Source: a virus. From it: a stretch of 64,000 nt of DNA. The DNA is taken from the IMG/VR virus record IMGVR_UViG_3300045988_111421. One strand, 5' to 3'. Both the position numbers and the translations under genes were made by a program. This document shows, piece after piece, positions 1-64,000 of this stretch (the first letter of the stretch is position 1; every line of letters begins with the position of its first letter). The notes beneath the pieces were generated by a model. The model was given only the letters and a program-made list of their open reading frames with translations, ran no database searches and had not been told where the DNA came from.

Positions 1-206
1 GATTTTCCAACAAAATTAAGACTTACAGCGTTTTAAAACAGCATAATGTAGGATTTTCCCACAAAATTAAGACTTACAGCGTTTTAAAACAGCATTTTGT
101 AGTTTCTACCAACAAAATTCAATAGATCAGCGTTTTAAAACAGCATAATGTAGGATTTTCCCACAAAATTAAGACTTACAGCGTTTTTAAAACAGTATTC
201 TGTAGG
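1..206. repeat. Four tandem direct repeats of ~51 bp (1-51, 52-103, 104-153, 154-206). Each carries the 10-bp perfect palindrome GTTTTAAAAC within ACAGCGTTTTAAAACAGCA. The array is probably truncated by the window edge.
   Basis: Direct reading. Units 1, 2 and 4 are near-identical (GATTTTCC[C/A]ACAAAATTAAGACTTACAGCGTTTTAAAACAGCAT..TGTAG). Unit 3 diverges in its 5' half but keeps the palindrome core. Confidence 0.85.
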
Positions 207-278
207 TAAGAGTTAAGGACTGCATTATGTGAGTATTTTTTTTCAATCGGAATGTATAACAATTAAAACATAAACAAC

Positions 279-539
279 ATGAACGTATATGACTTTGCGC
301 CTGACTTAGATTTGAGTAAGGAGGTAGAAGGTTCTATTTTCGGGGTAAAAGGAATAGAAGGCAGTGATGGAATAGTATATGCTAAGGTAGTTAGCTGTGT
401 AGACGTTAAGGATTACAGTTGTGATAGGTGTATTTTTTATGATTGTTATAAGGATAAATGTTTATTATCGCGTAGTGATAGTTGTATAGATGGAGATTGG
501 ATTTGTAGGTACGAACAGGCTGCCATAGAGGGGGAGTAG
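279..539 (+). CDS. Small Cys-rich protein (SCDRCIFYDCYKDKC motif). Paralog of 22580..22777.
   Basis: 86-aa ORF, first gene after the repeat array. Shares a CDRCIFxDxxxC block with ORF 22580..22777. Confidence 0.5.
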   Translation: MNVYDFAPDLDLSKEVEGSIFGVKGIEGSDGIVYAKVVSCVDVKDYSCDRCIFYDCYKDKCLLSRSDSCIDGDWICRYEQAAIEGE

Positions 540-645
540 GCGGCGCCTTGGGCTAAGGCCTGCGGTTGTAGGTGGAACGTAGGTCGGAGCAGAGCCGGAA
601 CAGTTTATTGTGGAACTAAAAAAATAAAAAGGAGGAGATAGCGAT

Positions 646-726
646 ATGAAAAAGGCATTTAAGATATTTTCTATTATGTTTGTCATAGAAATAGTGCTGA
701 TAGCTATTTTAGATGCTATGGCGTAA
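646..726 (+). CDS. Candidate 26-aa hydrophobic peptide (MKKAFKIFSIMFVIEIVLIAILDAMA).
   Basis: Strong SD AAAAGGAGGAG 8 nt upstream of the ATG. Single predicted TM helix. Below the ORF-track size cut-off. Sits between a GC-rich segment and the tRNA-like/hairpin block. Confidence 0.25.
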   Translation: MKKAFKIFSIMFVIEIVLIAILDAMA

Positions 727-851
727 GTGAGAAAAATTTCTTCATTAATTTTCTTATGCTTTAGACAGAATGCTCCCATCTGCGAAGATCGGAGCATTTG
801 CTTTATGGGATTCATGGTGCAGCAAGTCGGTTCGATTCCGGCGATCTCACA
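727..851 (+). ncRNA. tRNA-like/structured RNA candidate. It has a 5' GTGAGAA that can pair with the 3' ATCTCAC. It has an internal conserved-loop hairpin (769-798). It has a canonical T-arm-like GTCGG-TTCGATT-CCGGC followed by an acceptor-like 3' strand.
   Basis: GGTTCGATTCC T-loop consensus with a 5-bp stem seen directly. No D-arm or anticodon arm could be built by hand. The 3' block is shared with 2074-2108. Confidence 0.2.
769..798 (+). terminator. Conserved-loop hairpin H1: 8-bp stem AATGCTCC/GGAGCATT, loop CATCTGCGAAGATC.
   Basis: Inverted repeat read directly. The loop resembles those of H2-H5 (CTGYGARGAT). Confidence 0.4.
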
Positions 852-874
852 CAACATTAAAATAGGGAAGAACA

Positions 875-1278
875 TGTTAAAAGAAGAATTTGAAGAACTG
901 ATTAAAAGGGAGGTAAACGAAAATCAGTATAAAAACATAGAAACGGCATACGAGGCTTTGCCGGAGTATATGGATAAGATGTATTTAGCAAGTGCTATTT
1001 CAAATGATATTGGGAAAGCTATTAATGTCTTATCGTTTTTAGGATCGCATATAAGCGAGTTAATGGGTTCGATAATAATCGAAAGGCAAAAGGTGGAATC
1101 ATGTGCCTATGATTTAATAAACAAATCGCATGAGGAGGATGACTTGAAAGCAAGAGAGATTGCCGTGCGATTAATAGGAGAGAGGGAAACAGTGGCATAC
1201 ACAGTAAAAGAAGGGCTGCCATTGTGGGAACAAGATAAAAAGTTTATAATAGAATTAATAAAGGAGGATAGAAAATGA
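875..1278 (+). CDS. Hypothetical protein (134 aa from the internal ATG at 875).
   Basis: The ORF track gives 727..1278, but its 5' part overlaps the hairpin/tRNA-like block. MLKEEFEEL begins at 875. Confidence 0.5.
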
Positions 1279-1442
1279 AAGACGGTATTGTATTGCATCC
1301 AGAGCATGGGTTGAATCCATCCATAGAACTATGCATAGTATGCGGTGAAGAGATGGGGATTGCTTTATTAGGGAATAACATCAAAGGGCAGGCGCCGCAT
1401 CATATATGCACGGGAGAAATATGTGACAATTGCAAAAGATAA
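1275..1442 (+). CDS. Small Zn-ribbon protein (55 aa; CIVCGEE...HHICTGEICDNC).
   Basis: ATGA overlap with the upstream stop. GGAGGATAGAAA precedes the ATG. Two CxxC pairs. Below the track cut-off. Confidence 0.35.
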   Translation: MKDGIVLHPEHGLNPSIELCIVCGEEMGIALLGNNIKGQAPHHICTGEICDNCKR

Positions 1443-1621
1443 TAGATGACGGAGGTTGTTTTATTATCGAAGTTGAGGATGGATCAGATCAAAAGAATCC
1501 GTATCGTACAGGGAGATATTGCGCGATAAAGAAAGAAGCAGCAAAGAAAATACTTGGACAGGAGCATAGTATTGTGTACATGGAAAAGTCTGCGTACAGT
1601 CAAATAATACCACAAAAATAA
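1430..1621 (+). CDS. Hypothetical protein (63 aa).
   Basis: ORF in the compact + block. Confidence 0.35.
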   Translation: MQKIIDDGGCFIIEVEDGSDQKNPYRTGRYCAIKKEAAKKILGQEHSIVYMEKSAYSQIIPQK

Positions 1622-1629
1622 AGAAAGAT

Positions 1630-1944
1630 ATGTTTACAAAAGAAGAGCGATTATTCATATGGAAAAAGGTATATGAGATGATTGATAGGTTAGAGGATGG
1701 GGAATACATATGTGTTGCGTTAAGAAATGTAGTGTTTATGTATTTCAAAACACATAAAAATATCTATGAGTTTCGTTCAGACGAAATGGTGAGAATATAT
1801 TTCCCGGAATTGGAGGAGAAGATAAGTATGGCCACAGAACCAGAGGAAACAAGAACGTTTTATGGGTGGTTTGGTTGTCTTAGTCCAGAAACGAAGGAGG
1901 TAAGGCTGAATATTGTGAAAGATATTATAAAAGAATTAGAATAG
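1630..1944 (+). CDS. Hypothetical protein (104 aa).
   Basis: ORF followed by hairpin H2. Confidence 0.5.
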   Translation: MFTKEERLFIWKKVYEMIDRLEDGEYICVALRNVVFMYFKTHKNIYEFRSDEMVRIYFPELEEKISMATEPEETRTFYGWFGCLSPETKEVRLNIVKDIIKELE

Positions 1945-1990
1945 TATTTTTGTTAATCTATTTTATTCATCAAATTAAGTTTTGGGTTTT

Positions 1991-2020
1991 GGCATGTCGG
2001 TTCGTGAGGATAGGCATGCC
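1991..2020 (+). terminator. Conserved-loop hairpin H2: stem GGCATG/CATGCC, loop TCGGTTCGTGAGGATAG.
   Basis: Read directly. Lies downstream of 1630..1944. Confidence 0.4.
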
Positions 2021-2099
2021 TATTTCTGCATCATAGAGGGGATGACGCGGCGTGCCGGTGCGTATGTGCCGGTCCTGGTTCGATTCTGGGCATCTCACA
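2004..2099 (+). ncRNA. tRNA-like/structured RNA candidate. GTGAGGA in the H2 loop can pair with the 3' ATCTCAC. T-arm-like CCTGG-TTCGATT-CTGGG at 2074-2090.
   Basis: Shares the block GGTTCGATTCYGG..ATCTCACA(C)AACAAT(A/T)AAA with 826-858. No complete cloverleaf resolved. Confidence 0.2.
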
Positions 2100-2119
2100 A
2101 ACAATAAAACAAAAAAGTT

Positions 2120-2353
2120 ATGAGAATATATAAGAATGATATTATAAAGGCGTCAGCAATAAGCACCGGAGCCGACAGAGGCGTGTTGCCGTGTTCAATA
2201 ACAGATTCAGGCTTTACGTCTATAGCGGGCGTAATATCGGCTGTTAAGGATAGGTTACCAAACGAAGATCACAAGAAGATGGTTTTTGAAATCTTGAATG
2301 ATACGAAAAAAGAGTACGGAAGATATAATAATTGCGGAACAAAAGTATTGTAA
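2120..2353 (+). CDS. Hypothetical protein (77 aa).
   Basis: ORF. Confidence 0.45.
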   Translation: MRIYKNDIIKASAISTGADRGVLPCSITDSGFTSIAGVISAVKDRLPNEDHKKMVFEILNDTKKEYGRYNNCGTKVL

Positions 2354-2409
2354 TAAAGAGTAGAAAACAATATGTTTATGTAATATTAGTTTTTTTATTT
2401 TTATTGAAA

Positions 2410-2439
2410 GGAGCGCCGGCCTGTGAAGGTATGCGCTCT
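2410..2439 (+). terminator. Conserved-loop hairpin H3: stem GAGCGC/GCGCTC, loop CGGCCTGTGAAGGTAT, then TTTG.
   Basis: Read directly. Confidence 0.4.
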
Positions 2440-2472
2440 TTGTATTTGTATAATGCATAAAACAATAATAAT

Positions 2473-2727
2473 ATGACAGAGAATAGTATAGACGTAAATA
2501 TCGTACCTGTAAAGAATGGTATGAAACGTGTTGTGGTATCATATTACCATTATTCATGCAAGGAGAAAGATCGCATGAGTTCCCAAACGGATTACGTTTG
2601 GGAAACAAAGAATGAAGAAATGTTTAAATACTTTGAGGCCAGGAGGACAAAAGTATTTTATAGTCAGATTCGTGCCATGTGTAGATTCTATGGCAAGAAA
2701 AATGTACGTAAATACAAAAAGTTATGA
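2473..2727 (+). CDS. Hypothetical protein (84 aa).
   Basis: ORF with ATGA overlap to the next gene. Confidence 0.5.
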   Translation: MTENSIDVNIVPVKNGMKRVVVSYYHYSCKEKDRMSSQTDYVWETKNEEMFKYFEARRTKVFYSQIRAMCRFYGKKNVRKYKKL

Positions 2728-3533
2728 TATTAAAAACGACAACCAACGAGTTTTGTTTCATTAACGTAAGTTTCTACGAAACAATAGCAGATCCTCGTCA
2801 TTTCTTTGAACAGGATTATGAAGAGATGCCAGAATATGAGGAGGAATCGGATTTTGATTTTGATTCTTATTGCAATAAGTTTATTCCTTTTGTACAGGAA
2901 TGGGCGAATGAGGTAAGTGAACGCCTTTACGGATATGGCGTGAATAGTATAAAGGTAACATCGGTCGGATATCCGAAAGAATATAATTATGGTACTGATT
3001 GGATGAACGTAGAGGTAGAGTTTTGTGATGAATGGAGGCAAAAGATGTTATCTAACATTAGTAAGATTGTCAATGATGATAAATGCAAGAAGTATGCGGA
3101 GACTAATTACCGGTCGGTATCAGGATACATCTTTTTAGGACCTGAAGATTTAAAGGAATTTGAAAAGGAAATAATAGAAAGAAAGTCGGATTCCGGATAT
3201 GATGTAACAATATTATTAAATATGTATCTAACTTTGGCTTTTGTAAAAGAATTTGGATTTAAAGCCAGAGAAGCATGGAGTGAAATAACAGAATATGCTT
3301 ACGGATGTTTATCGTATTCCGATTTTGCAACAACAGAGATGCTTATACCGGAAGGTTCGGAGCATTTATTCAAAGACATTTACACGGCAAAGGCCGACGA
3401 ATTATATCATCATGTCCTGGATAAATTCGGATGGGCGTGGCGTGATCCGAAATATAAGTCAGAAACAGAATTATGCGCGATGCTAAAGTGGGCAAAAGAA
3501 AAAGGCTTGACCATTGAAGAGTTAAGTATTTAA
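2724..3533 (+). CDS. Hypothetical protein (269 aa).
   Basis: Long ORF. Confidence 0.6.
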   Translation: MILKTTTNEFCFINVSFYETIADPRHFFEQDYEEMPEYEEESDFDFDSYCNKFIPFVQEWANEVSERLYGYGVNSIKVTSVGYPKEYNYGTDWMNVEVEFCDEWRQKMLSNISKIVNDDKCKKYAETNYRSVSGYIFLGPEDLKEFEKEIIERKSDSGYDVTILLNMYLTLAFVKEFGFKAREAWSEITEYAYGCLSYSDFATTEMLIPEGSEHLFKDIYTAKADELYHHVLDKFGWAWRDPKYKSETELCAMLKWAKEKGLTIEELSI

Positions 3534-3546
3534 TTGTTAAACATAA

Positions 3547-3578
3547 GGCAGTAGTGGTGCGTGAGTATAGGTGCTGCC
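3547..3578 (+). terminator. Conserved-loop hairpin H4: stem GGCAG(T)/CTGCC, loop with GCGTGAGTATAG.
   Basis: Read directly. Confidence 0.35.
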
Positions 3579-3596
3579 GTTAAAATATTTTATAAG

Positions 3597-3845
3597 ATGA
3601 AAAAAGAAGAGATTCAAACTATTTTATACACAATCAAAGAAGGAGACAGTATTAAAATCAAAGTACAAGACAAAAGTGGAGAGATAAGACTGCGGGATCA
3701 TGTAAGAAGAGTACAGAAATACGGATACAGGTTTTGTTTGTCTCATTTACATGATGGAATTTTCTATCTGGAGAAGTTGAAAGAAGGGGATAAGGATAAA
3801 TACTATAGAGTAATAAACAGAGGAAATGGAAAGACCGGAGTATAA
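3597..3845 (+). CDS. Hypothetical protein (82 aa from the ATG at 3597).
   Basis: Track ORF 3561..3845 begins inside hairpin H4. The internal start MKKEEIQ is more plausible. Confidence 0.45.
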   Translation: MKKEEIQTILYTIKEGDSIKIKVQDKSGEIRLRDHVRRVQKYGYRFCLSHLHDGIFYLEKLKEGDKDKYYRVINRGNGKTGV

Positions 3846-4119
3846 TAAGCTACGCAAAATGGCTAAGACTACTCCAGGTCTGATAGTGGACGAGGTGCAA
3901 AACATGATGCGTGTATCGCTATACGATAATGGGGAACTTAAGAAGGTGGTAGTAGTAATGAAATGCGATTCTTTTTTACAGTCAAAAAGTAACATAGAAA
4001 AGATAATGTTATTATCATCTTCTATAGAAGATAGAAAAAACAAAGAAAAAAATAAAACAAAATCAGAAAATGAACAGAATAACAAAAATAAGAGAAGAAA
4101 TAGGAGGAGAACAGGTTGA
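3826..4119 (+). CDS. Hypothetical protein with a Lys/Asn-rich C-terminal tail (97 aa).
   Basis: ORF. Overlaps both neighbours. Confidence 0.3.
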   Translation: MERPEYNKLRKMAKTTPGLIVDEVQNMMRVSLYDNGELKKVVVVMKCDSFLQSKSNIEKIMLLSSSIEDRKNKEKNKTKSENEQNNKNKRRNRRRTG

Positions 4120-4453
4120 TTTGACCTTTTACGGGCGCTTTTGCAGCCTTATCGAAGGTGATAGGAAGATAATACTAAGGGCAATAAAAAACGGTCGTAA
4201 AAAAGGCGTAATCGGGGCCATTCAGCCTGGGAGACATGACAGAATTTGGACCACATGGTCTATTGCTTTTGATGATCTGAGGGTAGGGGATACGGTAGAG
4301 TTCAGTACATCTGGAAAATACAATCCCGGATTTCATGCTACGGAAAAGTATGTAGGGTGTGTAGAATGGATAAAAGGGTCGGAATGTGCGATAAAAACCG
4401 GTAAGGGAATAGCAGTAGTATTAATTAAACACATAGAAAGGGTGGTAAAATGA
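4070..4453 (+). CDS. Hypothetical protein (127 aa).
   Basis: ORF. Confidence 0.45.
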   Translation: MNRITKIREEIGGEQVDLTFYGRFCSLIEGDRKIILRAIKNGRKKGVIGAIQPGRHDRIWTTWSIAFDDLRVGDTVEFSTSGKYNPGFHATEKYVGCVEWIKGSECAIKTGKGIAVVLIKHIERVVK

Positions 4454-4734
4454 TGGGGTTGAGAGAATTTGTAGAACTTTTTGACAAGAATGAAGTAAAG
4501 AATTTGTTTAATGCATTGTCTTCATGTATAGAATACGTAAGGATAGATTTGCATGTATTTAATATAGGTGCTCATGTTGCGTGTCTGTACAGTAATGATC
4601 CTGAATTGCTTTCACAGGCAGAAGGTTGTAATGTAAATATGATAATAGAGGTACCCTACTTGTTTGAAGCATTTATGGAATACGCTTCACCGGAACTGAA
4701 AGCTTATTATGATGAACTAACAAAAGAAGTATGA
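4450..4734 (+). CDS. Hypothetical protein (94 aa).
   Basis: ATGA overlaps on both sides. Confidence 0.5.
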   Translation: MMGLREFVELFDKNEVKNLFNALSSCIEYVRIDLHVFNIGAHVACLYSNDPELLSQAEGCNVNMIIEVPYLFEAFMEYASPELKAYYDELTKEV

Positions 4735-5204
4735 AAGAGGAAGTAGAACGGATAAAGAAGTTGGTTGGCATAGATCATAATAGATGGGAGCAGCCTTGTT
4801 CATGTGATAAATGTAAGAACATGTGTAAGGTCCCTTGTATTGGTACGCCAAAAGACATAGAGGCTATCATAGATGCCGGATACGCTGACAGGTTAAAAGA
4901 AACAATGTGGATGGTCGGGTATCTTGCAGTGAAAGAAAAACCAATAGCGATGATCCGGCCAACAGAGAAAGACGGGTGGTGCGCATTCCGCCAGCCAGAC
5001 GGTCTCTGCGAGCTGCATGACCGTGGACTAAAGCCGACTGAAGGAGTTCTGGCTTCTTGTAAGGTGGTTGAAGAAGACGATATTCCAACATACGAGACAT
5101 CCGTACTTCGAGCAGTAGCTCATGAGTGGGTTAAGGTGGAGAACTTTGGAAATATAATGAAGGTCGTTTTTAAATTTTTGCATGAAAATGAACGTAGAAA
5201 ATAA
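4731..5204 (+). CDS. Hypothetical Cys-rich protein (157 aa; CSCDKCKNMCKVPC).
   Basis: ORF. Confidence 0.5.
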   Translation: MKEEVERIKKLVGIDHNRWEQPCSCDKCKNMCKVPCIGTPKDIEAIIDAGYADRLKETMWMVGYLAVKEKPIAMIRPTEKDGWCAFRQPDGLCELHDRGLKPTEGVLASCKVVEEDDIPTYETSVLRAVAHEWVKVENFGNIMKVVFKFLHENERRK

Positions 5205-5592
5205 ATTAGATAAAGTGGTTAATATCCTAAAAGAAAAAGGATTTGTAGTATATAGAAAGGGCGGGAAGGAGCCAGGTGTGTTTTACGCTAAAGAAGGTGA
5301 CAGCCGGATAGGATTCGTTTATCCCAACAACGGATATATATACGACAGGATAAAAATGTGGTCTTTTTCAAGGATATATAAACCACATAAGAAAACCGGG
5401 TCTTCGTGTTTAATGAGCGTCAGCGACGAATTTACGATAGAGAATGCGATTAAGAACATAGAGGATAGACTGTGGGTGAATTATATAAAAGATGGTAACA
5501 GAAAACGACCAGAAGAATATAAAAATATAAGAGAATTTGTTGGTAGCTTCACTAAATTCTACAACTCTGTAGAATTAGTTGAGGTTAAGTAG
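5182..5592 (+). CDS. Hypothetical protein (136 aa).
   Basis: ORF. Confidence 0.5.
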   Translation: MKMNVENKLDKVVNILKEKGFVVYRKGGKEPGVFYAKEGDSRIGFVYPNNGYIYDRIKMWSFSRIYKPHKKTGSSCLMSVSDEFTIENAIKNIEDRLWVNYIKDGNRKRPEEYKNIREFVGSFTKFYNSVELVEVK

Positions 5593-5613
5593 TTTTCCAT
5601 GCGAGTTAGTTGC

Positions 5614-5650
5614 CGGCACTGGTCTGTGAAGATAGGTGCCGTTTTTTTTT
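5614..5650 (+). terminator. Rho-independent-type terminator H5: stem CGGCAC/GTGCCG, loop TGGTCTGTGAAGATAG, followed by T9.
   Basis: GC stem plus T-run, read directly. Confidence 0.6.
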
Positions 5651-5671
5651 ATTCAAGAAAGGAGGACAAAG

Positions 5672-5923
5672 ATGGGAAAAAGAGACAAGAAGATACCTTA
5701 TGAGGTAGTCATACAGGAAAGAAAAAGAGTGGATTTATACGGTAACGTAGTGTATTATATCTATTGGTTTGATAAATATGGGTACAATATCACAAACGAA
5801 TGGAAATTCTGGAGCAAGGGTCCGAAAAAGAAATACGATAGAGTCAATCGTTATCTAACAGATAGTTGGTTGAAGGAATACTGTAAGAATAACAATTTAA
5901 AGATAAGTAGAATAAAGGAATGA
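5672..5923 (+). CDS. Hypothetical protein (83 aa from the ATG at 5672).
   Basis: AGGAGGACAAAG SD before MGKRDKK. The track ORF started inside the terminator. Confidence 0.5.
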   Translation: MGKRDKKIPYEVVIQERKRVDLYGNVVYYIYWFDKYGYNITNEWKFWSKGPKKKYDRVNRYLTDSWLKEYCKNNNLKISRIKE

Positions 5924-6435
5924 AAAAGATAAAAGTAGACAAAGTGATATTATATTACATGGATCGGGTAGACCCTGACGGGAACCTATACCGGTTCTAT
6001 GTATATAAAGACATGGCATCTGAAATAGAATACTTTTGCACGGAAGAGACAGGTAATATGACTATACCAATCGGAGAAGGAAAGTATATTGAAATCGTGC
6101 CAAGGGAAATAGTGAAAATACCGGTAAGGGGATATAGGAAGCTTACTGGAATATGGAATCGTGAAACATGTAACGGGAAGGGATGGTATAGGCTTTTTAA
6201 TTATTTCAAATACAAGCCGACCCTATGTTATTTTAAAAAAGCTGGACATGATGAAAATGGGAACACAAGATACGAAATATCATTATTTAATAGCATTATA
6301 AATGTGACAAGATATTTTAATCTGTGGAGAATGAAGCCAGGAAAGTATGTTATGGTAACAAACGAGTGTGGAGCCTTGGATGTTATAAAAGAAAAATTTG
6401 ACAACATAAATATAGTGGAATATGGATCTGAATGA
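5920..6435 (+). CDS. Hypothetical protein (171 aa).
   Basis: ORF. Confidence 0.55.
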   Translation: MKKIKVDKVILYYMDRVDPDGNLYRFYVYKDMASEIEYFCTEETGNMTIPIGEGKYIEIVPREIVKIPVRGYRKLTGIWNRETCNGKGWYRLFNYFKYKPTLCYFKKAGHDENGNTRYEISLFNSIINVTRYFNLWRMKPGKYVMVTNECGALDVIKEKFDNINIVEYGSE

Positions 6436-7066
6436 ATTGTACAAAGAAATAGAAAAAGCAGAGATTGATCTGAATGCAAAAAGATTAAAGTACATCAAAG
6501 AGGCATTAGTGGAGATAGAGAAGTGTGAAGGGCAATGGTGGGATGCGGTGACAGACAGAGCAAGAGAAGAATTGGAAAAAGAGGGAAATCCACTTTCTAA
6601 AATGGTACTGATTGGTGTTTCTTCAGTAGATAGATTATTGGATTGCTATGTGTATTATGGATTATGGGCATCCGAAAGTAAGATTGAAGAAATGATAGCT
6701 GACTACAAAGGTCGTATATATGAGTATTACGAATTTAAGGAAGAGGTCATTAATAAGATAAATGAGACCCTTAGAAAATCATATATTCAATCTTGGAAAG
6801 AACGGATAATACGATCTGGGATGAGACAGAAAGGGAAAGACGTGTTTGAATCACCGGATGGATTGTATATTGAGATGGTATATGAGAACAAAGCGTTTGT
6901 ACCATATAGACCTATAAAAGAAATCCAGGATTTACCTATAGATGCAAAGCACATACCGCTTCTTACAAGGATATTTGGAAAGAACATACTTGCGGAGATA
7001 GGAGGAGGTAAGATATTTATAACTACTGGAAAATATGCTGTGAATTTTTGGTGCTGGGAAAAGTAA
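6422..7066 (+). CDS. Hypothetical protein (214 aa).
   Basis: ORF. Confidence 0.55.
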   Translation: MDLNELYKEIEKAEIDLNAKRLKYIKEALVEIEKCEGQWWDAVTDRAREELEKEGNPLSKMVLIGVSSVDRLLDCYVYYGLWASESKIEEMIADYKGRIYEYYEFKEEVINKINETLRKSYIQSWKERIIRSGMRQKGKDVFESPDGLYIEMVYENKAFVPYRPIKEIQDLPIDAKHIPLLTRIFGKNILAEIGGGKIFITTGKYAVNFWCWEK

Positions 7067-7100
7067 ACATAATGTAAAAAGAAGATTAAAATAATAGCTT

Positions 7101-7415
7101 ATGACATTTCGAGAATTTATGCAGGAGAACGGCTATGACCTGATAACTACCTTTTGGGAAGATTTCAGCATAGCCGACAAGTATGGTATAGCAGGTGTCA
7201 AAGATACCTACAAACGTGCATTCAGTGAATGGAAAGGTAATTATAAGTTTTTCACGGAATTAACGCTCGTATTGAATCATAAAATCTGGCAACATTATAA
7301 AAGCAATCGCAAACTGGCTGCATTGTATGACCAGTTATGGCGAGAAGCCGACGAGTATGCCATGAACAATTTTAAGGGAGAAGAACTTGATTATTATTAC
7401 AGAATAACCGATTAG
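7101..7415 (+). CDS. Hypothetical protein (104 aa).
   Basis: ORF. Confidence 0.5.
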   Translation: MTFREFMQENGYDLITTFWEDFSIADKYGIAGVKDTYKRAFSEWKGNYKFFTELTLVLNHKIWQHYKSNRKLAALYDQLWREADEYAMNNFKGEELDYYYRITD

Positions 7416-7605
7416 CTATGTTATACCCGTTTTCATTGACGCTTGACTTATATATACAAGCCGAATCGTTTGAAGAAGCCAAGAAATTAGCGGAGCATAC
7501 GTTCAAGATGCTTCGTTAGATACGACTGACTATCCGGAAATAGTGCAGGATGTGTTGGAAGTGGCAGAGTATGGAATAATTGATATAGAATAACAAATTA
7601 ATATT

Positions 7606-7890
7606 ATGACAGCAGCAGAAAAATTGCGTATGGAAATAGCGCAAGAAATACCATTTAGTAAGGACGAATTTATTAGTAAAATCTCTCGTCTAATTAAGGC
7701 GTATGGATATGCAAGTTTTATTTGCGACAAGCATATTAGAGAAACCGATGTATCGCCTAACGATAACACGATCCGTATGGCACATGAACAAGTGGCAATT
7801 GATTTTGCTCGTTCTGAGGGTTTCTCGGTATCATATAAACATAACAGTTATGGTGTTAGATATATAGTATTCACTTTGTGTAAAATATAA
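7606..7890 (+). CDS. Hypothetical protein (94 aa).
   Basis: ORF. Confidence 0.5.
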   Translation: MTAAEKLRMEIAQEIPFSKDEFISKISRLIKAYGYASFICDKHIRETDVSPNDNTIRMAHEQVAIDFARSEGFSVSYKHNSYGVRYIVFTLCKI

Positions 7891-7894
7891 AGAC

Positions 7895-8695
7895 ATGGAA
7901 GACAGACTTATTACAACAAAAGAAGTAGGGAATTATCGTATAAAAATATACTATAATACTGACATGGAATGTCCTTGTAAAAGTTGGGATATGGCAGCAT
8001 GTTTCTTATGGGAATATAGCGATTCATACCAACTGCAAGATGTGTGCGATTGGAGAGAAGTATTTGGTAAATACGGAGATAGTCGACACTCGCTTATAGA
8101 TGCACTACATAAACTTATTAGTAAATATGTTGAATGGAAAGACTTGCTGAATTATTTTAAGAAAGGCAAGATTGACGGTTATCAACTGAGATATGATAAC
8201 CATGATAAAATGTGGTATTATAAAGAAATTTTTAGCATTTCTCCATCAGATCTTTACACGTATGATTATACGTATGAATTTATAGAAGACTTAGGATGTG
8301 AAGAATTGATTCAGATTCTTTCAGACTTAGGCAAAGATATATTTGTCAAAGAATGGTCCACAACAGGATACAGTCAAGGGGATTATGTTAAAGGTATAGC
8401 TTTCTGTACAAAGGAGAGGTACACAAAAATGGTTAGTAATAATACTTCCGATTGGAAAACCCAAATTGACAAATTGATTGATGATGAAGTGAAATCCATA
8501 GGTATGTGGATGTGGGGAGATGTAAAAGGGTACGTTCTTGAAAAGAAGGTAGCATTTACCAAGAAATACAAAGACGAATCAAGAGAGGATGAAGATTGCG
8601 AAGAATGGGAAGAGGTTGATTCTTGCTGGGGATGTTACGAGGAGACAGATGAATTGATAAAGGAAGTCATGATAGAGAATGGCTTAGAAGAATAG
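7895..8695 (+). CDS. Hypothetical protein (266 aa).
   Basis: ORF. Confidence 0.6.
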   Translation: MEDRLITTKEVGNYRIKIYYNTDMECPCKSWDMAACFLWEYSDSYQLQDVCDWREVFGKYGDSRHSLIDALHKLISKYVEWKDLLNYFKKGKIDGYQLRYDNHDKMWYYKEIFSISPSDLYTYDYTYEFIEDLGCEELIQILSDLGKDIFVKEWSTTGYSQGDYVKGIAFCTKERYTKMVSNNTSDWKTQIDKLIDDEVKSIGMWMWGDVKGYVLEKKVAFTKKYKDESREDEDCEEWEEVDSCWGCYEETDELIKEVMIENGLEE

Positions 8696-8805
8696 GTTGT
8701 AATGGCTGATAGTGACGGACGCCGCAGGAGACAGGTGGGTAAAGCGCGAAGAGTTCCGGTTCAGAGGAGACGCGGCCTGCTCTGCGTGGCGTAATGCTAC
8801 AGTAG
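8696..8805 (+). other. GC-rich (~60-65%) intergenic island. It contains a 30-aa Arg-rich ORF (8702..8794, MADSDGRRRRQVGKARRVPVQRRRGLLCVA). It is also a possible structured RNA.
   Basis: Composition contrasts sharply with the flanking AT-rich DNA. ORF read directly. Confidence 0.3.
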
Positions 8806-9351
8806 ATGAAATTGTTGAACATTTTAAAAACAGATAATTATGGGATATATATATGTACAAGATGTGGTGGAACAAATGTTGTCTGTGAAGCCATAGTAAA
8901 TCCGAATACTGGAAAAATAATAGATTATCTTGATGAATCTTTCATGCATGCTATTTGCTCGAATTGTGAAAACGAGGTGATAATATCCAACATTGAAGGA
9001 GTCAAACATGAAATTGATTTAAGGTTTCATGAATTTGTAGAAAAAACAGGTAAGGAGCCCAAATACGAAGAAAAAGAAGATGATTATTTTCCATTCTCAT
9101 CTGCAAGTATAGTAGCATACGAGTACAAACTACTCTATCATGAGAAATTCTTCGAACATCTTCATATGAAGAGGCTGGTTATTGACGAAAATATCCCTTT
9201 TCCAGTAAGTACATGGGAGCGCTCATATCGGTATAAAGGATATGGTTACAATATGTGCCGGGAGACAAAGAAAAAACTTCTACAGGCTATTAAAGGTGTA
9301 AACGTAGAGGAGGAAGATGTATCTTTGTACACTACTGGAGGATGGGATTAA
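8806..9351 (+). CDS. Zn-ribbon protein (181 aa; CTRCGG...CSNCENE).
   Basis: Two CxxC pairs near the N-terminus. Confidence 0.55.
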   Translation: MKLLNILKTDNYGIYICTRCGGTNVVCEAIVNPNTGKIIDYLDESFMHAICSNCENEVIISNIEGVKHEIDLRFHEFVEKTGKEPKYEEKEDDYFPFSSASIVAYEYKLLYHEKFFEHLHMKRLVIDENIPFPVSTWERSYRYKGYGYNMCRETKKKLLQAIKGVNVEEEDVSLYTTGGWD

Positions 9352-9809
9352 CCTATAAAACAAAATTGCTTATGAAAACATTAGAACAACTTAAAGAATT
9401 AGCATCAAAATGTTTAGACGGTAGAGATTTTAACAGACTGGCTAAATTTATCCCATATAACATGATAAAGGATTTCGGTATGGAGCCGAACGAAGAATAC
9501 AATAACGAAGAAAGGTGGAACAGTACTGTAGTTGAATTTACCAGGGAGAATGTTTTGAAACAGCTTGAAGAAGATGTAAGATTCGGTTTTGAAAAGGCAT
9601 TAAATCAGAGAGGGATATCAGCCAGTTTAATGTTTGAATGTGTGATGATGTGGAACTACATCCTGGAAGAAGGTCTTGAAGACTGGGATGAGGATGATTA
9701 TGGATTTTACGGGCTACCTCTATTTAAAGCTACGGCTGTAAAATACGGATGGGATAATCCTATAGGGGAAGACAGCGGGAGAGAAAGAAAATATGATTCA
9801 CAGTATTAA
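9342..9809 (+). CDS. Hypothetical protein (155 aa).
   Basis: ORF. Confidence 0.5.
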   Translation: MGLTYKTKLLMKTLEQLKELASKCLDGRDFNRLAKFIPYNMIKDFGMEPNEEYNNEERWNSTVVEFTRENVLKQLEEDVRFGFEKALNQRGISASLMFECVMMWNYILEEGLEDWDEDDYGFYGLPLFKATAVKYGWDNPIGEDSGRERKYDSQY

Positions 9810-9820
9810 ATAGGCATATC

Positions 9821-10675
9821 ATGAGCACAAGTAAAGAATACAAGGCAGTAAGGAACTACATACTAAATGAACTTCATCTTACCAAAGAAGATATAATCAA
9901 AAACATAGAACCGTTATTGGAGAAACACGTAAAACGGTACATGGTTAATACATATGGAGGTGACAATCAGATAGAAAACTGGATCAGATGCATGGTGAAT
10001 GATGAACTCAAACAAAGAGATCATGATTTTGTAAGAAGAGCGTGCGAGAATGTCATCAGGAATCATGTATTAAATGAATTGAATATAATCGTAAGATCCA
10101 AAAGTGAGAAATGTACATGTGAAAACAGAGTACCATCCGAAGAGGATAAGAAAGAGTCAACTGACGGACTGTATATAATCTACGAAGACGGACATGCAGA
10201 GCCGTTTACCGGCGATAACTCCAAAGATTGTGTACGATACATCGGGTTGAGGCACAGATACATGTCATTTGCAATCTCACTGACGGAGCATGATATCGTA
10301 CAATTGCTTGACGATGATAGCCGTGAAGAATCCGGAAGTGGGACATATTACGAACGTGAATGTGATGCGCTGTTTGACATTGACGGACGCGGCAATACGG
10401 AACGCCTTGTAGCCAGAAATCCAAAATTGAGAAATCTGCTGGAAGATGGCGAGTATATACCATCTCTTGGTCAATTAAATTTAATGGCCCATTATATGAA
10501 CGAACTAAACAAAGCATTCGCTTATGTTTCGGCATCTCCCCTCTCCTCGACGTGGTATTGGTCCAGTACTGAGAGCAGCCAGGCCGTCGCGTGGTACGTG
10601 GTCTTCTCCAGTGGCCTCACGGGCACCGGCAACAAGCACATCGGAGACATGGTTCGGGCGGTAATTGATTTTTAA
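9821..10675 (+). CDS. Hypothetical protein (284 aa) with a GC-rich 3' segment.
   Basis: ORF. Confidence 0.55.
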   Translation: MSTSKEYKAVRNYILNELHLTKEDIIKNIEPLLEKHVKRYMVNTYGGDNQIENWIRCMVNDELKQRDHDFVRRACENVIRNHVLNELNIIVRSKSEKCTCENRVPSEEDKKESTDGLYIIYEDGHAEPFTGDNSKDCVRYIGLRHRYMSFAISLTEHDIVQLLDDDSREESGSGTYYERECDALFDIDGRGNTERLVARNPKLRNLLEDGEYIPSLGQLNLMAHYMNELNKAFAYVSASPLSSTWYWSSTESSQAVAWYVVFSSGLTGTGNKHIGDMVRAVIDF

Positions 10676-10686
10676 AAAGGATTACA

Positions 10687-11484
10687 ATGATAACATCGGT
10701 AAAAATAAAAGACAATACAAAAACTCCATTTGAATATGCTTCGGACATAGAAGCGTTTGAAAATAGTAGAGAATTTATTTTCAAGCCAGGAGTGAATGTA
10801 ATTATAGGTAAAAACGGTAGTGGAAAATCAACTTTGCTTAACATCATATCAATGTATGCGTTATGCGAGAAGTCCATGTGCTCTGAAATGCCGGCTGAGG
10901 CGCTGGATTTTCCACCTATATTTGATGATGATGACAAGGTTCTTGATGGGATTGACATATCATCCGATTATGCAGGGAAAGTATTCCGTTTATTGCCATC
11001 GGCGGAGATGAATCGAGATAGTGTATTGAAAAACATCAGCAACTTAGATTTGTATGTGAATAATATTAGAAGATCTTATGGAGAGAAAGTGGTGTTATCA
11101 TTGGAATCACTTTTCAATTTAATGTTCGGTCAAAAGGATTATACGTTTCCAATACAAGATCTTGTAGAATACAAGAAAAAATCAAATGCGTTTTGGATTA
11201 AAAGGATTGATAATCTGTTGAAGTATTATAAAAGAAACCGCATAACATTAGCAGAAAGCAGTTTTGAATACACGGTTCTCATGGATGAGCCAGACAGGAA
11301 TCTTGACATTGACAATATAATGCAAATTTATAATGTATTATCATTCCATAAACCACAAACACAAATTATAGCCATAATACACAATCCGGCATTGATTTAC
11401 AAATTAAGCAAATTAGATTGTGTGAATTTCATAGAGATGACAGAAGGATATCTTAGTAAAACTTGTATATTTATGTCCAATTAA
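10687..11484 (+). CDS. P-loop ATPase, ABC/AAA_15-AAA_21-like (265 aa).
   Basis: The N-terminus (IKDNTKTPFEY..VNVIIGKNGSGKSTLLNIIS) is typical of RecF/OLD/SMC-like ABC ATPases. Walker B VLMDEPDRNLD present. Confidence 0.55.
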   Translation: MITSVKIKDNTKTPFEYASDIEAFENSREFIFKPGVNVIIGKNGSGKSTLLNIISMYALCEKSMCSEMPAEALDFPPIFDDDDKVLDGIDISSDYAGKVFRLLPSAEMNRDSVLKNISNLDLYVNNIRRSYGEKVVLSLESLFNLMFGQKDYTFPIQDLVEYKKKSNAFWIKRIDNLLKYYKRNRITLAESSFEYTVLMDEPDRNLDIDNIMQIYNVLSFHKPQTQIIAIIHNPALIYKLSKLDCVNFIEMTEGYLSKTCIFMSN

Positions 11485-11496
11485 ATATTTTCAACA

Positions 11497-11880
11497 ATGA
11501 GCTATTTTGTATTAATGGGGAGAAGAATCCCAAAGCAGGCTATAACAGGCTTTAAGTTCCAAAATGAAACAGATAATATTTGTCCTTTCCTGTCAATCAG
11601 GATAAGAGGGAAGGAGGAAATTATACCTTTCAAAGATAAAAAGGAGATACAGCCTGTAAAAGCGCATCTGTGTTCTGTCTTCTCCGGATTTGTGAAAATA
11701 GGCGACTGGTATCTCAAGATGTCGGAAGTTAAGGAATATAAGCCGGTGACCGCCGAAGACATGAACCCCTACATCTTGTTTAAGACATCTAAGTTCGGAA
11801 ACATAAAAGTTCGTTTCCCGAAAGATGAAGATATGGATGCCGAATTATTGGTGTTAGATCAGCTTTTTGATGTAGAATAA
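11497..11880 (+). CDS. Hypothetical protein (127 aa), immediately downstream of the ATPase.
   Basis: ORF 12 nt after the ATPase stop. Confidence 0.5.
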   Translation: MSYFVLMGRRIPKQAITGFKFQNETDNICPFLSIRIRGKEEIIPFKDKKEIQPVKAHLCSVFSGFVKIGDWYLKMSEVKEYKPVTAEDMNPYILFKTSKFGNIKVRFPKDEDMDAELLVLDQLFDVE

Positions 11881-11919
11881 ACTATTAATCATCTTTTGAA
11901 AATCATGACTTGGAAATAA

Positions 11920-12189
11920 TTGAAAGACAAAATATCTCTTATGACAGAAGAAGAGCAACGACAAGAAGTTGCAGTATGGGGAGAAAATATGAATCTAATG
12001 AAAGATTGTTCCTTGGAGAAAACAGACGAGGATATGTACTACAACTCTGAATGGGATTATACTTGTGAAGAGAGTGAACTTGTGAAGAGAGTGAATTGGA
12101 ACCGGAAGACAAGAATGACCCTGATGTACATAAGGTATATGAAGCAGGAATGTATTATATTTATTCGAATTGATTTTAAAAAGATCTGA
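11920..12189 (+). CDS. Hypothetical protein (89 aa).
   Basis: ORF. Confidence 0.35.
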   Translation: MKDKISLMTEEEQRQEVAVWGENMNLMKDCSLEKTDEDMYYNSEWDYTCEESELVKRVNWNRKTRMTLMYIRYMKQECIIFIRIDFKKI

Positions 12190-12191
12190 TT

Positions 12192-12761
12192 ATGGCAGCA
12201 TTAACAACACTAAATATAACGGAAAAGAACGCTAATAACAGTTTGTCTGTAACTGTTAAAGTGAATGTCACCAAAGAAGGAGTGTTTACCACTACCTTGT
12301 CAAAAGAAGATGTGGACAAGATTCATTCTTATGGGATCAAATTACCTACAAACAGATTAGGCAACGAAGGATATTTCAATAGTATAGCACTTTCTGATTT
12401 GGAAAGTCAAATCAGGGAAGTTCTGAAGAGATGTTTGAGTTATAAAATAGTAGAAGAAGTGCCTGTTATTAAGTATCAACTGGAAACGAATTGCACGTTT
12501 TCATATGACAAAAACGGAAATATTGTCCCTAACCCCTCTAAGGAATGGACAGGAGGCGATGAAAATGGAGAATGGAGGGATGGAACTTCCCGTTTAGATG
12601 CCTTAAACGCCCAACCTTTCGGTTTTAGTGTTTATGCAAAACCATTTCTAAAAAGAGTAATTGAATATGGAAATGGAGAGACAAAAGTAGAATACAGCAG
12701 GTTAAATACAGAAAAAGGAACCTATGCGCACTGGCTGAATTGTGTAACAATTAAAAATTAA
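12192..12761 (+). CDS. Hypothetical protein (189 aa).
   Basis: ORF. Confidence 0.55.
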   Translation: MAALTTLNITEKNANNSLSVTVKVNVTKEGVFTTTLSKEDVDKIHSYGIKLPTNRLGNEGYFNSIALSDLESQIREVLKRCLSYKIVEEVPVIKYQLETNCTFSYDKNGNIVPNPSKEWTGGDENGEWRDGTSRLDALNAQPFGFSVYAKPFLKRVIEYGNGETKVEYSRLNTEKGTYAHWLNCVTIKN

Positions 12762-12947
12762 AAATAATTGAGTGAACAGTTTGCAAAAATCAGTACGAAT
12801 GCGTTGTTAGGATTATCAACATCCGCCACATAAGAACCATCTAATCCCGTAAATATCGTGATGCGTTGGTAGTATGTGTACAGATAGCAAGCAGGCGTTG
12901 GGATAAAGCATTTGGCAAACATTCACTCTAAATAAGAAATAGTAGAT

Positions 12948-13403
12948 ATGAATACAGAATTTGAAAACATGGCTTTGCTGAATATAGAAGACTACAATGA
13001 GCTTAAAGCTAAAGCCGAAGCAACAGATGAACAGATAAAGAAACAAGCCGAAGAAATGGCTAAGCCTGAAGTTGTCACATTGAAAGTACGTTTTTATACA
13101 TACGGAGTATCATACAATCCATATACTTGTGTTGATGTTGAGATACCATTCTATGATGATAAAAAAATCAGAGATATGCTTAACAAAGCAAGTGCTGATA
13201 TAATGAAATGGTGTGACAAAAATATGGAAAAATACAACAAAGAACTCAAAGAATCCAGATCTACAAAAAAACATTGCGAAGGGCTAAGAAAGCATATCGC
13301 AAATCTCGAAAGGCGCCTCTTAAAGCATATATTGGCAAACGTTATTTTATCTATTATATCAGTTGCGACTATAATTGCCCTTTTCACATTAATTCAAAAC
13401 TAA
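12948..13403 (+). CDS. Coiled-coil protein with a C-terminal TM anchor (151 aa).
   Basis: C-terminus ILANVILSIISVATIIALFTLIQN is hydrophobic. Confidence 0.5.
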   Translation: MNTEFENMALLNIEDYNELKAKAEATDEQIKKQAEEMAKPEVVTLKVRFYTYGVSYNPYTCVDVEIPFYDDKKIRDMLNKASADIMKWCDKNMEKYNKELKESRSTKKHCEGLRKHIANLERRLLKHILANVILSIISVATIIALFTLIQN

Positions 13404-13409
13404 ATAGAC

Positions 13410-13670
13410 ATGGAACAAGAATATGCTATTCCTCTTTTTAAAGCTGGTGCAGAGTGGCGCATTAACAGCGTGTGGCATTCTATAACAGTAATTCCAGATT
13501 GCCACCGTTTTATTGTGTTTCTCCCTAAGAAATCAACAATAGGATCAAAGAATCCAATTATGGGTATATTGGAAGAGAACAAAACTTTTATATCCAGCCG
13601 TCCAGGATGTATTTTATGCAGATTAGATGAAATGGAATCATGGGCTTATTTGGATGATCTATTACCTTAG
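13410..13670 (+). CDS. Hypothetical protein (86 aa).
   Basis: ORF. Confidence 0.45.
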   Translation: MEQEYAIPLFKAGAEWRINSVWHSITVIPDCHRFIVFLPKKSTIGSKNPIMGILEENKTFISSRPGCILCRLDEMESWAYLDDLLP

Positions 13671-13743
13671 GTAATTATATACTCAATTTTAAAAGTTAGA
13701 ATTATGAAAAAAATATTTAACAGACAAAGAAAAAGAGGAAAGA

Positions 13744-13953
13744 ATGAATTACCTTACCATTCATAAATGTAAAAACGAGGATGAACGTAAAGAGTTAAAA
13801 GAATTATGTGATTGGTATTTTAAGGATACTCCTGTGTTAACTATGTCTTTTTCTTTAACAGAAGAAGATCTTCGGGTAACAATGGAAAGGGACGTGGAGT
13901 TGTCGGCGGTAGCCGGAGCGGTAAAGAATCAACACCATAAGAAGAAAATTTGA
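13744..13953 (+). CDS. Hypothetical protein (69 aa).
   Basis: ORF. It is separated from the next same-frame ORF by a single TGA plus 2 codons. Confidence 0.4.
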   Translation: MNYLTIHKCKNEDERKELKELCDWYFKDTPVLTMSFSLTEEDLRVTMERDVELSAVAGAVKNQHHKKKI

Positions 13954-13959
13954 AAGGTT

Positions 13960-14175
13960 ATGACCGACAGAGAACTTCTTGAAGAAAACAATAAGATGTT
14001 AAAGGAAATTCTAAGTTTTGTGAGAAAAGTTGATTCTGCTGAATACAGGGATCATCAAGACTTTATGGAATTTCTTAGAAATGTAGCAGCCGATATATGG
14101 GTGGAATATACGGAGCCCGAACAAAGAGGTAGATTGTTTAATTTAATGAATAAAAGAAATGAAAACAGTTTTTGA
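13960..14175 (+). CDS. Hypothetical protein (71 aa).
   Basis: ORF. Confidence 0.4.
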   Translation: MTDRELLEENNKMLKEILSFVRKVDSAEYRDHQDFMEFLRNVAADIWVEYTEPEQRGRLFNLMNKRNENSF

Positions 14176-14821
14176 TTTAAGCAGAGATGAGATTGTGGCA
14201 TTGACAGACGAAGAGATAAGTCTGTATATAGACAAAGAGCTTGCTGGTAAGGGTATTCCAATTGAAGCTAAAAATTGGAATATAAAGAACGAAAAGGAAG
14301 TTGTGTACCCGGATTGCGGGGTTCCGATATTTGTTATTAAAGACATAGGTGTAGGATTTAGAAAGATAGAGGACGCTACAGAGGTGGTGAATTTACTGGT
14401 CAGGTCCAGGGCTTTTAAGGTGGGTTCAAAGTATTTAAACCGATCTTATGAGAGGTTAAACGTCATAAACGAGGGCGTCGTGCCGGCAGTAGAGGGTTGC
14501 GTAGGATACACCAATGAAGAATTTGAAAGAGTTAACAAAGAAAACAATGATCCTGAATCAGCAAAAATAGGATCATTTAATAAGACAGTAGAGGAAGCCA
14601 ACAACATAAGAAGCCGAGTGTTGAAATACGTGGACAAGATAAAACAGGAGCGTGCGTACAACATCGACCTTTGCATGACTTTCGAGAGATATATTGAGAT
14701 AGCAGATAAAGATGCGGAGCGGGCTATGGCTTTCTTGAAAGAAGCCTACCCGTTTAATGAAGAAACAGAAGTCTTTATCAGGAAAAGATACAATATGTCT
14801 ATCGATGTTAACCCAGAATAA
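14159..14821 (+). CDS. Hypothetical protein (220 aa).
   Basis: ORF. Confidence 0.55.
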   Translation: MKTVFDLSRDEIVALTDEEISLYIDKELAGKGIPIEAKNWNIKNEKEVVYPDCGVPIFVIKDIGVGFRKIEDATEVVNLLVRSRAFKVGSKYLNRSYERLNVINEGVVPAVEGCVGYTNEEFERVNKENNDPESAKIGSFNKTVEEANNIRSRVLKYVDKIKQERAYNIDLCMTFERYIEIADKDAERAMAFLKEAYPFNEETEVFIRKRYNMSIDVNPE

Positions 14822-14895
14822 AATTAATTTATATTAAATCATTTTGTTTCTTATTAAGCAACAAAAGACATATCTTTGTCCGAAAAATAAGAAAC

Positions 14896-15156
14896 ATGAA
14901 AGAGGAAGAAGAAAAGATTAAAGAGGCTATGACTGAAGCCCTGATACATTTAGAAGGTTGCAAATATTTTGTGGCCACGATAGTAAACGAAGAAGAATGT
15001 AGGTTTGATATGAGTCAGCGTATGTCTCCTCGTCAACTGGCTTTGGTTATAAAAGGTGTATTATCAAATAATAATATGATGATGATGGATGTACTACAAT
15101 GGTGCTCAGCCAGGCTTCAAACAGAAATAGAAAAAGGAAAGAAATCAACTAATTAA
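14896..15156 (+). CDS. Hypothetical protein (86 aa).
   Basis: ORF. Confidence 0.45.
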   Translation: MKEEEEKIKEAMTEALIHLEGCKYFVATIVNEEECRFDMSQRMSPRQLALVIKGVLSNNNMMMMDVLQWCSARLQTEIEKGKKSTN

Positions 15157-15167
15157 ATATTAATACA

Positions 15168-15638
15168 ATGAATCGCTGGTTTGAAATTACGGTAAAAGCC
15201 GAGATTGATAATATCGAGAACGGCAAAAAAAAGAAAGTAACTGAAAAGTATTTAGTGGATGCCTTGTCTTACACAGAGGCAGAATCAAGATCGTTGGAGA
15301 TCTTCAAGGATTTGTACAATTCTTTCGAGGTTGTAAAAATTAATCCTATTAAAGTGTCGGAAATCTTCTTCAACGGAGAAGCTGAGTACTGGTATAAGTG
15401 TAAGGTGAATTACATTACACTGGATGAAAAGAAAGGTAAAGAAAAGAAAACTCCATGCTATATGTATATCCAGGCCGGAAATCCTAAGGATGCCGAAGCT
15501 GTGTTGACTAAAGGTATGCAGGGTACGTTAGGAGACTGGAATTGCGAGTCTATTGTGGAAACGAAAATCATTGAAGTGTTTAAATACGATCTTCAGAAGG
15601 GAGCTGAAAAATTAGGCGAGAAGAAGAGTGAAGAGTAA
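15168..15638 (+). CDS. Hypothetical protein (156 aa).
   Basis: ORF. Confidence 0.55.
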   Translation: MNRWFEITVKAEIDNIENGKKKKVTEKYLVDALSYTEAESRSLEIFKDLYNSFEVVKINPIKVSEIFFNGEAEYWYKCKVNYITLDEKKGKEKKTPCYMYIQAGNPKDAEAVLTKGMQGTLGDWNCESIVETKIIEVFKYDLQKGAEKLGEKKSEE

Positions 15639-15867
15639 GGCTGATGTAGTTTCCAACATAGCGCTTGTTGTGGCGATAATATCATTGCTTTCAGCAGGCG
15701 CTTTCCTTCTGATAGTGATTAAGACAGACGAGGTATCTAAATTATTAATGAACGTACCTTATCTACTGGCTTCAGCGGGATTGTTCTTTTCAATAATATC
15801 ATTATTATTCGAATGGAAAGCAAGGAAAAGAAGCTATACGTCTGCGAACGATGTGGACGAAAAGTGA
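15628..15867 (+). CDS. Small membrane protein with two predicted TM helices (79 aa).
   Basis: Hydrophobic stretches IALVVAIISLLSAGAFLLIVI and LLASAGLFFSIISLLF. Confidence 0.45.
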   Translation: MKSKADVVSNIALVVAIISLLSAGAFLLIVIKTDEVSKLLMNVPYLLASAGLFFSIISLLFEWKARKRSYTSANDVDEK

Positions 15868-16337
15868 TGATAAGAAGTCATGGCTTATGCCAGGCTTGCA
15901 GGAGCAAAGAGTTGACTCCGAAGAAAAAAAACAGAATTACATCCATTAAAAACAGCAGCAAGAAGAAAAAGTTAGAGAACCCGGATTTATCCGGGTTTTT
16001 TCGTCTTATGTTGGAGGAGTTGAGTACTATTCGAATGTCTATGACTGGTAAAGCTATTCATTTTCCTACAGTATGTAACGTCTGTCACATACTTCCGAAA
16101 AGGTTATATAAGTCGGTTGCCACTTGCAGGGATAATATAGTTTTCCTTCATGAATCAGAGCATACGGTATTCGACATGTATCTTGACCGGATGGAATTTG
16201 ATAAACTTGAAACAGAATTTCCTTTTGTGTGGAAGTATGCGGTAAAGAAGGTGCTGGATATGGAAAGCAGGGGAATGATTAAAGAAAGAGGTAGATTAAT
16301 TATTGAAATAATTGACAGATATGAGAAAACTTTATAA
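15813..16337 (+). CDS. Zn-ribbon protein with a possible HNH-like motif (174 aa).
   Basis: CERCG..CQAC at the N-terminus. CNVCH...DN...HESEH is reminiscent of the HNH ordering. Confidence 0.3.
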   Translation: MESKEKKLYVCERCGRKVMIRSHGLCQACRSKELTPKKKNRITSIKNSSKKKKLENPDLSGFFRLMLEELSTIRMSMTGKAIHFPTVCNVCHILPKRLYKSVATCRDNIVFLHESEHTVFDMYLDRMEFDKLETEFPFVWKYAVKKVLDMESRGMIKERGRLIIEIIDRYEKTL

Positions 16338-16497
16338 AATAAGAATAGAAGCTGACGATGAAACTATCTTTTATGCTCACATACAGAGAGAAAGTTATGG
16401 TAAGGATATAGCTATCGCAGTGAAAGATAGAGATAAAGATGAAGTGGAAACAGTGTTACATTGTATTAAAGAAGAATTGATTAGAGGAAGATCATGA
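16312..16497 (+). CDS. Hypothetical protein (61 aa).
   Basis: ORF with ATGA overlap downstream. Confidence 0.4.
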   Translation: MTDMRKLYKIRIEADDETIFYAHIQRESYGKDIAIAVKDRDKDEVETVLHCIKEELIRGRS

Positions 16498-17810
16498 AAG
16501 AGAAAATAAAAATATTGACAGATTTAGGATTTGTCCCTATGGTGGAAGGAGAAGGAAATACGTTGTTTAGAATGAACGATGTTGTGATGTCGGTGTCAGA
16601 TCCTAACCAAACACCAGAGCAGTTGAAGAAGGAGGTTATGTCTTTAATAAAGAACAGAGACATAGCAGAAAGAGGCGGACAGGTTCCAGTAGTTGAAGAG
16701 CCGGCGCCTGAGACAGAGCAGGCCCAGAAGGAGGAACCGGAAGCTCCGGCGGAGGAAGCCGCTCCTAACCCTGGAGAAGAGGATTCGAATCCGTTTACAG
16801 AAAATCAGGAAACGTTAGAACCGTTTTATATCTGTGATGAGTTAAAGAAGATTGAGACTCCCAAATTCGTAAGATTGACATTAGACGACAATCGTTTTTA
16901 TGTAAGGAAGATGGATGATGGGACAGCCAAGATATATGCTTCGGTAACAACCTTAATCAAAGACGGATATGTAGATGATAAGACAGCACTTCAGGAATGG
17001 AAGCAAGAGATAAAGATGCTTGGTCGCAATCCAGAAGAGATAGCGCAGTATGAAGCCGATAAGGGAACGATCATGCACTACCTATACGGATTGTACTTGA
17101 CAGGTAGAGATATGGTCTTAAATCGAAATTTTATAGTTAAGACAGTGCAAGAAGGTAAGCTGAAGATATCGAAGAAAAATCTTGACCGATTTTTTAACAG
17201 CATAGATGATCTTGACGATATGATTGTCAGGGTCATGAAGTTTGCCAAATTCTGTTCTGATTACAAGGTGAAACCGATGATGATAGAAAGAATCCTTTCT
17301 TTAGAGGATTACCTTGTAGCAACACCTATTGATGCGATGGTTAAAATGACATTCAAATACAAAGAAGAAGGTTATTTTGGAGCCGTATATCAAAGGGCTA
17401 CAGGGCAGTTCAAAAAAGGCGATCCGAAGAAGGAAGTAAGAGAAGTGGAGAAGGAAGAAGTGGTCATTCTTGACTTTAAATCGGGAGGTATATGGGAATC
17501 ATACGCATTCCAATTAGAAGCTGAAAGAAGAATGGTTAAAGCATGGTACGGAATTGACGCGCGTATTATGAACTTTTCTCCAAAAAGCACGAGCAGTAAA
17601 GGATATACGCTGAAAGAATGGACAGAAGATAGTGTAGCACTTGAAAAGGCGGACTGTGTGTTCCAACAAGGGATGTTGAATCACCTTAGAAAAGACAAGA
17701 GGTTCAAAGTGAGAAAAGGAGTGCTGAATATCAATAAGCCTTACAATGAAGAGGATCATATTGTTGTATATGATATTGCTGAGGAAATGTCTAAAAGATT
17801 CGTAATATGA
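16494..17810 (+). CDS. Hypothetical protein (438 aa) with an acidic Pro/Ala/Glu-rich linker. Possible PD-(D/E)XK-type nuclease.
   Basis: VVILDFKSG resembles the (D/E)xK block of RecB/Cas4-type nucleases. Confidence 0.3.
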   Translation: MKEKIKILTDLGFVPMVEGEGNTLFRMNDVVMSVSDPNQTPEQLKKEVMSLIKNRDIAERGGQVPVVEEPAPETEQAQKEEPEAPAEEAAPNPGEEDSNPFTENQETLEPFYICDELKKIETPKFVRLTLDDNRFYVRKMDDGTAKIYASVTTLIKDGYVDDKTALQEWKQEIKMLGRNPEEIAQYEADKGTIMHYLYGLYLTGRDMVLNRNFIVKTVQEGKLKISKKNLDRFFNSIDDLDDMIVRVMKFAKFCSDYKVKPMMIERILSLEDYLVATPIDAMVKMTFKYKEEGYFGAVYQRATGQFKKGDPKKEVREVEKEEVVILDFKSGGIWESYAFQLEAERRMVKAWYGIDARIMNFSPKSTSSKGYTLKEWTEDSVALEKADCVFQQGMLNHLRKDKRFKVRKGVLNINKPYNEEDHIVVYDIAEEMSKRFVI

Positions 17811-18040
17811 GTGATATTGTTATTCCTAAAGGAGATTATGTGGAAATCGTAAAACCGATATGTATCAATCCTTTTGGTGATTATTTTATTAACATCAAAA
17901 GGGGTTCAAGATTAAGATTATCGAAAGATTTGAAAATAGGGGATAAGTATGCAATATGCATACTTACATCTTACGAGAAATATGGCAAGACTGTTAATGT
18001 GATAATGCCTATACTGGTTAGAAACACAAGAAGAGTATGA
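17807..18040 (+). CDS. Hypothetical protein (77 aa).
   Basis: ATGA overlaps. Confidence 0.45.
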   Translation: MSDIVIPKGDYVEIVKPICINPFGDYFINIKRGSRLRLSKDLKIGDKYAICILTSYEKYGKTVNVIMPILVRNTRRV

Positions 18041-18387
18041 AAAGAAAAATTAGAAGAACCGGGGAGATAATAGACATAATCACCTTCAGCGGCTCAACTA
18101 CAAGAAGCGACTGTGACAAAATACAATTCTATGACAGCAAAGGAAGTGTGATAAATGAGAGTTTAAATTATTATCTCGATACCCTTCCTGTGGATGATGA
18201 AAACAAAGACGTGGATTGGGAACAACGTAGATTCGATCTTGTTAAGGCTTATTCTATTGAGTTTATCAAAACACTGCATAGAAAAGGAGAGATAGATTGC
18301 GGAGTATATGTACCAGATGTGGTGTCATGGTCTATAACTATAGCAGATAGAATCATAGAAGCAATGAGAGGAGTTCAAAATGCTTGA
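18037..18387 (+). CDS. Hypothetical protein (116 aa).
   Basis: ORF. Confidence 0.5.
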   Translation: MKRKIRRTGEIIDIITFSGSTTRSDCDKIQFYDSKGSVINESLNYYLDTLPVDDENKDVDWEQRRFDLVKAYSIEFIKTLHRKGEIDCGVYVPDVVSWSITIADRIIEAMRGVQNA

Positions 18388-19393
18388 TTTCAGAAGATAC
18401 GAAAACGTACCTCGGTTTCAACTTGACCGCAGGCCCGGAAGGAGCCGACTGAAGCTAACCTGCCCGGCTTGCGGAAAAAGCCGGTGCCTCACTCCTTATA
18501 TTGATGTGGCAACAGGTCAGGTTGTTGGCAACGAGTTCGGAAGATGCGATCATGAACGGACTTGCGGTTACGATAAACGACCTACTGGTAAGGATGTAGG
18601 TGACAAAGATCTTTGGATTTCAGGAAACAAGTGTATAAGAGCTTATCGCCCTCCTGTAAATCCTGACGTTGTAAATTACATACCTTTTAGCGAGTTTGAG
18701 AGGACTGTGGTTCCAGACGATAGAAACACTGTATTTAGATTTTTATCGTCTCTATGGGGAAAAGAAAGGGTGTCTGATGTATTCAGGAGGTATCATGTAG
18801 GAACAATGGACTTATGGGGATGGAAAGGATGTTGTATATTCTGGCAGATAGACAAAGATTTTGTATGTAGAACCGGCAAGATCATGGACTTTTATATAAA
18901 AACCGACGGCCAGGGGAATGAGATTGATGTAAAAAGAGTGAAGGAAAAAGACGGTGACAATGAGCGGCCTCATGTTATGTTTTATCACTCGTTGCATGCA
19001 AGAGACTTCTTGTTTAGACAATGCCTGTTCGGAGAGCATCTTCTAAGCCAGTATCCGGATAAGGTGGTTAATTTGGTGGAATCAGAAAAGACGGCTATTA
19101 TATGCGCTGTGAATAAACCGGATGAGTTATTTGTAGCTACCGGTGGGTTGCAGAATCTAAGACCGGAAGTGATAGATGTTTTAAAAGATAGAAAGACCGT
19201 AGCTTTTCCGGACAAAGGACAAGCATTTGAGACATGGAGTAAAAAGATAGATGGGATGATGATGAAGTCAAGGATAAAAGTATCGGACTATCTTCAAAAT
19301 GTTGAAAATGTAGGAGACGGAGATGATGTGGCAGATTTGATAATCAATAACAAGGTAAAAGAAAAATATCATGAGCCTGGATGTTTATATTAA
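18380..19393 (+). CDS. Putative primase-like protein: Zn-binding CPACG..C..H..C element plus a TOPRIM-like segment (337 aa).
   Basis: CPACGKSRC...GRCDHERTCGY. VESEKTAIICAV...ATGG resembles a TOPRIM Glu region. The DxD motif is not clear. Confidence 0.3.
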   Translation: MLDFRRYENVPRFQLDRRPGRSRLKLTCPACGKSRCLTPYIDVATGQVVGNEFGRCDHERTCGYDKRPTGKDVGDKDLWISGNKCIRAYRPPVNPDVVNYIPFSEFERTVVPDDRNTVFRFLSSLWGKERVSDVFRRYHVGTMDLWGWKGCCIFWQIDKDFVCRTGKIMDFYIKTDGQGNEIDVKRVKEKDGDNERPHVMFYHSLHARDFLFRQCLFGEHLLSQYPDKVVNLVESEKTAIICAVNKPDELFVATGGLQNLRPEVIDVLKDRKTVAFPDKGQAFETWSKKIDGMMMKSRIKVSDYLQNVENVGDGDDVADLIINNKVKEKYHEPGCLY

Positions 19394-19721
19394 GAACAAG
19401 AAGAAAGAAGATCGTGAATGGGTTGCGGACATCACCCACAACATGAACAAGATGGCACAAAGAATATTCGTATCAGAAAATAAAGAAACGCTGTACGATT
19501 ATGTTTGGAGACCAGAAGAATTGGGTAGGGAAATAGATACCGATGAGATGAAGAATGTACTCACAAAAGGCATATGTATTATGATCTCTAAGAGAAAAAG
19601 TCTTTTGAGATACGAGCCGGAAAACGGATGGGGGTCTTATGATTCATTTCTTAAGTTTCTTATCGAATATAAAGAGGCGTGTGAAGATCATCCGGGTTAT
19701 ATAATTGAAGCAAGTAGATAA
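19371..19721 (+). CDS. Hypothetical protein (116 aa).
   Basis: ORF. Confidence 0.5.
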   Translation: MSLDVYIKNKKKEDREWVADITHNMNKMAQRIFVSENKETLYDYVWRPEELGREIDTDEMKNVLTKGICIMISKRKSLLRYEPENGWGSYDSFLKFLIEYKEACEDHPGYIIEASR

Positions 19722-19980
19722 TATGGAAAATTACAAAAACACTTTAAACGAGGTAGTGGTGATTGAATCGTCGCCAGAAACGTATTTTGTTTACGCTATT
19801 CGTAATGCTATTCGTATCTCTAAATGTGCGTATCCGACAGCCAAGAAAGTAATTTTCAAAAGAGAGGACGTAGAGGTAGAGATCTCAGAAATGGAAACTG
19901 AAAGCAGTTTGTATGAAAAGTTTAAAGAAAAACAAAAGAATAGGGTATGGAACTTAATGAGCGCCAACAACGGGTTTTAA
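19705..19980 (+). CDS. Hypothetical protein (91 aa).
   Basis: ORF. Confidence 0.45.
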   Translation: MKQVDNMENYKNTLNEVVVIESSPETYFVYAIRNAIRISKCAYPTAKKVIFKREDVEVEISEMETESSLYEKFKEKQKNRVWNLMSANNGF

Positions 19981-20513
19981 GAGGCGAAATTTGTCCTTAT
20001 TGCGGAAGGGAAACCGAGCTGGTCAATGCCGATAAAATATATAGCAGAAAAGGCTTAGGTATGGTTATGATGTGCAAACCATGCAATGCTTATGTCGGTG
20101 TTCATGAATCAGGGCCGAATAAGGGAAAAGCTAAAGGCCGGCTTGCGGGGCCATCACTGAGGTCTCTTAAGATAAGAGTCCATGCCGAACTTGATAGACT
20201 ATGGTCTACGCCGGAGGAACGGGAAGGGATGTATAAAGATTTATCTGAATTTCTCTCTATACCGGAAGAATACACACATATAGGTATGTTCGGCGAGAAG
20301 ACGATGGGAAAAATATTTCAGTTCTGTCATGTAAACAAAGAACGATCAGGTTCGAGAATAGAATGGCATAAACCTGGAGATAAGTGCCCTAATAAAAACA
20401 ATCAAATAGTGTCAGGCAGTAGCGCATGTAGAGGATGTCCTGAGTATCTTCATGATGAGAAAGACGGATATGTCTGGTGTGATCCTGATATGAGCTACGG
20501 CAGGTTGAAATAG
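19947..20513 (+). CDS. Zn-ribbon protein (188 aa; CPYCG...CKPCN).
   Basis: Cys pairs. Confidence 0.5.
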   Translation: MELNERQQRVLRGEICPYCGRETELVNADKIYSRKGLGMVMMCKPCNAYVGVHESGPNKGKAKGRLAGPSLRSLKIRVHAELDRLWSTPEEREGMYKDLSEFLSIPEEYTHIGMFGEKTMGKIFQFCHVNKERSGSRIEWHKPGDKCPNKNNQIVSGSSACRGCPEYLHDEKDGYVWCDPDMSYGRLK

Positions 20514-20565
20514 GGCGCGAATTGCCTATCTTTGTGCTATTATTAATCAAAAAAAATATAAGCAC

Positions 20566-20844
20566 ATGGGCAGATCAACAGAGTACTACAGGACTCATCC
20601 AGAAGCCAGGAAGAAAAAGGCTAAAAAGGACAAGGAGATAAATGCCAGACCGGAACAGAAAGCCAAACGCCGGGAGCTTGGTCGTAAAAACTACGAAACG
20701 GACAAGAAGAAGGGCAAGGGCTGGAGGAAAGGCAAGGATTGTTCTCATACCAAGAACGGTCTTAGGTATAAATCAGTAAAAGCTAATAGGGGATCCAAGT
20801 CGGATACGAAAGGTGACAAAAATGCAAGAGGAGATAGCAAATAG
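20566..20844 (+). CDS. Highly basic Lys/Arg-rich small protein (92 aa). Possible nucleic-acid binder.
   Basis: About 35% K+R. Confidence 0.45.
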   Translation: MGRSTEYYRTHPEARKKKAKKDKEINARPEQKAKRRELGRKNYETDKKKGKGWRKGKDCSHTKNGLRYKSVKANRGSKSDTKGDKNARGDSK

Positions 20845-21946
20845 GATAGATATAAGAAGGATATTCAAGACCTCTAAACAAGTTATGGAAGAGGCGTATG
20901 AGAATATCTTGAAATACAGGCGGGGAGAGCTTATCCCCGCTAAAACCGGATACGATTATATTGATGAGGCTTTGCTTGGAGGTATTTTTCCTCAGCACGC
21001 TATTGCCATAGGAGCCCGGCCATCTGTAGGTAAATCGTATGTGGCCCAAAAGATATTGGAAAATGTGATGAATCCGATGATCAACCCGCAAGCAGAAGAT
21101 TATTTTCTTGTTAATTGCGAGTTCGAAATGAATCCTCAAGATCTTCTTCTTCGTAGAATGAGCCAGGATATGAAAAAGCGAGCTCCTGAAATATTAAGAA
21201 GGCAAGATTCTAATACAGTAGAAGAGATGAGGATGTTTGAAGTCCTTCAAGGTGAAATCAGAAATAATATAATATACATCGATGCTCCGTGTACGGTAAA
21301 AGAGTTTGAGGCGGCTGTGTATCATATAGCTACCAAACATAAAGACAAACGTCTTATAATATTTAAAGTCGATCATATTGCTTTGATAAAAAGAATGGGA
21401 TTAGATCCTAAGTCGGCTATAGATGATTTGGTGGCGGTTATGAACGAAGCTAAATTAGTATATAAAAACATATTTTTCCTCATCATATCCCAATTCAACA
21501 GAGAAATAGAAGGAAGGATAAAAAGCCCACAAGAGCAGCCTCCGCGTCTTTCTGATTTTTACCAATCCGATACGCTGGGTCAGTTATGTACGTTAATGAT
21601 AGGTTTGCACAATCCTCGTAGGTACGGGCTGGATAAGTATATGATATTTGGGAAAGACTGGTATCAGACCCTTGATAGGTTTAAAACTGAAAACAAAACA
21701 TCATTCAGGACAGCCGGACTGGTATTTCATCATATACTGAAGGTAAGGCAAGTTAGTATGGAAGAGCTTACTAATACAATCCACCCAGAGATACTGCCGG
21801 GACATGGATGGATGTACGGGGAGGGCGGGACGAAGTTCGTGAACCCCAACCAGCCGCCGACGCCTCCCAAGCTCTATACTGTGGAAGACGTTACGGACAA
21901 TCAGGAACAAGAACAAGAGACAAAAGAAGAACAGTCATTGTATTAA
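20813..21946 (+). CDS. DnaB-family replicative helicase, RecA-like C-terminal domain protein (377 aa).
   Basis: Walker A IAIGARPSVGKSYVAQ (compare DnaB ARPSMGKT). IISQFNREIEGR resembles the DnaB H4 QLNR motif. Confidence 0.55.
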   Translation: MTKMQEEIANRIDIRRIFKTSKQVMEEAYENILKYRRGELIPAKTGYDYIDEALLGGIFPQHAIAIGARPSVGKSYVAQKILENVMNPMINPQAEDYFLVNCEFEMNPQDLLLRRMSQDMKKRAPEILRRQDSNTVEEMRMFEVLQGEIRNNIIYIDAPCTVKEFEAAVYHIATKHKDKRLIIFKVDHIALIKRMGLDPKSAIDDLVAVMNEAKLVYKNIFFLIISQFNREIEGRIKSPQEQPPRLSDFYQSDTLGQLCTLMIGLHNPRRYGLDKYMIFGKDWYQTLDRFKTENKTSFRTAGLVFHHILKVRQVSMEELTNTIHPEILPGHGWMYGEGGTKFVNPNQPPTPPKLYTVEDVTDNQEQEQETKEEQSLY

Positions 21947-21961
21947 AAAAAAATAAGAACC

Positions 21962-22564
21962 ATGAGACTGACAGTAGAAGAAAACGAATACCTGATAAGT
22001 AAGTTCCTTTTGGTTCTTACTGAGTTTGCAGGAGATGAAAGAGAGATGTTTTTAATCAACTCCATACATGATAAGGCGGTGGCGGATATGAATTATCGTC
22101 TTCCGTCTTTAATAAGCAGAGAACGTAAAAGACGAGTTATTGAGCTCCTTAAAGAAGGAACCAGAATAATCAAGGACTTTTCCGGATATGCAGGTGATAT
22201 GGGTATGATTAACGAATACGATCGTTTAAAGAAAGAAATAGGTACCGTCCAAGACCAGCTTGGTGACGTAGAAGGTCAACTTCGGGCAGCAGGAGAAGTT
22301 ATTAAAAAAGAACTTGATATGATTGCTGACCGAATCAAAGAAGATCTTCTTGATCGAGAACTGGCTAAAAGTAATGCCGAGGCTGAAAGAAAAGCCAAAG
22401 TAGATCCGAGATACGAAGTAGCTTTAGGTGATTACAAGGAGATGCTGGAAGTGATTTTTACAACCAGAAACAAGTATTCTACGGTAGATTCTGTACATGA
22501 CGATCTTCGCCAGTCGGTATCTACCGGTAGAAATTCGATTATTAAAGAAGGGTACAACAGTTAA
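21962..22564 (+). CDS. Coiled-coil hypothetical protein (200 aa).
   Basis: ORF. Confidence 0.5.
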   Translation: MRLTVEENEYLISKFLLVLTEFAGDEREMFLINSIHDKAVADMNYRLPSLISRERKRRVIELLKEGTRIIKDFSGYAGDMGMINEYDRLKKEIGTVQDQLGDVEGQLRAAGEVIKKELDMIADRIKEDLLDRELAKSNAEAERKAKVDPRYEVALGDYKEMLEVIFTTRNKYSTVDSVHDDLRQSVSTGRNSIIKEGYNS

Positions 22565-22579
22565 AAACAAGGAGGGAAT

Positions 22580-22777
22580 ATGGAAAAGAAGGAATTTAAA
22601 GTAGGAGAAGTATTTGATGCCGGACTTGTAAGATTAAAATGTGTGGAAGGTGATACATGCGATAGGTGTATATTCGAAGATTACGATTCTTGTTCATGTA
22701 TAGACATAATTGTTGGTCCATGTGGACATGTTGATAGACAAGATAACAAGAATGTTATTTTTATTAAAGCTGATTAA
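22580..22777 (+). CDS. Small Cys-rich protein (TCDRCIFEDYDSCSC). Paralog of 279..539.
   Basis: AAGGAGGGAAT SD. Shares the CDRCIF block with 279..539. Confidence 0.5.
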   Translation: MEKKEFKVGEVFDAGLVRLKCVEGDTCDRCIFEDYDSCSCIDIIVGPCGHVDRQDNKNVIFIKAD

Positions 22778-22779
22778 GA

Positions 22780-23493
22780 ATGTACATCAATTTCAGACAA
22801 CTTGCAGCATCAGACATGACCCCTAATGATCTTGCCAATCTTCTTGCCATAAGACAGAAGGATTCGGTTATGATCGAAGCTATGCCAGAAGAAGACGCTG
22901 GTAGATATATAGAGCTTGGCCTGGTTGAGAAATTAAAATCAGGCGTGATGAGATTAACCAACAAAGGAACGTCTTTTGTAAATTATATAGAGACACCGGA
23001 AATGACAGACGAGGTTCTGGAAACGTTGAAGATTATGATAGGAATGTACGAATCATATTCAAAAGACATAGGTGTCAGTAGAAAAGAAGCGGAATCCAGA
23101 TTGTGTTGGTTTATGGGTAACACCTCATTCAAGAAAGAGGTCATACTTCAGGTAACGGAATCTTATATAGCAGAGTCAGGAGATTATACAATGAGCTTAT
23201 GTAACTTCATATGGAAACCGCCTTCTCAAGCTTTTTCAGTTCATATGAACCTTAAAAATTCAAAGCTCTTTGACTTAATAGCTGAAAAATTTAAGATCGC
23301 TACCGAGTCTTATTTGGAGTCTAAGAAGAATAAGGAAATGGATTGGTTGTTTGCCGTATCTAAATTGCCTACGCCTCCGGCTAAAGGCAATCCGGATTAT
23401 TTGTTTACCGGAAGTTCTGAAACAGACAAAGAGCGATTGAAAAACATAAAAACGTATTTATTTAACAAAATTAGAAAGCAATGGAAAAAGTAA
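22780..23493 (+). CDS. Hypothetical protein (237 aa).
   Basis: ORF. Confidence 0.55.
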   Translation: MYINFRQLAASDMTPNDLANLLAIRQKDSVMIEAMPEEDAGRYIELGLVEKLKSGVMRLTNKGTSFVNYIETPEMTDEVLETLKIMIGMYESYSKDIGVSRKEAESRLCWFMGNTSFKKEVILQVTESYIAESGDYTMSLCNFIWKPPSQAFSVHMNLKNSKLFDLIAEKFKIATESYLESKKNKEMDWLFAVSKLPTPPAKGNPDYLFTGSSETDKERLKNIKTYLFNKIRKQWKK

Positions 23494-23732
23494 GAATCAG
23501 AAAGATAATAGAGGATATAATTATTACTCAGTTTCTTAATTCGGAAATAGATATAATTCATGAAGAAGATGTGACGTTTAAAGAACTTGGATTAGATTCT
23601 GTTGATCAAATTGAACTGGAAGTGATGGTGGAACAAAAATTCAATATTGTTATTATTGATTATGATATGGAGACCATCAAAGATATGACTGATCTTGTTT
23701 ACAAAATAATAACAGAAGGGTATGGGAAGTGA
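23481..23732 (+). CDS. Acyl carrier protein-like (83 aa).
   Basis: ELGLDSVDQIELEVMVEQKFNIVI...DLVYKI matches the ACP phosphopantetheine-attachment DSL/DSV-helix II pattern. Confidence 0.6.
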   Translation: MEKVRIRKIIEDIIITQFLNSEIDIIHEEDVTFKELGLDSVDQIELEVMVEQKFNIVIIDYDMETIKDMTDLVYKIITEGYGK

Positions 23733-24216
23733 CATAATTTTATGCATGGCTTTAATAGCGTCATTTGCTTTTGTTATACAGTTTTTGTTGTCGATATTAG
23801 GATCTGATCTGGATACGGATATTGACATTGACAGTGCTTCTGATTTAAGCATGTCTTTGTCGGATATCATATCATTCAAGGGCATAACACATTTTATTCT
23901 TGGATATAGCTGGACTACCTACTTTTCGGGTTCCCATTTAGTAGGGGTTGTGATAGGGTCGTTTTTCTTTATCGTTTTGTTTTACGTATATAAGTTACTT
24001 CTTAAGTTAAAGCAAGAAATGGTGTACGAATGTCCGGAAGATTTAAATGGAAGAGAAGTGGAGATAGTGTTTAGATCAGGGAAGAATCATTATATGGTAA
24101 ATATTTCAAAAAATGGAAGACAGGAGCAAATGAGAGTAAGATGCTTGTCTGGAAAAACCTACAAAAACGGTGACAAGGTGAATATAAAATATGAAGAAGG
24201 AGAATTAAGTATCTAA
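23722..24216 (+). CDS. NfeD-like membrane protein (164 aa). N-terminal TM helices plus a C-terminal OB/beta-barrel-like domain.
   Basis: TM segments, then GREVEIVFRSGKNHYMVNI..GDKVNIKYEEGELSI, similar to short NfeD/YqiJ-type partners of SPFH proteins. Confidence 0.5.
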   Translation: MGSDIILCMALIASFAFVIQFLLSILGSDLDTDIDIDSASDLSMSLSDIISFKGITHFILGYSWTTYFSGSHLVGVVIGSFFFIVLFYVYKLLLKLKQEMVYECPEDLNGREVEIVFRSGKNHYMVNISKNGRQEQMRVRCLSGKTYKNGDKVNIKYEEGELSI

Positions 24217-24247
24217 TTTTTTTATCAACAATTAAATTTTAAAAGTT

Positions 24248-25948
24248 ATGACAACAATCATGTACGTGTCAGCTATCTTAGCTATAGTGATTATTTTGAC
24301 AATCATCGGAGTCTTATCAAGGTATCGTAGATGTAAGCCTAATCAGGTCTTGGTCGTTTATGGTAAGACAGGTAGGGAAAAGAAATCGGCGAAATTATAT
24401 CATGGTGGAGCGGCATTTGTCTTGCCTATTATTCAAAGCTATGATGTTTTGTCAATGGAGCCTATGCAAATAGATTGCAAGCTTACCGGTGCTTTATCAT
24501 CTCAGAATATTAGAGTAGATGTACCTACGACCATTACAGTAGCTATCAGTACAAATCCCGAAATCATGCAAAATGCGGCAGAAAGACTTTTGGGGATGGA
24601 TACCGAATCTACTGAAAATCTTATTACGGACATTGTTTACGGTCAGATGCGTTTGATTATTGCTGAAATGACAATCGAAAAACTTAATTCTGACAGGGAT
24701 GAGTTTTTGGATAAGGCAAGAAAGAACATTGACAACGAGCTTAACAAGTTAGGTCTTTACCTCCTGAACATCAACATCAGTGACATCAGAGACGAAGCTG
24801 GTTATATTATGAACCTTGGTAAGGAGGCTGAAAGTAGGGCTCTGAACGAGGCACAGGCTAATATCGAAGAACAGGAGAAGCTGGGTGCTATTAAGATTGC
24901 TGTACAGCAGAAGGAGAAAGAAACGGCTGTGGCTAATACCAAAAAAGAGCAAGAGATTCAAATTGCTTGTACTGAAAAAGAAAAGGAAACGATAGTAGCT
25001 GAAACGAAGAAAGAAAAAGAAATAGCCTTGGCTTTAACCGATAAAGAAAAACAGATCGGCGTAGCTCAAGCAGATAGAGACAGGGCTGCGGTTATCGCAA
25101 AAACTTTAACCGACAAGGAATCGGCGATTGTAAGATCTAAGGCAGAACTTGAAGTAAATAAAGCCGAGGCTGAAAGGATGGAAGAAGTCGGAAAGAATAA
25201 GGCTGAAGCTGACAAGGAAGCAGCTATAGCAATACAAGACTCTGAAGCTCAGATTAAGAAGGCTGAGGCTGAGAAAAATGCGTCTATAGGATACAACAAT
25301 GCCCAGAAGGAGGTTGCTGTGTCAGTATCAGAACTACAGATCATCAAAGCTCAATCAGAGAAGAAGGCCGGAGAAGAAAAAGTTAAATCGGAAGCGGCTG
25401 TAAAAACAGCAAAAGAGCTTGCCGACAAAGAAGTGGAAGAAGCTAAGGCTAAGAAAGTTCAGGCTGCGCTTAAGGCTGAAAAGATTGTGCCGGCTGAAAC
25501 CCAGAAGGAAGAGGCTATCTTGCAAGCTGATGCTGAGGCAGAGAAGATCAAACGCCGGGCTGAGGCAGAAGCAGCAGCACATTTGGCAAAAGCTGAGGCG
25601 GAGGCAAAAGCTATTCAGATGAAGCTGGAGGCAGAAGCCGAAGGTAAGAAAAAATCGTTGATGGCAGAAGCCGACGGATTTAAGGCTATGGTGGAAGCAG
25701 CAGAATCCAATCCTCAGATCGCCATCCAGTACAAGATGGTTAATCAGTGGAAAGAAATTGCCGGAGAACAGGTTAAGGCATTTGAGCACATTAACCTCGG
25801 AAATATCACGGTATTTGACGGCGGTCAGAACAGTACCGGTAATTTCCTTAACAATGTTGTCAAGACCGTCGCTCCGGCATTGGGAGTCATTGATCAGCTT
25901 CCGATTGCAGATACTTTAAAGAAGTTAAAAGGAGATGACAAAAAATAA
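24248..25948 (+). CDS. Flotillin/YqiK-like SPFH (band-7) protein with a long Ala/Glu/Lys coiled-coil repeat region (566 aa).
   Basis: N-terminal TM, NQVLVVYGKTGRE..GGAAFVLPIIQSY..SMEPMQID SPFH core, then EA-repeat coiled coil. Confidence 0.7.
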   Translation: MTTIMYVSAILAIVIILTIIGVLSRYRRCKPNQVLVVYGKTGREKKSAKLYHGGAAFVLPIIQSYDVLSMEPMQIDCKLTGALSSQNIRVDVPTTITVAISTNPEIMQNAAERLLGMDTESTENLITDIVYGQMRLIIAEMTIEKLNSDRDEFLDKARKNIDNELNKLGLYLLNINISDIRDEAGYIMNLGKEAESRALNEAQANIEEQEKLGAIKIAVQQKEKETAVANTKKEQEIQIACTEKEKETIVAETKKEKEIALALTDKEKQIGVAQADRDRAAVIAKTLTDKESAIVRSKAELEVNKAEAERMEEVGKNKAEADKEAAIAIQDSEAQIKKAEAEKNASIGYNNAQKEVAVSVSELQIIKAQSEKKAGEEKVKSEAAVKTAKELADKEVEEAKAKKVQAALKAEKIVPAETQKEEAILQADAEAEKIKRRAEAEAAAHLAKAEAEAKAIQMKLEAEAEGKKKSLMAEADGFKAMVEAAESNPQIAIQYKMVNQWKEIAGEQVKAFEHINLGNITVFDGGQNSTGNFLNNVVKTVAPALGVIDQLPIADTLKKLKGDDKK

Positions 25949-25955
25949 ATACAAT

Positions 25956-25977
25956 GGCCCAAGGTTACACTTGGGCC
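25956..25977 (+). terminator. Hairpin GGCCCAAG-GTTACA-CTTGGGCC, 8 nt after the flotillin stop.
   Basis: Perfect 8-bp stem. Weak U-tract. Confidence 0.4.
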
Positions 25978-26111
25978 TAATTGAAGAAGCAAAAGCAGCA
26001 TTCATAGATTTCCTGCCGGCAGGGACAGTGATTTTAAGTGCTTTACTAATTACGATATTTTTAACATGGATTTTGGACAAGATTTAGAACCAGAAGAACT
26101 GACCAAGCATT

Positions 26112-26471
26112 ATGATCAGTATTATGGAATTGATTTTGAAACAGAAGAAGAGGAGGATGAAGAGTATGACTGACGAGGAATTTGTATTGGATAATAAGAA
26201 AAGGGTTGTTGTAAGAAAAAGAATATCTTATTTAAGCAAAGGGGATAAAGTGTGGATTGTGTCTTCCGACGGGTATCTGCTACACACGGACGTGGTTAGA
26301 GCCGACCGCGGCCAATCTTATGTGGATATAGACGGTATCCTGTATTGGAAACGAGGATTGGATGGCAAGCATCGTAATCGTAATAACTACATGCAGTTTG
26401 CCATGACACCAGAAGACGGTAAGAAGTATGTCGTATATTACCCAGAAGGATTTAAAGACAATGACTTATGA
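26112..26471 (+). CDS. Hypothetical protein (119 aa).
   Basis: ORF. Confidence 0.5.
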   Translation: MISIMELILKQKKRRMKSMTDEEFVLDNKKRVVVRKRISYLSKGDKVWIVSSDGYLLHTDVVRADRGQSYVDIDGILYWKRGLDGKHRNRNNYMQFAMTPEDGKKYVVYYPEGFKDNDL

Positions 26472-27487
26472 TGGTCCCGGAAACGCATTTGCTATATAAG
26501 GAGTTTAATGGTGTGAAACGTCTTGCCATATCTTATTCCCAGATAGATACGTTTCTTACCTGTCCAATGAAATGGTATAAAACTTACGTAGAGGGCAAAA
26601 GGTCTACAGAAAAACAAGAAGCTACATCTTATGGTACGGTTATCCATAAGACACTGGAATACTTCTTTAAGAACGGAAGACAGCCTTCTGGTAAAGACCT
26701 TGGAGAAGCAATAAGTTACTATGCTTACCAAGAAGACATACCTTGGCTATCACCGGAAAATATGATGATAGCCATGAAACAATCTGGGGAGCTTCTTGCT
26801 TGGATTGTGGATCTGTTTAAAAAAGACGGGAATAGGTTTATGATAGCTGATAGTGATCTTAATCCCTGTGAGAAACTTATCAGACACGGCGCTATAGTTG
26901 GAGTCGAAGAAGATTTTGTGCTGCCGTACCGTCTTCCTAAGCCTGTTGATATAAATGGAGTAATTCATACTCATGTGTACATGGTAGGATCGGTAGACCT
27001 TCATCTGGCTATAAAGAGCAAGAACGTAGTTCACCATTATGTCATAGATTGGAAATCAGGGAATAAGATTTTTGATTCTAAGAAGTTGGAAACGAATTTA
27101 CAGCATCCTATATATTCATTTTACATCTATAGAAAATATGGTGGAGTTCTGCCAGATATGAACATCTATTTCTTTACCAGAACCAGGCAGTACCAAAAGG
27201 TTAAGATAGATGAAGAGCGTAAAACAAAATCTATAGAAATGCTAAATGACACTTTGTCTAAAATGTATGATTTTGAAGATAATAGTGTAAAAACATTTCA
27301 AGCGTACATCCAGGGAGCAGAAGAAGCCAGGTATAGCAAGCGGCGCGCCACCCTAAGCCAGCCTGTTTCGCAAAACAAGCTACCCTGCCCGTCGGCGCTG
27401 TGTTATTATTGTGACTTTGGATTACATAACAAAAACGAATGCCCTTTCTCTTCAGATTGGGATCCGTCTAAAAAGATAAAACGATGA
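26468..27487 (+). CDS. Cas4/RecB-family PD-(D/E)XK exonuclease with a C-terminal 4-Cys cluster (339 aa).
   Basis: N-terminus SYSQIDTFLTCPMKWYKTYV. VIDWKSGNK corresponds to the DYKTG block. C-terminus CPSALCYYCDFG..NECP. Confidence 0.5.
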   Translation: MMVPETHLLYKEFNGVKRLAISYSQIDTFLTCPMKWYKTYVEGKRSTEKQEATSYGTVIHKTLEYFFKNGRQPSGKDLGEAISYYAYQEDIPWLSPENMMIAMKQSGELLAWIVDLFKKDGNRFMIADSDLNPCEKLIRHGAIVGVEEDFVLPYRLPKPVDINGVIHTHVYMVGSVDLHLAIKSKNVVHHYVIDWKSGNKIFDSKKLETNLQHPIYSFYIYRKYGGVLPDMNIYFFTRTRQYQKVKIDEERKTKSIEMLNDTLSKMYDFEDNSVKTFQAYIQGAEEARYSKRRATLSQPVSQNKLPCPSALCYYCDFGLHNKNECPFSSDWDPSKKIKR

Positions 27488-27654
27488 AATACGAGGATGT
27501 TCAAAAGTTAAGAACGAAATACCGGCAAGATCCGGAAGTTATAAACGTAGAATACATGAGAGACGTTGCTGTAAGATGCGGGAATTTCAAGAAAGCGTTT
27601 GAGCTTCAGGAGAAGCTGGAGGATATATGGTTCAACTATTTAAAAGGAGTGTAA
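27484..27654 (+). CDS. Small hypothetical protein (56 aa).
   Basis: ATGA overlap with the upstream gene. Below the track cut-off. Confidence 0.3.
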   Translation: MKYEDVQKLRTKYRQDPEVINVEYMRDVAVRCGNFKKAFELQEKLEDIWFNYLKGV

Positions 27655-27762
27655 TGAAAGAAGATCTAATATGTGGAGTAGCGATCCTTTTGTATTTAGT
27701 TTTATTATACTTACTCACGACAGCTTTCATAAAAAACAGGTAGAGCAGTAGAGCGTTATAAG

Positions 27763-27978
27763 ATGAAGAAGAAAACTGACAAAATCAAAGTAGGTCAAAG
27801 ATACGAACATAAGAGCTACTTTGAGGATCCATTTGAAAGAGGCAAGCATGTGATTAAGATATTAGACATAAAAGAAGGGTACGCTCTATATGAGTACGAA
27901 GAAAAACTATATATACGTTCTTCTGTGAGTCTTGAAGATATTGCTAAAATATATGTTTTAATTACTGATATAAAATAA
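27763..27978 (+). CDS. Hypothetical protein (71 aa).
   Basis: ORF. Confidence 0.45.
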   Translation: MKKKTDKIKVGQRYEHKSYFEDPFERGKHVIKILDIKEGYALYEYEEKLYIRSSVSLEDIAKIYVLITDIK

Positions 27979-27984
27979 GGGATT

Positions 27985-28371
27985 ATGGAAAAGAAAGTCA
28001 CAATCAAAGAAGGAATGGATATTTTTTACAAAAATGCAGGGAAAGATATATGGGTCTATATTGGACTTTTTGGAAATAAAGTGCTATCCATTTTAAAAAA
28101 CAAAGGTGTTATTGCATGCGAAAACGATGCTGAATATTGCGTGTTGATGGATGGAGAAGATCATTTTATAAGTATAGCAAAAGACATGAGTCACGACTAT
28201 TGTTGTGAGTACGTTGTAGAAAGAGCAGAAGCCTACAGAGACTACCCCTCCAAAGGTGCTACATGCAGTGTATGCCTGTTTGAAGATAATGAGAATAAAG
28301 CAAGGGAGATGTTGAAAGAGGCGATAATAGAACTTTCAAAAAATAATATAATAGATTGCAATGGGCTTTGA
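27985..28371 (+). CDS. Hypothetical protein (128 aa).
   Basis: ORF. Confidence 0.5.
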   Translation: MEKKVTIKEGMDIFYKNAGKDIWVYIGLFGNKVLSILKNKGVIACENDAEYCVLMDGEDHFISIAKDMSHDYCCEYVVERAEAYRDYPSKGATCSVCLFEDNENKAREMLKEAIIELSKNNIIDCNGL

Positions 28372-29782
28372 ACTTAGACCTTACCAAAAAGAAGCAGTAG
28401 ATGCCGGGCTTAAGTTTCTTACAGGAAGATCTAAGAAGCCTGGCATAATCGTAGCCCCATGCGGATGTGGAAAGAGCCTTCTGATATCCAAGATAGCACA
28501 TGAAATAAATAGACCGACATTAGTATTACAGCCCTCAAAAGAGATTCTGGAGCAGAATTATGCAAAGGCCGTATCATTCGGTTCTAAACCTACTATATAT
28601 TCTGCTTCATGTGGTATAAAGGAGCTGTCGGCTATGACTTATGCTACACTTAAAAGCATAAAGAAAGACGTAGCAAGGTTGAAAGATATAGGGATAGATA
28701 CCTTATTGATAGACGAATGTCATTCAGGATATTCTCCTGAAGAAGGTTCTGAATTTATGGAGTTTATGAACGGGTTCCCAGAGGCGAAGGTGCTGGGCTT
28801 CACCGCCACTCCCTGCCGCCTCCAAACCTACAGTTCCATGCTGGAAGGAAACTATAGCAAGCTCAATATGCTGACGAAAGACGAGCATAACTTCTTCAAG
28901 AAAATAGTTCATGTGACTCAAATACAAGAACTAACTTCTCAAGGGTTTTGGTGTCCACTTAAGTACGAACGATGGTCGTTTGATGAATCGGCTCTGATGC
29001 TAAACAGTACCGGGGCTGAATACACCAACGAATCTATTAAAGAAAGTATTGTAAGAAATGGCTTAAACAACTCTATCTACAAGCGCCTTCTTCAACTTAT
29101 GAACGAACGTAAAGCCATTTTGGTCTGTATGGATTCTATCGAATCATGTAATAGAATATCAGAGTTCATGAATGCCAGGATGGGAGCCATAACCGGTGTC
29201 GTAACATCGCTAACAACCAAAAAGAAAAGAGAACAAATCATATCCGATTTCAAAGAAGGTAGGTTGAAGGTGGTTTTTAATTATTCAACGCTTGCTACCG
29301 GATTTGATTTTCCTGAACTTGATTGTGTGATGTTTGGTCGACCAACGTTCTCATATTCAACATATTACCAAATATTAGGCCGCGCCGTCCGCATCCATCC
29401 TGACAAGAAAGAGGCGTTGATAGTTGATTGCTGTGACAACATGAGGCGTTTCGGTCGGATAGAAGACCTGACAATTGAGCAATTCCCTTCTAAGGGCTGG
29501 TGTATGTTTGCCGGCGATCAACTTCTGTCTAATATAAGGATGGGTGATATTATTACCAAAGACGAGATCCTTCGTCGGGCAGCCTCGCTTAAATCTGTGA
29601 ATGGAGATGGTAGGAGAGAAGACGATCTTGACAGTATAATAATGTGGTTTGGAAAATATGAAGGAATTAGATTCAAGGACATACCGGTGTCGTATTTTAG
29701 GTTCTTGGCTGAGAATATGGCAGTAAAACCAGGAGATAGAAAAGAAAAGATTATCGAATATTATAATAGGATAAAGGCATGA
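28361..29782 (+). CDS. Superfamily 2 DNA/RNA helicase (473 aa).
   Basis: Motif I APCGCGKS, II DECH, III TATP, VI QILGRAVR. Confidence 0.7.
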   Translation: MGFELRPYQKEAVDAGLKFLTGRSKKPGIIVAPCGCGKSLLISKIAHEINRPTLVLQPSKEILEQNYAKAVSFGSKPTIYSASCGIKELSAMTYATLKSIKKDVARLKDIGIDTLLIDECHSGYSPEEGSEFMEFMNGFPEAKVLGFTATPCRLQTYSSMLEGNYSKLNMLTKDEHNFFKKIVHVTQIQELTSQGFWCPLKYERWSFDESALMLNSTGAEYTNESIKESIVRNGLNNSIYKRLLQLMNERKAILVCMDSIESCNRISEFMNARMGAITGVVTSLTTKKKREQIISDFKEGRLKVVFNYSTLATGFDFPELDCVMFGRPTFSYSTYYQILGRAVRIHPDKKEALIVDCCDNMRRFGRIEDLTIEQFPSKGWCMFAGDQLLSNIRMGDIITKDEILRRAASLKSVNGDGRREDDLDSIIMWFGKYEGIRFKDIPVSYFRFLAENMAVKPGDRKEKIIEYYNRIKA

Positions 29783-30135
29783 ACAACAAGAGAAGAAAAA
29801 AAATATCGGATGTTATTAACAACGTAAATAAGTACGAAACAGATTTTGAATACATCAAATCAAAGTTATCGGAGTTGAAGCACAACATAAATTCAGCCAA
29901 AGATGATGTTGATATGATTTTAGACGAAGAGACTGAGGCGAGAGATAATATACCGGAATCGTTACAAGACTCAGAAAGATATTGGGAATCAGATCAGGCT
30001 GTAACTGATATGGAGGAGGTGGTTGATGGCATGGAAAGTATTATAAATGATATAGATGATGTGATTTCGACCATAGATGGGAGCATTAAAACCATAAATG
30101 GTTCTATTAAAGTAAATTTGGAAGGAATAATATAA
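29779..30135 (+). CDS. Acidic hypothetical protein (118 aa).
   Basis: ORF. Confidence 0.5.
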   Translation: MNNKRRKKISDVINNVNKYETDFEYIKSKLSELKHNINSAKDDVDMILDEETEARDNIPESLQDSERYWESDQAVTDMEEVVDGMESIINDIDDVISTIDGSIKTINGSIKVNLEGII

Positions 30136-30423
30136 ATGGAAACAAATGAATTAAGGGAAATACTTAAATTGTATGGTCTTCAACATGATGTTGTTATCAA
30201 CAAAAGTTCAAGAAGGTATTCCATTGTATTGGATAACAATATAATAGGAACCAACCACGCCGAAGAGAGGGTGGTTGTATTCCGTCCTGTACCAGAAGGG
30301 AAAAACACATTCTGCATGGAACGAGATAGATTTTATACGGAGTTTGAAGAAGCTTTTGATGATGATAAAGCCATAGAAGCCGTAAGACAATATTTTGAAA
30401 ACAACAAAAACAGAAAGTCATGA
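30136..30423 (+). CDS. Hypothetical protein (95 aa).
   Basis: ORF. Confidence 0.5.
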   Translation: METNELREILKLYGLQHDVVINKSSRRYSIVLDNNIIGTNHAEERVVVFRPVPEGKNTFCMERDRFYTEFEEAFDDDKAIEAVRQYFENNKNRKS

Positions 30424-30758
30424 ACGAAAATGAAGTATTTAGATTAAAGGGCAGAATAGCCATATCCAACCTATCACGTGAGGACAAGGATATGATAAAT
30501 AGCATCCTTGATGGTATTAACAAAAAGGATGAAGATGAAAAAGGGTATGTCTATACCGTGAGAGTAAAACTAAACAACGGAAAGGTTGTACATGCTACTT
30601 TATTTTTCAAAGACAAGAAAGGTCCCACATTTGAAGACTTAAAGAAGGAGCTTGATGATATGGGAGTTAAAAGTGATAATTATAGCAATAACGGCATAAT
30701 TATCATTAACCGCATTGTCATGAGCGGAGAAGAATTTGACCGCTTTACAGGAGAATGA
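30420..30758 (+). CDS. Hypothetical protein (112 aa).
   Basis: ORF. Confidence 0.5.
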   Translation: MNENEVFRLKGRIAISNLSREDKDMINSILDGINKKDEDEKGYVYTVRVKLNNGKVVHATLFFKDKKGPTFEDLKKELDDMGVKSDNYSNNGIIIINRIVMSGEEFDRFTGE

Positions 30759-30802
30759 TGGATTATATTATTATATCAAGCGATTAAAACAACGATAAAA
30801 CA

Positions 30803-31360
30803 ATGGAAAAGATGGACAATAATACTAAAAACATCCTTTATCCAAAAGGATCTATTTTTCGCATGTTGGAAAGTGATGTAATCAGTTCCGAATTAGAAAT
30901 AGCCAGAGGAGCTATAGTGGAGGCAGTATCAGACATAGAGGTAGATGATGAATATGCTGAGGTTTGTTGCAATGGAGAGACGTTTATCGTAGGAACGGAC
31001 ATTATGGGTATTATTCCTGTCAAAGTATCCAGAGAAAACAAATCGGTGAAAAATGACATCATTGACGATAAACTACGATGGGATTTACTTCCAATGGAAG
31101 AGATTGAGGACATTGTAAAAGTCTATCATGCCGGAGCCAAAAAGTACGATCCTAATACTTGGCAGAATCTTGACAACGGATTTGAACGGTATCGAGCTGC
31201 AATGTTTCGACACCTGATGGAATACATGAAAGGAGAAAGAATGGATTCCGATACAGGATGTTTTCATCTTGCACAATGTGCATGGAACTGCATAGCTATG
31301 CTGTGGTATGACAAGCACGGGAAAGGATTAATACCAATAAATAAGGAGGAAAAGAAATGA
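30803..31360 (+). CDS. Hypothetical protein (185 aa).
   Basis: ORF. Confidence 0.5.
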   Translation: MEKMDNNTKNILYPKGSIFRMLESDVISSELEIARGAIVEAVSDIEVDDEYAEVCCNGETFIVGTDIMGIIPVKVSRENKSVKNDIIDDKLRWDLLPMEEIEDIVKVYHAGAKKYDPNTWQNLDNGFERYRAAMFRHLMEYMKGERMDSDTGCFHLAQCAWNCIAMLWYDKHGKGLIPINKEEKK

Positions 31361-31665
31361 CAATAGAACAACTAAATTATTTATTAAGAAAAGAGCTTTA
31401 TGCTATAAAAAACCATAAAGACAATATTGATAGAATCAAAAAAGAATATTTTGATTCCAATTATGGATTAAAAGAAGGAGATAAGATCCGTATTTTACAC
31501 GAAACAGGAGATGAAATGATAGGCTTCTTGAAAAAAGTTGAAGTATGTGAAGACGGAGATCTGTACTTGACAATCCAAAAACAAAACGAAAAAGGTGACA
31601 GAGGCAGAAGAACATGGAATATGTATCTATCATCAAAATCAATTAAAATTGAAAAATGTGTATAA
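31357..31665 (+). CDS. Hypothetical protein (102 aa).
   Basis: ORF. Confidence 0.5.
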   Translation: MTIEQLNYLLRKELYAIKNHKDNIDRIKKEYFDSNYGLKEGDKIRILHETGDEMIGFLKKVEVCEDGDLYLTIQKQNEKGDRGRRTWNMYLSSKSIKIEKCV

Positions 31666-31666
31666 T

Positions 31667-32795
31667 GCCATGAGAGTGTTAAGTTTATTTGACGGAATGT
31701 CATGTGGTCAAATAGCGTTAAAAGAAATAGGGATTACACCTGAAGTATATTATGCATCAGAAATAGATAAGTTTGCTATTAAACAAACGCAATTAAATTT
31801 CCCTAATACTATACAAGTAGGAGATGTAAGGGATTTGAATGTAGAAGATCTTGGACACATAGATCTTATTTTAGCCGGCAGCCCATGTACAGATATGTCC
31901 TTTTCTGGAAAAAGAAAAGGGTTGTCTACCGTAGAAGGAATAGAAATCAAATCACTTAATGAGTATCTTGAATTAAAAAAACAAGGATTTGAGTTTTCCG
32001 GTCAGTCTTACTTATTCTGGGAGTTTATCCGTATTTTGAATGATGTAAGAAAAACTAATCCCGATGTGTTGTTTCTTCTTGAGAACGTTAAGATGGGAAA
32101 GAAATGGGAGCCGGTATTTGATAATGCTATAGGGTGTAAAGGCAATCATATTAATTCAGCGCTTGTTTCCGCTCAAACCAGGAAACGTATTTATTGGACT
32201 AATATTCAAGGCGGCATTATCCCTCAGCCTAAAGACGAGGGTTTGACCATAAGTGATATATCTGAATATGAAGTAGATGAAAAATATTACTTATCTGAAA
32301 AAGTTTTAAACAATTTAGCTTTTCACTTGAAAAGAAATCACGACAAGGGGAATTATTATGGAGCTAATATTAAAACAAAAGATGAAAAATCCAATACTGT
32401 TACCGTAAAGGGTAAATACACGTACGATCTTATTTGTGTAGCAATGAGAGGTAGGAATCCAGAAAAACCTACATGTAGAGAATCTGGTCTCACAACAGTT
32501 CAGAAAGATAATCTTATTTTCCAAATACCAAGAGGATTTAACAAAGGTGGATTTCATGAAGATAAGGCTCCAACATTATCTTGTAATTCATATGATAGAA
32601 ACAATTTTATCATACAGAGAACATTACATGGCGATTTTCAGAATAAGAAGATTAACCCCTACAGCGTGCTCCAGGTTACAGACTGTACCAGATTGGTATA
32701 AATGGGAATGCAGCGAAACCCAACAGTACAAGATGTTGGGAAACGGGTGGACTATTAAAGTTATTGAACATATACTTAAAAGAATAAAAGAATAA
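31667..32795 (+). pseudogene. C5-cytosine DNA methyltransferase split by a +1 frame change near 32630-32650. Motifs I-VIII lie in ORF 31595..32701 and motifs IX-X in ORF 32547..32795.
   Basis: LFDGMSCG (motif I), GSPCTDMS (motif IV PC), ENVKM (motif VI) in frame 2. RRLTPTACSRLQTVPDWY and YKMLGNGWTIKV (motifs IX/X) in frame 3. Confidence 0.55.
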
Positions 32796-33337
32796 TGATT
32801 AGAGCAAGATTTTACATTAAAAAATCCGACTGCGATAACGACTACCGTCCAGTCAAATGGCCTATAAAATATCCATATTGGTGTAGTGGTGAATCCGATG
32901 ATTCATTCATACTTGTAGCGTATGCCGAAGACGAAGACAGCATAAAAGAGCTGTGGCCGGAAGCATACGATATTAATGTCTTAGAAAAAGATACTGAGGT
33001 TAAATTCACATTAAGATTTCCTAAGCCTAAATGGTATGAATTGCAAGAAGAGAGATTAGAAGAGTATGATAAATTATATGGTAAATTCGTATGGGTTACG
33101 GACATGTGTCTAAAAGATGGGAAAATAAGAAAGGTAAAAGCCAGAATAGAAGATTGTGGTGGTCTTTTATTAGCCGACACTCCTGGTCGTTACACCCCTT
33201 ATCAGATAGGGGATTGTGCTTTTGAAAGCAAGGAAGAGGCTTTAAAACATGCAGAGGAACAGAGAACGGATTTAATTAAGTCTCTTAAGTTACAAATACA
33301 CGAACTTGAAAATCTAAAATTTAAATGCGATGATTGA
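32795..33337 (+). CDS. Hypothetical protein (180 aa).
   Basis: ORF. Confidence 0.55.
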   Translation: MIRARFYIKKSDCDNDYRPVKWPIKYPYWCSGESDDSFILVAYAEDEDSIKELWPEAYDINVLEKDTEVKFTLRFPKPKWYELQEERLEEYDKLYGKFVWVTDMCLKDGKIRKVKARIEDCGGLLLADTPGRYTPYQIGDCAFESKEEALKHAEEQRTDLIKSLKLQIHELENLKFKCDD

Positions 33338-33390
33338 ATAATTTGATTATTTTACAAATAACGATTACATTTACGATATAAATCATTCAA

Positions 33391-34581
33391 ATGAGATTAG
33401 TTGAAAGGCATATAGTTAAAGACAACCGGTTTGAGGATATTTGCTTCAAATCCGGCTTGTTATATAATTATGTTCTTTACAACATTCGTCAAGGAATCTT
33501 TTCAGGTAACTATTTAAAGGAATTTGATTTATCAAACAAACTTTGCAAAGAAAACCAATTCGATTTCAGGAATTTACCTAATCATGTATCCCAACAGGTG
33601 ATTAAACAGGTATTTAAAAACATAAAATCCTGGATAAAACTCAAGAAGGATTTTGAAAAGAATCCTTCTAAATACGGAAATCATAGACCTCACCTTCCAT
33701 CATACAAACAAGGTAAGAAACAAAACATGGTTGTTTTCACCAACTGCAATTGTAGGGTAAAGGGTGATAATTGTATTTATTTTGTTAAAGATATAATCAA
33801 ACCTATCAAAACAAATGTAAAGAAAGACGAACTAAAACAAGTTAGAATAATCCCTCAAGCTACATGTTATGTAGTAGAGGTAGTTTATGAAAGAAAGGAA
33901 ACTGATCTTGGTTTAAACAAAGACAATTTTCTTTCGATTGATTTAGGATTGAATAATTTATGTTCATGTATTAGTAATGTAGAAACTAATTCTTTCATTA
34001 TAAACGGACGGGTTATGAAATCAGTAAATCAGTGATACAATAAGAAGAAAGCTAAGTTGATGTCTTTTATTGGTAATAAGGGAACTTCAAATAGAATAAG
34101 AAAAATTACTTTGTTTAGAAATTGTTGGATAGAAGACAAATTGCATAAAATCAGTAGATACATTGTAGACTTTTGTAAATCTAACAATATAGGAACAATC
34201 ATCATTGGATTAAACAAAGAATGGAAAAACGAGATAAATATCGGTAAAAGGAATAACCAACATTTTGTTTCTATTCCTCATTCTAAATTGATTGATAAGA
34301 TTGTTTACAAAGCAAATCTTTTAGGGATAGAGGTAATTACTCATGAGGAATCTTACACATCAAAGATTGACCATCTTGCTTTTGAACCTCTAAAGAAACA
34401 AGAATCCTATTTAGGGAAAAGAAAGAAACGTGGATTATTCCAAAGTTCCGTTGGAAAGCTAATTAATGCTGATATTAATGGAGCTATAGGAATAGCAAGA
34501 AAAGTAGTCGGTGATTCTTTCATTGGAAAGATAATCGATAGTGGATTTGTGTTTAATCCGGTTAGAATAAATATTTTGTGA
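33391..34581 (+). mobile_element. tnpB: IS200/IS605-family TnpB (OrfB) RuvC-like nuclease gene, with no tnpA. It is interrupted by a single in-frame TGA at 34033-34035. The Zn-finger cysteines are replaced (RGLFQSSVGKLINAD).
   Basis: RuvC-I SIDLGLNNL, RuvC-II HEESYTSKID, RuvC-III NADINGAIGIARK. Both ORF-track pieces (33391..34035, 34057..34581) are in the same frame. Confidence 0.75.
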
Positions 34582-34588
34582 TATAAGG

Positions 34589-35335
34589 TTGAATCTAATG
34601 AATAAAATGAATAATTTTAATAACATTAACTACGCAGCAAAAGCCAGAAGAGCTTATTTGATAAATAATTTCGATAAGATTCTTAACAGTCTTAACACGC
34701 TTCATTCAACGGTTGAGACCATGACATTGTTCGTAAACGACCAGGCTTATAATTACATTCTTAAGCTAAAGGAAGTAATTAAAACCAGTCCTATGTATAA
34801 GCACAATATCAAGCGTCTTTTAAATGACATGGACAAAGAGATAAAGAGGTACAATGCTTCTATCTACTACATAAATAAAGAGCGTAGTGAGGTTATAGCT
34901 GATATAACACAAGCGATGGAAGATTGCCTCATGCCATACATAGACGACCTGGCCGGCGCTATAAGGGCAGCCGTGTGGTCGAGGGGTGTGTCCGAGGAGC
35001 GGACGGAAGCGGCGGTACTGTCCCTAATCGTATCCTCCTTGGCCACGACATCAGGCAGACTTATTTCAGGTGGATATCAGATCATGAAAGAAATGGGTGG
35101 TGGATGGGGTGGTAATCCATTTACGTTTATGAGCATTGATAAGATAAGACACTTATCTACATCATTATCTGATGCTATTACCGGTGGAGAAATAGCTCTT
35201 GAAGAAAAAGAAGCCAATGACATAACTAAGGCAATGGATGTTTTTATTGAGAAAATGTCTGATTCGGATATTGTTGATAAGGTAATTAGCATACTCGAAG
35301 AGGCAGAATCTAAAAACAAGGAGGAGCGATCGTGA
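34589..35335 (+). CDS. Hypothetical protein (248 aa or fewer; the start is uncertain) with a GC-rich internal segment.
   Basis: ORF begins 8 nt after the TnpB stop. Confidence 0.45.
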   Translation: MNLMNKMNNFNNINYAAKARRAYLINNFDKILNSLNTLHSTVETMTLFVNDQAYNYILKLKEVIKTSPMYKHNIKRLLNDMDKEIKRYNASIYYINKERSEVIADITQAMEDCLMPYIDDLAGAIRAAVWSRGVSEERTEAAVLSLIVSSLATTSGRLISGGYQIMKEMGGGWGGNPFTFMSIDKIRHLSTSLSDAITGGEIALEEKEANDITKAMDVFIEKMSDSDIVDKVISILEEAESKNKEERS

Positions 35336-35523
35336 ATTATTTGGATGGGTATGTAGAAGAAGTTCTTTCCGAGCCGTACTATGATGATTACGGCTCTGGG
35401 ATTTTTAGGTGGTGGGTAAAAGTATCTTACGTTTGTGAAGGCATAGGAGCTGTCACTACCTTAATGTTTGATACAAGAGAAGAAGCGGAAGCAGTAAAAA
35501 CAGGTTATAAATTTTTATGTTGA
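35332..35523 (+). CDS. Hypothetical protein (63 aa).
   Basis: ORF. Confidence 0.4.
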   Translation: MNYLDGYVEEVLSEPYYDDYGSGIFRWWVKVSYVCEGIGAVTTLMFDTREEAEAVKTGYKFLC

Positions 35524-35529
35524 AAAAAT

Positions 35530-35766
35530 ATGAGGTATTTTATTTTATTGATGGCACTTGTGTTATCATCATGTTCGCATGATGATAGTCAGGTTAATAA
35601 CGGATGGGTTATATATGATCTACGTCCTTTAGAAGATGGATGTATAATGTATTATGGTGAAGACGAAAGAATTTCAATATTTTATAATAATAGGCTTATA
35701 AAATTCGTTGGACGCCAAGGGGAATACAATATCGGAGATTCTATTAAGATCGTAAAAGTGAAATAA
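35530..35766 (+). CDS. Small lipoprotein candidate (78 aa).
   Basis: MRYFILLMALVLSSCSHDD has a signal peptide plus a lipobox-like LSSC. Confidence 0.45.
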   Translation: MRYFILLMALVLSSCSHDDSQVNNGWVIYDLRPLEDGCIMYYGEDERISIFYNNRLIKFVGRQGEYNIGDSIKIVKVK

Positions 35767-35767
35767 T

Positions 35768-36256
35768 ATGGAAAATAATTTAAAACTCGTATGCCCAAAA
35801 TGTGGCACCCCTCACCAGCCTCATTCTCCGCACACGATGGATGCAGATGGATTTGAAAGGAGTGAGATAAGAACTGTCATGGAAGACAGGGGATGGTGCT
35901 ACGAATGCTCTTTTTGGCAAAACTTGTACGACAAGCACAAAGACGATCCTGGATGGGTTAGGATAGACGGTGTAAGCTGGGTGCTTAAGCCTATGGTGGA
36001 AAACGTACCGAGCGGATGGAACAGCCTTGGATGTGGTGGAAGAAAAATGTATATCAATATCGAAGGGAAAGGCATTGTTACATCAAATAACTGCTGGTGT
36101 CAAGGTGATGTTTCGGACGCATTCAAGGATCTTATGCCTGATAATGCTACTTGGGCTACGAAGGAGGAATTTGACAAAGCTCCTGTAGTAGGACATATCA
36201 TAGAAGGTATTGGTTTAGTTTTCACAGATAGGGGAGGTCATGAAGTTAATGCTTAG
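35768..36256 (+). CDS. Zn-ribbon protein (162 aa; CPKCG...H..H). Last gene of the + block.
   Basis: ORF. Confidence 0.5.
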   Translation: MENNLKLVCPKCGTPHQPHSPHTMDADGFERSEIRTVMEDRGWCYECSFWQNLYDKHKDDPGWVRIDGVSWVLKPMVENVPSGWNSLGCGGRKMYINIEGKGIVTSNNCWCQGDVSDAFKDLMPDNATWATKEEFDKAPVVGHIIEGIGLVFTDRGGHEVNA

Positions 36257-36299
36257 AAACTTATTTCATGTTCTGCTTATACAAGAAAAGATGGTAACT

Positions 36300-36346
36300 A
36301 CAACAGTCCCCAACCATACAATAGGCGTACGGTTGGGGACTGTTGT
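36300..36346. terminator. Bidirectional terminator candidate: perfect 16-bp inverted repeat ACAACAGTCCCCAACC / GGTTGGGGACTGTTGT with a 15-nt loop, at the convergence point of the two blocks.
   Basis: Read directly. Lies between the last + gene and the first - gene. Confidence 0.65.
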
Positions 36347-37083
36347 CATATCGTAAAATTAAGTGTTTTTTCTAATATCAGGTATTCAGTATGAACTTTA
36401 CTTCCGTCATCATCTATCAAGTCCAAATTAATATAAGCTGTATATGATACATGATGATCACCAGGAGCAAGACGTTCCATTTCTGATAAGAACATAGAAT
36501 TTAAACCTTGGCCAGACCATGATTCTGGATATGGCAAAGGTGTAAAGTCGGCGTCTGTACATCTTACAACCCAAGTAAGATTAGGATCTGCCCTAACTAT
36601 TCTATCATGAGGTCCATCAATTACAAGATCTGGCATCTCATATTGGTAACTATCATAATTAAGGACAATAGGATCACCAAAGTTTACACCGTATATAGCA
36701 GCAGGTGGAGTAAAGCTTGTTATTAAAAAGGTTCTATTAATCCTATTGGTTGTTCTTAGCGTAAACTCATCAGGTACTATCACACTTACTCTAAATCCAT
36801 AATAAGGAGAGGTTGTTAAAGCAATAGCAAGAACCACCGAATCCTGTTCAAGCAATTCCTCTGTCGTATCAACCTGACTATCGATCTCTTGCCTATCTTC
36901 CATTGGAACACCGCCTTGGACACTTATGGAATCCAGCCGTTCTTTTTTAGACAGAAAGATAAATTGCCCACCCTGTGGAATGGTGCCTACTTTCTTTCCT
37001 TCTACGATTACCCCCCCCCCTATACAATCGCTAACTATCTTATACTCATATAGTTTAGCATTATTTTCAAATCTTCTTCTCAT
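36346..37083 (-). CDS. Hypothetical protein (245 aa), possible fibre/receptor-binding-type protein. Contains a G10 homopolymer in codons ~22-25.
   Basis: ORF. Fibre assignment rests only on its position at the end of the virion block. Confidence 0.55.
   Translation of the reverse strand: MRRRFENNAKLYEYKIVSDCIGGGVIVEGKKVGTIPQGGQFIFLSKKERLDSISVQGGVPMEDRQEIDSQVDTTEELLEQDSVVLAIALTTSPYYGFRVSVIVPDEFTLRTTNRINRTFLITSFTPPAAIYGVNFGDPIVLNYDSYQYEMPDLVIDGPHDRIVRADPNLTWVVRCTDADFTPLPYPESWSGQGLNSMFLSEMERLAPGDHHVSYTAYINLDLIDDDGSKVHTEYLILEKTLNFTI
37011..37020 (-). repeat. Homopolymeric G10 (C10 on the + strand) tract inside the 5' end of CDS 36346..37083. It encodes Gly-Gly-Gly.
   Basis: Ten consecutive C on the + strand, read directly. 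Flanks are AT-rich. Confidence 0.9.
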
Positions 37084-37087
37084 AATT

Positions 37088-37705
37088 TCATAAAATTAAT
37101 TCAGTAAAAGGACGGACATAATGTGAACTACCCCTTGAACCTGTATCCAAATGATCTCCTTGGATGTTTATATCATAATACCACGAATAGCTAAATTTTG
37201 TATTTCGAGTGGATGTCCACATTCTATTACTCATTATCGTACCTCCTACCATTAAAAGGCATTCGTTTATTTCATTCGCATACAATGATATCAAAAAAAA
37301 CTCTCCGGCTCCACCTACATATCCATTTTGACCATTTTTAAATAAATAGCTATTAGCTTTATTAAAAGCGTAATCTGTATTACTGGTATCATATTCAAGA
37401 TACGCATTCTGATTTTCACGCCCCCAATAATCCTTTTTAATAGTTCCCATATGAGAACTATCTTGTGCAAATATATTGTCTATTTCTCCATCCTTACCCC
37501 AACGAAATGTGCCAATATATTCGGTGGCTATAACAAAACACACTTTATCTACAAGAGCTATTCCATTGCATAGATCATTGGAATATCCTTTATTAGACCA
37601 ATTTTCTTTTGTATATAATCCTCCATCTACATGTTGGATGTATATGCCTTTATTGATTATAAGCGAGGGATTTACCCCCATCCCTATTTGAAATCTTCGT
37701 CTCAT
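37088..37705 (-). CDS. Hypothetical protein (about 205 aa from the ATG at 37705). Aromatic-rich C-terminus ending in SSHYVRPFTELIL.
   Basis: The track ORF extends to 37792, but the upstream part overlaps a hairpin. MRRRFQIG start chosen. Confidence 0.5.
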   Translation of the reverse strand: MRRRFQIGMGVNPSLIINKGIYIQHVDGGLYTKENWSNKGYSNDLCNGIALVDKVCFVIATEYIGTFRWGKDGEIDNIFAQDSSHMGTIKKDYWGRENQNAYLEYDTSNTDYAFNKANSYLFKNGQNGYVGGAGEFFLISLYANEINECLLMVGGTIMSNRMWTSTRNTKFSYSWYYDINIQGDHLDTGSRGSSHYVRPFTELIL

Positions 37706-37748
37706 GATTTTTGTTTGCAAGATAGCAATAATTGACAACATAAAAGAA

Positions 37749-37783
37749 ACCGGTTCTCTATCATCTCTGACTGAGAACCGGTA
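37749..37783 (-). terminator. Hairpin with a perfect 10-bp stem ACCGGTTCTC/GAGAACCGGT. On the - strand it is followed by a T-rich run, downstream of the 2137-aa gene.
   Basis: Read directly. Confidence 0.45.
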
Positions 37784-37918
37784 AGAAAACAATTTCAGAA
37801 AAAATTAAACCTACATAATCTTTCAAGTAAGAACAAAAAACGTACAATCTACTCTTTGACGATGCTAATATAACATATTGGAATCATACAAAAACAATGC
37901 AAGTCCGATATTCTTCGT

Positions 37919-40900
37919 CTATTTGTAACTAACGTCATCGTCTCCTTCCGAATCAGGAGTAGCGCCGATGAAGAACATCATTGACTTGTTGTTCGTCTGC
38001 TGCCACCAATTATAGGCGCGCGCTACGTCTTCCGGCGTCTTGATATTATACCATTGTTTGATAAACGTCTGTTTGGCGAGTTGCCTAAATAACTTAGACT
38101 CTCCCTTGTATGTACCGGATGTTACTTTATCAAGTGAATAATTCCTAAGATCGGTAAGATCCTTCAGTTTTCGCCCCATAACAAACGGATCGTTAATGAT
38201 ATCTACCACGTTAAGCTCCATAATAAACGGCATCTGTGAAGCTATTTCGTTTATGGTTCTGAATCCGACATAGGATCCAAATTGAGTAAGCCAACTTTCT
38301 TCGTTTTCATCATCATCACGCCATCCGGCAAGAAGCATAGATACGGCCTGCATGATAAGGAACGTGCCGGCATAGACACTGAGGTGTTTGAGATTAGTTT
38401 TTTCTACCTCATTCATATTGTCTTTATTTTCGTTCCAGGCATCTATGATGTTTTTCATACCAGACTCGGAAGCCAGGCTAAATGTTTTGGCTATCATATT
38501 CTTTAACGTAATTGACAACCCTTCCTCTTCTTGCATTGTCTGGAAATTGAAGCCACGTCTTTTCCACAGACGTTGAGCTGCCAGCACCAGCCAGCCTCGG
38601 TGGGCGGTCATGAACCTGGCTATCCAGTTGCGCGATGCGGCAGTTCGGTTTTCTTCATTCAAAGATCCGTTACATATCTGCGACAAGCTACGGACTTGAT
38701 TCCTGGTTATAGCCATCTGGGTTTCAACTTCCTCAACAGTAACACCCGATCCCGGCTTTACAACCACCTTTCCATCCACGACGTCTACCATACTCCATAA
38801 AGTACGATCTTTTAATGCGTTCCATTCTCTTTTTATGGTACTCTGTTCTTTATTGCGTTCTTTTTCCATCTTGAAATCTTGGAACGTGTAGAACCGGCCT
38901 TTGTAATAACGAACATTGTCCATAGTAGCAATCATAACCTGCGGATCAAGAGGGTAGTTCAGGATTTCCATAAAAGCATACATAGGCGAACGCATTAAGG
39001 TCCTGGCCGCTCTATTGTATCCGGCACCATACATACGATTTCGGATATTGAATATCCCCATTCTCTCACCTATGACATATAATTTGCTTTTCCTATCTAT
39101 GTCTCCGGTTTCTGCTATACAAGATGGCGCAAGACGCGAAAACTCAGCCGATGCGTATTTAAGGGAGTCTTTGCTTATATACTGTCCTACGGCAGATTCC
39201 ATGATGAGGTTGATATGACCTGTCAGGGCGCCGGTAGCTGCCACAAACGGAGACAGTGCCAAGTTCATAACCGACATAAATCTTTCAACAGCCATCATAA
39301 TTCTTGTAAGGTCTACCGTATATCCTCCGATGTTCACCGTAAGTTTTTTGGTGTTCATCCTAATGCCATAATAATGATCGTTGAAGAAGTCCCTGAACAT
39401 CTGATATGCTTGGGTTGCTTCAGCCTTCTTACCGCCCTCAAATTGTTTGTTCAGCAACATCTGCTCCAGTCCTTGGGCAAGCTCTATAGACTTCTGCTTT
39501 TCGTTGTATAACGATGACTGCATCATAAGCATCGAATAAGAGTAGCCAAAATCGTGAGATACATCATCTTGGTTCTCCAATTCATATATGTAGTATTTAG
39601 GTATAGACCTAAGTCTGTCTTCCGGGTCATATACTTCCCCTTGCCTGGTCTTACCATATAGAGAATCGTCTACTCTGTCCAGGCACAGATCTGATACAAA
39701 ATTACGAACCGTATTTTTGAAGTTAATACCCAATCCTTCCATACGTTCTATGTCTTGTTTTGATATCTGTGGAATAGCATACAAATTGGGACTCTGCTCT
39801 TTGTATAGATCAAGGGATTGTCTTTTTATTTCCTTGAGTTTTTGAATCATATTCCACTGCTCTACGTTTTTAGTAGCAACTTCATTACCGTCAGCATCAT
39901 ACTTGATACCAAAGTCATTGAAATACGATTCATCACGATACAGGCTTTTCTTAGGCATGCGATGACCATACCCATGATCTTTTACATAATCAGGATTACG
40001 GCCGCTATTTTCGGCTTCAGATTCAGCCACCCATGCCCTTGCAGGATCGAAAGACAGGTACGATATGTCCATGCCATAATCTTGGGTGGATGTACCGTTT
40101 TGTACGTCCTTAACCATCTGCGCCACATCTATCTCACCTCGACCTATTTTGTCGATCATGGCCGCATATCCGGTAGGCGCCATGCGTTTATAGTACGAAA
40201 AGACCTGGCTCCTGGCAAATTCATTAACGATATCGTTCACTTCAGCTACTCCGTTATCGTGTCCAAATATGTCAGACATCTTAGCTCTAACCACATTCCT
40301 AAAATCTCTACGATCTAACTTTTTATCTATTCCCAATTTTTCTGACAAGTAGTTGGTTTCAGAGACGGTAAACATATACCTGTTATCTTGAGCCATGAAT
40401 AACTTATCTCTAAGAGCCTGAATCCTTTTGGCTTTTTTGGCAGTAGTATGACGCTGTGCAAACTGCCATTCAATTTCCTTAGAGTCAGCAAGAGCATTTA
40501 AATAAGACTGATTGACTTCGTTTTCAGCTTTACTGCTTTTAGTAAGGTATTTATCAATATCTTCAAGACCCACCATCTTAGCATAATCTATCAAAATAGC
40601 GTAATCGGCTTCAATAGCTTCAGATGCGGCCCTAAAAGCATCTCTTTCAGATAAGGTAAATGTCGCTTCATTAATTTCTCCGATATCAGCCACATCGCGA
40701 TTGTTTCCGATTATTTCCTTGATAATAGCCTTATTTTTTTCTATATCTTTCACAACAGAATCCACGTCAGTCGCATCTCTATCACTTGTCGTAGAGCTAA
40801 TGATATCATGCGCCATTTTAAGATACGAAGCCTTGTTATTTGATTCGGTACGTGCCGACTGTTCCGATTCTACATCATTCCAAAACCGATCATTAAATGA

Positions 40901-43900
40901 CAGGTGACCTCCCAACATAAGTGTCTTCAGCGCAGCTTCTCCTCCCGACTCGTTCTGAATCGTTCTCAATTTTTGCAAAAACGATTCTGATACGGCATTA
41001 GTAACATTATTTGATTCCTTTCTCCAAACTTCATTTATGGCTTGTATTTCTTTAGCCATCTTAAGCTGGTCTCCGGTTTTTTCAACACGTCTGGTACCAA
41101 CATATATGTATTCCGAAGCTGCTTCCTTACGTTGTTTACGAAGCAGTCCTTCTTCTTCGTAATTGCTGCTTTTAAAATAGGCAACCTCATCAAAATTACC
41201 ACCGCTATCAATAAAAGGCTGTCTCAATATCCGTTTTTGCCGGGATAGGGCATTAAGGTATTCTTTGGTTGTTTGAGAAACCGGATGCCCTAATTCTTCT
41301 TCAGCCTTTTTGTATATGGATTCCATTCTTGTGGCATAACTTTCGCTAAATTCCAGTTCCGAATTTTCAGCATCCCACTTTTCCATCTGTTCTGTATAAA
41401 TCTTTTCCTGCTCGATGGTAAAAATATCGGTATTAACTCTATCAGACGATGGTTTGAATTTAGCGTTTTCAGTAACCGTATTTCCATCCTTGTCAATTAC
41501 TTCTCTTTTAAATACGTAATTACGGTTATTGTCAACCACATCACCAATTTCTTCTTCTGATATCTCTATGTTCATGGCAGTCGCAAACGCTCGCATCTGC
41601 GCCAGCTTCTTATTACGATCGTATTTAGCCATATCAAGAGCACTACGAAGGTAATTAGAAGTTTTGCCGTCTACTTTCTGAAGCAGTTTTTCAAATTCAG
41701 ATTTGTTAAAACCATGCTTTTTAGTATATGCCAGGAAGTCGGATATGGCGGGCTGGGCATTCACCATCGCATTGTAATTGTCTTTGGCAATCATAGCTCC
41801 AAGAGCGTTATTGAACGGACTGGAAGAATGCTCTAATATACCGAACCACCTACTTATCCAAGAGACATCATGTTGAACTTTGTCAAAAAATTCTTTTACT
41901 CTCTTTACCTTATCTGCCGGCACATGAAGTTCGTTCATTAACTTATCAAGCAACGTACTTTCATCAAGGTCTTGTACTGATTTAATATCAGATTGAATAC
42001 CATTGATGTCGGCAATGACGGTATTGATCCTATTTGTATAATCCTGCTTTTCACGTTCATCAAATTCGGTACTTCTGTTACGGATATATCCTCGAAGATC
42101 GTTCATGATCGGAAGAACCTGATTGTTGATAATATCTACGTTCTTTCGATCATTGGTATTGAAGTGAAGCTTACCGTCTTTGGTATCACCATGAAGGATG
42201 GTGTTCACCACATTGCTTAAGTATCTGACCTGAGCTTCGGCTGTGGAGATCATGCTGTTCATGGCAGCCGCCATCTCATTCTTGTCTATTTCGGTCTCTA
42301 CTTTATTTATCTTATCTTCTATGGTCTTAAGCTGCGCAAGGGTCATAGACGTAGTTACAGCCCTATCAGAGCTTATCTGACGTAAGTCTCTTAATGTTTT
42401 TCTTAGTGATCTGATCTTAGACTCAAGAAACTTGTTCTTGTTCATAGAAGAAAGGGAGTATAATGTAAAATCATTATCCTTTAACAGAGAGGTGTCAAAT
42501 CCTTTATCTATGTCGGTAATAGCAAGATCGCGAATGTTTTTAATAACGTTATTCAAATCTTGTCTTTGGGTTGATAAAGCTGATTTAAGCCAGCTTACGA
42601 TTCCAGAGAGAAGCTGCCGGACGCGCCCCAGGAAGGAGGTGGGCTCTACCGGCGCCTGTGCTGTGCCGGTCTGCATCTCCCTGGCGAGGATCTTTCCAAG
42701 AATTTCCCTCCTAACAGCATTATCAAGCTCAGCTCCTTCATATACCTTACCGTATGTATTATAATACTGACCTGCATATTGGTTCCACTCTTCCGTACCT
42801 TCTACATCTTGCAGAACAGCCTCAACAGCATTCTGATCTCTGTATGCCTCTACAAGGAAGTGGGCTGTTTCTTCTACTAAATCAGATAAAGTAGCATCTT
42901 CACCAACTGCTATTACGTTATTGGCAATATCCGCCAATGCCTTAGCAGAAGGTTCATGCCCGTATTTGGTTTGGTACTTCTCTATATAATCGGTCATACC
43001 TATGACACTAACGCCAAGCGTTTTCAGTATCTCGACAATAGAATTTCGTTGATCACGTTCCTGCCTGCTATAATCTGATACGATCTTAGCTTTAGTATCA
43101 GCATAAAGATCGTTGTCTTCTAATATGAATGAAACTACAAGCGCATCAAAATGATCGTACTTGGCGTCCAATTCATTGTATCTTCCTGACTTGAGATCGT
43201 TCTTTATCTGCTCTTTGCTAACCCTTTCCGTTCCTCCGGTAGCGAGCCTCATAGTTACCTTACTATTATCCAACGAGCTTATGGTTATCATACCCTGGTC
43301 GTTCATGGAAACATCTGAACCAAAATGATTACGGAGCTCGGTGTAGGATAAGGCTGAATTGAAAAGTCTAATTTGTCCTGTATGACCTTCTCCTGTAAGA
43401 TAATAGCTTCTTGTTTCAGGATCGAATATCTTAGATCCGGACAAAAGACCTTTCTTTATAAGGTAGTTAATTATCCCGCCTTTTGTTGATAAAGAAGTAG
43501 AAGCAGAAGCGGTCATGACCGGTATAAAAGATTTGGGATTATTAAGAACATACTTTCCAGCTTTGTAAGTAATGTCTGCCACGCCATTCACGGTAGATTC
43601 TTGAACGGTTCCTGATAAGAATCCTATTCTAATATCATTCCCGCCAGAGCGAAGAGCTTCTCCGTAATCTTCAAATAATTGACTACGATCGTTCATGAAA
43701 AACAAACGAGGCTCTCCAGTCTGATACGTTACACCCACAGGATTAGAATCTGTTTCTGGTAGCTCTTCTGGGCTAAATATCTTAAGACCGTCTTTTATAA
43801 CCATATAATTAACACCCTTATCCTGTACCATAGATACGGGAGTAAAGTCCGAAGATATAGCATCTTGTAGATACTGCCCGGCGTCTATTCCAGGTCCTTC

Positions 43901-44332
43901 CGGTACGGAAATGCTTGACGTAACCATAGCATCCACCAACATAATATTATCACCCAGATTTTGGCTGTAGAATCCAAAGCCCGATTCTTGGATTTCATAA
44001 GGTGCATCTGATTTTGACACAAGAACAGGGTTACTCATCTTAGACGCCTTATCCAGCACCCTTTCTCTATAGGCTTCTGGGATAAGGTCGATGTTAGATT
44101 TTACCTTATTATAAGCCTGTTTATTAACAGGTACATTCCTTCTCCAGTCACCAAAAGCCTTTAAGAACTTATTAGAAAATACGGTTTTAAAAACAGTAGT
44201 AGCCCGTTCCCTATTCTCCATAAGAGGAATAGATGCTATTTTATCAAACAACATAGACCTGTCCCCTGATCTGGTAGAGACAGAAACAACTTTCTTTTTA
44301 TTATCTCTTTTAATAATACACGTTGATGTCAT
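37919..44332 (-). CDS. Giant hypothetical virion-associated protein (2137 aa).
   Basis: Uninterrupted 6.4-kb ORF. No polymerase DxDGD-type motif found by eye. Confidence 0.8.
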   Translation of the reverse strand: MTSTCIIKRDNKKKVVSVSTRSGDRSMLFDKIASIPLMENRERATTVFKTVFSNKFLKAFGDWRRNVPVNKQAYNKVKSNIDLIPEAYRERVLDKASKMSNPVLVSKSDAPYEIQESGFGFYSQNLGDNIMLVDAMVTSSISVPEGPGIDAGQYLQDAISSDFTPVSMVQDKGVNYMVIKDGLKIFSPEELPETDSNPVGVTYQTGEPRLFFMNDRSQLFEDYGEALRSGGNDIRIGFLSGTVQESTVNGVADITYKAGKYVLNNPKSFIPVMTASASTSLSTKGGIINYLIKKGLLSGSKIFDPETRSYYLTGEGHTGQIRLFNSALSYTELRNHFGSDVSMNDQGMITISSLDNSKVTMRLATGGTERVSKEQIKNDLKSGRYNELDAKYDHFDALVVSFILEDNDLYADTKAKIVSDYSRQERDQRNSIVEILKTLGVSVIGMTDYIEKYQTKYGHEPSAKALADIANNVIAVGEDATLSDLVEETAHFLVEAYRDQNAVEAVLQDVEGTEEWNQYAGQYYNTYGKVYEGAELDNAVRREILGKILAREMQTGTAQAPVEPTSFLGRVRQLLSGIVSWLKSALSTQRQDLNNVIKNIRDLAITDIDKGFDTSLLKDNDFTLYSLSSMNKNKFLESKIRSLRKTLRDLRQISSDRAVTTSMTLAQLKTIEDKINKVETEIDKNEMAAAMNSMISTAEAQVRYLSNVVNTILHGDTKDGKLHFNTNDRKNVDIINNQVLPIMNDLRGYIRNRSTEFDEREKQDYTNRINTVIADINGIQSDIKSVQDLDESTLLDKLMNELHVPADKVKRVKEFFDKVQHDVSWISRWFGILEHSSSPFNNALGAMIAKDNYNAMVNAQPAISDFLAYTKKHGFNKSEFEKLLQKVDGKTSNYLRSALDMAKYDRNKKLAQMRAFATAMNIEISEEEIGDVVDNNRNYVFKREVIDKDGNTVTENAKFKPSSDRVNTDIFTIEQEKIYTEQMEKWDAENSELEFSESYATRMESIYKKAEEELGHPVSQTTKEYLNALSRQKRILRQPFIDSGGNFDEVAYFKSSNYEEEGLLRKQRKEAASEYIYVGTRRVEKTGDQLKMAKEIQAINEVWRKESNNVTNAVSESFLQKLRTIQNESGGEAALKTLMLGGHLSFNDRFWNDVESEQSARTESNNKASYLKMAHDIISSTTSDRDATDVDSVVKDIEKNKAIIKEIIGNNRDVADIGEINEATFTLSERDAFRAASEAIEADYAILIDYAKMVGLEDIDKYLTKSSKAENEVNQSYLNALADSKEIEWQFAQRHTTAKKAKRIQALRDKLFMAQDNRYMFTVSETNYLSEKLGIDKKLDRRDFRNVVRAKMSDIFGHDNGVAEVNDIVNEFARSQVFSYYKRMAPTGYAAMIDKIGRGEIDVAQMVKDVQNGTSTQDYGMDISYLSFDPARAWVAESEAENSGRNPDYVKDHGYGHRMPKKSLYRDESYFNDFGIKYDADGNEVATKNVEQWNMIQKLKEIKRQSLDLYKEQSPNLYAIPQISKQDIERMEGLGINFKNTVRNFVSDLCLDRVDDSLYGKTRQGEVYDPEDRLRSIPKYYIYELENQDDVSHDFGYSYSMLMMQSSLYNEKQKSIELAQGLEQMLLNKQFEGGKKAEATQAYQMFRDFFNDHYYGIRMNTKKLTVNIGGYTVDLTRIMMAVERFMSVMNLALSPFVAATGALTGHINLIMESAVGQYISKDSLKYASAEFSRLAPSCIAETGDIDRKSKLYVIGERMGIFNIRNRMYGAGYNRAARTLMRSPMYAFMEILNYPLDPQVMIATMDNVRYYKGRFYTFQDFKMEKERNKEQSTIKREWNALKDRTLWSMVDVVDGKVVVKPGSGVTVEEVETQMAITRNQVRSLSQICNGSLNEENRTAASRNWIARFMTAHRGWLVLAAQRLWKRRGFNFQTMQEEEGLSITLKNMIAKTFSLASESGMKNIIDAWNENKDNMNEVEKTNLKHLSVYAGTFLIMQAVSMLLAGWRDDDENEESWLTQFGSYVGFRTINEIASQMPFIMELNVVDIINDPFVMGRKLKDLTDLRNYSLDKVTSGTYKGESKLFRQLAKQTFIKQWYNIKTPEDVARAYNWWQQTNNKSMMFFIGATPDSEGDDDVSYK

Positions 44333-44392
44333 AGTAAAACATTTTTGTTATGAGACAAAGGTAGTTAAAAATCAAGCATATCATAGAAAATA

Positions 44393-44422
44393 AAGCCATC
44401 TAACTTCTCAGTCTGATGGCTT
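44393..44422 (-). terminator. Hairpin AAGCCATC/GATGGCTT with a 14-nt loop. T-rich downstream on the - strand.
   Basis: Read directly. Confidence 0.4.
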
Positions 44423-44474
44423 AAAAATGATATGAAAAAAAATTATAATCTGATGAAAAATCGTCAAGTTCAGC

Positions 44475-44867
44475 TTATATGTAATGCATGTACCCATCTC
44501 GGTGTATAAACCTTCCCGATTCAAAGCGCTCAATATCTTCAGGGCAAATAGGGCCCGAATCCTCTCTCCTGGCTTCAAACCAAAGCCCCGGCTTACGAAG
44601 TCGGCAAGTTATGATATAATTGAAGCAATTGTGCGTAAAATGGAAAACAGATCCTACAGGGAAATACCTATCAGCTTGAAATACGATTCTTTTTCGTTTA
44701 GTATCAAACGTGATATCTCCTACTATCTTAGCCACGTAATAGCTTCTGCCATTTAACGTTTCATCTGTTTGTGGTATCCAATAATAACCTCTTGCCATGC
44801 CACAAATATATAAAAAAAGTCGGACAAGATACATGTCCGACTTTATATTACTTTGATTCGTTTTCAA
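44475..44867 (-). CDS. Hypothetical protein (130 aa; possibly starts at the internal MARGYYW).
   Basis: ORF. Confidence 0.45.
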   Translation of the reverse strand: MKTNQSNIKSDMYLVRLFLYICGMARGYYWIPQTDETLNGRSYYVAKIVGDITFDTKRKRIVFQADRYFPVGSVFHFTHNCFNYIITCRLRKPGLWFEARREDSGPICPEDIERFESGRFIHRDGYMHYI

Positions 44868-45322
44868 ACCGCTTTATAAGAGAAGCAATATCATCACCAC
44901 AAACAAACATCATTCGACGTTCTTCTTTTGGTTTATGAGACACTGGGATGGTTTTGTTTATCTTAATCTGATTCGCCAGACCTCTGCCTAAACGAATATC
45001 AACTTTTTTACCTTTCATGAATTATTTGTTTAAACAGACCAATTCCATCTATTATAATATGACCGCTTTGCATACGACCATTATTAGGATTATGTAGAAA
45101 ATTGAAACCACTTTCTTTTTCCTGTCTTTCAAAAGAACTGATATCCTTTCCTCTACGGGCTCTTTCAAAAAGCTTTCTTGAACAACTTGCCTCTAAAGGT
45201 CTTGACGAGGATCTTGGTAGCGTTATTGCCGGCTTTTACCATTGTTTTCCTTGTCTGGTCCTCCGAGACAAAACTGCTTCGGAAAACATACGATGCTGCT
45301 GCTTGTATATCCTGCTTGGTAA

Positions 45323-45676
45323 TCATATGCAAAACATTCCTTTCAGAATACTGGTCTTTATTCCGTATATCAATTTCATGTTATCTCTATCATATACGCC
45401 AAAAAAGGATTCACTGGGGTCCTTTGGATTTACGCTCAGTTGAATTATGCAATTGTAAAGATAGACCTTAAGTTCATAATTATCAGAGTATCTATCCTGT
45501 ATGTTTTCAAATGTCTTAATTAATTCTTCAACAAGTACTCTGCTAAATGAAAAAGGTTCTCTACAATCACCTTTAAATATGATATGATTTAAATCATTGG
45601 TATTATCAAATTCGTACTCTACCCGACTGTCGTCCATCATATCATAAGTGATTGACTTTTTGATTTTAAATCCCAT
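45323..45676 (-). CDS. Hypothetical protein (117 aa).
   Basis: ORF. Confidence 0.5.
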   Translation of the reverse strand: MGFKIKKSITYDMMDDSRVEYEFDNTNDLNHIIFKGDCREPFSFSRVLVEELIKTFENIQDRYSDNYELKVYLYNCIIQLSVNPKDPSESFFGVYDRDNMKLIYGIKTSILKGMFCI

Positions 45677-45693
45677 ATTATTTTGTTTTTTAG

Positions 45694-46059
45694 TTAATAT
45701 AGATCTTCTGAATACAATTGTTCTCTAATGGCACTCCTATCTACTACCATTTCCTGATTATTGCTCTTAACAAGTTCAGATGCTTCCTCTCTTGTTAAAA
45801 ACTGATTCTTGCTTGTCAAAAATCCTTGAACACTACAGTTTTTATGGGCTATACCGTATGCCGCAAGTTGAGATAGTATAGAGGGGTGTCTCAATCCACA
45901 GAACACGGTGCCGGATGGTATATTGGTGGGCTGATAGGGTCGTTTCTTGTCGTCCTGTACCCAGATGGCCGCGCATATCACGATTTCTTTATTACACATG
46001 ACTATAAATTTAATATTCCGTTTTTGCCAATATGTTTCTTTTCTTCTTCGGTAGGCCAT
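45694..46059 (-). CDS. Hypothetical protein (121 aa; probably starts at the internal Met near 45999).
   Basis: ORF. The upstream part overlaps the next gene. Confidence 0.45.
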   Translation of the reverse strand: MAYRRRKETYWQKRNIKFIVMCNKEIVICAAIWVQDDKKRPYQPTNIPSGTVFCGLRHPSILSQLAAYGIAHKNCSVQGFLTSKNQFLTREEASELVKSNNQEMVVDRSAIREQLYSEDLY

Positions 46060-46277
46060 TCTTTCTTGAACTTACCGTGCCACGTTCCAGGAACTACCAC
46101 CTCTTCGCCTCCCTTACTATATTCAATAGCGGCACATTCAGAACAAAGAGGCTTGCCTTCATATCCCTTTAGCGACTTATCGTAAATACGATTCTTACAA
46201 GGTCTTATAAGAGCCCAGTAATATGATGTGGCTGTATTATCTATACAGCCACATTTTGAACATACAAACAAGCTCAT
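46002..46277 (-). CDS. Zn-ribbon protein (91 aa; CSKCGC...CSEC).
   Basis: Cys pairs. ATGA overlap upstream. Confidence 0.5.
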   Translation of the reverse strand: MSLFVCSKCGCIDNTATSYYWALIRPCKNRIYDKSLKGYEGKPLCSECAAIEYSKGGEEVVVPGTWHGKFKKEWPTEEEKKHIGKNGILNL

Positions 46278-47140
46278 TCCGCAATCTCCCAGTCATTAGA
46301 CATAATATCATGTTCGGTTGGATTCCAATTTGATGCTACTTTTTGACCTGTATCTACCATCAATATATTTACGTCAGACATACAGATATACTTTTTACCC
46401 CAATCGATTCTTTTTATCTTACGACCTAATTTAAGCCGTTCTAAAGCCTGTTCGAATGTCATGCCACGACGAGGCAGTTTGAGATACTTTTTAAGTCTGT
46501 CGGCAGCTTCATTTGGTGTATGGCCATCGTATTCGAAAGCGGTTTCTCTTTCAGGAACATCAAACAAATCCCAGTATTTGCTTTCATAGTGATTAGATAC
46601 CTGACCGGTAGGTAGGATCGCCATCACAATAAACCAATCATCAGAACCGAAGCATTTTTCTCCGTCGCTGTGTCTCCTTGATTTGCAAACTTCAACCTGT
46701 CCGCTTCTGGCTAATAGATTAAAGAAGGCAGCGTTATACAACATGCGATACCTATACAATTCATTGAAAGTGTGGTATCCGTCAGAGACTTCTCCCACGT
46801 CTACAGGCTTCTTGTTTTGAATACTACCCAAAATGTTCTCTATATAGAGCTGTATTTTATACATACCCATTTCGGTGTGGCCGTATTTGTTCAAGATATT
46901 ATTGACATCGTATTGTATATTAAAATCTTTTTCAAATTCTACTTCAGGATGATTAGGATAGCAGTAGTCCACTGATGCTTCTAACACAGACTTTATGTGT
47001 TCTATTATCCTCGCAACATCATCATGTTTAAAAAAATGCTTAAATCTTTCAACGAATTTAATATCTTCGTTGATTGCTGATTCGAACTCTTCTTTTGTCA
47101 TCACTCTAATTACATCTTTTTTTAAATCGTCTAATCCCAT
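46274..47140 (-). CDS. 288-aa protein whose C-terminal ~85 aa resemble DUF2829 (Tad2-like) domains.
   Basis: MTFEQALERLKLGRKIKRIDWGKKYI ... NWNPTEHDIMSNDWEIAE, compared with my recollection of the DUF2829 pattern (F.EAL.ALK.GKK..R..W ... DWEIVE). Confidence 0.5.
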   Translation of the reverse strand: MGLDDLKKDVIRVMTKEEFESAINEDIKFVERFKHFFKHDDVARIIEHIKSVLEASVDYCYPNHPEVEFEKDFNIQYDVNNILNKYGHTEMGMYKIQLYIENILGSIQNKKPVDVGEVSDGYHTFNELYRYRMLYNAAFFNLLARSGQVEVCKSRRHSDGEKCFGSDDWFIVMAILPTGQVSNHYESKYWDLFDVPERETAFEYDGHTPNEAADRLKKYLKLPRRGMTFEQALERLKLGRKIKRIDWGKKYICMSDVNILMVDTGQKVASNWNPTEHDIMSNDWEIAE

Positions 47141-47163
47141 GATTTATTTTAAATTAGTTGTTA

Positions 47164-47796
47164 TTATACTTTTTTTATCCTACAATACAAATCCAATAAG
47201 AACTCAGCAGAAAAACCATCCCATGCATTATTCTGCCAAATATCTACTTTGTTAACAAACCAAGACCATATGGGACCCTCATATGAAGAATCAGATGATG
47301 ATCCCAATCCGATTTCCTCCATTTCATTCGCCACATCAGAATAAGGATCTAAATCGACTCCCCTAATCATGTTAATAATATCACCCTTGTCTAATGTAAA
47401 TTGAAACCGCTCCTTGTTAGTAAGCGAATCTTGATTCAATTTACCAGTCGCAAGCCATTCTCCATCATGATACAATTCGGCAAGTTTCTTTACCTTATTT
47501 TTAAGAAAAGAATACTCTTGTGTGACTTCTATAAAATCAGCTTCGTTAGCTTCACCCTCTATGAAGATAACGGTTTTGCTTCCAGGTCTATGATCGTCTA
47601 AGCTTGCCGGGATTCCCAATATCGTCCATCCTTTAAACTCAGCTATCTTAAAACGCATGACATCAAACACCTTATAGAAATCATCACAATCTACAGATTC
47701 TATTACCTTAATATCCTCTTCTGTGAATTTACCTCGTATTGGAATAACGTGATGACCGGGGCAGCCATCGGTTCCGAAATATGCGATTCTAACCAC
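47164..47796 (-). CDS. Hypothetical protein (210 aa).
   Basis: ORF. Confidence 0.55.
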   Translation of the reverse strand: MVRIAYFGTDGCPGHHVIPIRGKFTEEDIKVIESVDCDDFYKVFDVMRFKIAEFKGWTILGIPASLDDHRPGSKTVIFIEGEANEADFIEVTQEYSFLKNKVKKLAELYHDGEWLATGKLNQDSLTNKERFQFTLDKGDIINMIRGVDLDPYSDVANEMEEIGLGSSSDSSYEGPIWSWFVNKVDIWQNNAWDGFSAEFLLDLYCRIKKV

Positions 47797-47816
47797 GATA
47801 TTTACAATATTTTAAT

Positions 47817-48032
47817 TTATTTTGCTAAAACATTCATATAACATGGCACATCTACCACATCTCTTCTACGAAGTCCCTTATCAAAATAGGAAACCATATA
47901 AGTATTTTTACCTTCGTGATCAGGTCTGGGATCAAAACATTCAAAAACGAATCTTGTTATACCTTCCAAATGACCAAGCATGAAAACAAATTCGCCACTG
48001 TATCTTTTATTAGCCAATTCTTCTACAGTCAT
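47817..48032 (-). CDS. Hypothetical protein (71 aa).
   Basis: ORF. Confidence 0.4.
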   Translation of the reverse strand: MTVEELANKRYSGEFVFMLGHLEGITRFVFECFDPRPDHEGKNTYMVSYFDKGLRRRDVVDVPCYMNVLAK

Positions 48033-48256
48033 AATCTGTCCCCTCCTAATCCTGAATTGATGCTAACGTACTTAACACGGACATCATTTCCACGTCCAAG
48101 CTGACCCCAGCCGGGCGATGGCGTTCCCTTGGCCGGAGCAGGGACAGCCCTAAGCCGAGACCAGTCCTGCTTTTGCCTCATGGCTTCAGCCTCTTTGTAA
48201 TACCGGTTACACAGTTCTTGATCTTCGTAACCAGCGTAATCTTCCTTATTTTCCAT
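48029..48256 (-). CDS. Hypothetical protein (75 aa).
   Basis: ATGA overlap. Confidence 0.4.
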   Translation of the reverse strand: MENKEDYAGYEDQELCNRYYKEAEAMRQKQDWSRLRAVPAPAKGTPSPGWGQLGRGNDVRVKYVSINSGLGGDRL

Positions 48257-48326
48257 ATAGAATACTTTTTCAACAAAAGTACGACATTCATGTATTAATT
48301 AGATTTAAAATAAAACAATATGAATT

Positions 48327-48361
48327 AAAATAAAAACCCGATACGTTAAAATCGCATCGGG
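48327..48361 (-). terminator. Rho-independent-type terminator on the - strand: stem CCCGATGCG/CGTATCGGG (one mismatch), loop of 7, followed by TTTTTATTTT.
   Basis: Read directly from the reverse complement. Confidence 0.55.
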
Positions 48362-48384
48362 CCTGGTATTGAAAAAAAATAGGT

Positions 48385-48561
48385 TCAGATCTTGGGTAAA
48401 GATTCGAGCCAATTTTTAACATCTTTATATTTAGGGTCTTTGTCTATTCTATCTTTCAGTTCATGCAATGCTGAGTCCATAACCGTATTCGGTACGCCAA
48501 TCAACTCTCCTATTAAATACAATGGGGTTTTATTCGATTTAGATTCGTGTGCTATATTCAT
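48385..48561 (-). CDS. Small hypothetical protein (58 aa; MNIAHESKSNKTPLYLIGELIGVPNTVMDSALHELKDRIDKDPKYKDVKNWLESLPKI).
   Basis: Translated by hand. Directly upstream of the terminator at 48327-48361. Below the track cut-off. Confidence 0.35.
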   Translation of the reverse strand: MNIAHESKSNKTPLYLIGELIGVPNTVMDSALHELKDRIDKDPKYKDVKNWLESLPKI

Positions 48562-48649
48562 GTCAAAAAAAAAGTTATGTGAAACAAACCGGCCACGGGT
48601 ATTCTATTGCCCGCCGACCGGTATAATATTTTTATTCCTTTTTTTCCAA

Positions 48650-48675
48650 ACGGGAAAAACGGGAATGCGGGAATC
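48650..48675. repeat. Three CGGGAA units at 9-bp spacing (ACGGGAAAAACGGGAATGCGGGAATC) in a 470-bp non-coding gap. An imperfect palindrome GGATCT-CAGGTC-AGATCC lies just downstream.
   Basis: Read directly. Confidence 0.6.
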
Positions 48676-48725
48676 ATATTTTTTACTATGGCTCCCGCAC
48701 CACCGGAAGGACCTGGATCTGGATC

Positions 48726-49019
48726 TCAGGTCAGATCCTTCCAGTTTATTTTTTCGCCGAGGTAATCTTGCACGGCAAGCCATCTTATAAAGGCTACTCC
48801 TTCGGGAGCATCCGGATCATCCAAATACATTAACGTAGCTTTCACCAACTCGTTCTCACATTTGAAGACCTTCGGAAAACCATCCGAATAGTACATTGCA
48901 AAGACATATTGGACATCGCCCCATGTCGCTTTATCCGGCTTCTTCGCTCCGCACTTTTCAAAAATATCTTTTATTTCCGGCTGCTTCCAGATCCTCTTGG
49001 ATCCATCGACGTTGACCAT
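48726..49019 (-). CDS. Hypothetical protein (97 aa).
   Basis: ORF. Confidence 0.5.
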   Translation of the reverse strand: MVNVDGSKRIWKQPEIKDIFEKCGAKKPDKATWGDVQYVFAMYYSDGFPKVFKCENELVKATLMYLDDPDAPEGVAFIRWLAVQDYLGEKINWKDLT

Positions 49020-49112
49020 CTTCTTTACCGCCTCATCAGCGAGAGCATTAGAAAAATGGTAGCCGTAAGTATCTACATATTTCTGATAAGCTGGATCCTC
49101 TGCGTCTGCTCC

Positions 49113-49490
49113 TCAATAAGAACGACCTCTGCCACGTCCGCGACCTCTACGCATCTGAGGTCCGTCACCGTAGTATCTGTCGTCTCCATAGTAATCGGTC
49201 GGGTAGGATTCGTAACCCATCCTCCGGTATTCCCGGTCCTCCATTTCATGACGACGTTCGCGCTCTTCAAGCCTTCTTTCCCTTTCTTCCAGCTCGTTTT
49301 CGCGTTCTTCCATTTCCTTCATCTTCTCATGCATACCGTAATGATCATAAGGAGGAAGGAACCCATGTCCGTACTCCATGTACGTCCCATCAGAACGACG
49401 GCTTCTGCCTCTGCCTCCACCTCGCCTATCTTCTATCTCATCATATCCAGGATATTCTCTGTGTCCTGAATTTAAATCATATACTATCAT
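49113..49490 (-). CDS. Low-complexity Arg/Gly- and Glu/Arg-rich protein (125 aa). Has RGRGRGRGR termini and an EERERRLEERERR core.
   Basis: ORF in operon orientation. Overlapped by shorter ORFs in other frames, which I consider spurious. Confidence 0.45.
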   Translation of the reverse strand: MIVYDLNSGHREYPGYDEIEDRRGGGRGRSRRSDGTYMEYGHGFLPPYDHYGMHEKMKEMEERENELEERERRLEERERRHEMEDREYRRMGYESYPTDYYGDDRYYGDGPQMRRGRGRGRGRSY

Positions 49491-49497
49491 ATTATAC

Positions 49498-49851
49498 TTA
49501 TTTCAAACGTTCTACAATTAACTTCTTTAAATCTTCGAATGAATCAGTAAGGTCATTCACCTTATTTTCTATACCAGCTATTTTACGATCCTGCTCTCTC
49601 GTTTGTTTGAATGCCGGATTGATGTCTTCTAATATAGATTCACAAGCCTCTATCTTGGCACGATGGGCATCTACGCTATTTATTATGTCTTGACTGGTGT
49701 TTTTTATAGCATTCAGTTCGTTCATAATCGGATCTATGCTGGTAGATAATGTTATGCCCATAGCCTTAGCCACATTCTGGGATTCCGGGACCGTATAGGT
49801 CTTGGTTTCGCCAGTGAGCTCTACCGTCAGATCCACCACGCGGGTCTGCAT
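49498..49851 (-). CDS. Hypothetical protein (117 aa).
   Basis: ORF 8 nt upstream of the RG-rich gene. Confidence 0.5.
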   Translation of the reverse strand: MQTRVVDLTVELTGETKTYTVPESQNVAKAMGITLSTSIDPIMNELNAIKNTSQDIINSVDAHRAKIEACESILEDINPAFKQTREQDRKIAGIENKVNDLTDSFEDLKKLIVERLK

Positions 49852-50042
49852 CGCCTGATACTGACCTGGCTAAGGAGGAAGATACCTGGGTTCGGATACG
49901 GCTACTACCTTTCCCAATTCGTATTTAGGTACTGTATTAGTATCAAGGGTATGTACCTGAAACCCTTTCTTCAAATCTGAAAACATGATCAAAATATTAG
50001 TTAGGTGAAAATAGGGTGATGATCTTCATCACCCTACTGAAA

Positions 50043-50456
50043 TCATTTACCTGCTTTAACTTCAGACGCCTGGGCTGTTGTTGTCGGAACACAACAATCC
50101 ATTAATCTTAACACGCCACGAACTTTATTGAAGTACAGAAGGCGTTCTGTGCCATTTACCATAGCAGCACCCGTGACAGCTACGTTAATAGGGTTCACGA
50201 CATTCACTCCCGTAACCGGGCAACAGGTGTCGGCTCCTACTGTTGAAACTGTGCTGTTTGCCGGGACCGCAATCTGTACCGGTAGAGCACTTCCGGCTGT
50301 GGGGACTACTTGCCTTATCTTAAGAAGGATAAGACCCTCACACGGAAGGGCGATCCAAGCCCGTGGGTTAATACCGAAGACTGTATTTGTCGTACTGACA
50401 ATAACATTCTTCGTAACCATCTCATACAACGATCCTATTTTAGAAACACAAGCCAT
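50043..50456 (-). CDS. Hypothetical protein with Cys doublets (137 aa; CCPVTG, MDCCVP).
   Basis: ORF. Confidence 0.5.
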   Translation of the reverse strand: MACVSKIGSLYEMVTKNVIVSTTNTVFGINPRAWIALPCEGLILLKIRQVVPTAGSALPVQIAVPANSTVSTVGADTCCPVTGVNVVNPINVAVTGAAMVNGTERLLYFNKVRGVLRLMDCCVPTTTAQASEVKAGK

Positions 50457-50479
50457 ATTAGCCTCCTTTCTTAATAAAA

Positions 50480-51487
50480 TCAGACAGCAGCGTTGTTATT
50501 GCAACATCCGTTGTTACATCCGCATCCGTTATTACAGCAACCTCCTCCGAATACCTGTCCCCAAGTATAAGCCTGGTAAGGAGAACAAGAGGGGTAGGCC
50601 GGGACGGCCGTCGGGCGTAATTGACCAACGATATTCTGGGTTTGTTGCTGAGATAATGCCGAAGCTGTCAAAGCCGCTTTTTCTTCACGAAGTTGAGCAA
50701 TAGTGTTCTGCATCTCCCTCATTTCCAACTGACAGAATTTGTCGTTGATCATAACGGTTTGGGCGTCAAGTTTCGCAGACAAGATATTGAATTGGCTTGT
50801 AGCTTGCTCACGATTGTTAGCCAGACCTTGGTTGAGACCATTCTGCAAGATATTGGTTTGTTCCAACGTGCGAAGCTGGTTATCAAAACCTTGCTGAGTA
50901 ATCATTCCCTGAGTCTGGCAAGTGCTTTGATTGATCAACGAACTCAGATTGCAGCAGCAAGAGCTGATTTGATTTCCTATTTCACAACCTTGTTGTTGAA
51001 CTGCGTTGATAACAGCCTGAGAAGTCATACCTACCTGACCAGCTACTTTATCAATAGCACCCTGTACGTTGCAGATAGCGTTCTGAAGTTGAGTAGTAGA
51101 ACAGTTCAAAGCAGAAGCAATCTGATCTATGGCGCTACGATTACCTTGAATTGCCTGCATCAAAAGTTCACGACCGTAATCGTTATTCAACTGAGCCGGC
51201 AAACCATTGGCGCAACAATCACCGCCATTTCCAAAACCGTTACCGAAGCCGCGTCCACCCCACAGCCAGAACAAAACAATTATCCAGAGCCACCAACCGT
51301 TAGCCCCACCGAAACCGTCCTGGTTGTTACGACCGTTCATCAAAGCCGCCACCAGATTCAGATCCATTTTATTACCACCTATCAAATTAGCAAACATGCC
51401 GGGAATCATTGAAAGAAGACCGTTAGTGGCCGCACCACCACCGTTAGCCCCGGCTCCATCTAAAAGGACGATTTTATCACCACCCAT
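50480..51487 (-). CDS. Gly/Asn/Gln/Cys-rich low-complexity protein (about 336 aa from the ATG at 51487). One Trp-rich TM helix. C-terminal GGGCCNNGCGCNNGCCNNN tail.
   Basis: MGGDKIVLLDGAGANGGG start. WWLWIIVLFWLWGG. Multiple CxxxC/CCC motifs. The track ORF extended a further 25 codons upstream. Confidence 0.5.
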   Translation of the reverse strand: MGGDKIVLLDGAGANGGGAATNGLLSMIPGMFANLIGGNKMDLNLVAALMNGRNNQDGFGGANGWWLWIIVLFWLWGGRGFGNGFGNGGDCCANGLPAQLNNDYGRELLMQAIQGNRSAIDQIASALNCSTTQLQNAICNVQGAIDKVAGQVGMTSQAVINAVQQQGCEIGNQISSCCCNLSSLINQSTCQTQGMITQQGFDNQLRTLEQTNILQNGLNQGLANNREQATSQFNILSAKLDAQTVMINDKFCQLEMREMQNTIAQLREEKAALTASALSQQQTQNIVGQLRPTAVPAYPSCSPYQAYTWGQVFGGGCCNNGCGCNNGCCNNNAAV

Positions 51488-51562
51488 AATTTTATAGTAT
51501 TTAATTGTTAAACATACGTGCATGAAGCACGTAACAAAGACCATGATTGCAGGGTGGAACAA

Positions 51563-52240
51563 GGCTGAGTTTGTTTCCGATAAAATGGAAGGATTTTCAG
51601 TAAAAACGGAAATATAATATACAACGAGTAGTTTTCCCCATTTATGGGGAAAAATTGATAATCAGCAACTTTCGCTTTTCCTTTTTTGGGTAAAGCGCTG
51701 TAAATCAAAACAGGATCCGCATCACTGCGAATCCTGCCTCAACTAATCTAAACTAAAATACCATGAAAAACTTTTCCCTACTAAAACTAAAGAACGAACA
51801 AATGTATGAAAATACATGCTTTTCACAAAGAATCCGTATCCTGTTCTTTGGTATGGTTAAGTACATGGGATATAGTTCTGATACTTAATCCGGTTTGATT
51901 TTGTATCAGATTATAAATATAGGATTTTGAAACTACAGTTCTTAATTGACCTAAATCATTCATAATGTTTTTATACATAAGATGAATGCTGTTGTTACAT
52001 TTGATGGTACTGATTCTCATTTCCTACTGTTATTAGTTACGTTCGGTTCTTACTTTTCCCTATTTTCTATAATCCCTTCCTGAAACTAATATCGCAAACT
52101 TAACAAAAATAATTCATAAACAATGAAAATCTAACTTTTCTTGTATGTTATTGATATACGTACATATATGAGAAAAGTGAGACTTTCACAAGCCTCACTT
52201 TCCAAATCGTAATTATGAAAAAACTATATATATACAAAAA
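51563..52240. other. A 680-bp non-coding gap inside the - strand block. Contains hairpins TTTTCCCCA-TTTA-TGGGGAAAA, GGATCCGCA-TCAC-TGCGAATCC and AGTGAG-n12-CTCACT.
   Basis: No ORF over 66 codons in operon orientation. Inverted repeats read directly. Confidence 0.5.
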
Positions 52241-54517
52241 TTACCTGCATTCCAATTTATTAAGATCATCCAATTCAGACTTGCTTACGGTCATATCTTG
52301 CGTCAAGCCAGATCTGTTTTGGTATGGAGCGTAATCGGTTTCTACCGTCTTAGCCTTCTGAGTAGAATCGTATTTCACCTCCGATTCGGTTCCTGTTAGA
52401 TTTTGGTAGATAGAGCCGGAACTACTTTCGCCAACTTTAGTGAACACCATGTCTCCTATTCTGATAAAATTATCATACAAACCTTCTACGATAACATTAT
52501 CATCCTGCTTAGTTATGTTATGATCCCGAACCTCATTTAAGAGATTAGGATGTTTCGTAAAAAGATCGTGATAGAAATCAGAACCGGCATATAACATATC
52601 ATAATAATCCAAATAGAACAGATCTGTAAAAGAAGGATCGGTGCTGCTCATGCTATACTCAAATAACTGCTCACGATCATTACCTGCCAAAGATAGTTCA
52701 ATTTGTTTTAACGTATCCGGATCTGAAACGGTAAGACCCAGCAAATGATCTGGTTTAAAGTCAAGATACTTGTATGCCCCTTCGTACACTTCCGTATTAT
52801 GAAGCTTATTTTCAAGATAAGATTGGTATAAATCGAATAAGAGTAAAGGATTCTCTTTGTCCTGCTTTCTGTTTATGTATCGGCTAAACTCCCGTTCTTC
52901 ATTAACATACGGGCTTCCAGGAACAACAAGATGACCGAACGCCAATCTGGTAGCATTCATCTCTTCCGTATTCTGAGAATCGGTATAAGACAGGACGTAT
53001 TTTTTTATAGAATCAGCAAGGGCCTTACTATCTACGTTTTTCACGCGGAGCTTATCTAAAACACCATCTTTAAAACAATATCCAGGATAGATACCAGGTG
53101 GGAAATAAGTTAGACTCTGCTTGGCAAGCTCGGCAGCCATATCGTACAAATCACTTAAATTATCTCTTTCTACCTTATGATATAGGTTTCCACCAAGATA
53201 AAGCAGAGAATGATTTTCAAATGCCGATACCGGATCTATGTCAGATTCCATATAAACGATATTCATATTATCCATATACTCTGGCAGAAACATAACACGG
53301 CGATCCCTGCTATCTCCAAGAACATCATCAATAGCAGAAGCTAAGGTAGGAGCATAAGTGTCATCGTTGTGCCTTGCTACATAAATATCGAGATCCAACA
53401 TCAAGCTATCAATTTTATTCAGCGATTCTTCTGTTCCGTCATACGCCTTAGACACGCCTACGATATCTATACCAAGACCTACACAAGCCTCTTCTACGTC
53501 CCATATCATACTTCTAAGGTCTTCTTCTGTATCAGCATTAACCCTGTTTAGAAAGGCTGATATACGAGCTCGTAATGACTCAGATCCAATAGGGCTGTAA
53601 TAAGCATAATCTTGCAACTTTGATAATGACCGTCTCTTCCCTTCTACGATATTATTATCTTCTAAAGCCACAACCGGAACGATGTTCATATTCGAAAATT
53701 CGTTGAACAGCGACAAGGCAAAACTCTTATCCGACTGATATCTTTCAACTAACTCCGGATATGAATCAGATAAAGATTCGAAAGCAGCATCAAACTCTGA
53801 AGCAACACTAATACCTCCTACTGTATTTTTTATAACCTCGTAAACTTCAGCCGGATTATATGATGCTCTCTTTCCTAATTTATTGAAGACGCCATTTTTA
53901 TACACAACAGGACCGTATGGTTTTTCTACGGTTGTGAAGTAAGACTCTTTCCCGAGATCGTGTTCGTTATTGGAATAATCTAATAATAACCTCATAAAAG
54001 AGCTGACCTCATTAAGTACAGAAGGATTATCTAATATCCTACTTATTTCCGTCTCATTATACAAACCGGATCTCCTTAGATTTTCTTCATTTAGGATAAG
54101 ATTGCCATCCACATAAAAAGAGCTTCTAACTCTATTAATAAGAGATCGTATGCTATATATGGAATTGGATATCATAACATCTCTTACGTCCTTAACATCC
54201 TGAGCCGTTAAAGGATCGGAAAAATAAGCCTGACGCTTCATATACGACAGCACATCTTCTAAAAGAGGTTCGCCATTGGGATCGGTGTCAAACATCTCCC
54301 CTGGAGCCGGGTTATTCCAATGACCGTAATACGACAAAAAACCAGGAGTGTAAGCCTTAGCCCATACCTGAAGAGCCCGCTCGCTGTTTCCTAATACTTT
54401 TAAAGCACTTTCGTAAAGAACGGAAGGCTCCCCGTTAGGAGCCTTAACCCGTTTTATTTCATTTTCCTTTTTTTCTATCTGACATTTGACACCCATGGTG
54501 ATAAATATTTTAGACAA
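52241..54517 (-). CDS. Hypothetical virion-associated protein (758 aa).
   Basis: Long ORF. Confidence 0.7.
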   Translation of the reverse strand: MSKIFITMGVKCQIEKKENEIKRVKAPNGEPSVLYESALKVLGNSERALQVWAKAYTPGFLSYYGHWNNPAPGEMFDTDPNGEPLLEDVLSYMKRQAYFSDPLTAQDVKDVRDVMISNSIYSIRSLINRVRSSFYVDGNLILNEENLRRSGLYNETEISRILDNPSVLNEVSSFMRLLLDYSNNEHDLGKESYFTTVEKPYGPVVYKNGVFNKLGKRASYNPAEVYEVIKNTVGGISVASEFDAAFESLSDSYPELVERYQSDKSFALSLFNEFSNMNIVPVVALEDNNIVEGKRRSLSKLQDYAYYSPIGSESLRARISAFLNRVNADTEEDLRSMIWDVEEACVGLGIDIVGVSKAYDGTEESLNKIDSLMLDLDIYVARHNDDTYAPTLASAIDDVLGDSRDRRVMFLPEYMDNMNIVYMESDIDPVSAFENHSLLYLGGNLYHKVERDNLSDLYDMAAELAKQSLTYFPPGIYPGYCFKDGVLDKLRVKNVDSKALADSIKKYVLSYTDSQNTEEMNATRLAFGHLVVPGSPYVNEEREFSRYINRKQDKENPLLLFDLYQSYLENKLHNTEVYEGAYKYLDFKPDHLLGLTVSDPDTLKQIELSLAGNDREQLFEYSMSSTDPSFTDLFYLDYYDMLYAGSDFYHDLFTKHPNLLNEVRDHNITKQDDNVIVEGLYDNFIRIGDMVFTKVGESSSGSIYQNLTGTESEVKYDSTQKAKTVETDYAPYQNRSGLTQDMTVSKSELDDLNKLECR

Positions 54518-54537
54518 AGATAGTATAAAAATAGAAA

Positions 54538-54951
54538 TTATGAAACTTCTATTTCATAATGCGAAGCCTCTGTCTCAACTATCAATCTTCCCTCTCCTTC
54601 GAACTCAACGCTATCATTTCCTGGACCAGTAACAAAAGGGAAATCAGATACGGATGTTACATAATCTCCAGAACCACCGGAGAAAGACTGACTTTTACTT
54701 TGTTTGTAATTGATAGTCAATTGTGTTTTACCTATCTGAAGAGTTCCAGATAAATTTTTAGTATAAGTAGTGGTAGTTGTAATATCCCCATTTTTATAAC
54801 AATACATTATAAAGGTGGTAACCGGACTCTTTTTTATATTACTATCCGGACCTGCATGATAAGATTCATTTCCTCCAAATATGCTATAAATGTGACAATA
54901 AGGACCGACTCTTTTACTTGAAGTTTTAGCCTTATCCTCGACTCCTTTCAA
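54538..54951 (-). CDS. Hypothetical protein (137 aa).
   Basis: ORF. Confidence 0.5.
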   Translation of the reverse strand: MKGVEDKAKTSSKRVGPYCHIYSIFGGNESYHAGPDSNIKKSPVTTFIMYCYKNGDITTTTTYTKNLSGTLQIGKTQLTINYKQSKSQSFSGGSGDYVTSVSDFPFVTGPGNDSVEFEGEGRLIVETEASHYEIEVS

Positions 54952-55117
54952 AGATATAGTAACCTTACTCTTGTATTCAATATCCTTCCAATTACAGACT
55001 CCTTCACTTACGTTTCCAACAAACCTGTCATCAACATAAACCTCTATATTCCCTGCTGATTGGTCTTCAACTGATACTGAACAAGACTTGAAACATCTTC
55101 GTATCTCCTTCTCATAC

Positions 55118-58100
55118 TCAACACTCCTTATTTAACTCATTTATCGAATCCGAATTATCAGAACCTTCTACAAGATTCTTATTCCTATCTATCTCTTCCT
55201 GGCTCATATTACTAATCATATTTTGTATTTTCCTACCAGATTGAGATAAAGAACGGATGAATGCGCTGGAACTTATCTTAACTCCAAGATCCGGTTTTGC
55301 CCTAAACGCTTCACCGGTACTGATATTATACAAATCATACACACCTGAGTTCATATAGAATTTATATATCCAGTTTCCACCAGCTTTTTTGTACCCTAAT
55401 TTGGTTAACTCGACTACACTCATACCAAATTTAATGCCATTACGACCCATTATCTTCTCCGGTATAGGTTCTACCTTAGCCGGAACAGATGTATATGCTT
55501 CATCGCCGCCGTACAGGAAATAAGGGGTTGTCACCCTTGATATGTGAGTAAGCGACTCTTCGGATATACGAGGTTCGTCTTTCGCAGCCTTAGATCCTTT
55601 CCTTAGATTGGATATTCTAATAAAAGGATCGTATGTCAAAAAGGTTAAGCCGTATTCTACTTTATAACCTGATACGCCGTTAAGGTCCCTTATAGCCTTA
55701 GTCGTATGCGAGTGATTGATGGTGTCTATACCATACCTTGATTCCATATCGGTCATAATACTATTAACCTCATCTCCCTCTACATAAACCTCTTCTCCTT
55801 CCGGGATAGAGGTTATGCCGGCAGCCCTTCTAAGTAGCCATAAAGTAACTTCAGCAATGTCAGAGAACTTATCTCCGTTCTTCCTATAGTTATCTACTCT
55901 TCCTTCTTCAGATCCAGGTAATTCGACATTTCTTTCAACTTTGACATTTGTTCTGGATTGTCCTTTGCCTTCTCCATCTCCCTTTTTATCGCCATCTTCC
56001 TCAGTGCGTACTGCACCGCCTTCTGCACTTCCTTCTTTTCCATCATTTAAAATATTATCTGATTCTGACTCTATAGACTCCACGACAGCATCATACTCTG
56101 GTATGCCGCTAAGGAAATCTGCTACGTTATTCAAAAACTCTATTTTTTCCTCGTTTGTCATATCAAGGCTTTCCACGGGCTCCCATATGGCAGGCAAGTT
56201 GTTTGATTTTATTGCAGTAGAAACATCTTCTACAGTTTTATTATCCACCGTAGGCAAAACTTTAGAAACCAAACTATTGATATCAGATTCCATTTTTTCT
56301 ACTTCCTCTTTTGTGCCATATTTTTTTAGGGTATCCATGCCATTGACTCTAAGAGAATAATTCAAAGCCTTGCTTGGAACAAAATTAATATATTTCAAAA
56401 AGTTTTTCAACTCTGATATAATTTGTTCGTCAGATCTTGGCCCAACATAATCAACCACCACCTGATCTGTTTGAGAACGAAGCCAAGAAACGTATTCTTC
56501 TAAGGTCTTACCACCTTTACTGGAAGGAGTGGATATTTTATCACCTACTGTTCCTTTAGGTTCTAATCCCATTTCTTCCTTAAGGCTTTTAGGATTACCT
56601 CTCTCACGAAGAAACCTCAAATCACCTCCTACAATCTTCCTTGCTATAAAATCAAAAATATTAGCATAAGACGGCAATCCTTCTTTTTCTATATGAGATT
56701 CTATTTCGTTTAACATAAGAGAGAAGTTTTTCCTGGAGGTACGCTTCTTGCCAGGTAAAGACCGCGCAGCTTGTGCCGCAGGAGTCGGCTGAGCTAATGG
56801 CGCCGGCTGAGTCTCCCGGACAGCCCCTTCCTCTGGCATTTCCTCTTCATAAACATCCACGTCTTCTTTAGAAGTAACGGTCTTACCCTCATCAGAGAAA
56901 GGAAGATCATCCTCTATAAGCGATTTAGGTCTGGAAGATGATTTACCAAACTGAATCCTGATCTTAGGAGCAACAAACATCTCACCTTCGAAATCTATTC
57001 CAGATTCTACTTCAGACGTCACAATGTCTTTCACACTCCTACTTCCATCTTCTACCCACTTAACAACATCAGGAACTGTAGATAATTCTTCTATAGCCTC
57101 ACGAGCTTTTCTAAGACCTGAAATAGGATTCAAATACGATACTTGATACGAAGCCGGATCAAGACCTAACTTGGTTAGATACGCATTAAGATCTTGTATA
57201 TCATCTTGACCCATCTGTAGCAATTCAGAATCACCAGATTCAAGCAGCATATCTATAAAAGACATCCATTTCTGCCCTTCCTCTGATTCTACAGAACGTA
57301 GGCTAACTGGGAAAAGATAATTAAGACCGTTTTTACCTTTGATGACGACTACCGGAACTCTTACATTTTTGTAATTATTCCCCTTGTCATTTAATATAGA
57401 ATAAGCAAATGGGAAGCCTGTGTATTTAGATCCGTTCTTAAGCACGACTTTGCCATTTAATACATATCCAACATCAGATACTTTTTCAGCACCTTTTTCG
57501 GTAATAGGGAGATTTTCTATCTGGCCATATCCTTGACCGCTCACCTTCATGTTAAACACCGGTCTTCCGGGAAGGGTCTGGGCAACAACATGCGTGCCGA
57601 CGCCGATGGTAGCCGACCGGCCGGCGTCCTTCTTCCACTTGTTAAAAGCCGTTCTTCTTATTTTACTTATACCATCTATGCCTCCTGTATCAGCTTTTAC
57701 AACAGAAACGAATCTGTTCCCACTCATGACCTTGATAACCATATTGGACACCAGTTTATTTTCAGCAGATTCTATTCTTTTTTTATCGCCGGACTGAACA
57801 GCATCATTGTATTCGGCAAAAAGAGACTGATTATAAGTATCATTTACATCTATTTCGAGATTAACCTTATCTCCTTTTTTCAAAGAAGATAATGCTTCCT
57901 GATCTATTTTATCTACCTCATTCTCTCCGAATCCGACACCCGTTCTGTACGGAACCAATTCATCTGAATCAAGACGCTTATAAACCAAAGAATAGGAATT
58001 ACCCACGTCCTGAATAGACACGTCTGTGTAACGGTTAAGAACACGAGCCGATTCTTTGTCTATAGACCATCTCGCATGATAAGGCAGTTCAATTATAGTA

Positions 58101-61100
58101 GCCGTTTCTCCACCTATGTTAAGAGAATACCTTTTAGTACCATTAGCGTTCGTTTCAGAGCTTATTTGAATAGGAACCAATGATTTTATAGAAGATATAA
58201 ATTTATCGGCCCTAAGACCCGCAATTTCATACCTTTCGTTGCCATCGTTGGATATTCTTCTAACCATCAACGTCTCTGGATTTTGGGCACTATCTATGTT
58301 AGCTCCAGGCGTATTATCGGATTCATCTAACTCATTTACAAGAGAATCTATATTGGTATCATCCTCCCCAAAATTACTTAACGTAGATTCGGAAATACGA
58401 CCTTTATCAATAATCCTGTTTTGTTCGATATAAGGAAGGAGATCTGTGATGTTTCCAACCTGGCCAAGATCTTCTATGGTAAATACAGAATCGGCAAGCT
58501 TATCTTCGTCAACCTTCTCCCCTTTATCCCGTCTGTTCATTATATCAACATACGAAGAAATAGCATCATCAAGTTCCTTCCTTTGATCTGGTTCCAAATT
58601 GGATTTAGCCATATCAATAATAGCTTTATTATCCTCATACACAGATCGATGTTCAGTAAGTCTCCTAACTTTATCTGATAAATCTTTTATCATCTTAGCC
58701 GGACTATCACCAAGATTTGATATATAATCATCAATATCCTGTTTATACTTTTCATATATCTCCTTCTCCCTTGGAGATAAAAGATCTTGATTACCTGTAT
58801 ATATCTTATCTACGATACGTTTTTTAACCTCTATAGGTGCAGACAAAAGATCTTCCATTGCCGACTCATAATCAAAATCAGACAATATATCTTCTTTCGG
58901 CTTCTGAGTTATACCATCGTTTAGATGACCAAATACTTTCATGGTAAATGCTTCATCTGAATTTATTTCTCCATTATTCAGAAGCTCATCTATTTTTTCA
59001 TCCAAACTGATATTATTACCCTCTGTCTGGTAAAAACGATCACTTTCTATAGATTTAGTATTAGAAGATACCATATCATTTAAGAACTTAGAAAATAAAG
59101 AAAAATCATGTCTCATGAATTTCTTATCCTGTATGGAGTTCATAAATGACCGTAAAACCTTATATTGGGTAATGGCTTTCTGGTATTTCACCACCATATT
59201 TCTTAAATCCTCTGCTTCTTTCTTCCCTTTATTATTCTCAATATAAGTACTTAAAGAAGCTACAGAGTCATAAGCTTTCAATATATCTTCAGCAGTTATT
59301 GTTTCGGATTTAAACAACTCAAGAGCTAATACTCCAGGATCAAAAGAATAAAATACTTCTTTATAACTACTAAGAAGATCTTCTGACAACCTTCTATATT
59401 CCTTATTAAGATTATCGTATTTAATAGTTTTTTGTTTTATAGCCTCTGCTTCGGTATCATTGCCATCCTCTACTCTTCTCGGAGTTGTAGCCAACCTCTC
59501 TATTTCAGCATTCAGATCATTGATCTCATTACGCAATTCCCTTAACTGATTAACTGTATCAAAAGCTTGACTTGATAATGAATAAAACGTATTTATATCA
59601 TCAAACAAATTATTGTCATTTACATAATCAGCAATATCATTTGATGCTTCCATTGCTATATCTTCTGCATCCAACCCCTTAAACACAGCATTAGCAACAT
59701 TAGATCGATAAAGATCAGATGAAGTCTCAGCAGTAATAGCCTCAGCAAAAGAAGAAGCTTTTTTATAATTGGCTAACTTCTTATCAAAATCTTTTATAAT
59801 ATCTTCCTTGTATTTTTTAACAGTTTCTTCATCTACTTTCATTTCAGAAGCCAACTCATTTTCGTCAAGGCTTTTAACCATTGACCTGAAATTGTTAGCC
59901 GTATCCTCTAACATTCCCATTCTGTCAGATAATTCAAATTTAGAATAATAATCTGATTCAGGATCATTCATTTGAGCATTAAATTCGGCTAAATTTCGCA
60001 TAGAGTCTTTTACGGATTGAGAAGTAAAAGCATTATTACTATTAAATTTCTCAACATCAGTATTAATAGTACGCTCTTTATTTCTCCTTTCATATAAACC
60101 AAAAGCACCATTTCTGGCTCCAAATAAACCACCAATCAGGGCTCCTATGCCAATCTCTTTCAATCCTTCTTTGGTTGTAAATTGTTCAGCTATGGCCTTA
60201 GAAAAAGAATCAACTATAGAAGACGTAGCATCAAGATACGTCTTATCATATCTTGATCTAATAAAATCTTCTCCCATGCGCTGAGCAACACCTTGCATGC
60301 CTTCCTCCCATACACCTTCAGATATGGGTCTTTTAGATACATTCCAAATAGTAGCTAAGGATTTCTGGAATAAATTTGCTTTTACCGTCTGTAATCTTCC
60401 AGCATCACCCGCTACCTTCTTAGTCCCTAATCCAAACAAATAGCGATCTACAAAACTCTTTGATCCCCTATATGTGTTTGATACACCCTTTAATCCAGGT
60501 ATGTATTTAGAAGCAAAACCAGTGTCTACTCCAAGATATTTTCCCAGAAGAAGATAATTGGATAATCCAACTATACCCATATTAGCTAAAAATATGCTGT
60601 TTGCCGTATCGGAAATAGAACTCTTAAATTCAGCCATCTCAGACTGATTAGGATTCCGACCATACATATTTTTAAAATATTCCTTGTATTTACTTTCAGA
60701 GTCTTTCATAAAGGACTGAGCCTCCACGGCAGACTCCCAGCCGGCGCCCACAAACGTATTTACTCCTACCTTGGCCATATTGCCTATGGCCCTGCCGTAC
60801 ATCGCTCCTGCCCTATACGCTCCAAAAGCAGATTTTACAGCACTTGCCGCAATCTTAGACGCCGCCATCTTTCCGGCCACCCTCATCCCTACTTTAGCAC
60901 CAACAGCTCCAAGACTTGACACACCCATCCCACCTGTAAAGTAGACAGACAAAATAGCTCCTGCCGTAAACGATAGACCATTTCCAATAACATCATTAAA
61001 AATAAAATTTGCAGTTCCAAGACTCTGCAAAAATCCCATATCACGTTCTTCTCTTGTATAATAATGAGGAAGAGAGTGGTTTATTCTTTCATCTATATCA

Positions 61101-61834
61101 TTTATGGTTCGTGTAAAATCATTGTCAAATGCAGAAGATAACGTACCAGTCTTTATAAGATTATACGCAGCCGGGATAATACCTACTACTCCTGATACAC
61201 CATATAATGCTGTTTTTGTGACAAGCTTCCCTATGCCATTAACAGCCTTATTCCAAGTAGTTTGACTTCTTCCGTAATAATCTTCATTATCCCTTCCTGG
61301 CATATAACTTTTAAACTTTGCAAGACCGATGTTCCCATCGGATAAAAAGTCATATGCTTCATCTAACTTAATAGTTCTTCCTTTACCAAATACACCAAAA
61401 TCAGCAGCAGATGACTGTTGATTACCAGCTATAACCTCACCATAAGACGTTTGTTTACCAGAATAAGTATTCCTTGATTTATCTTGAATAGATTTTATCA
61501 TGGAATTTAACTTATTATAAGACTCCTCTTTCTTCTTTCTTGGATCATCTCCACCATTCAGAGCCGATTTTAGTCCAGAAAAAGATGTGTCTACATCAAA
61601 AGAAGTATCTATTCCGCTAATATCATATCCTTTTTCTGAATCATCATCAGGATTTATGGCTGATACCGGGGGAGTATATGAACCTACTTTCATCCTCTCC
61701 ATCTCTCTTTTTGCTCCCTCAATAAGAGAAGATTCTTCTTCATATCGCGTAGGAACTCCGGCATTATACCCTCTCAATCCAGTAGATGGTAAGAAACCTG
61801 ATTTCTCTACCAATGTCTGTTCCTTATTTTCCAT
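55118..61834 (-). CDS. Giant hypothetical virion-associated protein (2238 aa). Its N-terminal third has Gly/Ala-rich hydrophobic (glycine-zipper-like) segments.
   Basis: Uninterrupted 6.7-kb ORF. Segments such as TAGAILSVYFTGGMGVSSLGAVGAKVGMRVAGKMAASKIAASAV. Confidence 0.8.
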   Translation of the reverse strand: MENKEQTLVEKSGFLPSTGLRGYNAGVPTRYEEESSLIEGAKREMERMKVGSYTPPVSAINPDDDSEKGYDISGIDTSFDVDTSFSGLKSALNGGDDPRKKKEESYNKLNSMIKSIQDKSRNTYSGKQTSYGEVIAGNQQSSAADFGVFGKGRTIKLDEAYDFLSDGNIGLAKFKSYMPGRDNEDYYGRSQTTWNKAVNGIGKLVTKTALYGVSGVVGIIPAAYNLIKTGTLSSAFDNDFTRTINDIDERINHSLPHYYTREERDMGFLQSLGTANFIFNDVIGNGLSFTAGAILSVYFTGGMGVSSLGAVGAKVGMRVAGKMAASKIAASAVKSAFGAYRAGAMYGRAIGNMAKVGVNTFVGAGWESAVEAQSFMKDSESKYKEYFKNMYGRNPNQSEMAEFKSSISDTANSIFLANMGIVGLSNYLLLGKYLGVDTGFASKYIPGLKGVSNTYRGSKSFVDRYLFGLGTKKVAGDAGRLQTVKANLFQKSLATIWNVSKRPISEGVWEEGMQGVAQRMGEDFIRSRYDKTYLDATSSIVDSFSKAIAEQFTTKEGLKEIGIGALIGGLFGARNGAFGLYERRNKERTINTDVEKFNSNNAFTSQSVKDSMRNLAEFNAQMNDPESDYYSKFELSDRMGMLEDTANNFRSMVKSLDENELASEMKVDEETVKKYKEDIIKDFDKKLANYKKASSFAEAITAETSSDLYRSNVANAVFKGLDAEDIAMEASNDIADYVNDNNLFDDINTFYSLSSQAFDTVNQLRELRNEINDLNAEIERLATTPRRVEDGNDTEAEAIKQKTIKYDNLNKEYRRLSEDLLSSYKEVFYSFDPGVLALELFKSETITAEDILKAYDSVASLSTYIENNKGKKEAEDLRNMVVKYQKAITQYKVLRSFMNSIQDKKFMRHDFSLFSKFLNDMVSSNTKSIESDRFYQTEGNNISLDEKIDELLNNGEINSDEAFTMKVFGHLNDGITQKPKEDILSDFDYESAMEDLLSAPIEVKKRIVDKIYTGNQDLLSPREKEIYEKYKQDIDDYISNLGDSPAKMIKDLSDKVRRLTEHRSVYEDNKAIIDMAKSNLEPDQRKELDDAISSYVDIMNRRDKGEKVDEDKLADSVFTIEDLGQVGNITDLLPYIEQNRIIDKGRISESTLSNFGEDDTNIDSLVNELDESDNTPGANIDSAQNPETLMVRRISNDGNERYEIAGLRADKFISSIKSLVPIQISSETNANGTKRYSLNIGGETATIIELPYHARWSIDKESARVLNRYTDVSIQDVGNSYSLVYKRLDSDELVPYRTGVGFGENEVDKIDQEALSSLKKGDKVNLEIDVNDTYNQSLFAEYNDAVQSGDKKRIESAENKLVSNMVIKVMSGNRFVSVVKADTGGIDGISKIRRTAFNKWKKDAGRSATIGVGTHVVAQTLPGRPVFNMKVSGQGYGQIENLPITEKGAEKVSDVGYVLNGKVVLKNGSKYTGFPFAYSILNDKGNNYKNVRVPVVVIKGKNGLNYLFPVSLRSVESEEGQKWMSFIDMLLESGDSELLQMGQDDIQDLNAYLTKLGLDPASYQVSYLNPISGLRKAREAIEELSTVPDVVKWVEDGSRSVKDIVTSEVESGIDFEGEMFVAPKIRIQFGKSSSRPKSLIEDDLPFSDEGKTVTSKEDVDVYEEEMPEEGAVRETQPAPLAQPTPAAQAARSLPGKKRTSRKNFSLMLNEIESHIEKEGLPSYANIFDFIARKIVGGDLRFLRERGNPKSLKEEMGLEPKGTVGDKISTPSSKGGKTLEEYVSWLRSQTDQVVVDYVGPRSDEQIISELKNFLKYINFVPSKALNYSLRVNGMDTLKKYGTKEEVEKMESDINSLVSKVLPTVDNKTVEDVSTAIKSNNLPAIWEPVESLDMTNEEKIEFLNNVADFLSGIPEYDAVVESIESESDNILNDGKEGSAEGGAVRTEEDGDKKGDGEGKGQSRTNVKVERNVELPGSEEGRVDNYRKNGDKFSDIAEVTLWLLRRAAGITSIPEGEEVYVEGDEVNSIMTDMESRYGIDTINHSHTTKAIRDLNGVSGYKVEYGLTFLTYDPFIRISNLRKGSKAAKDEPRISEESLTHISRVTTPYFLYGGDEAYTSVPAKVEPIPEKIMGRNGIKFGMSVVELTKLGYKKAGGNWIYKFYMNSGVYDLYNISTGEAFRAKPDLGVKISSSAFIRSLSQSGRKIQNMISNMSQEEIDRNKNLVEGSDNSDSINELNKEC

Positions 61835-61837
61835 ATA

Positions 61838-63964
61838 TTATTCCCTATTTACACTATTCAACAACTTCATCAACTTGCCGTTTTTATTCAAAGACGTAGG
61901 CAAATTACCTCCTTCTTTTGCTGCCACCATATCCTTAATCTCTTCTGTTATGGCTGCCACAACAAAATCAACTATTTTTTTCTGAGGCGCAACAGCAAGT
62001 TCTTTAGACACATTATCCGCAAACCATACATTAGGAGTATCAAACGAATCTATTAACTCAGGTTTACCATTCTCCATAAGATAAAGCCTTGTCTCATATC
62101 CATAACCGTAACTTGTCTTAGGATCATAACCTTCAACCTTTACACCAAGCTTTCCACTGTTATCCAATATATCTTTAGCTGCATTAAGAAGCCAAACCTT
62201 TTGTTCTGGCATATCATCTAAATTATTACCAGATTCATTTATCATATCCGATAACACTTTCATCATTGAAGATACAGAAGCATAAGCGGGTGATATATCT
62301 GAATTTTCAAGCATCTTCGGATACCACATATTGGTATCACTTCCAAATGTAGGTCTTATAATACCACTTTCATATCCACCTATATCGACGGAAGGAGTAT
62401 TAATACCAGGATCTATGCCATTATTTATCAACTCTGTTTCAGATACCTCAACAATATCTATTTCCTCTCTTTCACCAGTATGATTAGCAACCAAACTGTA
62501 AGTCTTCTCTCCATTGTCGGCTATTCCCGATTCTGTCAAAGAAAATGATTCAATAGTTGCCGATGATGATTTCGATTTACCAACAGGATGCTCTGCCATT
62601 TTCTTAGTAAATAGATCCCTGAGAACCCCCATCTCTCTATAACCAGCCTCCTTGGAGGTTAATTTGGTTGAATACGTTACTGTGTTAGGTGAATACAGTT
62701 CGAGATATTCTTTACGTATCTCATTTATACCATCATCTTGAACCTTAGTTATTTGATCAGCTATATTAATATCACTTACTGCATAGTTTCCAACACCCTC
62801 CATTCCACTAATAGAATACAGTGCATTAAAAAACACCTTTTCTTCACCATCCGAGAAACTATTTTTTACATCATCGTATTTTTTTAAGAAATACCTGCCA
62901 CTTTTGCTATCCCTCTCAAATACTTTAGATAAATCAATGCCATCATTTTTCACCCTCTTTCTTATAGTAGCTATATCAGCAGGCGAGAATCCTTTTTCAT
63001 AATATCTTACTCCAGATTCTACATCGCCGACTGTACCTCTATTTTTTCTTAAAATATCATTAAGGGATAACGCTGTAGCACGGGCTATATATTCTTCGGG
63101 TTTACCTCCTTCCTTCTGCGCGATCGCATTTGCTATTTCAGATACAATATTATCATAAATCTTATTCTCCTTCTTAATTCTATCATTCTCTATATCCATC
63201 TTGTCTACAGCGCTATTAAGCTGCATATAAGCATCTGTGGCAGCTTTTCTCTCTGCCATAGGTAGCTTATCAAACATATCATTAGAAAGACCTCCATTGT
63301 CCTTTATATACTTAAGAAGTTTTTCTTCATCCATAAGATACTTGTATCCTGATGTTTCATCCGTCATATTTCTTGATATGGCAGCTTGAATATTTTTCAT
63401 GTTTTCAGCACCAAGGGCCGTAGATAGTCTACTTCCGAATGTTACAAGATCTGTATATGCCTTATTAAACTTCTTATGAGTTTCTTCTGATATGCTAATA
63501 TTTTTAGTTTCGATAGGATTAGCTGAAATAGTTCCACCAGAGTTTGTGCCAACGCCCACCTGCATGGCTCGGCTTCCAGCTCTGCCGCCTGCCGCTCCTG
63601 CACCAGAGGACATAAGTTTTGCTATTCTGGCTTCATTAAGCCTATTCTGCATCTTCAGACGTTCTTCGTCTAATCCAAATCTGGCTTCATCCTTATTCTT
63701 ACCATATTCAAACTCTGCAATATCCCTATTTCTTTCATATTCAAATTCTATCTTCCATTTTTCGAAATTCAAATTAGCTAATCTTTCCCTCTGATTATAT
63801 TCTTTGGTTTTCCAGTAAAGCTCGTCGGCTTTGATTATGAAAGACGAATTATCATAAGCATATGAAGCAGCAGCATTATTAATAAAATTATTTTCAACAA
63901 CCTTCATCGCTCCAAGATACGGATCGTAAGTCCTTTCATCCATTCTGCTAAATTCAGATTTCAT
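61838..63964 (-). CDS. Hypothetical virion-associated protein (708 aa) with a Gly/Ala-rich segment.
   Basis: Long ORF 3 nt upstream of the giant gene. Another - strand gene continues beyond the window end. Confidence 0.7.
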   Translation of the reverse strand: MKSEFSRMDERTYDPYLGAMKVVENNFINNAAASYAYDNSSFIIKADELYWKTKEYNQRERLANLNFEKWKIEFEYERNRDIAEFEYGKNKDEARFGLDEERLKMQNRLNEARIAKLMSSGAGAAGGRAGSRAMQVGVGTNSGGTISANPIETKNISISEETHKKFNKAYTDLVTFGSRLSTALGAENMKNIQAAISRNMTDETSGYKYLMDEEKLLKYIKDNGGLSNDMFDKLPMAERKAATDAYMQLNSAVDKMDIENDRIKKENKIYDNIVSEIANAIAQKEGGKPEEYIARATALSLNDILRKNRGTVGDVESGVRYYEKGFSPADIATIRKRVKNDGIDLSKVFERDSKSGRYFLKKYDDVKNSFSDGEEKVFFNALYSISGMEGVGNYAVSDINIADQITKVQDDGINEIRKEYLELYSPNTVTYSTKLTSKEAGYREMGVLRDLFTKKMAEHPVGKSKSSSATIESFSLTESGIADNGEKTYSLVANHTGEREEIDIVEVSETELINNGIDPGINTPSVDIGGYESGIIRPTFGSDTNMWYPKMLENSDISPAYASVSSMMKVLSDMINESGNNLDDMPEQKVWLLNAAKDILDNSGKLGVKVEGYDPKTSYGYGYETRLYLMENGKPELIDSFDTPNVWFADNVSKELAVAPQKKIVDFVVAAITEEIKDMVAAKEGGNLPTSLNKNGKLMKLLNSVNRE

Positions 63965-64000
63965 GGAAGCTATTTCAGATTTGGCTCTCTTTATTTCATT

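Follow-up and report, generated by a model that had tools for sequence, protein, structure and literature searches.

We analysed a stretch of 64,000 nt of viral DNA (IMG/VR record IMGVR_UViG_3300045988_111421; this whole stretch is called the window below), which opens with a tandem repeat array directly ahead of a block of small genes. Tandem Repeats Finder, applied to the 64-kb window, delimits the array at 1-206 with a period of 51, 4.0 copies, 81% matches and a score of 289. When read directly, the array consists of units of 51, 51, 51 and 52 bp placed head-to-tail at window 1-205, with units 1, 2 and 4 being near-identical and unit 3 differing in its middle segment. The features of the locus, all coordinates being those of the window, are as follows.

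Repeat unit 1: 1-51, plus strand; GATTTTCCAACAAAATTAAGACTTACAGCGTTTTAAAACAGCATAATGTAG, the array being cut here by the window start.
Repeat unit 2: 52-102, plus strand.
Repeat unit 3: 103-153, plus strand; its middle segment is of the alternative kind, TTCAATAGATCAG, one of two unit types that are common among relatives.
Repeat unit 4: 154-205, plus strand; 52 bp, gene-proximal, with GTTTTTAAAAC and CAGTATTCTGTAG.
Module A: 7-19, 58-70, 109-121 and 160-172, plus strand; CCAACAAAATTAA, one of the two conserved blocks of the unit.
Module B: 26-51, 77-102, 128-153 and 179-205, plus strand; CAGCGTTTTAAAACAGCATAATGTAG, containing a 10-bp palindrome and the conserved tail ..AT..TGTAG(G).
Palindrome GTTTTAAAAC: 30-39, 81-90 and 132-141; perfect in three units.
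Counterpart of the palindrome in unit 4: 183-193; imperfect, GTTTTTAAAAC.
Decayed unit remnant: 206-235, plus strand; GTAAGAGTTAAGGACTGCATTATGTGAGTA, keeping TTAAG...GCATTATGTGAG without the TTTAAAAC core.
T8 run: 236-243, plus strand; 7-11 T in relatives and absent in some clades.
Leader: 244-278, plus strand; 35 nt, conserved, A-rich, CAATCGGAATGTATAACAATTAAAACATAAACAAC, running to the ATG of ORF1 at 279.
ORF1: 279-539, plus strand; 86 aa, Cys-rich, the first gene of the block.
Putative early block: 279-14870, plus strand; tightly packed small genes.

A preliminary description of this DNA had reported a tandem array of four units of about 51 bp, and both Tandem Repeats Finder and direct reading bear this out. 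However, that description extended the array over 1-278, whereas the repeat stops at 205/206, and positions 206-278 are made up of the decayed unit (which reads TTAAGGACTGCATTATGTGAG, its core being absent), the T8 run and the leader. The palindrome that it placed in each unit is perfect in three of them only, unit 4 having GTTTTTAAAAC instead, and the sequence said to be preserved in the divergent unit has to be corrected, since unit 3 keeps TCAGCGTTTTAAAACAGCA and not ACAGCG.... On the other hand, its view of the array as a regularly phased, cis-acting element at the head of the early-gene block agrees with our results, as does its suspicion that the array extends past the window start: in all relatives whose locus is complete, the array starts directly behind a GC-rich block ending in GGGCAC, which is missing from the window, and the four units are therefore a lower bound. 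The 16-mer CAGCGTTTTAAAACAG occurs three times in the window against 0.07 expected, always inside the array, and no other repeat family in the 64-kb window is like the array unit. On its gene-proximal side the array is adjoined by an AT-rich stretch (the T8 run and the leader, 236-278), and on its other side, in relatives, by the GC-rich block.

ORF1 is a conserved protein of a narrow family (520 homologues, all at least 61% identical) with no Pfam or PHROG family match, and its AlphaFold model is all-beta, with a disordered Cys-rich part and a mean pLDDT of 66. We considered ORF1 as a protein binding the array and set this aside, given the missing family match and the mean pLDDT of its model. 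The ten ORFs scanned at 874-5592 match, like ORF1, no Pfam family, a pattern that early host-takeover genes typically show. Several early genes are preceded by a strong Shine-Dalgarno-like GGAGG (631-637, 1262-1267 and ~5655-5661), which is unusual for a phage of a Bacteroidota host, and in relatives the conserved GC-rich block ahead of the array likewise contains GGAGGAT. A 26-aa hydrophobic ORF (MKKAFKIFSIMFVIEIVLIAILDAMA, 646-726), again with a strong GGAGG upstream, lies between ORF1 and the first of two intergenic elements (~820-850 and ~2077-2100) that end in the tRNA T-arm-like sequence GGTTCGATTC(C/T)GG..ATCTCACA; these elements receive no ARAGORN or Rfam call and may be tRNA remnants or processing signals of the early transcript. 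The leader (255-273, TATAACAATTAAAACATAA) resembles ATTAACAATTAAAACTAA, found just before two early genes of Cellulophaga phage phi14:2 (L126 1959-1976 and 2171-2188), and the two may share a translation-start context.

Positions 2-6000 of the window are 95% identical to crAssE-Sib (GenBank name csAssE-Sib, OR575929), an epsilon crAss-like phage from the human gut with a genome of 151,256 bp, which was reported by Babkin et al. in 2024 (PMC11054128). The circular map of crAssE-Sib shows one long co-directional block from a divergence point at 17.4 kb to the late block at 110.8 kb, in which replication and nucleotide-metabolism genes and tRNAs are followed by the junction of record start and end, then by the array, then by about 45 small hypothetical genes, and finally by the genes for a primase, a DnaB-like helicase and other replication proteins. 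The window is the reverse complement of this region, starting within the array, and its GC skew flips at ~36 kb, the point at which the late block and the early/replication block run into each other.

In IMG/VR, a pattern scan yielded about 100 contigs with the array, to which a scan anchored on the start of ORF1 added about 40. Nearly all of these ~140 related contigs come from human-gut viromes, many being 140-155 kb long, and the position and orientation of the array are constant among them, in the order GC-rich block, array, leader and ORF1. The GC-rich block is conserved and ends in a variable polypurine run, (GGGAGA)n GGGCAC. This microsatellite (L001 600-640 in crAssE-Sib, with an equivalent in ~56 loci) stands directly before the first unit, varies in length among genomes, and could form triplex or G-rich structures. 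At loci bracketed on both sides, a set that took in those with at least two cores, there are 2 units at 25 loci, 3 at 16, 4 at 4, 5 at 4, 6 at 2, 8 at 1 and 9 at 1; the ORF1-anchored scan, which is unbiased in this respect, added single-unit arrays (L273, L262), so that the overall range is 1 to at least 9. An intact core beside the leader is lacking in contig L268, and in some genomes the core is mutated in every unit, as in L271 (TTTAAGAC) and L285 (TTTAAAGC). Even so, almost all of the related contigs examined retain at least one full unit or remnant at this position, and the final unit in many of them is the same as unit 4 of the window. The start-to-start period is 50 bp in 24 cases, 51 in 76 and 52 in 19, indicating that the array is non-coding and helically phased. 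Expansions of part of a unit (20-22 or ~29 bp) are frequent, with their joints in the two A-runs of the unit, many hybrid sub-repeats meet at AAAA microhomology, and in some relatives module A is amplified alone with a period of 20-22 bp. The most distant context that we found, in a relative with an ORF1 61% identical, has no such array. The array is one more example of the variable tandem arrays familiar from phage regulatory regions; it is mentioned neither in the crAssE-Sib paper (PMC11054128) nor in the survey by Yutin et al. (PMC7886860).

About one third of the related contigs begin or end within the array, as the window does, and one relative contig of 150 kb has an exact terminal overlap of 99 bp that lies wholly within it. 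Since tandem repeats break these assemblies, a sequence end inside the array does not amount to a physical genome end. The scenario of a terminal-repeat artefact, raised in the preliminary description, accordingly holds for the end position, which the 99-bp overlap marks as an artefact of assembly, but not for the array itself, which is genuine genomic DNA flanked by unique sequence on both sides in at least 53 contigs. A second variable array, unrelated to it, lies 2.8 kb upstream of the first and outside the window (L002 ~2060-2180 in crAssE-Sib record coordinates, minus relative to the record; units of ~29-33 bp, GTTTATGTGATGRGAGAKATGAGAAAGAT). A terminator-like hairpin precedes this second array, a polypurine run and a conserved GC-rich block follow it, and at least seven contigs of IMG/VR have an end within it. 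Both arrays are recurrent breakpoints in metagenomic assemblies of these phages and can yield false terminal repeats, and the copy number of the first could serve as a strain marker. The genome start of crAssE-Sib itself was set by PhageTerm with p = 1.5e-22 (PMC11054128), and this published start lies ~640 bp upstream of the array. Just inside it, ATTGGTCTAAAACGAAACT occurs twice, 72 bp apart (L001 ~25-45 and 97-117), and these copies are candidate end-recognition sequences. One 3.9-kb fragment of this phage group (L221, NZ_DXLG01000138.1) is binned in a Veillonella MAG, which is probably a binning error and not evidence of host. A pattern scan of genome contigs for host or episome context was uninformative on the host, the pattern being so loose that it returned chance matches and this fragment.

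A logo of 152 distinct units shows two conserved blocks, module A (T.CC.ACAAAATT.A) and module B (CAG.G(T)TTTAAAACAG(C/T)AT..TGTAG(G)), separated by a variable segment of 6-8 nt that is of a few types. Conserved within the unit are CCAACAAAATT and TTTAAAACAG.AT..TGTAGG, and both blocks persist across unit types with differing middle segments. The palindrome, which the preliminary description had stressed, does not have this standing. Among 154 tail-anchored distinct units, the perfect form GTTTTAAAAC is present in 79 (51%) and TTTAAA in 146, so that the palindrome is not the constrained feature; GTTTTTAAAAC, GCTTTAAAAC, GTTTAAAAC and TTTAAGAC are common variants, and some genomes have it mutated in every unit. 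Its loss in about half of the units weakens the reading of the array as the target of a dimeric regulator, as these 154 units do not share the conserved dyad-symmetric site that would be expected in each unit of such an operator array. In addition, no DNA-binding regulator family is encoded near the array, among ten upstream proteins and ten downstream ORFs scanned, and no unit match that could be a further operator occurs elsewhere in the genome, including the surroundings of the annotated repressor. The flanks in the set of relatives are 86-100% identical, and the conservation of the unit is not clearly above this level, so selection on the unit sequence is not demonstrated.

The preliminary description had also proposed to look for the same unit elsewhere, and we found none in the window or in the 151-kb relative. 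Likewise, weight matrices for modules A and B returned nothing above shuffled controls elsewhere in these two sequences, which makes the array a single-locus cis element. We rejected a dispersed regulon or promoter consensus on these null matrices and on the finding that no word of at least 9 nt from window 1-278 recurs in the other gaps of the early block. A coding repeat was rejected as well: a frame is open across two units, yet the 50 and 52 bp periods exclude a conserved frame. The 40-aa hypothetical protein WOZ57410.1 annotated in GenBank (L001 588-710 of crAssE-Sib), which spans the GC-rich block and the first unit, is probably a spurious CDS, given the variation of the period between 50 and 52 bp among relatives. 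An RNA element found no support either, since there is no Rfam match and no long-range covariation in the 152 units, mutual information between unit columns being confined to neighbouring positions. The GC-rich upstream block shows no significant structure on either strand (z +0.5 and +0.8).

We then considered the transcription signals around the array. In crAssE-Sib, two terminator-like hairpins (L001 141-170 and 463-485) lie 170-500 bp upstream of it, and the downstream block therefore needs a start signal of its own within ~380 bp, most of which is filled by the array, the dominant conserved non-coding element there. The most enriched 8-mers in upstream intergenic DNA are TATCTTTG and TATATTTG, at ~20-fold. 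A -7 box of the Bacteroidota sigma-A type (TAnnTTTG) is found within 70 nt of the start codon in 26 of 65 gaps elsewhere in the genome, but in none of 12 gaps within the 20 kb that follow the array (Fisher p = 0.004); no such box occurs on the sense strand of window 1-278, and the first strong one in the plus direction of the window is TATCTTTG at 14871-14878. Intergenic -7 boxes facing their downstream gene, mostly TATCTTTG, occur at 14871 and 20527 on the plus strand and at 44356, 48274, 51799, 52104, 54515 and 54949 on the minus strand, and in the crAssE-Sib relative they often stand 14-18 nt before the start codon. That the phage makes use of Bacteroidota-type -7 boxes elsewhere in its genome is clear, and these boxes point to a Bacteroidota host and to the use of host polymerase for middle and late genes.

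Since the downstream block needs a start signal, no host-type signal is found there, and the array is the dominant element with a fixed orientation and distance to ORF1, we read the array as a slippage-amplified control module, that is, a promoter and/or an operator, of the early operon. This is the reading that we tentatively prefer, although we rate its probability as somewhat below even: that transcription starts or is controlled at the array, and by which agent, is what we infer from the layout of the locus. In this model, the blocks CCAACAAAATT and CAG.G(T)TTTAAAACAG.AT..TGTAGG would most likely be bound by whichever polymerase or factor initiates or gates early transcription. The units all point towards the early genes, and the period of 50-52 bp, about five helical turns, would set them on one face of the helix. 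The conserved tail of the unit, ..CTGTAGG or ..TATAGG, can be read as having the form of a start site initiating at GG. Slippage during replication between the short A-runs of the unit would add and remove units and part-units; one unit with the decayed proximal copy would suffice, and extra copies may be tolerated or may raise output. The recogniser is probably not the plain host holoenzyme, because sense sigma-A signals are absent from the units and from the 20 kb downstream; it may be brought or made by the phage, for example the proposed virion RNA polymerase or an early factor. Several observations count against this reading: the units match no known promoter class in the sense direction; the unit is unique in the genome and hence not a reused promoter consensus, with neither module scoring above chance elsewhere in the window; the relative with an ORF1 61% identical lacks the array; the conservation of the unit is not clearly above that of its flanks; and a virion RNA polymerase could not be confirmed in this phage.

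The more specific proposal, that the 51-bp unit is an early promoter or loading site for a phage-delivered transcription machine in epsilon crAss-like phages, seems to us rather improbable as it stands. According to Yutin et al. (PMC7886860), epsilon phages lack the transcription gene block, and a virion RNA polymerase was suggested for an epsilon phage by a weak HHpred match (Babkin et al., PMC11054128). In the window, such a polymerase went undetected both by motif in the large ORFs, where three complete frames of more than 700 aa and one cut by the window end contain no D.D.D-type motif, and by a PDB search with the two largest ORFs, which have no sequence match. If true, the proposal would give the first sequence-defined early promoter in Crassvirales and would turn copy number into a rapidly evolving dial on the dosage of early genes. 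Epsilon crAss-like phages, which are still uncultured, abound in the human gut, and a unique, conserved and recognisable module ahead of the early block offers a concrete piece of DNA for binding, transcription and reporter assays.

Among the rival readings, a functionless minisatellite fares best, although we still regard it as unlikely. In this case, the early leader region would have been duplicated by slippage, and the copies would drift and turn over without being used. The extreme plasticity of the array fits this well, with its single-unit arrays, the mutated cores throughout L271 and L285, the lack of an intact core in L268 and the AAAA-joined hybrids, as do the decay of units at the edge, a unit conservation not above that of the flanks, the absence of the array from the distant relative, and the presence of a second variable array nearby. 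However, a full unit or remnant persists at a constant position in all but a few of the related contigs examined, the period stays within 50-52 bp, and both conserved blocks are retained across unit types whose middles differ.

A reading of the array as an iteron-type replication origin, which the preliminary description had offered, is less probable than not by a wide measure. Here, the units or module A would bind an initiator, and the T-run and the AT-rich leader would melt and load the phage DnaB-like helicase and the host polymerase. Several features agree with this: the direct repeats are phased, module A alone reaches the usual iteron size of 20-22 bp in several genomes, the array is flanked by an AT-rich stretch and, opposite to it, by a GC-rich block, and there is one locus per genome. 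Moreover, epsilon phages have no DNA polymerase gene of their own and need to recruit the replication of the host (PMC11054128, PMC7886860). The module A variants TTTCCCACA and ATTTCCACA fit the DnaA-box consensus TTWTNCACA at 8 of 9 positions, but the commonest variant, CCAACA (73%), makes a poor DnaA box; we therefore rejected DnaA boxes and IHF sites in the unit, as only some variants resemble the consensus and the majority variant does not. The cumulative GC skew of the 151-kb relative is lowest at 17 kb and highest at 110 kb, where the coding strand switches, and runs straight through the array without a turn. Copy number varies from 1 to at least 9 with frequent sub-unit rearrangements, and an origin does not need a fixed orientation and distance to ORF1. 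Finally, no Rep, O or DnaA-like initiator was recognised beside the array or in the replication module, which lies at a distance of 16-22 kb: when the flanking ORFs and this module were scanned against Pfam and PHROG, they gave primase-like, DnaB-like helicase, exonuclease-like and AAA ATPase proteins and no known initiator family.

A packaging or genome-end element, in which the small terminase subunit, or a protein of ejection or end processing, would be bound by the array close to a physical terminus, has in our view a small chance of being correct. The PhageTerm start of crAssE-Sib is close, there is one locus per genome, and repeated binding boxes are typical of pac/cos regions, lambda cosB and SPP1 pacL/pacR being examples. 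However, 640 bp is far from the cut in comparison with known pac/cos sites, the putative terminase genes are ~20 kb off, and the terminus class is not stated in PMC11054128. The contig ends in the array are explained by assembly, given that the second array also ends at least seven contigs and that one contig overlaps itself by 99 bp. The weakest rival, leftward host-type promoters sending transcripts towards the GC-rich block and the genome end, is very improbable: module A on the minus strand reads TAATTTTG, a perfect Bacteroidota -7 box present in window 1-278 at 11, 62 and 164 and of the type that is the main promoter signal of the phage elsewhere, but half of all units read GAATTTTG (position -14: A 50%, C 50%), there is no TTTG at the -33 distance, no plausible minus-strand gene is seen upstream when the sequence is read by eye, and neither strand of the GC-rich block shows significant structure.

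Returning to the array as a control module of the early operon, we compared it with known systems. The crAss-like phage phi14:2 belongs to a related virus order and also has a block of small early genes at its left end; its virion-polymerase early transcripts are reported to have no common upstream motif (bioRxiv 10.1101/2020.03.07.982082), so that they provide nothing known with which to compare the array, and no comparable array is found in the first 9 kb of phi14:2. In the case of phage N4, the likeness would be that of early promoters for an injected polymerase near one genome end. The N4 virion-RNA-polymerase promoters are dispersed stable hairpins with a stem of 5-7 bp and a loop of 3 nt. 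Hairpin promoters of this kind were rejected for the array, as the folding of five units on both strands gives between -2.9 and -4.1 kcal/mol as the minimum free energy, with z-scores from -0.45 to -1.35, no better than shuffles. The sopC locus of the F plasmid has 12 tandem 43-bp repeats, each with an inverted repeat, and resembles the array in its tandem repeats of ~40-50 bp with a short palindrome in each and in a copy number that is not critical. However, only about one unit in two of the array keeps its palindrome, persistence of the phage in plasmid form is not known, and a Pfam scan of ten proteins encoded in the 8 kb upstream, including an annotated coiled-coil ATPase, detected no ParA/ParB family. 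With iteron origins (lambda ori; the P1, RK2 and F plasmid origins) the array shares phased direct repeats beside an AT-rich stretch at a single locus and, in some relatives, sub-repeats of 20-22 bp, but its unit is 51 bp and not 17-22 bp, its copy number is not conserved, and it has neither an initiator gene nearby nor a skew signal. The early promoters A1, A2 and A3 of phage T7 are ordinary host sigma-70 promoters, fixed in number and ~125 bp apart, that lie ~500-750 bp from the leading end of the genome. The array differs from them in that its units are placed head-to-tail every 51 bp, number from 1 to at least 9, and have no sense-direction match to the Bacteroidota consensus; it resembles them in consisting of like-oriented modules within the first kilobase of a predicted genome end, directly before the small early genes.

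What the first reader, a model, noticed from the sequence alone, without database searches (positions are those of the whole stretch)
769..5650. Family of five intergenic hairpins sharing a CTG(T/C)GA(A/G)G(A/T)AT(A) loop
H1 769-798, H2 1991-2020, H3 2410-2439, H4 3547-3578 and H5 5614-5650 each lie after a gene and before the next start. Each has a different 6-8-bp GC stem but a similar 14-17-nt loop (tggtCTGTGAAGATAG, cggcCTGTGAAGGTAT, CGTGAGTATAG, CGTGAGGATAG, CTGCGAAGATC). Only H5 has a clear U-tract. A conserved loop with variable stems suggests a protein- or RNA-recognised element (processing site, antitermination or regulatory hairpin) rather than generic terminators.
Basis: seen in the sequence. 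Interest (0 to 1): 0.5.

Follow-up and report, generated by a model that had tools for sequence, protein, structure and literature searches.

The report
Conserved-apex RNA hairpins in gut phages
The five hairpins are real members of a widespread family of RNA hairpins in phages of gut Bacteroidales, which sit at gene ends as terminators or a few bases upstream of tRNA genes and keep a near-invariant tip whose binding partner is unknown.

Summary
All five hairpins exist at the stated coordinates on the coding strand. It folds into a 4-bp inner helix capped by a GNGA tetraloop, separated from the variable outer stem by a purine•A mismatch next to a conserved G•U pair. The window is a crAss-like gut phage, 95% identical to csAssE-Sib. 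It holds two more full members on the minus strand, and the rest of that genome holds at least five more. The same tip occurs in crAss001 and in at least 120 IMG/VR stretches, with dozens of different, always complementary, outer stems. It appears in two settings: followed by a U-tract, or 1-12 nt upstream of a tRNA gene with no U-tract. In the window, H1 and H2 are followed by tRNA-like minihelices. Best reading: these are hairpins at transcript 3' ends, formed by intrinsic termination or by RNase P cleavage, and the tip is a recognition feature for an unidentified factor. No Rfam family matches. I rate it a new variant of a known kind, of moderate interest.

The parts
768..799 (+). H1: GAAUGCUCC-C-AUCU-GCGA-AGAU-C-GGAGCAUUU. 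It has a C•C mismatch and an A-U pair here; most relatives have G•U. The tail is UGCUUUAU. It lies 7 nt upstream of tRNA-like minihelix TL1.
   Evidence: (31.5 bits)
806..850 (+). TL1, a tRNA-like minihelix. Acceptor UGGGAUU/GAUCUCA, a 13-nt linker, T-arm GUCGG-UUCGAUU-CCGGC, discriminator C. ARAGORN does not call it.
1991..2020 (+). H2: GGCAUGUC-G-GUUC-GUGA-GGAU-A-GGCAUGCC. The tail is UAUUUCUG, which is a run of U7 in the divergent relative L162. It lies 17 nt upstream of TL2.
   Evidence: (34.9 bits)
2038..2098 (+). TL2, a tRNA-like element. Acceptor GGGGAUG/CAUCUCA, a variable hairpin that is deleted in some relatives, T-arm CCUGG-UUCGAUU-CUGGG, discriminator C.
   Evidence: weak match to Deinococcus Y RNA, E=1.3
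2408..2441 (+). H3: AAGGAGCGC-CG-GCCU-GUGA-AGGU-AU-GCGCUCUUU. The tail is GUAUUUGUAU.
   Evidence: 34.9 bits
3547..3578 (+). H4: GGCAGUA-GUG-GUGC-GUGA-GUAU-AGG-UGCUGCC. It has no U-tract. The next ATG is 19 nt downstream.
   Evidence: (32.1 bits)
5614..5650 (+). H5: CGGCACU-G-GUCU-GUGA-AGAU-A-GGUGCCG followed by U9. This is the canonical apex UGGUCUGUGAAGAUAGG.
   Evidence: (33.4 bits)
37749..37782 (-). M2: ACCGGUUCUC-A-GUCA-GAGA-UGAU-A-GAGAACCGGU followed by UUCUUUUAU. It lies downstream of the 2137-aa virion protein gene.
   Evidence: (35.6 bits)
44393..44422 (-). M1: AAGCCAUC-A-GACU-GAGA-AGUU-A-GAUGGCUU followed by UAUUUUCU. A Bacteroidetes-type -7 box, TACCTTTG, follows.
   Evidence: (35.7 bits)
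52171..52203 (-). Weak relative. A continuous helix ending GCUU-GUGA-AAGU, which keeps the G•U pair but has no mismatch, followed by UUUUCU.
   Evidence: (18.2 bits)

Best explanation
The hairpins are transcribed RNA elements of a family found in many phages of Bacteroidales.

**Anatomy (shown).** From base to tip:
- a freely variable 6-9-bp basal helix
- a closing C-G or U•G pair
- a purine•A mismatch (rarely C•C)
- a G•U wobble
- a U-A pair
- two covarying pairs
- a GNGA tetraloop, mostly GUGA

**Function (inferred).** The hairpin sits at the 3' end of an RNA.
- Where a U-tract follows (H5, H3, M1, M2, and more weakly H1 and H2), it acts as an intrinsic terminator of graded strength inside long same-strand gene blocks.
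- Where a tRNA or a tRNA-like minihelix follows within 1-17 nt (H1 and H2 here, tRNA clusters elsewhere), RNase P cleavage at the 5' end of the tRNA(-like) would leave the upstream RNA ending in the hairpin plus a short tail.
- In both cases the hairpin protects that end.

**Recognition (inferred).** The near-invariant apex, with a conserved wobble and mismatch, is a recognition feature for a trans-acting protein or RNase that has not been identified.
For: **Structure.**
- 96.9% of cells are paired, and 10 of 12 pairs change on both sides among 16 paralogous copies. Slid controls give 32-42% paired.
- A second set of 55 distinct copies gives the same result.

**RNA-level and sense-strand specific.**
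- G•U outnumbers A•C by 17 to 1 in outer pairs 2-6 of 39 unique hairpins.
- All 200 hits in 41 related loci lie on the gene strand.
- Population variants keep the pairing through compensatory changes, and the loop stays GNGA.

**Conserved apex.** G•U in 14/16 copies, U-A in 13/16, C-G in 13/16.

**Terminator setting.** Tails are U-rich, typically 5-9 U in the 10 nt after the hairpin in most copies. Hairpins lie 14-136 nt after stop codons.

**tRNA setting.**
- crAss001 has a single strong copy, 6 nt upstream of tRNA-Glu, with no U-tract.
- csAssE-Sib has copies 5 and 7 nt upstream of tRNA-Arg and tRNA-Met.
- 24 of 63 unique IMG/VR contexts have a tRNA starting 1-12 nt downstream.

**Specific to phages of Bacteroidales.**
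- At least 120 exact 17-mer stretches in IMG/VR against 23 in 596 Gb of genomes.
- About 13 of those 23 genome hits form a hairpin, and all but two of these lie in Bacteroidales contigs.
- The remaining hits, nearly all from other phyla, have no outer stem and serve as chance controls.
Against: - No transcript 3' ends were measured.
- H4, and several copies in other phages, have neither a U-tract nor a tRNA downstream.
- Many other good terminator-like hairpins in the same genome lack the module, so it is not needed for termination.
- A hairpin 1-8 nt upstream of a tRNA could equally be a 5'-leader element of the downstream RNA.
- No binding factor was identified.
- The apex statistics are biased, because those loci were chosen by an exact apex match.
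Confidence: 0.5

Rival explanations
1. They are ordinary intrinsic terminators. The shared apex reflects only the stability of GNRA tetraloops and common descent of duplicated terminators, and nothing recognises it.
For: U-tracts follow many copies. A Bacteroides sRNA terminator in Rfam has the same C-GUGA-G tip (BTnc231). GNRA and UUCG loops are known to be common in terminators (general knowledge).
Against: The G•U wobble and purine•A mismatch are conserved at fixed positions while the stems are completely different. The apex is identical in crAss001 and csAssE-Sib, whose TROVE proteins are only 25% identical. 24 of 63 contexts abut a tRNA and have no U-tract. Other terminator-like hairpins in the same genome lack the module.
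Confidence: 0.15
2. The apex is an operator for an RNA-binding protein that regulates expression. The protein could be an antiterminator or attenuator acting at leaky terminators, or the phage's own Ro60/TROVE protein, which binds helices that carry a short 3' tail.
For: A short helix with a mismatch and a tetraloop is a typical protein operator shape, as in MS2 and lambda boxB (general knowledge). Terminator strength varies between orthologous copies. csAssE-Sib and crAss001 both encode TROVE proteins. One family copy lies directly after the csAssE-Sib TROVE gene. tRNA-like RNAs accompany both H1/H2 and the TROVE loci. The apex UGGUCUGUGAAGAUAGG loosely resembles the Ro-contacted GGUCCGA / GNCGAA(N)G motif of Y RNAs (the resemblance is my own comparison).
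Against: No Y RNA family matches at Rfam thresholds. The Y-RNA motif lies in a stem formed by the RNA's 5' and 3' ends, not in a hairpin tip. No boxA-like partner or N-like protein was looked for. Co-occurrence of the motif with TROVE across genomes was not tested. The window itself holds no TROVE gene.
Confidence: 0.2
3. The hairpin belongs to the downstream RNA. It would be a 5'-leader structure that guides or times RNase P processing of the tRNA(-like) that follows, or that stabilises the 5' end of the downstream message.
For: The spacing to the next tRNA is tight, 1-8 nt in most cases. The hairpins also lie 19-55 nt upstream of start codons.
Against: U-tracts directly after the hairpin fit termination better than a leader. 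The distance to start codons is not fixed. No promoter motif lies at a fixed distance upstream; the enriched TTTCAT lies 0-30 nt away.
Confidence: 0.1
4. They are RNase III processing sites, like the intercistronic hairpins of T7 early mRNA.
For: They are intergenic hairpins with an internal mismatch in a long polycistronic gene block.
Against: The helix is only 13-14 bp in total, well short of the roughly 20 bp of T7-type sites. The conserved part is the tip, not a central internal loop.
Confidence: 0.05
5. They are single-stranded DNA hairpin promoters for the virion RNA polymerase, as in phage N4, and start transcription a few bases downstream.
For: Hairpins lie 1-8 nt upstream of tRNA 5' ends and upstream of genes. 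The crAss-like virion polymerase transcribes denatured DNA, and its promoters are unknown.
Against: G•U exceeds A•C by 17 to 1 on the sense strand, so the template-strand hairpin would carry C•A mismatches. U-tracts follow many copies. Copies occur in late-gene regions next to host-type -7 boxes. The helix is 13 bp with a 4-nt loop, unlike the 5-7 bp and 3-nt loop of N4.
Confidence: 0.03

Closest known systems
Rho-independent (intrinsic) terminators with GNRA tetraloops
   Same: A GC-containing hairpin after a stop codon, co-oriented with the gene, followed by a U-rich tail in many copies, with a stable tetraloop.
   Different: The apex is sequence-conserved, with a G•U pair and a purine•A mismatch at fixed positions. 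A large share of copies have no U-tract and instead abut a tRNA. Other terminator-like hairpins in the same genome lack the module.
C(UUCG)G intercistronic hairpins of phage T4 (Tuerk et al. 1988, from memory)
   Same: A family of intergenic phage hairpins with variable stems that share one extra-stable tetraloop.
   Different: Here conservation extends 5-6 positions down each side of the helix and includes non-Watson-Crick pairs. The loop is GNGA rather than UUCG.
Lambda/P22 boxB (N-utilisation hairpins)
   Same: A short helix capped by a GNRA-type fold and recognised through its tip. It is a phage early-region element.
   Different: boxB is a 5-bp stem with a pentaloop. It has one or two copies per genome, is paired with boxA, and is not itself a terminator. 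Here there are at least 14 copies per genome, often with U-tracts or next to tRNAs.
T7 early-mRNA RNase III sites
   Same: Intercistronic hairpins with an internal mismatch that leave a protective hairpin at the 3' end of the upstream message.
   Different: The helix is too short, and the conserved feature is apical.
Y RNAs / YrlA (ligands of Ro60/TROVE)
   Same: The phage lineage encodes TROVE. tRNA-like modules sit beside H1 and H2. There is a loose resemblance to the GGUCCGA motif.
   Different: There is no Rfam match. The topology differs (hairpin tip versus terminal stem), and the element is not next to the TROVE gene in the window.
Theta (HDV-like) ribozymes next to gut-phage tRNAs (PMC10879173)
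   Same: A small structured RNA tightly linked to tRNA genes in gut phages.
   Different: Theta ribozymes are double-pseudoknotted, and their cleavage site lies within 5 nt of the associated tRNA. This element is a plain hairpin 1-12 nt upstream of the next tRNA.

Membership tests
Intrinsic terminator | Stable hairpin directly followed by a U-tract | tested here: inconclusive
   Met for H5 (U9), M1, M2 and H3. Weakly met for H1 and H2. Not met for H4 or for the tRNA-adjacent copies.
Intrinsic terminator | Located downstream of, and co-oriented with, a gene | tested here: met
   Hairpins lie 14-136 nt after stop codons. All copies are on the gene strand.
Intrinsic terminator | RNA 3' ends form there in vivo or in vitro | not testable with these tools
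   No transcript data are available.
Any Rfam family (release 15) | Covariance-model score at or above the gathering threshold | tested here: not met
   No hits in the window at gathering thresholds. Only sub-threshold chance-level matches appear in E-value mode.
T7-type RNase III site | About 20 bp of double-stranded RNA with a central internal loop | tested here: not met
   13-14 bp in total with a 1x1 to 3x3 mismatch 4 bp from the loop.
N4-type hairpin promoter | Hairpin of 5-7 bp with a 3-nt loop, formed on the template strand | tested here: not met
   The helix is 13 bp with a 4-nt loop. G•U exceeds A•C by 17 to 1 on the sense strand, which means the template strand would be mismatched.
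REP / IS200 / attC-type DNA hairpins | Conserved stem or base sequence with a variable tip; recognised as DNA | tested here: not met
   The pattern is the opposite: a variable base and a conserved tip. The wobble bias points to RNA. Gene-content breakpoints between relatives do not fall at the hairpins.
Y RNA / YrlA | Ro-binding stem formed by the 5' and 3' ends, plus a tRNA-like domain, encoded near rsr/TROVE | tested here: not met
   No Y RNA family reaches threshold. There is only a weak E=1.3 match of TL2 to the Deinococcus Y RNA. The TROVE gene is not in the window.
Lambda-type nut site (boxA + boxB) | boxA partner sequence and an N-like arginine-rich protein | not tested
   Not searched for. 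The copy number and the U-tracts argue against membership.
tRNA (for TL1 and TL2) | Cloverleaf with D and anticodon arms | tested here: not met
   ARAGORN finds no tRNA. The Rfam tRNA model does not match. Only the acceptor and T-arm are present.

The most novel reading that the evidence does not exclude
The hairpin apex is the binding site of a phage-encoded RNA-binding protein. The best candidate is the TROVE/Ro60 protein carried by these crAss-like phages. Together with the tRNA-like minihelices, the hairpin would form a phage Ro/Y-RNA-style system that marks, processes or protects the 3' ends of phage transcripts and tRNA precursors.
Probability: 0.1. Interest if true: 0.8.

Novelty: new variant of a known kind. 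Interest (0 to 1): 0.55.

Why it matters
crAss-like phages are among the most abundant viruses of the human gut, yet their RNA biology is almost unknown. In phi14:2, the crAss-like phage studied so far, early transcripts made by the virion polymerase share no detectable upstream motif.

This finding defines a short RNA element that is easy to search for. It marks gene ends and tRNA boundaries in many of these phages, and it keeps a wobble pair and a mismatch that a plain terminator would not need.

It therefore offers a concrete handle for several things:
- finding a new RNA-protein interaction
- annotating transcription units and tRNA processing in uncultured phage genomes
- testing, in the culturable phage crAss001, how phage transcripts are ended and stabilised

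If the element proves to be only a terminator design, it is still a useful annotation signal.

Tried and rejected
- **Known RNA families.** Rfam at gathering and E-value thresholds, and ARAGORN, found nothing that explains the hairpins.
- **K-turn or K-loop, sarcin-ricin/bulged-G motif, SRP helix 8, group II domain V, tRNA D-arm.** I compared these by eye. The family has equal strand lengths and Watson-Crick covariation where those motifs need non-canonical pairs or bulges, so I rejected them. This is inference, not a tool result.
- **Mobile promoter/stem-loop cassettes, like the PeSL elements of T4-type phages.** Gene-content breakpoints between relatives fall at gene starts (window about 862, 1257, 2103-2111, 2341-2360), not at the hairpins.
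- **Pairing of the upstream TTTCAT motif with the loop.** TTTCAT is the same whether the loop is GUGA, GCGA or GAGA, so there is no covariation.
- **Alternative pairing of the H1/H2 apex with the AUCUCAC tail after the tRNA-like elements.** This is possible on paper, but it competes with the acceptor-like stem and shows no covariation. I did not pursue it.
- **Stop-codon recoding in the minus-strand block.** There is no gain in ORF length.
- **GC-rich patch at 541-598.** It folds no better than shuffles, z = 0.13.
- **Theta ribozymes.** They have a different fold and sit on a different side of the tRNA.
- **p-crAssphage.** It could not be fetched: the accession is not in the collection.
- **phi14:2.** There is no strong family member in its first 12 kb.
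- **First terminator scan script.** It timed out and was rewritten.

Full report
**What is there.** The five hairpins lie on the + strand at 768-799, 1991-2020, 2408-2441, 3547-3578 and 5614-5641, the last followed by T9. Each lies after a stop codon and before the next start. Folded alone, each gives one dominant hairpin of -16 to -19 kcal/mol, 3-4 sd better than dinucleotide shuffles. It is a 4-bp inner helix capped by a GNRA tetraloop (GUGA four times, GCGA once). A small internal loop, most often a single G•A mismatch, separates it from the outer stem. The inner helix differs between copies but always pairs: AUCU/AGAU, GUUC/GGAU, GCCU/AGGU, GUGC/GUAU, GUCU/AGAU.

**More than chance.** A scan for this architecture (GNRA, 4 bp, 1-3 nt internal loop, at least 6 bp outer stem) finds 12 sites in the window. 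200 dinucleotide shuffles give 2.1 +/- 1.6, maximum 7. The scan also found two full members on the minus strand, at 44393-44422 and 37749-37782, co-oriented with the minus-strand genes. The seven copies align without gaps. A covariance model built from them scores these same seven at 31-36 bits. The next best hits score 19 and 18 bits.

**Where the window comes from.** The window is 95% identical to phage csAssE-Sib (OR575929, 151 kb, human gut). It encodes giant virion proteins typical of crAss-like phages. About 190 near-identical IMG/VR contigs exist. All five hairpins are kept in them, always on the gene strand. Changes preserve pairing, for example AAUGCUCC/GGAGCAUU to AGUGCUCC/GGAGCACU, and the loops stay GNGA. 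More divergent relatives, with 59-76% protein identity in a neighbouring gene, carry new copies. These have new outer stems but the same apex, mostly followed by clear U-tracts.

**The family across the rest of the genome.** The rest of csAssE-Sib holds further copies:
- one directly after its Ro60/TROVE gene, followed by U7
- one 7 nt upstream of tRNA-Met
- one 5 nt upstream of tRNA-Arg, with no U-tract

Across 16 paralogous copies, 96.9% of cells pair and 10 of 12 pairs change on both sides. Three pairs are nearly fixed: C-G (13/16), G•U (14/16) and U-A (13/16), flanking an unpaired purine and an A. The consensus is 5'-N8-R-GUNN-GNGA-NNAU-A-N8.

**Beyond this phage.** crAss001, a cultured crAss-like phage of another lineage, has exactly one strong match: GACUAUCU-G-GUCU-GUGA-AGAU-A-GGAUAGUC. 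It sits in the tRNA cluster, 6 nt upstream of tRNA-Glu, and is followed by AAAAUG, not U.

An exact search for the 17-mer apex TGGTCTGTGAAGATAGG found at least 120 stretches in IMG/VR. They carry more than 25 different outer stems, all complementary.

In 596 Gb of bacterial and archaeal genomes the same 17-mer occurs only 23 times. About 13 of these form a hairpin, and all but two lie in Bacteroidales contigs; one of the two is a 12-tRNA contig labelled Spirochaetia. The remaining hits, nearly all from other phyla, have no outer stem and act as a built-in chance control.

Scanning 53 of the IMG/VR loci with the model gave 63 unique hairpin contexts:
- 24 with a tRNA (Arg, Glu, Ser, Asp, Gln) starting 1-12 nt downstream
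- 18 with a U-tract
- 21 others, several of which look like uncalled tRNAs or tRNA-like elements

Some phages have arrays of tRNA-hairpin-tRNA-hairpin. In the outer stems G•U pairs outnumber A•C by 17 to 1, so the sense strand is the one that folds, as RNA.

**The window again.** H1 and H2 are followed, at 7 and 17 nt, by tRNA-like minihelices: TL1 at 806-850 and TL2 at 2038-2098. Each has an acceptor-like stem, a canonical T-arm (UUCGAUU loop) and a discriminator C, but no D or anticodon arm. ARAGORN and Rfam do not call them. Their T-stems vary between relatives in ways that keep pairing, and a third paralogue lies just outside the window. H1 and H2 therefore repeat the "hairpin then tRNA" arrangement seen in tRNA clusters, with degenerate tRNAs that keep just the parts RNase P needs. 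The RNase P requirement is general knowledge.

**Most likely mechanism.**
- Shown: a conserved, sense-strand RNA hairpin with a fixed apex, in two recurring settings.
- Inferred: in both settings the hairpin ends up at the 3' end of an RNA with a short tail. This happens either by intrinsic termination at the U-tract or by RNase P cleavage at the 5' end of the following tRNA(-like). The hairpin protects that end.
- The uneven U-tracts of H1-H4, and the stronger tracts at orthologous sites in relatives, fit leaky terminators inside long gene blocks.
- Termination does not explain the conserved G•U and purine•A. Many other terminator-like hairpins in the same genome lack them. I therefore infer a recognition role for an unknown factor.

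**Rivals.**
- A plain-terminator reading fails on the tRNA-adjacent copies and on the apex conservation.
- An operator reading, including binding by the phage's own Ro60/TROVE protein, cannot be excluded and is the most novel possibility. Both csAssE-Sib and crAss001 encode TROVE. tRNA-like RNAs sit beside TROVE in both phages. Y RNAs are tRNA mimics with a 5' GNCGAA(N)G motif. Against this, no Y RNA model matches and the topology differs.
- A 5'-leader role for the downstream RNA, RNase III sites, and N4-like DNA hairpin promoters are less likely, for the reasons given under each rival.

**Comparison with known systems and novelty.** The element works like an intrinsic terminator or 3' stabiliser. 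As a family it recalls the shared-tetraloop intercistronic hairpins of T4. It is not a member of any Rfam family tested, nor of the boxB, RNase III-site, REP/attC or N4-promoter classes. The literature searches I ran found no description of it, but those searches cover open-access papers only. I rate it a new variant of a known kind.

Noticed in passing
window 806-850 and 2038-2098 (+): Two tRNA-like minihelices with an acceptor-like stem and a canonical T-arm but no D or anticodon arm, directly after H1 and H2. They share the tail AUCUCACA(C)AACAWUAAAA. They are conserved in about 190 related contigs, and their T-stem changes keep pairing. TL2 gives a weak match to the Deinococcus Y RNA (E=1.3).
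   Followed up: partly
L076 about 1485-1600 and many other loci, about 1 kb upstream of window position 1: A third paralogous tRNA-like element (GGUUGU/GCAACC acceptor, UCCGG-UUCGAUU-CCGGA T-arm). Its inserted arm, AUCU-CUAUA-GGAU-AGG, resembles the apex of the hairpin family and covaries between contigs.
   Followed up: partly
L165 23091-24725 (csAssE-Sib) and L167 46870-48288 (crAss001 gp96): Both crAss-like phages encode Ro60/TROVE proteins that are 25% identical to each other. Downstream of the crAss001 gene lie a tRNA with an 82-nt insert (Rfam tRNA 46.6 bits, L167 46453-46596, minus strand) and an acceptor/T-arm minihelix with a 103-nt insert. These are candidate Y-RNA-like partners. An unannotated T-arm lies at L165 about 22629, upstream of the csAssE-Sib gene.
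   Followed up: partly
L311 about 1774-1850 (phi14:2, intergenic between gp004 and gp005): A T-arm (GAAGG-UUCGAAU-CCUUC) with a possible acceptor stem UGUUGGU/ACCAGUG. It appears to lie in one of the two intergenic regions (g004-g005, g005-g006) that Drobysheva et al. report as transcribed more highly than most genes; the gene numbering was not cross-checked. tRNA-like RNAs in such regions may be common in crAss-like phages.
   Followed up: partly
window 1-206: Four tandem copies of a 51-bp unit (81% matches). Each holds the near-palindrome CAGCGTTTTAAAACAGC. The array lies just upstream of the first small ORF. It could be iterons or a promoter array.
   Followed up: no
10-45 nt upstream of the hairpins: window 745-751, 1966-1972, 5594-5601, 44437-44455 (-), and many loci: The motif TTTYCAT(A/G) is enriched upstream of family hairpins. 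TTTCAT occurs in 10 of 36 unique contexts against 0.63 expected. Its distance from the hairpin varies from 0 to 30 nt. It shows no covariation with the loop, and its function is unexplained.
   Followed up: partly
window 631-646, 1260-1277, 5657-5674; 44363 (-): Strong Shine-Dalgarno-like GGAGG sequences precede several small genes, although the host is inferred to be Bacteroidales, which make little use of them. Bacteroidetes-type -7 boxes (TACCTTTG) follow M1 and the terminator of the TROVE gene.
   Followed up: no
window 863-1256, about 2103-2111, 2341-2360, 613-631: Presence/absence gene cassettes between closely related contigs. The breakpoints fall at gene-start leaders, just after the tails of the tRNA-like elements.
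   Followed up: yes
window 36303-36343: A hairpin that scores weakly on both strands, located between the convergent plus-strand and minus-strand gene blocks. It is probably a bidirectional terminator.
   Followed up: no
L164/L165 (csAssE-Sib record, outside the window): The annotated genome also carries six tRNAs, a diversity-generating retroelement, two TnpB genes and a polynucleotide kinase/phosphatase.
   Followed up: no

What the first reader, a model, noticed from the sequence alone, without database searches (positions are those of the whole stretch)
727..2108. Two copies of a tRNA T-arm/acceptor-like block without a resolvable cloverleaf
Positions 826-858 (GTCGGTTCGATTCCGGCGATCTCACACAACATTAAAA) and 2074-2108 (CCTGGTTCGATTCTGGGCATCTCACAAACAATAAAA) share a canonical T-loop GGTTCGATTC with 5-bp stems. 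Each is followed by a 7-nt acceptor-like strand, and each sits 15-20 nt before a start codon. Upstream GTGAG(A/G)A segments (727-733; 2004-2010) could pair with ATCTCAC to close 125- and 96-nt structures that enclose a conserved-loop hairpin. They may be unusual tRNAs (possibly relevant to the TnpB in-frame TGA), tRNA-like regulatory RNAs, or tRNA-gene remnants.
Basis: seen in the sequence. Interest (0 to 1): 0.5.

Follow-up and report, generated by a model that had tools for sequence, protein, structure and literature searches.

The report
Two tRNA-like minihelix RNAs in phage
The two repeated blocks are real and are the 3' parts of two small non-coding RNA modules in a human-gut phage that mimic only the acceptor/T-arm half of a tRNA; they are not decoding tRNAs, and what they do is untested.

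Summary
Window 829-851 and 2077-2099 share GGTTCGATTCNGGNNATCTCACA (0 expected by chance), and both copies are conserved in more than 100 related gut-phage contigs.

In E2 that segment is the GNRA loop and stem of a separate hairpin. In E1 two relatives lose it without compensation.

The 3' strand pairs better with GGGAUU (807-812) in E1 and GGGAUG (2039-2044) in E2. This gives compact modules at 806-850 and 2038-2099, each built from:
- a 6-7 bp alanine-type acceptor stem (G2-C71, G3·U70, G4-C69) stacked directly on a canonical T arm
- a GG-containing linker, plus one hairpin in E2
- no D arm, no anticodon arm and no encoded CCA

Each module is preceded by a covarying GNRA-capped hairpin and ends 21-23 nt before a start codon. 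The architecture matches the tRNA-like domain of tmRNA ("TLD-only" mini-tmRNAs, known from mycobacteriophage DS6A), but conserved TLD motifs are missing.

These are not tRNAs, suppressors, Rfam families or att sites. Most likely they are tRNA-mimic processing signals, decoys, or both. Function is inferred, not shown.

The parts
769..798 (+). E1 hairpin P1: 8 bp (769-776/791-798), a 1x1 mismatch (C777/C790), 4 bp (778-781/786-789) and a GCGA tetraloop (782-785). It is followed by the U-rich stretch UGCUUUAU.
   Evidence: 12 pairs, 99.2% of cells paired. Three pairs carry changes on both sides (AU 28 / GC 15; UA 43 / CG 5; CG 49 / AU 1). It is present in every MFE fold.
806..812 (+). E1 acceptor-like 5' strand UGGGAUU. 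It pairs with 843-849 as U1-A72, G2-C71, G3.U70, G4-C69, A5-U68, U6-A67, U7.G66.
   Evidence: An unbiased scan picks it (gap 13, 7/7 pairs). The helix 807-812/843-848 is 100% paired in 50 distinct sequences, including L059, whose tail has three substitutions. It is the MFE of 806-850. Model R1 aligns 806-850 end to end.
813..825 (+). E1 linker CAUGGUGCAGCAA, which stands in for the D arm, anticodon arm and variable region. CAUGGUG (with GG) is invariant; the rest varies.
   Evidence: Alignment A1. Docking of the GG onto the T loop is inference.
826..842 (+). E1 T arm: GUCGG UUCGAUU CCGGC.
   Evidence: 5 pairs, 99.6% paired. Variants are UG/CG/UA, CG/UG, and one GC->AU double change. Loop variation in relatives is confined to positions 57 (G/A) and 59.
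843..850 (+). E1 acceptor-like 3' strand GAUCUCA plus C at the discriminator position. No CCA follows (the next bases are ACA).
851..873 (+). A/C-rich 23-nt leader running to the ATG of ORF 874-1278.
   Evidence: In relatives a different gene follows the same element.
727..733 (+). It directly follows the TAA of ORF 646-726.
   Evidence: 0 compensatory changes and 5 unpaired cells. It does appear in the MFE of 727-852.
756..770 (+). The 15-nt block ATGCTTTAGACAGAA, shared exactly with the upstream paralogous element E0, which lies outside the window.
   Evidence: E about 0.03 for a 64-kb search. Its meaning is unknown.
1991..2020 (+). E2 hairpin P1: 8 bp (1991-1998/2013-2020), a 1x1 mismatch (G1999/A2012), 4 bp (2000-2003/2008-2011) and a GUGA tetraloop (2004-2007). 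It is followed by UAUUUCU.
   Evidence: 12 pairs, 99.8% paired. Five pairs vary on one side only, always keeping a pair (GC/GU, UG/UA). It is present in the MFE folds. One relative (L012) has it deleted and one (L064) has a 22-nt duplication.
2038..2044 (+). E2 acceptor-like 5' strand GGGGAUG, which pairs with 2091-2097. It is identical to the 5' end of a Firmicute tmRNA and of a tRNA-Ala.
   Evidence: Scan (gap 29, 6/7). Helix 2039-2044/2091-2096 is 97.4% paired. L015 carries a G-C->A-U double change plus G.U->G-C. It is part of the MFE. The tmRNA in L189 starts GGGGATG and ends CATCTCC-ACCA. A tRNA-Ala with the same stem is at L382.
2045..2053 (+). E2 linker ACGCGGCGU, which contains a conserved GG.
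   Evidence: Alignment A2.
2054..2073 (+). E2 hairpin P3: 8 bp with a GUAU loop, in the position of tmRNA helix 2a or a variable arm.
   Evidence: 8 pairs, 98.8% paired. Seven pairs vary on one side and keep pairing. Two relatives lack 14 nt of it.
2074..2090 (+). E2 T arm: CCUGG UUCGAUU CUGGG.
   Evidence: 99.6% paired. The relatives' variant UCUGG...CCAGG changes three pairs and keeps all of them.
2091..2099 (+). E2 acceptor-like 3' strand CAUCUCA, then C and A. Model R1 reads this as CAUCUC[a]C-A, that is G1-C72 with a bulged A and an A discriminator. No CCA is encoded.
2100..2119 (+). A-rich leader to the ATG of ORF 2120-2353, with no Shine-Dalgarno sequence.

Best explanation
**What it is (shown)**
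Each block is the 3' part of a compact, + strand, non-coding tRNA-mimic module. E1 spans 806-850 (45 nt) and E2 spans 2038-2099 (about 61 nt). They sit inside a run of small same-strand ORFs at one end of the genome of a 151-kb gut phage.

The fold has these features:
- A 6-7 bp acceptor-like stem stacks directly on a canonical 5-bp T arm, in the 7/5 geometry of tRNA.
- The stem is of the alanine type (G2-C71, G3.U70, G4-C69).
- A short GG-containing linker replaces the D arm. E2 adds one hairpin.
- There is no anticodon arm and no encoded CCA.

This is the architecture of the tRNA-like domain of tmRNA and of 'TLD-only' mini-tmRNAs of phages. A separate GNRA-capped hairpin followed by U-rich sequence lies just upstream of each module. 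A 21-23-nt leader and a start codon lie just downstream.

**How it most likely works (inferred)**
- The acceptor/T-arm stack is the minimal substrate of the host tRNA-maturation enzymes.
- RNase P would cut at the 5' edge (before 806/807 and 2038/2039).
- RNase Z would cut after the discriminator (about 850 and 2098/2099), because no CCA follows. The phage's own tRNA genes also lack CCA.
- These cuts would punctuate the polycistronic transcript. The upstream mRNA would end in the protective hairpin, the downstream gene would get a short leader, and a small stable tRNA-like RNA would be released.
- After CCA addition, the released RNA could act further as a tmRNA/tRNA-Ala mimic.
For: **Real and conserved**
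- The shared block is non-random.
- It is conserved in at least 120 viral stretches across changing downstream genes.

**RNA on the + strand**
- 17% (E1) and 29% (E2) of paired cells are G.U. These would be A.C on the other strand.
- Hairpin P1 of E1 has three pairs with compensatory double changes, and the T arm has one.
- In E2, 18 pairs vary on one side only and stay paired.

**Not coding**
Relatives carry 1-nt and 4-nt indels inside E1.

**Closure**
- An unbiased scan of the whole phage genome for a TTCRA T arm plus a 7-nt closure returns only the tRNAs, a YrlA-like RNA, and E0, E1 and E2. For these three it picks the 5' strands named here.
- L015 shows a compensatory change.
- The same closure occurs in unrelated phage contigs L123, L137, L138, L143 and L145.

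**Alanine-type stem and TLD architecture**
- The L189 tmRNA (RF00023, 148.9 bits) starts GGGGAUG and ends CAUCUCC-ACCA.
- 18 short 'TLD-only-like' genes were found in other phage contigs.
- A model built only from 12 of them ranks E2 (17.8 bits, E 0.018) and E1 (16.9 bits, E 0.031) first and second in the 64-kb window, with exactly these boundaries.
- A TLD-only gene is known in mycobacteriophage DS6A (PMC4131195).

**Processing idea**
- The phage tRNA genes carry no CCA.
- The modules end 21-24 nt before start codons in E0, E1, E2 and L123.
- A bacterial tRNA-like Y RNA with a 7-bp acceptor stem is cut by RNase P and receives CCA in vivo (PMC4201824).
Against: - No transcript, cleavage or end-mapping data exist. 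Every step of the mechanism is inference.
- Thermodynamic support is weak. Module folds are no more stable than shuffles (z = 0.05 and -0.17). The MFE of E2 does not form the G.U-rich T stem. In the 89-nt context the MFE of E1 chooses other local pairs.
- Divergence within the clade is low (92-94% column identity). Most support for the closure is therefore one-sided, wobble-compatible change. The 5' strands are G/U-rich and tolerate most transitions.
An analogous distal pairing in E0 shows one compensatory change (A-U to U-A in L032/L062), although 11 sequences have C.U there.
- The TLD comparison is partly circular. The TLD-only set was retrieved with a pattern derived from E2 (T loop plus CATCTC), and the E-values are marginal.
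- Pair 1:72 is usually unpaired, position 73 is C, and the conserved tmRNA motifs GGNUUCGAC and GGAC are absent.
- Single contigs tolerate damage: an E1/E2 recombinant with a mismatched T stem (L127) and deletions in P1 or P3 (L012, L038, L070).
Confidence: 0.45

Rival explanations
1. Trans-acting decoy. The modules are diverged 'TLD-only' mini-tmRNAs or tRNA-Ala minihelices. Once matured and CCA-tailed, they would titrate SmpB, AlaRS or EF-Tu and so inhibit host trans-translation. Alternatively they would serve as extra partners of the phage's Ro60/Rsr protein. Processing would only be the route to making them.
For: - The stems are alanine-type with G3.U70, kept in 49/50 (E1) and 42/45 (E2) distinct sequences.
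- The architecture matches TLD-only genes.
- Hudson et al. note that a TLD-only molecule strongly inhibits tmRNA, perhaps by titrating SmpB (PMC4131195).
- The closest sequenced relative encodes Rsr with a YrlA-like RNA, and other Rsr-bound RNAs carry T arms.
- The modules lie among the small same-strand ORFs at one end of the genome.
Against: - The TLD motifs that contact SmpB and the T loop (GGNUUCGAC, GGAC) are missing.
- The discriminator is C, or there is a bulged A. No CCA is encoded.
- G3.U70 becomes A-U in some relatives (L008, L066).
- The elements lie about 75 kb from rsr on the other strand.
- There is no YrlA or tmRNA hit in Rfam.
Confidence: 0.17
2. Cis-acting 5'-UTR element. The uncleaved structure just upstream of the ribosome-binding region would act as a 5' stabiliser, a ribosome standby site, or part of a switch between the distal and proximal pairings, tuning translation of the downstream gene.
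For: - The distance to the start codon is constant and short (21-24 nt after the module) in E0, E1, E2 and L123.
- The gene after E2 has no Shine-Dalgarno sequence.
- Two mutually exclusive pairings exist for the same 3' strand.
- The distal strand of E1 abuts the stop codon of ORF 646-726.
Against: - The same element precedes different genes, some with strong and some with no Shine-Dalgarno sequence.
- In L143 a homologous-type module is followed by a terminator, not a gene.
- Nothing explains why a stabiliser would need a perfect tRNA T loop.
Confidence: 0.15
3. Decaying remnants with no function of their own. They would be pseudogenes of phage tRNA or TLD-only genes, or att-type fragments of a tmRNA/tRNA 3' end, persisting through recent common ancestry and acting at most as recombination hot spots.
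For: - Divergence in the clade is low.
- L127 is an E1/E2 recombinant at the T loop, and deletions occur in L012, L038 and L070.
- L189 shows how integration leaves a T-arm + CATCTCAC fragment next to a tmRNA gene.
- The tail looks like CATCTCCACCA with one C lost.
Against: - Compensatory and wobble-preserving changes occur in P1, P3, the T arms and the closure.
- A complementary 5' strand is present, which an att fragment would not need.
- There are three different modules in tandem orientation.
- No integrase is annotated anywhere in the 151-kb relative.
- The elements are retained while flanking genes are swapped.
Confidence: 0.18
4. Unusual but functional decoding tRNAs, for example intron-containing or suppressor tRNAs reading the TnpB TGA.
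For: ARAGORN in intron mode calls tRNA-Val(gac) at 1990-2098.
Against: - There is no anticodon arm in E1.
- The E2 call needs a 21-nt intron at 32/33, a long variable arm on a tRNA-Val, a C.C mismatch and a 3-bp G.U-rich D stem.
- Its anticodon reads GAC or GGC in close relatives, and the 'intron' varies in length.
- Default and mitochondrial modes find nothing.
- There is no Rfam tRNA hit even at E 10.
Confidence: 0.02

Closest known systems
'TLD-only' mini-tmRNA of phages: mycobacteriophage DS6A (Hudson et al. 2014, PMC4131195), and the short genes found here in IMG/VR contigs (e.g. L341, L342, L310, L323)
   Same: - Size is 45-80 nt.
- The order of parts is the same: 7-nt 5' strand, GG-containing linker, optional short hairpin, canonical T arm, then a 7-nt 3' strand stacked on the T stem.
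- The 5' strand of E2 (GGGGAUG) is identical and its 3' strand matches at 6 of 7 positions.
- G2-C71, G3.U70 and G4-C69 are present.
- There is no tag reading frame.
- They often sit right in front of a gene.
   Different: - E1 and E2 lack the conserved GGNUUCGAC D-loop analogue and the GGAC before the T arm.
- Pair 1:72 is U-A (E1) or G.A/bulged (E2).
- Position 73 is C rather than A.
- No CCA is encoded.
- The E1 5' strand is UGGGAUU.
- Model scores are marginal (17-18 bits).
tRNA-like processing signals: plant mitochondrial t-elements and the mascRNA/MALAT1 type (from general knowledge; mascRNA in PMC11693755)
   Same: An acceptor/T-arm mimic without a working anticodon arm, embedded in a longer transcript at the boundary between functional units. 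The expected substrates are RNase P, RNase Z and the CCA-adding enzyme.
   Different: Those are eukaryotic or organellar and their cleavage is proven. Here the setting is a bacteriophage operon and cleavage is untested.
Bacterial/phage Y RNA-like YrlA (Chen et al. 2014, PMC4201824; Rfam RF02553)
   Same: A tRNA-mimicking non-coding RNA with a perfect T arm. It is found in phages that encode Ro60/Rsr, as this phage's closest relative does. M. smegmatis YrlA is cut by RNase P and CCA-tailed.
   Different: - YrlA has the permuted order V-T-AS-D, with a D arm and a GNCGAA Rsr-binding motif, and lies within 4 kb of rsr.
- E1 and E2 have the normal tRNA order, no D arm and no such motif. They are about 75 kb from rsr and get no RF02553 hit.
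- The phage's real YrlA-like RNA next to rsr scores 28.5 bits.
RNase P-matured phage regulatory RNAs (P4 CI RNA, P1/P7 C4 RNA; from memory, not checked here)
   Same: Small phage RNAs cut out of longer transcripts because part of them looks like a tRNA acceptor/T-arm to RNase P.
   Different: Those act as antisense regulators with known targets and have no canonical T loop. No Rfam C4 hit was found here.

Membership tests
canonical tRNA | Cloverleaf with a D arm and a 5-bp anticodon stem carrying a 7-nt loop; found by tRNA detectors. | tested here: not met
   ARAGORN default finds 0 genes in 64 kb and the -mt mode finds 0. There is no RF00005 hit at E<=10 in 500-2400. The hairpin loops are 4 nt (GNRA, GUAU).
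canonical tRNA | The anticodon is conserved among close relatives. | tested here: not met
   The only candidate, the intron-mode tRNA-Val at 1990-2098, reads GAC or GGC in relatives, and the 'intron' length varies.
canonical tRNA | T arm: 5-bp stem, loop TTCRANY, G53-C61. | tested here: met
   Loop variants in relatives occur only at positions 57 (G/A) and 59, plus one T55C in E0.
canonical tRNA | A 7-bp acceptor stem abutting the T stem (7/5 stack). | tested here: met
   E1 has 7/7 pairs and E2 has 6/7, with no unpaired base between the stems. The evidence is moderate only.
tmRNA (full length) | Detected by the Rfam tmRNA models or by ARAGORN; has a tag reading frame and pseudoknots. | tested here: not met
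   Only noise: 9.9 and 6.5 bits against gathering scores of 84 and 47. The modules are 45-61 nt with no ORF.
TLD-only mini-tmRNA | Alanine-type acceptor stem GGGG.../...CUCC with G3.U70. | tested here: inconclusive
   G2-C71, G3.U70 and G4-C69 are present in both window copies. G3.U70 is kept in 49/50 and 42/45 distinct sequences. However, 1:72 is U-A (E1) or G.A/bulged (E2).
TLD-only mini-tmRNA | A73 discriminator and a 3' CCA (encoded or added). | tested here: not met
   The tails are ...CUCA-C-ACA and ...CUCA-C-AAA. Post-transcriptional addition cannot be tested here.
TLD-only mini-tmRNA | D-loop analogue GGNUUCGAC after the 5' strand and GGAC before the T arm. | tested here: not met
   Alignment to model R1 shows only the GG retained. 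GGAC is deleted in E2 and replaced by AGCAA in E1.
TLD-only mini-tmRNA | Significant match to a profile of the family. | tested here: inconclusive
   R1 scores 17.8 bits (E 0.018) and 16.9 bits (E 0.031), the top two hits of the window. However, the training set was fetched with a pattern derived from E2, and the calibration is rough.
YrlA / bacterial Y RNA | Order V-T-AS-D with a D arm; GNCGAA(N)G motif; within about 4 kb of rsr on the same strand. | tested here: not met
   There is no RF02553 hit, and no D arm or motif. rsr lies at 73091-74725 of OR575929, about 75 kb away on the other strand.
tRNA-like processing signal (t-element / mascRNA type) | An acceptor/T-arm mimic at a boundary inside a longer transcript. 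| tested here: met
   The modules fill the intergenic gaps between same-strand ORFs 646-726/874-1278 and 1630-1944/2120-2353. Co-transcription itself is assumed.
tRNA-like processing signal (t-element / mascRNA type) | Cleavage by RNase P and RNase Z at the module edges. | not testable with these tools
   This needs end mapping or enzyme assays.
att fragment of a tRNA/tmRNA gene | Lies next to an integrase; is only the 3' part of the host gene. | tested here: not met
   No integrase is annotated in the whole 151-kb relative. A complementary 5' strand is present, and there are three different modules.

The most novel reading that the evidence does not exclude
An abundant clade of human-gut phages carries two to three alanine-type tRNA/tmRNA minihelix mimics. 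Host RNase P and RNase Z would cut them out of the early transcripts and they would be CCA-tailed. They would then act in trans as decoys for SmpB, AlaRS or EF-Tu, or as cofactors of the phage's own Ro60/Rsr, to shut down or redirect host ribosome rescue and RNA quality control during infection. The same cleavages would punctuate the early mRNAs, which would be a bacteriophage version of mitochondrial tRNA punctuation.
Probability: 0.12. Interest if true: 0.8.

Novelty: new variant of a known kind. Interest (0 to 1): 0.5.

Why it matters
If these modules are cut by tRNA-maturation enzymes, they would show that phages use stripped-down tRNA mimics to shape their own transcripts. That role is established for mitochondria and for some eukaryotic long non-coding RNAs, but not for phage operons.

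If they act as decoys, they would add an RNA-based way for phages to interfere with ribosome rescue.

In practical terms:
- These regions, and the 540-nt structured RNA upstream, are currently blank or mis-annotated as protein genes in the deposited genome.
- The scans also indicate that 'TLD-only' mini-tmRNA genes, reported so far for one mycobacteriophage, occur in many phage contigs.

Tried and rejected
**Detectors and databases**
- ARAGORN default, relaxed (-ps90/80/70), intron and mitochondrial modes gave only one implausible intron-mode call at default score. Lower thresholds gave obvious noise.
- Rfam at gathering score and at E<=10 gave nothing meaningful for E1/E2, the L123 element or E0.
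- The simple promoter/terminator scan gave no terminator call and promoter-like sites at chance level. The P1 hairpins have an internal mismatch that the scan cannot handle.
- PHROG/Pfam on neighbouring ORFs gave no informative function next to the elements.
- Literature searches found no description of these elements. The catalogue of 10,006 viral structured RNAs has no searchable supplement.

**Structural alternatives**
- My own first models of a 'P2' hairpin (E1 800-820; E2 2029-2044) were dropped. They had no compensatory change and several unpaired cells, and their 3' halves are better used in the closure.
- An alternative pairing 2013-2020/2049-2056 in E2 was judged by eye on alignment A2, not formally counted. 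It conflicts with the G2014A variant found in 5 sequences.
- tRNA-Sec (8/5) and tRNA-His (G-1:C73) readings were considered by eye. No D arm or anticodon arm fits.

**Other readings**
- Coding: the frame 727-873 is open and in phase with both flanking ORFs, but indels in relatives break it.
- A promoter for a phage RNA polymerase, or a DNA hairpin, was rejected. G.U-dependent, strand-specific pairing and the exact tRNA T-loop signature argue for RNA.
- An apparent match of E0 to window 55567-55684 lies inside a 2238-aa ORF and is chance.
- The genome-wide bacterial scan gave mostly random hits. Only 5 of 120 had a full T stem.
- The 'CCA-adding enzyme' annotation in the relative could not be confirmed by Pfam, and the window's version lacks that N-terminal part.
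Full report
**1. Observation**

GGTTCGATTC occurs exactly twice, at 829 and 2077. That 10-mer alone is not unusual when one mismatch is allowed (3 found, 3.7 expected). The shared 23-nt block GGTTCGATTCNGGNNATCTCACA occurs twice against 0.00 expected. Both T-like stems are 5 bp.

The quoted strings actually end at 862 and 2109. The start codons (874, 2120) lie 23 and 21 nt after the acceptor-like strands.

**2. Source and distribution**

The window is 96.7% identical to phage csAssE-Sib (OR575929.1), a 151-kb human-gut Caudoviricetes genome in which this region is annotated only as hypothetical proteins. These are mostly 80-150-kb gut contigs carrying both copies 850-1250 bp apart. I call the copies E1 (window about 727-873) and E2 (about 1991-2119).

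**3. Not a known RNA gene**

- ARAGORN finds no tRNA or tmRNA in the window.
- Rfam finds nothing at gathering score, and only noise at E<=10 around the elements.
Its intron mode makes one call, tRNA-Val(gac) at 1990-2098.
- That call needs a 21-nt intron at position 32/33, a C.C mismatch, a 3-bp D stem and a long variable arm. Its anticodon middle base is A or G in close relatives, and the 'intron' length varies. I reject it.
- E1 is not coding either. Frame 727-873 is open and in phase with both flanking ORFs, but relatives carry 1-nt and 4-nt indels.

**4. Structure within the clade**

I aligned 51 distinct E1 sequences and 46 distinct E2 sequences.

- **E1 P1 (769-798).** The hairpin is 8 bp, a 1x1 mismatch, 4 bp and a GCGA loop. 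Three of its pairs change on both sides (AU 28 / GC 15; UA 43 / CG 5; CG 49 / AU 1).
- **E1 T arm.** It has one double change and many wobble transitions.
- **E2.** It has a hairpin of the same design (1991-2020, GUGA loop), a second hairpin P3 (2054-2073) and the T arm. Eighteen pairs vary on one side only and stay paired.
- **Strand.** G.U pairs make up 17% (E1) and 29% (E2) of paired cells, so the structures exist only on the + strand.

**5. The closure**

- In E2, GTGAGGA is the loop and 3' stem of hairpin 1991-2020.
- In E1 the helix 727-732/845-850 has no compensatory change and five unpaired cells. L032 (GTAATAA) and L131 (GTAAAAA) lose two pairs each with an unchanged tail, and the altered tail of L059 breaks a pair.

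*A nearer strand fits better.*
- E1: U806-U812 (UGGGAUU) pairs with G843-A849.
- E2: G2038-G2044 (GGGGAUG) pairs with C2091-A2097.
- These stems abut the T stems with no spare base, as in the 7/5 stack of tRNA.
- The E1 helix is 100% paired in 50 sequences, including L059.
- The E2 helix is 97.4% paired. L015 carries a G-C to A-U double change and a G.U to G-C change. The six exceptions all sit at pair 7:66, where the T stem is extended instead.

*An unbiased scan agrees.* A scan of the whole csAssE-Sib genome plus the window, looking for a TTCRA T arm closed by any 7-mer within 70 nt, returns only the tRNAs, a YrlA-like RNA, and E0, E1 and E2. It picks the same strands.

*Caveats.*
- Divergence is low and the 5' strands are G/U-rich, so they tolerate most transitions.
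- Folding energies are no better than shuffles.
- The distal pairing appears in one MFE. A comparable distal pairing in E0 has one compensatory change, but 11 sequences have a mismatch there.
- I therefore treat the distal pairing as a possible alternative conformation.

**6. A third paralogue and unrelated relatives**

About 1.9 kb upstream of E1, outside the window, relatives carry E0. This is a 540-580-nt intergenic region that ends in the same kind of module: UGGUUGU, a 4+4-bp arm, a T arm, then GCAACCU-C, 24 nt before an ATG. RNAalifold predicts 76 pairs there, 13 of them with double changes. E0 shares the 15-mer ATGCTTTAGACAGAA with E1.

Unrelated viral contigs (L123/L132, L137, L138/L140, L143, L145) also carry a T arm followed by N-ATCTCAC. 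Each has an upstream (G/A)GAT-N' strand whose last base pairs with N in four of the five families (T-A, G-C, G-C and a G-T wobble); in L145 it is a G.A mismatch. In a hand-assembled 23-sequence alignment, 92% of cells pair, against 72% in shuffles. Pair 1:72 is usually open and position 73 is always C. I chose the 5' strands for that alignment myself, so it leans towards the structure.

**7. What the modules resemble**

- A bacterial hit (L189, an Oscillospiraceae MAG) is a genuine tmRNA (RF00023, 148.9 bits). It starts GGGGAUG and ends CAUCUCC-ACCA, and an att-like duplicate ending CATCTCACCA lies 170 nt downstream.
- The E2 acceptor strands are thus 7/7 and 6/7 identical to an alanine-type stem. 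A tRNA-Ala with the same stem is at L382.
- Both window copies have G2-C71, G3.U70 and G4-C69.
- A further viral scan returned tmRNA 3' ends and 18 short genes of the form GGGGAUG, GG(N)UUCGAC, short hairpin, GGAC, T arm, CAUCUCC-A(CCA). These are 'TLD-only' mini-tmRNAs.
- One such gene is known in mycobacteriophage DS6A. A similar molecule inhibits tmRNA, perhaps by titrating SmpB (PMC4131195).
- A covariance model built from 12 of these foreign sequences ranks E2 (2038-2099; 17.8 bits, E 0.018) and E1 (806-850; 16.9 bits, E 0.031) first and second in the window.
- This test is partly circular, because the training set was fetched with a pattern taken from E2.
- E1 and E2 lack the GGNUUCGAC and GGAC motifs, have C at position 73 and encode no CCA. 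I therefore do not file them as members, only as the closest architecture.

**8. Context**

- The elements lie at one end of the genome among small same-strand ORFs with no assigned function. Replication genes follow.
- The relative's genome encodes Ro60/Rsr with a YrlA-like RNA (28.5 bits, below the gathering score of 69) and two tRNAs just upstream. It also encodes polynucleotide kinase/phosphatase, four more tRNAs and a diversity-generating retroelement. No integrase is annotated.
- The phage tRNA genes encode no CCA.
- E1 and E2 fail the YrlA definition: permuted order, D arm, GNCGAA motif and proximity to rsr (PMC4201824).

**9. Mechanism**

*Shown.* These are conserved, strand-specific, structured non-coding modules with a tRNA acceptor/T-arm geometry. 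Each is flanked by a hairpin upstream and a short leader downstream.

*Inferred.*
- Such a stack is the minimal substrate for RNase P, RNase Z and the CCA-adding enzyme.
- Cleavage would punctuate the polycistronic transcript and release a small tRNA-like RNA. A precedent is M. smegmatis YrlA, which is cut by RNase P and CCA-tailed in vivo.
- Whether the released RNA then acts as a tmRNA/tRNA-Ala decoy is open.

*Rivals.* The alternatives are a purely trans-acting decoy, an uncleaved 5'-UTR element, decaying remnants, and a true tRNA. The last is effectively excluded.

**10. Verdict**

- The 'unusual tRNA' reading and the proposed closures are not supported. The 'tRNA-like RNA' reading is supported.
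- This is a new variant of a known kind (tRNA/tmRNA-TLD mimics). It is of moderate interest, and its function is untested.

Noticed in passing
Outside the window, about 1.1-1.7 kb before window position 1: OR575929.1 about 500-1040 (minus strand); L010 11667-12249: E0 is a 540-580-nt intergenic region that is a richly structured RNA. RNAalifold predicts 76 pairs in its last 300 nt, 13 of them with compensatory double changes. It ends in a third tRNA-like module. It has no Rfam hit. In the GenBank record part of it is annotated as a hypothetical protein (CDS 556-843). ARAGORN at a lowered threshold calls a dubious 'permuted tmRNA' there.
   Followed up: partly
OR575929.1 72600-74725 (L277 8601-10725), outside the window: The closest sequenced relative encodes a Ro60/Rsr protein. 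It is preceded by a YrlA-like RNA (RF02553, 28.5 bits, E 0.0024, below the gathering score), tRNA-Tyr and tRNA-Lys. Polynucleotide kinase/phosphatase and an NrnA-like phosphodiesterase lie near E0. Together these look like an RNA repair and quality-control toolkit.
   Followed up: partly
IMG/VR loci L281, L298, L310, L317, L319, L323, L341, L342, L348, L359, L367: These are short (57-86 nt) 'TLD-only' mini-tmRNA-like genes in many unrelated phage contigs. They read GGGGAUG, GGNUUCGAC, hairpin, GGAC, T arm, CAUCUCC-A(CCA), and several sit directly in front of a Shine-Dalgarno sequence. Only one such gene (phage DS6A) is mentioned in the literature I read.
   Followed up: partly
window 33391-34575 (+): A TnpB-family ORF is 44% identical to a csAssE-Sib TnpB over 407 aa. 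It is interrupted by an in-frame TGA at 34033-34035 (...SVNQ*YNKK...). It sits in a stretch that fails to align to the relative (window about 33340-34624), consistent with an insertion, although the flanking alignments suggest only a few bases of the relative are replaced.
   Followed up: partly
window 1-206: Four tandem copies of a 51-nt unit (81% matching) lie upstream of the first ORF. Their function is unknown; an origin or iterons, or repeated regulatory sites, are possibilities.
   Followed up: no
window 646-1278: ORF 646-726 (a 26-aa hydrophobic peptide), the E1 region 727-873, and ORF 874-1278 are all in one reading frame, separated only by TAA 724-726. In some relatives a 4-nt deletion moves the stop to the TGA inside GTGAG.
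   Followed up: partly
L127 7685-7829; L012 12492-12734; L038 870-983; L064 570-697: These are natural rearrangements at the elements. L127 is an E1/E2 hybrid joined inside the T loop, with the genes between deleted. L012 has a deletion removing hairpin P1 of E2. L038 has a 14-nt deletion in P3. L064 has a 22-nt duplication of the P1 5' half. The repeats appear to act as recombination points.
   Followed up: partly
L189 (Oscillospiraceae MAG JAZLFI010000268.1) 2870-3406: A tmRNA gene is followed 170 nt downstream by a 23-nt duplicate of its T arm and 3' end with one C missing (CATCTCACCA). This is the footprint of an element integrated into ssrA. Local ARAGORN missed this tmRNA, although Rfam scores it at 148.9 bits.
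   Followed up: no
window 8806-9351 (+): The C-terminal 87 aa are 98% identical to a csAssE-Sib protein annotated 'polyA polymerase / CCA-adding enzyme'. The N-terminal part, which in the relative carries a GG...DxD nucleotidyltransferase-like motif, is replaced here by a Cys-rich segment. Pfam supports neither protein.
   Followed up: partly
L138 3415-3490 / L140 2694-2769: About 40 nt downstream of the tRNA-like module in these contigs, ARAGORN calls a 'tRNA-???' with a two-base anticodon (an odd anticodon loop).
   Followed up: no
window 46274-47140 (-) and 24248-25948 (+): One protein has WDGH and Tad2-like (Thoeris anti-defence 2) domains. Another is an SPFH/flotillin-family protein.
   Followed up: no
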